Below, in pieces: positions 1 through 8,109 of a stretch of DNA of 8,109 bases. The notes beneath the pieces are model-generated. The model had not been told where the DNA came from. It searched no databases and saw only the letters and a program-made list of their open reading frames with translations. Numbering within the stretch: position 1 is the first letter of the stretch; the number at the start of each line of letters is the position of its first letter. The stretch spans positions 1-8,109 of the IMG/VR virus record IMGVR_UViG_3300005964_000004, one strand, 5' to 3'. Position numbers and translations under genes: made by a program.

Positions 1-659
1 AATGCAAATATATATTCTCTCGGATTATACCCAAATTCAGCGACAAAATGCACATTTTCAGGAACTTCATAATTTTTAAAGTCTTTATGAGAAATTACAA
101 AAAAGTGAACTTTCTTAGCCAAATCTGGAATTTTGGTATTTATTTCTTGGAAAACTCTTATCATTAACTCCATGTTTTTCCTTTTAGTTAGTCCTGAAAC
201 AATGCCAAATTTAACAATATTTGGAAAATCTTTAGACATTTTTAGATTTAACTGGGGGGTTAAATGTTCTGCCTTTTCAACAATTTCAAAATTTATACCA
301 TGAAAAACTGGCAAATTGACATTTAAACCAACTTCCTGCAAATTTTGGGCTGTAAATTTACTATTTGGAATAAATGTTATATCTTTTAATAAATATTGAT
401 TTACAATATTTGTGTTAGGTATACCATCACAAGTTGTATAAAAGTATTTTTTGCCTCTAAATTGATAGAAAGTATAAAGGTATGGGTTTAGGGAAGGTGG
501 ATGGAAAGGCATAAAAATTATTAATTTATCAGATTGTGAAATCAAATTTGGATTTGTTGAAATTGTAACATTTTCACCATTTTTTCTCAAAACTTGAGCT
601 ATATCTTCTGAAACATTTTTTATGGAAGAATAGTTCATAGTCAAGATTGTAGTTTTCAC
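1..659 (-). CDS. Glycosyltransferase, GT-B/GT4-like (SIRV ORF335-like); 3' end lies outside the window
   Basis: Not in the ORF track. Open frame from GTG at 659: MKTTILTMNYSSIKNVSEDIAQVLRKNGENV...FIPNSKFTAQNLQEVG...VFHGINF...FGIVSGLTKRKNMELMIRVF...NVHFVAEFG. The NS-x-FT, HG and G-x3-RKN motifs are typical of GT4. Position next to the zinc-finger and MCP genes matches SIRV. Confidence 0.85.
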   Translation of the reverse strand, partial: MKTTILTMNYSSIKNVSEDIAQVLRKNGENVTISTNPNLISQSDKLIIFMPFHPPSLNPYLYTFYQFRGKKYFYTTCDGIPNTNIVNQYLLKDITFIPNSKFTAQNLQEVGLNVNLPVFHGINFEIVEKAEHLTPQLNLKMSKDFPNIVKFGIVSGLTKRKNMELMIRVFQEINTKIPDLAKKVHFFVISHKDFKNYEVPENVHFVAEFGYNPREYIFA

Positions 660-695
660 GTGAATTTTTTATACGTCATGACATTAAAAAACATT
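660..695. promoter_or_regulatory. Overlapping divergent TATA+GTC promoters sharing the palindrome GTCATGAC (675-682)
   Basis: + strand: TTTATAC-GTC, 21 nt before ATG 696. - strand: TTTTAAT-GTC, 23 nt before GTG 659. Confidence 0.7.
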
Positions 696-860
696 ATGGG
701 TCTCCTGCTTTACGAATGCCCAATTTGCGGAAAAATAGATAAAAATAAAAAGACTATGATTTCCCATTTAAGAAAATATCATCCTGGTGTAAAAATGAGG
801 GATGTAAAGAGAATAAATACTAAAACTTACGAATACCTTGAAACAAAAGTTGAGGACTAA
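696..860 (+). CDS. Small C2H2 zinc-finger protein (SIRV ORF55-like), 54 aa
   Basis: C-x2-C-x12-H-x4-H (CPICGKIDKNKKTMISHLRKYH). ATG 696 is preferred over GTG 660 because of promoter spacing. Confidence 0.85.
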   Translation: MGLLLYECPICGKIDKNKKTMISHLRKYHPGVKMRDVKRINTKTYEYLETKVED

Positions 861-864
861 GTAA

Positions 865-907
865 ATAAAAAAAATAAAATAGCTTATAAGCTATTATTGA
901 TTTTTTT
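865..907. terminator. Probable bidirectional terminator between convergent zinc-finger and MCP genes
   Basis: Perfect 18-bp palindrome AATAGCTTATAAGCTATT (878-895), with an A-tract to the left and a T-tract at 901-907. Confidence 0.55.
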
Positions 908-1310
908 AGCTTACGTAACCAGTTGGTGAACCAGTTATTATATTTGTCACTGCATCAAGAACAGTTGGATTTGCATTAAATGCAGAGATATAATATGCCT
1001 TAAGTCCGTTAATCATATTCACTAGTGCCGGGCCGCCGCCGAGCCTGTTGAGTGCCCTAGCAACCTTAAGACCGAAACCTTGATAAATTGCCCTATTAGG
1101 ACCAGTTATTCCATATTCGCTCAATACTGCAGATACTTGCTCATTCACAGATGTAAATTTAGGAACGTTAGTTTGGAAGTTTTGTTGAGCAGCAGGGCTA
1201 ACGTTAGTTAATATCGTGGATGCTACCGTAGGATTGCTAAATGACGTGAACTTAGCGTTCCATTTTGCATACCTTTGGGAATAGGATCTTGGAGTTCTCC
1301 CCTTTGCCAT
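906..1310 (-). CDS. Major capsid protein, rudiviral (SIRV2 ORF134/gp26 family)
   Basis: 134 aa, MAKGRTPRSYSQRYAKW...GITGPNRAIYQGFGLKVARALNR...GSPTGYVS; very close to the recalled SIRV coat protein. Confidence 0.97.
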   Translation of the reverse strand: MAKGRTPRSYSQRYAKWNAKFTSFSNPTVASTILTNVSPAAQQNFQTNVPKFTSVNEQVSAVLSEYGITGPNRAIYQGFGLKVARALNRLGGGPALVNMINGLKAYYISAFNANPTVLDAVTNIITGSPTGYVS

Positions 1311-1337
1311 TTTTGGTCAAGTACTATTATTATCTTC

Positions 1338-1350
1338 AAATATATAACAA
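1338..1350 (-). promoter_or_regulatory. TATA box of the MCP gene (no GTC)
   Basis: TTATATA on the - strand (1347-1341), 30 nt upstream of ATG 1310. Confidence 0.55.
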
Positions 1351-1498
1351 CCCACGGCTCATAATACATATAATGTATATTACCTGTCGCAATTGTGAAT
1401 TAAATATCGGTAATAACTATGAAAATTTATAACTACTAATTAGACTATACGATAACTGAAAATAAAACATTTAATTGTCAGCCATGAATATGAAAATC

Positions 1499-1819
1499 AT
1501 GGAAGATATAATCATAATTGAATGTCGAAAGTTTACTGATCAAGTGCTGAACTGGCTGAACGCATTTTATCCAACTAATATTTATTATTATCACGTGATG
1601 GATAATGACACTTCGCTAACTTTAAAAATTCGTTTAGTTATGGCACATAATTTATATATAAAAAGAGCAAATGGAATTATAAGTTATATTAAAAGAACTT
1701 TTAGATATTCGCCATATATTAAGGTAAATTATAGATATAACAGACCTTTTTTTGATTTAACAATATTATGCGGTAAACGATATTCAACAATAGCCATTGA
1801 AAAATATAATAAAAGTTAA
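1499..1819 (+). CDS. Hypothetical rudiviral protein, about 106 aa
   Basis: Open frame. TTTAATT-GTC (GTC at 1477) lies 22 nt before ATG 1499, supporting a leaderless start at MEDIIIIECRKF rather than TTG 1475. Confidence 0.7.
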   Translation: MEDIIIIECRKFTDQVLNWLNAFYPTNIYYYHVMDNDTSLTLKIRLVMAHNLYIKRANGIISYIKRTFRYSPYIKVNYRYNRPFFDLTILCGKRYSTIAIEKYNKS

Positions 1820-1849
1820 AAAAATATTATCTTTCTTTATGACTTATAA

Positions 1850-2011
1850 CTATTTAACTCCTCTTTTTTGTAAATATTCCCCTAATGCCTCTTCAATTGC
1901 CTCAGTTAAAGTTATATTATTATTTGCACAATATACTTTCAATTTTCTCTTTAACTCCTTATCTATGTGTACCCCAAATACAATTCTTTCCTTTTGCACT
2001 TGCTTTTCCAT
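1850..2011 (-). CDS. svtR: Ribbon-helix-helix transcription regulator, SvtR family (SIRV ORF56b-like), 53 aa
   Basis: Below the ORF-track cutoff. Hand translation: MEKQVQKERIVFGVHIDKELKRKLKVYCANNNITLTEAIEEALGEYLQKRGVK*. It matches the recalled SvtR pattern VFG-x3-DK-x-LK-x2-LKVYCA-x-NN-x2-LT-x-AIEEA-x2-EYLQKR and has an upstream TATA+GTC (2035-2056). Confidence 0.92.
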   Translation of the reverse strand: MEKQVQKERIVFGVHIDKELKRKLKVYCANNNITLTEAIEEALGEYLQKRGVK

Positions 2012-2109
2012 TTTCCCTCTGTGCAAACATAAGGATTATGACAAATTTATATATTTTGATTCGCTACAAAAAGCTTATTATTAACTGCAATACATAAAAT
2101 AAAATTGAA

Positions 2110-2409
2110 ATGACACTAGGAACGGAAGCATTAGAAGGATTTTTAGTGTTAATGGGCGTTCTAATAGCCAGCTATGTAGTTGGAGAAGTAGTATATCTCT
2201 ACAATCAAAAACAATCAAATCAATCGTTCCAAATTGCAGTCGATCAGATGACAAAATCTACAATTAGTGCAATAGAAAGTATTAAAGACACTACAACTCT
2301 TGGAGTTAATGCGTTATTGAATATGGATACTCTGTCGGATGTAAACGCATTAGCACAGAAAAAGCAAAGTGCCGAACATAGTTCGTCACAACAAACGCAA
2401 ACTAAATAA
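2110..2409 (+). CDS. Virus-associated pyramid protein PVAP (SIRV2 P98 / STIV C92 family), egress
   Basis: N-terminal transmembrane helix (GFLVLMGVLIASYVVGEVVYLY), then DQMTKSTISAIESIKDTTTLGVNALLNMDTL, close to recalled SIRV2 P98. AAAAAG-CTTATTA promoter at about 2068-2080. Confidence 0.92.
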   Translation: MTLGTEALEGFLVLMGVLIASYVVGEVVYLYNQKQSNQSFQIAVDQMTKSTISAIESIKDTTTLGVNALLNMDTLSDVNALAQKKQSAEHSSSQQTQTK

Positions 2410-2410
2410 T

Positions 2411-2755
2411 CTATTTTTTAGACTTAGTCATATAAGATATAACTTTTTTTATATCTCTTTTTGTTTTAGGAACTAATTGTATATTTATATCTGAATGTGA
2501 CGGCATATGTTTATGAATTTTTGAATAATTAAGTTGCTTATTTGTAAAGTATAAGATATGATAATGAAGACCATGAGTCCTATTAGTATATTCTTTAACA
2601 CTGAAAATATGTGAATTTCTATCATGTCCATAAGCATAATTTTTGAATTTTTGAAAAATTGGAATTGTTGAATTGTAGCGATAATTTGTGGCAATAGTGA
2701 TAAAATATGTATAAGTATAAAGAAAGTGATAAATGAAAACTTTTTGACAGTCCAT
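2411..2755 (-). CDS. rep: HUH endonuclease Rep (SIRV ORF119-like replication initiator)
   Basis: RCR motifs in order: I FITIA, II GLHYHIL, III YMTK. TTTAAAT-GTC lies 21 nt before ATG 2755. Confidence 0.9.
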   Translation of the reverse strand: MDCQKVFIYHFLYTYTYFITIATNYRYNSTIPIFQKFKNYAYGHDRNSHIFSVKEYTNRTHGLHYHILYFTNKQLNYSKIHKHMPSHSDINIQLVPKTKRDIKKVISYMTKSKK

Positions 2756-2826
2756 GTGATGAATTGAAAACCTGACATTTAAATGTATATGTCACATTTA
2801 TAAATTCGTCATGAGCATGAACAATA

Positions 2827-3099
2827 ATGAAAGGACAAAAGAACAAATACATCGAATTAAGGATACCATCAAAATACAAAACTCTTTTTTATGAGAAAAG
2901 GGACTTAATAAAACAAGAGATCGACAGAATTCTAAATCAACAAAAACAGTTTAGCGAAATAGAAAGTAGCGAAATTTATGACGAAAGGGTATTTTTCACG
3001 ATTGATGAACTATATTATAAAAAGCTTGAAGAACTGTCAAGGAAATATAATATTAAAATTGCGAAGATAATAAGATCTATATTCTTCCAACTAAGTTAA
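2827..3099 (+). CDS. Putative RHH DNA-binding protein, 90 aa
   Basis: The C-terminal ERVFFTIDELYYKKLEELSRKYNIKIAKIIRSIF fits the RHH strand-helix-helix pattern. TTTATAAA (2797-2804) lies 22 nt before the ATG; T-tracts at 3103-3123 follow the stop. Confidence 0.7.
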   Translation: MKGQKNKYIELRIPSKYKTLFYEKRDLIKQEIDRILNQQKQFSEIESSEIYDERVFFTIDELYYKKLEELSRKYNIKIAKIIRSIFFQLS

Positions 3100-3200
3100 A
3101 TGTTTTTTTATAACGCTTTTTTTGTGATCATTGAGGCAAACTAGCAAGCTAACAAATATATAAATATGTCATATTGCAAAGTTAAAACTAGTGAAGAAAC

Positions 3201-3602
3201 GTGCCAGGCCTTAAAGAAATATTAGATGAGTTAGGCAAGCAAGCAAAACAAAGCAATAAGATAGCATCTAGAATATTAAAAATTAAGGGAATAAAGCGAA
3301 TTGTAGTACAGCTAAATGCAATACCTCAGGACGGAAAAGTAAGATATTCGCTAACCATACACAGTCAAAATAATTTCAGAAAGCAGATCGGAATAACTGC
3401 TAATGATGCTGAAGATTTAAAGCTAATCAGCGAATTTTTAACAAAATATGCAGATTTGCTTAATGAATATGTAAGATTCACACGAAGAAATAATAACACT
3501 GTTCAAGAAGAAGAACTAGAAATGGAAGAAAATGAAGAAAGTGAAAAAGAGGAAAGAAAAGAGAGAAAAAGAGAAAAGAAGAACGTAGAAGAAGAGTTTT
3601 AA
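3201..3602 (+). CDS. Rudiviral single-stranded DNA-binding protein (SIRV2 gp17/ORF131b-like)
   Basis: ELGKQAK...ASRILKIKGIKRIVVQLNA...HSQNNFRKQIGIT core, with a charged disordered tail ending VEEEF; first gene of the gp17-18-19 cluster. Confidence 0.9.
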   Translation: MPGLKEILDELGKQAKQSNKIASRILKIKGIKRIVVQLNAIPQDGKVRYSLTIHSQNNFRKQIGITANDAEDLKLISEFLTKYADLLNEYVRFTRRNNNTVQEEELEMEENEESEKEERKERKREKKNVEEEF

Positions 3603-3627
3603 AACGTCATACCCCTTTTTTTTCTTT

Positions 3628-4935
3628 ATGAGCAGCCCATCCCCGCTTTTGGATAAAGTCAAACCTCACTCTTTTTTTTACAATCCACGTGATAACGAAC
3701 GCATTTTAAATATTATAATTGGCGAAAAACAAATTGACGAGAAAAAGAAAACGGAGATTTTAAAAGCTTATAAGCGTGGAATTGATCAGCAATATTTTAA
3801 CGCCAATTTGCCATTTTTCAATGAAATAAAATTTATCTCAAAAATCACCAACTTTAAAGTTAAAAATGATGAAATAGTAGCAAGATTTCAAAACGGTTTC
3901 ACTGCAAGCTTTGACCCTCATCAAATTGCAGATAATCCAGATGATTTCTATAATTTAATAAGTAGTTATATGTTTGTAAAAATTAAAAAAGGAGTTGAAA
4001 ATTGGTATATTGACGACATTTATTCTATTGAACCGCCAAATAATTATGAAATTGCAAAAGAATTACTCGAACTCGCAAATTCTGAAAAACAAACTTGTGA
4101 TCTTTTATTACAAGCTTTTGGTTATGACCCACAAAAAATGGAAGCTAAAGATGTATTTCTAACTCTCCCTAGACTATTTCCATTATTTAAATCCCCAATT
4201 ACGAAACGTCAAATTAATTATATAGAAATTTCCAATAGAGGAACTGGAAAAACTACGACTTTTATGATTCTTCAGGAAGTATTTAATTTCAGATATTATA
4301 CTGAATCTCCGACTTATGCAAATTTAGTTTATGATGCCAGAAATAATATGTATGGTGCAGTATTTCTCTCAAATGGGTTAATATTTGATGAAATTCAAAC
4401 TTGGAAGAATGGATTTTCTGCCAGGGAATTAAATACTATAAATTCAACATTATCAACAGGAATTGAAAATTGTATTTGGACTAGGGGAGCAGGAACAGAA
4501 TCAAAATCTGCAACTATTCAAAAATGTATTCCAATAATTTACGCTGGAAATCCGCATAGTATGACAATTAATAAACTTAAAACTCCGGATATAGAAGATT
4601 ATCTAGCAAATTATGAAATATTTACTCCGGCAATTTTAGATAGAATTCATATTATCCAATTAGCAATTAAGAAAACTTATGATAAAATTATAAATTCACG
4701 GGTATTATATCCGTCAATTTTGCGGGCTTTGGTTGAACTAATACAACAGAAAATAAATAGCATTAATAATTATGTAACTTGCAATAATTTAGAATCTAGA
4801 AGACAAGAACAATCGACTGATATCCAAATAATTCTTCAGGCTTTAGATATAGATTTAAAAATTGGTGAAAAAACTAACGAAGAAATATGCCAAAGGCTGA
4901 TAGAATTAATGCGATTTTCTAACTTGGAGGCATGA
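3628..4935 (+). CDS. AAA+ ATPase / putative helicase (SIRV2 gp18/ORF436-like)
   Basis: Walker [10 protein letters not shown], Walker B LIFDE, sensor-1 IIYAGN, arginine finger ILDRI; lies between the SSB and Cas4-like genes. Confidence 0.92.
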
Positions 4936-5555
4936 TAATTGTGAATTATGAAGAATTTGTAAAACAGAGTTTTAAGGTAAAATATACAGAAGATACAATA
5001 TTTCCAAGCGAAATCGGAATTTGTTTTAGAAAAAGCTATTTTACCAGAAAATTCGAATTTGAAAAAGGAATTAATGAAATTAGCCTAGACTTGGGAGAAC
5101 AACATCACAGACATATAGAAGAATATTTTACTGAAAAATTGAACTGTAAAAATGAAATTGAAGTTAAGGGAGAAATTGAAGGCATGAAAATTAGTGGCAG
5201 AATTGACTTAATTTGTGGAAATGACTTAATTGAATTAAAAACGATTTCGATTAATTATTTCCAGATAAAAGAATATCATCTCTATCAAATTGCTACATAT
5301 TACTACTTACTCCAGCAACAGAATTACAAAATTGATAATGTGTATATTATATATTTGAACAGAACAAATAGAGAAGTTAAACAATTTCAAATCGGCCAAA
5401 AATTGATAGAAGAATACGCAAAAAAAGCGATTGAATGGATAAAGAAATATAAAGAATACTTGAACGAAAAAGATTATAAAAACGTGCCGGGAGTAAATAA
5501 TTTCTTATGTAAAAATTGTGAATTTAAAGGAAAGTGCTATGGCTCTTTGTTTTAA
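4932..5555 (+). CDS. Cas4-like RecB-family ssDNA nuclease (SIRV2 gp19/ORF207-like)
   Basis: Split Fe-S ligands (GICFRK ... [10 protein letters not shown]), RecB motifs GRID-x-IELKT and QIATY. ATGA overlap with the ATPase stop. GGAGG at 4926-4930 could favour the in-frame GTG 4941. Confidence 0.93.
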
Positions 5556-5607
5556 AAAAATAAAAGGGTTTTTATTTGTCATAGAGCATAATGATATATG
5601 ACAAAAC

Positions 5608-5874
5608 ATGTCCTCCACATATCAAGAAAAAAAGCAACAAATTAAAAACAGAATTTTGAGCATGACAGAACAGGATATATTAGCGTTTTTAAATAAGGCC
5701 TTCGTTTTTAAGGAAAAAGTAAAATTGGTATTCTATACAAAAACAGAGAATGCAATTTCAGGAATGTTGGAAATCGGTAAAAAAACCATAAAATTTGAAA
5801 TCTGGTTTTCTATTCCGTATAATTCTGTAGCTATAACTGTCGCAAAAATAACAAAAGTGTTGAAGGAGGAATAA
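5608..5874 (+). CDS. Small hypothetical protein, 88 aa (N-terminal helices plus beta-rich half)
   Basis: Open frame with its own TTTATTT-GTC promoter (GTC at 5578). Confidence 0.75.
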   Translation: MSSTYQEKKQQIKNRILSMTEQDILAFLNKAFVFKEKVKLVFYTKTENAISGMLEIGKKTIKFEIWFSIPYNSVAITVAKITKVLKEE

Positions 5875-5877
5875 AAA

Positions 5878-6081
5878 ATGATGAATTATCAAAAATTAAC
5901 AATATACTTAAAAAATGCAATCAAGGAATTAAGAAAAGCTGAAGATTTGTTAGGTGAATTCTTAGAAAATGTTAGCACAGAAAACGAAGTTTTCGATGAA
6001 TATAATTTTGAACGACAAAAAATAAGAGAAATAGAGAAAGTGATAGACGAAATAGAAGATATAATTTATGAGCTTAGATAA
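5878..6081 (+). CDS. Small acidic helical-hairpin/coiled-coil protein, 67 aa
   Basis: GGAGG Shine-Dalgarno at 5865-5869; starts 3 nt after the upstream stop; heptad pattern; 17 D/E residues. Confidence 0.75.
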   Translation: MMNYQKLTIYLKNAIKELRKAEDLLGEFLENVSTENEVFDEYNFERQKIREIEKVIDEIEDIIYELR

Positions 6082-6102
6082 TATAAATAGAAGTTAAAAA
6101 AA

Positions 6103-6360
6103 TTATTTAACTAGATAAACTTTTTTCTTCTGCCTTCCTGTATCGGGGTTAATTTCAACCCCGATCACAATGTATCCTTTTTGTTGCAAACGATATAAAC
6201 GTCTCATGAAAATGCCTTCATACTTGGAGGCCCACGCAAATTTATTTAATAAATCCTGTTGCCAGGCCTCTCCGCCTACCAGTTCCAAGTAGGCGAGAAT
6301 TTTTAATTCTTTCTTGCCCAACCGGGGCCTTTTAGCCAAACTTTTTTTCTGGTTGTTCAT
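6103..6360 (-). CDS. Winged helix-turn-helix DNA-binding protein, 85 aa
   Basis: LGKKELKILAYL...WQQDL...RRLYRLQQKGYI...GRQKKKVYL is a wHTH pattern. AAAAG-TTTAAATA lies 23 nt before ATG 6360, so the 6447 start is probably over-extended. Confidence 0.8.
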   Translation of the reverse strand: MNNQKKSLAKRPRLGKKELKILAYLELVGGEAWQQDLLNKFAWASKYEGIFMRRLYRLQQKGYIVIGVEINPDTGRQKKKVYLVK

Positions 6361-6574
6361 ACCATACACTATGTAAAAACTTATATTTAAACTTTTGTTT
6401 ATACGTGACCTTGGCCTGTAATAAAAGTGCGAAAAATATATGCACATGTAATATTATCACAAACTCGAGAAAAATTATAGATAAAAATAAGAGATAAAGA
6501 ATTAGGAATATAAAAATTAGAAAAATAAAAAAATTAACTTAATGAAAAGAGAATAAAACAAAAAAATAATTAAA

Positions 6575-6985
6575 TTAAGATAGGTCTAATGACCTCCAGC
6601 CTTCTGGATAACTAAAAACATATAATTTTTGATATTCTTGTAACTTCCCTTGATAATCGTTAGCCCATTCAAAAAGTATGATGACTGTCCTAGATTTTGG
6701 AATTATAGCGTACACAGTTTCATTTGTTGTTGGATAGTCATAGTAATTATTTATTTCGATCGCTTCAATTTTCCCGTAAAGCATCTGAAACCTTCCATAG
6801 TCCCTAAAACTATTTCCTGGCCTTTTCCATTCATTAAGAGTTAATATAAACTGTGCTTCAAAATTCCCTTCTTTTATCACTTTATTTATTAGTTTGACTA
6901 ATTCTTCCTGACTCAGATTTTCTTGACTCAGTCGGGTTATATCTTGATTTGACTTCTCTTCTTCTTTACCCATTTCTTCGCTCAC
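6575..6985 (-). CDS. Terminal hypothetical protein, about 136 aa, acidic N-terminus; candidate early/anti-defence gene
   Basis: Open frame. The AGGTGA Shine-Dalgarno (6996-6991) lies 5 nt before GTG 6985; T-rich tract downstream. Confidence 0.78.
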   Translation of the reverse strand: MSEEMGKEEEKSNQDITRLSQENLSQEELVKLINKVIKEGNFEAQFILTLNEWKRPGNSFRDYGRFQMLYGKIEAIEINNYYDYPTTNETVYAIIPKSRTVIILFEWANDYQGKLQEYQKLYVFSYPEGWRSLDLS

Positions 6986-6989
6986 ATCC

Positions 6990-7055
6990 TTCACCTGTAA
7001 TATACATATGTATCTTCTGCTATATAAACTTTTCTCTATCTTTGCATCTTTGCAC
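6990..7055 (-). promoter_or_regulatory. Strong consensus BRE-TATA promoter with an operator-like palindrome
   Basis: TGCAAAGATGCAAAGATAGAGAAAAG-TTTATATA-GCAGAAG-ATACATATGTAT-ATTAC-AGGTGA; perfect palindrome at 7002-7013. Confidence 0.75.
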
Positions 7056-7230
7056 TTTTATTTTTCCAACAATATTATTTTTCCACTTCCAACATTTTAT
7101 CCTTTAACTTGCAAAAATATTTTAAATCATTTCTCCTCTTTTTGTCTTTGCAACTAATGTTTCCGAATGAACATGCTGTATACAACACTGTATACTCCGG
7201 AGAAATATCTCTGGCGGGTTTGCCGTGTAA

Positions 7231-7360
7231 ATTATAACTACTAACTACTAACTAACTAGTTAGCTAATTGTTATATTGCTATATTGCATATTGCAGTAAC
7301 TAGTAAGTTAATAGTTATATAATTATGTAGTTGTATAGTTGTATAATATAATTATATAAG
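7231..7360. repeat. Low-complexity short tandem repeats
   Basis: TAACTAC/TAAC units, ATATTGC x3, TAGTTGTA x2, palindrome CTAACTAGTTAG. Confidence 0.7.
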
Positions 7361-7695
7361 AAGAAAGATAAAGTGGACTACGGATATATGCTTTCTTCTG
7401 CTGGTATTTAAATCTTTCTTCATAACCTTCCAATTTTGCAAGACTGAAGCTGAAGAAATTGGATAAAAAATTCAAAACTGCAAAGTTGGAAAGATGAAAG
7501 TATATAAATGTTTTGTTCTAAACTCCCAATTTCAGCACCGCCAACTGAAAAAAATTGGCGAGAATGGAAATGGAAAAACAAACTTGAAACAGAATAATGT
7601 AACTTATAATATGTTTAGTAACTAAAAGCTTACAATTAGGAGTGGACTTTTTTCTAATTAATAGTTATATAGTTCCCAATTAATATATTCGCAAC

Positions 7696-8048
7696 ATGTA
7701 GAATTAGTTGTAACTTACAAGTTTACAATAATATAACTTTATCTAGCAATATGACAGATTATTTGTAACTTACAATTTACCAACTTATTAGCTTTATTTA
7801 GTAAATTGCACGAAATGATAGATTATTTGTAAGTTAGGAATTTACAATTTATACTGTTTTTCAAAATAATAACGCAAAATGATAGATTATTTGTAAGTTA
7901 CAATTTATCAACTTTATTGCGAAATTTACGCAAAATGACAAATTAATTGGAATTTCCAATTTCTCAATTTACCCGTGAAAAAAACTTAATTTACGAAAAA
8001 AACGCAAAATATTGGAATTTTCAATTTCTCAACTTTATTGCGAAATTT
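7696..8048. repeat. Degenerate direct-repeat array with a palindromic core TTG(T/G)AA-N-TT(A/C)CAA
   Basis: Units start at about 7696, 7751, 7815, 7879 and 7935, with a truncated unit at about 8002. Exact 20-bp duplication at 7908-7927 and 8029-8048; ACGCAAAAT at 7872, 7928 and 8002. Confidence 0.85.
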
Positions 8049-8109
8049 TCCCAAAAAACGATAAAAACCGCAAGTCCTCAGCTAGGGCTCTGCAATTGCA
8101 AAATCCTGG

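What the first reader, a model, noticed from the sequence alone, without database searches (positions are those of the whole stretch)
7372..7654. Back-to-back orphan promoters in the terminal region: candidate viral non-coding RNA locus
Seen: two divergent BRE-TATA elements, GAAAGA-TTTAAATA (- strand, TATA 7412-7405) and GAAAG-TATATAAA (+ strand, 7501-7508). Each is preceded by the same 13-mer in inverted arrangement (TTCCAATTTTGCA 7428-7440 / TGCAAAGTTGGAA 7479-7491, one mismatch). The leftward one also shares the post-TATA element AGCAGAAGA..CATAT with the promoter of the 136-aa gene. Neither leads to a real ORF. The rightward unit would run from about 7532 to the T6 tract at 7648-7653, about 120 nt. 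Inference: these are small RNAs expressed from early-type promoters, possibly regulatory, anti-defence or replication-priming.
Basis: partly seen in the sequence, partly recalled or inferred. Interest (0 to 1): 0.72.

Follow-up and report, generated by a model that had tools for sequence, protein, structure and literature searches.

The report
Conserved orphan promoter in rudiviral terminus
The leftward "orphan promoter" is real: it is the best-conserved non-coding element of the terminal repeat in Sulfolobus rod-shaped viruses, a strong early-type promoter with no gene behind it, while the rightward one is a lineage-specific, decayed duplicate with no sign of function.

Summary
The window is the whole contig IMGVR_UViG_3300005964_000004, the right-hand 8.1 kb of a rudivirus, and it runs to the hairpin terminus.

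The leftward (inward) BRE/TATA at 7418-7405(-) is the conservation peak of the whole terminal 1.1 kb: mean pairwise identity 0.81-0.84 against 0.34 overall. It occurs in every Icerudivirus and Usarudivirus, in Stygiolobus virus SRV and in many metagenome contigs. It is always in the terminal repeat, mostly about 600-1270 bp from the end, always points inward and never has an ORF. A 6-9-bp dyad brackets the predicted start site and covaries (5 of 9 pairs with compensatory changes). Most relatives then have a T7-T8 run; this virus and its closest relatives do not.

The rightward TATATAAA at 7501-7508 lies in the least conserved stretch (0.11-0.16). It is a direct-repeat copy of the inward promoter's upstream module, and homologous sites in other lineages have no TATA. 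The proposed 120-nt RNA has no structure signal (z = -0.01).

Verdict: one conserved, ORF-less ITR transcription unit or TBP/TFB-loading site of unknown role, plus a relic duplicate. This is not a divergent pair of ncRNA genes. No expression data could be checked.

The parts
7357..7440 (-). Conserved inward-facing orphan promoter block of the ITR: upstream box, BRE, TATA and the dyad-bracketed start region.
   Evidence: It is near-invariant in a 17-sequence alignment. It is the peak of a 5-lineage ITR conservation profile, 0.81-0.84 at 7396-7435. The SIRV2 counterpart matches all Ice- and Usarudivirus records at 80-86% identity, with no feature annotated under it other than the ITR repeat_region line in some records.
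7427..7437 (-). Upstream box AAATTGGAAGG, conserved as AAATTGGAAG in relatives.
7405..7418 (-). BRE GAAAGA (7418-7413) plus TATA TTTAAATA (7412-7405).
   Evidence: It has the same core as the early-gene consensus (purine-rich BRE + TTTAWATA) of PMC11065993.
7391..7399 (-). Promoter-proximal dyad arm: AGAAGAAAG on the - strand, at +6 to +14 after the TATA.
7368..7390 (-). 23-nt spacer of the dyad. It holds the predicted start site (about 7380-7384) and the conserved GT(T)AGTGGA-type box, which reads GTAGTCCAC here.
   Evidence: The start-site position is inferred from TATA spacing, calibrated on the leaderless ATG at +24 of the 6391(-) promoter.
7359..7367 (-). Distal dyad arm: CTTTCTTCT on the - strand, starting at +38 after the TATA as in all relatives.
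   Evidence: For covariation, 99.4% of cells are paired, 5 of 9 pairs show double changes and 0 of 500 shuffles reach the observed score.
7233..7357 (.). AT-rich, repeat- and palindrome-rich tract downstream of the orphan promoter, with arms at 7242-7262 and 7297-7317.
   Evidence: In relatives the tract is only 13-19% G+C. The strong palindrome is specific to some lineages.
7500..7532 (.). Second, decayed copy of the promoter's upstream module plus TATA, a direct repeat of 7404-7436.
   Evidence: D5; p about 0.003. Homologous sites in L028, L031 and L032 have no TATA. Mean identity is 0.11-0.16.
7441..7608 (.). Lineage-specific segment carrying the right 13-mer (7479-7491), a small G+C-rich hairpin (7539-7544 with 7555-7560) and the 43-aa ORF 7494-7625.
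   Evidence: There is no blastn match in 50,697 phage and archaeal-virus records. It was found only in L050.
7608..7620 (-). 13-nt motif TACTAAACATATT (- strand), perfectly conserved in Iceland and USA rudiviruses. Relatives have 1-2 copies upstream of the orphan promoter.
   Evidence: The copies lie at -100 and at -173 or -208 from the TATA, and each is preceded by a RAAACCAAAAC-type box.
7643..7653 (-). Box GAAAAAAGTCC (- strand), which takes the place of the RAAACCAAAAC box of the motif unit.
   Evidence: Most relatives have GGTTTCC or GGTTCCC here on the + strand, so the T6 is not conserved.
7021..7028 (-). TATA of the first gene (6575-6985, 136 aa), which shares CAGAAGA..CATAT with the orphan promoter.
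   Evidence: The gene is homologous to SIRV5 ORF1 and SIRV8 ORF3.
7690..8109 (.). Terminal 55-65-bp direct repeats and the terminal loop sequence; this is the genome end.
   Evidence: The last 22 nt are flipped in L050.

Best explanation
The finding lies 455-737 nt from the hairpin terminus, inside the non-coding core of the rudiviral inverted terminal repeat.

Leftward element. It is a bona fide strong archaeal promoter of the early (anti-defence-gene) class, with a purine-rich BRE, TTTAAATA and an AAATTGGAAG upstream box. It is kept in both terminal repeats of Sulfolobus and Stygiolobus rudiviruses. It always faces inward and has no gene of its own. Host TBP/TFB/RNA polymerase should initiate about 23 nt after the TATA, near 7382 on the - strand. 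That point lies inside a covarying dyad whose arms sit about 12-20 bp upstream and about 16-24 bp downstream of the start.

In most relatives a T7-T8 run follows at +43 to +60, so the product would be a non-coding RNA of only about 25-40 nt. This virus and its nearest relatives lack that run. Here the transcript could continue about 265-270 nt through the AT-rich palindromic tract to a T5 at 7109-7105.

What selection maintains is therefore either occupancy and firing at this site, or the tiny RNA itself. My preferred reading is inference, not shown: a cis-acting unit that is insulated by T-runs and regulated through the dyad, and that loads the transcription machinery next to the extremely AT-rich ITR tract.

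Rightward element. It is a relic. An old tandem duplication copied the promoter's upstream half, and only in this lineage does the copy still contain a TATA-like octamer.
For: - Identity and location.
- Conservation: exact-pattern scans found the element in 8 IMG/VR and 20 metagenome stretches. Two of the metagenome stretches look like chance matches, and several stretches duplicate the window or each other. All rudiviral copies point inward. Where the contig seems to reach the end, the element lies 607-772 nt from it; in the partial isolate records it lies at about 1040-1270.
- Many records hold two copies, one per ITR.
- The block is near-invariant and is the conservation maximum of the terminal 1.1 kb.
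- Promoter class: the BRE+TTTAWATA core and the terminal, inward arrangement match the early regulatory sequence described in PMC11065993. The composite motif is enriched in the window.
- No gene: there is no ORF of 40 aa or more behind any copy. The first gene downstream differs between viruses: aca8, or unrelated genes of 65, 108, 112 or 136 aa.
- Dyad.
- T-runs: present in 19 of 22 lineages.
- Rightward element.
- No host copy was found.
Against: - No transcript data were available. Kessler 2004, Quax 2013 and Okutan 2013 are not held, so a start site here may already be known or already excluded.
- With the start at +23, the proximal dyad arm is not transcribed, so a promoter-only model does not explain why the two arms covary. 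Several G-U pairs occur on the inward strand against at most one unpaired cell. This hints at pairing within one strand, either RNA from further upstream or displaced single-stranded DNA.
- The free hairpin is predicted to be melted at 78 C.
- The T-run is missing in the window itself, so 'short terminated RNA' does not hold for this virus.
- The orientation of the 7501-7508 box is ambiguous: the BRE fits the + strand better and the TATA fits the - strand better.
Confidence: 0.55

Rival explanations
1. Both promoters are active and each gives a functional small RNA: about 120 nt rightward (7532-7653) and a leftward RNA.
For: The rightward unit is self-consistent on paper. It has GAAAG+TATATAAA, no T-run until the T6 at 7648-7653, and both the TATA and the T6 are kept in L050.
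Against: - The segment is absent from all isolates.
- Homologous sites in L028, L031 and L032 lack a TATA.
- This is the least conserved stretch of the ITR.
- The fold z-score is -0.01 and there is no Rfam hit.
- L050 has a 12-nt indel and several substitutions inside the proposed RNA.
- The 3' end of the proposed RNA overlaps a DNA motif unit shared by all rudiviruses, in which the T6 is not conserved.
Confidence: 0.1
2. The conserved block is not used as a promoter. It is a DNA-level element, with the resemblance to a promoter being secondary. One form is a stem-loop on the displaced inward-sense single strand during strand-displacement replication, for example a lagging-strand priming or protein-loading site. 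The other form is a dyad bound by a viral dimer for replication, resolution or packaging.
For: - Strong covariation of the arms, with five different stem sequences including GCAAGC/GCTTGC in SRV.
- G-U (G-T) pairs occur only on the inward strand. By my inference from the published Rep-nick model (PMC5062984), this is the strand displaced from the terminus.
- The loop box is conserved.
- The element sits beside AT-rich palindromes.
Against: - BRE, TATA and the upstream box are the most conserved part, more so than the dyad. They match the strong-promoter consensus exactly.
- A 6-9-bp AT-rich stem with a 23-29-nt loop is predicted to be unfolded at 78 C.
- The published nick site of Rep is at the terminus, not here (abstract-level knowledge; the paper is not held).
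Confidence: 0.2
3. It is a distal second promoter of the first terminal gene. It would give a long 5' leader whose T-run and dyad act as an attenuator.
For: - It has the same orientation as the first gene.
- The spacing to the next TTTAWATA box, where one was found, is mostly 336-411 nt, with outliers up to 540.
- The post-TATA CAGAAGA..CATAT is shared with the 136-aa gene promoter here and with the SIRV3 gp02 (acrID1) promoter.
- In the window no T5 or longer run occurs before 7109.
Against: - Each first gene has its own strong promoter.
- The first gene is unrelated between viruses while the orphan unit is constant.
- The T7-T8 runs, doubled in Iceland viruses, should stop most read-through.
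Confidence: 0.1
4. The region encodes small proteins. One candidate is a leaderless hydrophobic 21-29-aa peptide behind the inward promoter in relatives. The other is the 43-aa ORF 7494-7625(+) here.
For: - An ATG at +21 to +23 opens a 21-29-codon hydrophobic ORF in SIRV2, 3, 5, 7, 8, 9 and 10 and in three metagenome contigs.
- L050 keeps the 43-aa ORF open, with an in-frame 12-nt deletion.
Against: - The mini-ORF is ATG-TAG, frame-shifted, 8-11 codons long or absent in V3, V60, L011, L035, L031, L032, SRV and the window.
- T-rich DNA gives hydrophobic codons in any frame.
- The 43-aa ORF starts upstream of the TATA and ends inside the pan-rudiviral DNA motif. It has no PHROG match and no counterpart in other viruses.
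Confidence: 0.05

Closest known systems
Early / anti-defence-gene (ADG) regulatory sequence of rudiviruses (Bhoobalan-Chitty et al. 2024, PMC11065993)
   Same: Both have a purine-rich BRE directly before TTTAWATA, lie near the genome termini and fire inward. There is virus-specific conserved flanking sequence. The post-TATA CAGAAGA..CATAT is shared with the window's 136-aa gene promoter and with the SIRV3 gp02 (acrID1) promoter.
   Different: That family is defined upstream of single small genes, and its pipeline only scanned 100 bp before start codons. This copy has no ORF in any virus and is far more conserved across genera than ADG promoters. It has its own upstream box, a covarying dyad around the start site and usually an immediate T7-T8 run.
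Poxvirus telomere resolution sequences that double as late promoters (recalled from memory; not checked here)
   Same: Both are promoter-like elements inside the ITR of a linear dsDNA virus with hairpin ends. Neither serves a gene, and the poxvirus element gives short non-coding transcripts. Rudiviral replication has long been compared with that of poxviruses (PMC5062984).
   Different: The poxvirus element abuts the hairpin and points toward it. This one is about 700 bp inside and points inward. No link to resolution is shown.
Single-strand origins of rolling-circle plasmids and filamentous-phage minus-strand origins, where RNA polymerase makes a roughly 20-nt primer on a folded strand (from memory)
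   Same: Both have a promoter, a very short RNA, a stem-loop with a conserved loop and a setting of strand-displacement replication started by a Rep protein.
   Different: There the promoter is formed by the folded single strand. Here BRE/TATA lies outside the stem, and no complementary copy was found that could make it double-stranded.
Bacterial-type intrinsic terminator or attenuator (stem plus T-run)
   Same: Both have a covarying stem directly followed by T7-T8 in most relatives.
   Different: The proximal arm starts only 3-6 nt after the TATA, so it is not in the RNA made from this promoter. A T5-T6 run about 45 nt upstream would stop incoming transcripts. Archaeal termination needs no hairpin. 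The window lacks the T-run.

Membership tests
Archaeal (Sulfolobales) BRE/TATA promoter | An 8-bp TATA box of the TTTAWATA type with a purine-rich BRE immediately upstream. | tested here: met
   Leftward: GAAAGA+TTTAAATA at 7418-7405(-), invariant in type across relatives. Rightward: on the + strand the BRE is good but the TATA matches 6 of 8; on the - strand the TATA matches 8 of 8 but the BRE is poorer.
Archaeal (Sulfolobales) BRE/TATA promoter | Transcription initiates about 23-27 nt downstream of the TATA. | not testable with these tools
   No RNA data were available. The position is inferred only from spacing: the leaderless ATG at +24 of the 6391(-) promoter.
Rudiviral early/ADG regulatory sequence (PMC11065993) | A strong core promoter plus flanking sequence shared with other early promoters of the same genome. 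| tested here: met
   Leftward: the core is identical in type, and CAGAAGA..CATAT is shared with the 7028(-) promoter. Rightward: the upstream stretch 7474-7495 is 86% complementary to 7038-7059 (I5), but this is weakened in L050.
Rudiviral early/ADG regulatory sequence (PMC11065993) | It precedes a small protein-coding gene, within about 100 bp of the start codon. | tested here: not met
   There is no ORF of 40 aa or more behind any of about 25 distinct copies. The mini-ORF is not conserved.
Structured non-coding RNA gene | Fold stability above background, or a conserved RNA structure within the transcribed part. | tested here: not met
   Rightward 7532-7653: z = -0.01. Leftward 7383-7105: z = -4.0, but this comes from a DNA palindrome that is lineage-specific, with z from +0.6 to -5.2 among relatives. 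The covarying dyad has one arm upstream of the predicted start.
Structured non-coding RNA gene | A match to a described RNA family. | tested here: not met
   Rfam 15 at E up to 1 gave only two sub-threshold miRNA-model hits, at E 0.19 and 0.29.
Structured non-coding RNA gene | Conserved promoter and terminator delimiting the same unit in relatives. | tested here: inconclusive
   Leftward: the promoter is universal. The T7-T8 run at +43 to +60 is present in 19 of 22 lineages, but not in the window or L031, and in L032 it is only T5 at +54 with a T6+ run at +60. Rightward: it is conserved only in L050.
Intrinsic terminator-like stem plus T-run | Both stem arms lie in the RNA and are followed by a T-run. 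| tested here: not met
   The proximal arm lies at +3 to +14 after the TATA, which is upstream of the predicted start. The window has no T-run after the stem.

The most novel reading that the evidence does not exclude
The ITR unit (motif units, then strong inward promoter, covarying stem-loop, T-run and a 13-19% G+C tract) is a cis-acting replication element of rudiviruses. Two forms are possible. In the first, transcription or a primer RNA of about 25-40 nt made here opens or primes DNA synthesis about 0.7 kb inside each terminus. In the second, the stem-loop on the displaced strand is the lagging-strand initiation signal. This would be a second origin-type function beside the Rep nick at the hairpin. 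The same module is duplicated internally in contig L028, which suggests that it works as a portable cassette.
Probability: 0.15. Interest if true: 0.75.

Novelty: new variant of a known kind. Interest (0 to 1): 0.5.

Why it matters
Rudiviruses are the main model for linear archaeal viruses with hairpin ends, yet the non-coding part of their terminal repeats carries no annotation beyond, in some records, a repeat_region line spanning the ITR. This analysis shows that the best-conserved sequence of the terminal region is not a gene and not the terminal repeats. It is an ORF-less promoter of the early class with a covarying dyad, kept across at least three genera and two continents.

If it fires, it is probably among the first sites occupied by the host transcription machinery after entry. 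It could regulate, insulate or prime events at the termini. It also warns that motif-based discovery of anti-defence genes will meet strong early promoters that have no gene.

The element can be tested directly in the SIRV2 / S. islandicus LAL14/1 system, and existing RNA-seq data may already hold the answer.

Tried and rejected
1. Leaderless hydrophobic micro-ORF behind the inward promoter. It is present in some viruses. In others, including the window, it is ATG-TAG, frame-shifted, truncated or absent. Rejected.
2. The 43-aa ORF 7494-7625 and the two - strand ORFs (7323-7475, 7420-7581). They have no PHROG hits and no homologous DNA outside L050. Rejected as unlikely.
3. Rfam scan. Nothing found.
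4. Host mimicry or a provirus copy of the promoter, tested with a genome-contig scan. It gave only a chance hit in a Parachlamydiales MAG.
5. An Aca8 repressor gene in the window. tblastn with SIRV1, SIRV2 and SIRV3 Aca8 found none, so regulation by a window-encoded Aca8 cannot be claimed.
6. Exact-protein look-ups of the 139-aa and 136-aa products failed. A homology search and context look-ups then gave L050, the only close relative that spans the finding.
7. The AT-rich palindrome as a conserved structure. The z-scores vary from +0.6 to -5.2, so only the AT-richness is general.
8. Reading the TACTAAACATATT units as promoters. The spacing of the nearby TATA-like boxes to the motif differs by about 9 nt between Iceland and USA viruses, so this was not adopted.
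9. Literature. Kessler 2004, Quax 2013, Okutan 2013 and Oke 2011 are not held. Searches for rudiviral ITR promoters or ncRNAs found nothing specific.

Full report
**Source and setting.** A 29-nt string from the finding occurs once in IMG/VR, in IMGVR_UViG_3300005964_000004, an 8109-bp contig identical to the window. Over 1-5810 the window is 77-80% identical to Yellowstone Sulfolobus islandicus rod-shaped viruses, and shorter parts match SIRV1, SIRV2 and SIRV3. The last 420 nt are 55-65-bp direct repeats of the kind found in rudiviral inverted terminal repeats (ITRs). A close relative, L050 (90.9% identity over window 6991-8100), carries the last 22 nt in reverse-complement orientation. This is what flip-flop of a terminal hairpin loop would produce, so the window ends at the genome terminus. 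The finding lies 455-737 nt from it.

**The observation.** Every motif is at the stated coordinates.
- A composite purine-BRE+TTTAWATA pattern matches 4 times at three sites in the window (6391-, 7028-, 7412-), against 0.4 matches expected. All three sites point inward.
- The rightward box reads TATATAAA on the + strand and TTTATATA on the - strand.
- A 13-mer inverted pair of this quality arises in 3.7% of shuffles of the region.
- 7404-7436 and 7500-7532 form a 33-nt direct repeat (25 identities) that arises in 0.3% of shuffles. The two TATA modules are therefore copies in the same orientation.

**The leftward element is a pan-rudiviral ITR feature.**
- A degenerate pattern for TATA plus the post-TATA box found 8 IMG/VR and 20 metagenome stretches. 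Two of these (L024, L029) look like chance hits.
- In every rudiviral copy the element points away from the nearest contig end. In contigs that seem to reach the terminus it lies 607-772 nt from that end, and in the partial isolate records at about 1040-1270.
- The SIRV2 counterpart (record TATA 768-775) matches all Icerudivirus and Usarudivirus records at 80-86% identity, usually at two places per record (one per ITR). It matches Stygiolobus virus SRV weakly. The only feature annotated under any match is the ITR 'repeat_region' line in some records.
- In a five-lineage alignment of the terminal 1.1 kb (window, SIRV8, SIRV2, L028, SRV) mean pairwise identity is 0.34. The maximum, 0.81-0.84, falls on window 7396-7435. 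This is above the terminal repeats (up to 0.72) and the first-gene promoter (0.57-0.60).
- No copy has an ORF of 40 aa or more behind it. The first gene downstream differs between viruses: aca8 in SIRV1, 2 and 3, and unrelated genes of 65, 108, 112 or 136 aa elsewhere.

**Anatomy of the leftward element, read on the inward strand**:
- an AAATTGGAAG box;
- a purine-rich BRE;
- TTTAWATA;
- a 6-9-nt arm beginning 3-6 nt after the TATA;
- a 23-29-nt spacer with a conserved GT(T)AGTGGA-type box;
- the complementary arm, always beginning at +38 (+39 in SRV).

The arms differ between lineages but stay complementary. They are AGAAGAAAG/CTTTCTTCT in the Yellowstone viruses, the related metagenome lineages and the window. 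They are AGAAGAACC/GGTTCTTTT in SIRV2, AGAACC/GGTTCT in SIRV5 and SIRV7, AGAAGG/CCTTCT in SIRV3, and GCAAGC/GCTTGC in SRV. On a structure-aware alignment of 21 distinct copies, 99.4% of cells pair and 5 of 9 pairs show changes on both sides. No shuffle out of 500 and no slid register approaches the observed score (this alignment was fitted to the structure).

In 19 of 22 lineages a T7-T8 run follows at +43 to +60. The window has no run of T5 or more before +288, L031 none before +195, and L032 has only a T5 at +54 with a T6+ run at +60. The window's close relatives L049, L050 and L051, which were not in that count, also lack the run. A T5-T6 run also sits about 45 nt upstream of the TATA in relatives.

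**What the leftward element would make.** The 6391(-) promoter of this window has an in-frame ATG 24 nt after its TATA, and the PHROG match begins just after it. This calibrates initiation at about +23. For the orphan promoter this gives a start near 7382(-), inside the spacer, so the proximal arm is not transcribed. In most relatives the RNA would be only about 25-40 nt. In this virus it could run about 265-270 nt through the AT-rich palindromic tract to T5 at 7109-7105. That stretch folds far better than shuffles (z = -4.0). The palindrome is lineage-specific, however, with z from +0.6 to -5.2 among relatives, whereas low G+C (13-19%) is general. A leaderless hydrophobic micro-ORF seen in some viruses is destroyed in others and is absent here, so it is not coding.

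**Relation to what is known.** Bhoobalan-Chitty et al. (PMC11065993) showed that early, mostly anti-defence genes at rudiviral termini share a regulatory sequence built around a strong BRE plus TTTAWATA, probably repressed by Aca8. Their pipeline examined 100 bp upstream of start codons, so an ORF-less copy would not have been listed. The orphan promoter has that core. It shares CAGAAGA..CATAT with the window's 136-aa gene promoter and with the SIRV3 gp02 (acrID1) promoter. It fails the family's gene criterion, and it adds a dyad, its own upstream box and usually an immediate T-run. No Aca8 homologue is encoded in the window. No copy exists in 185,579 prokaryotic species genomes apart from one chance hit.

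**The rightward element.**
- Window 7441-7608 has no match in 50,697 phage and archaeal-virus records and is absent from all isolates.
- The more distant contigs L028, L031 and L032 have a homologous second copy of the upstream module, but no TATA at the corresponding site.
- Only L050 keeps the box. In L050 the right 13-mer has two further mismatches, and a 12-nt deletion plus several substitutions fall inside the proposed RNA.
- The stretch 7466-7554 is the least conserved part of the ITR (0.11-0.16).
- The proposed 122-nt RNA folds no better than shuffles (z = -0.01), and Rfam gives nothing.
- Its last third is a different kind of feature. The 13-nt TACTAAACATATT motif (7620-7608 on the - strand) is perfectly conserved in Iceland and USA viruses. 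It occurs in one or two copies at fixed distances upstream of the orphan promoter, each preceded by a RAAACCAAAAC-type box.
- The window's second copy resembles the relatives' promoter module (about 85% by my count) more than it resembles the window's own first copy (76%). This fits an old tandem duplication that has since decayed.

**Interpretation.**
- Shown: the leftward element is a strongly selected, ORF-less, inward-facing promoter-type element of the ITR, with a covarying dyad.
- Inferred: that it fires, where it starts, and that T-runs stop it.
- Not explained by the promoter model: the covariation of an arm that would not be transcribed, and a slight excess of G-U over unpaired cells on the inward strand. 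By my reading of the Rep-nick model (PMC5062984), the inward strand is the one displaced during replication from the terminus. This keeps a DNA-level role alive. Against it, the free stem is predicted to be melted at 78 C.
- My commitment: a self-contained, dyad-regulated transcription unit or loading site as the most likely mechanism (0.55), and a cis-acting replication role as the most interesting reading not excluded (0.15).
- The rightward 'promoter' is best read as a relic.

**Limits.** No transcript data could be examined, and four key papers were not held. A mapped start site here may therefore already exist in the literature.

Noticed in passing
window 8088-8109; L050 1-22: The last 22 nt of the window occur in reverse-complement orientation at the end of the 91%-identical contig L050. 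This looks like flip-flop of the terminal hairpin loop, so both assemblies read through the covalently closed end.
   Followed up: partly
window 7608-7620 (- strand); SIRV2 L037 560 and 668; SIRV8 and others: A 13-nt motif, TACTAAACATATT, is perfectly conserved between Icelandic and Yellowstone rudiviruses. It occurs in 1-2 copies at -100 and at -173 or -208 from the orphan TATA (SIRV1 -76 and -184; SIRV3 one copy at -124). Each copy is preceded about 25 nt earlier by a RAAACCAAAAC-type box. It is probably a protein-binding site, and it is unannotated.
   Followed up: partly
window 6384-6391 (- strand), ORF 6103-6447: A strong BRE/TATA lies inside the longest ORF. An in-frame ATG sits 24 nt after it, and the PHROG_9113 match begins at residue 35. 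The real gene is probably a leaderless one of about 85 aa, the same over-extension reported for SIRV2 aca8.
   Followed up: partly
L003 1365-1392, L010, L018, L028 (four places), L031 2201: Several relatives carry units ending in GAATTGAAAG. From memory, these resemble Sulfolobus CRISPR repeats (about 19 of 24 for SIRV10). They lie about 200-250 nt inward of the orphan promoter on the opposite strand. The window's ITR has none. They may be solitary repeat units of the kind reported in archaeal viruses.
   Followed up: no
L028 2705-3055 (+), also weaker at 1333-1395 and 247-308: Contig Ga0080003_1002852 holds a second, internal copy of the whole module: TATA, dyad, T-run, AT-rich tract and the repeat-like unit. 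The covariance-model E-value is 3e-8. The first 3.6 kb of that contig have almost no ORFs.
   Followed up: partly
L032 (Ga0208314_102254, 5075 bp): The first 908 nt are identical to the reverse complement of the other end, and the orphan promoter lies 608 nt from each end. This is either a very small ITR-bounded element or defective genome, or an assembly fold-back.
   Followed up: no
window 7539-7560: A perfect 6-bp G+C-rich inverted repeat, CGCCAA / TTGGCG, has an A7 (+) or T7 (-) loop. It is the only G+C-rich spot in the lineage-specific segment and is conserved in L050. On the - strand the T7 would stop inward transcription from the terminus.
   Followed up: no
window 7233-7357 versus L049, L050 and L051: The AT-rich palindromic tract is the main site of indels among close relatives. 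The window, its close relatives and L031, which have no T-run soon after the dyad, include the three strongest palindromes measured (window, L050 and L031; z about -4.7 to -5.2). L032, which has only a T5 there, is at z about -1.9.
   Followed up: partly
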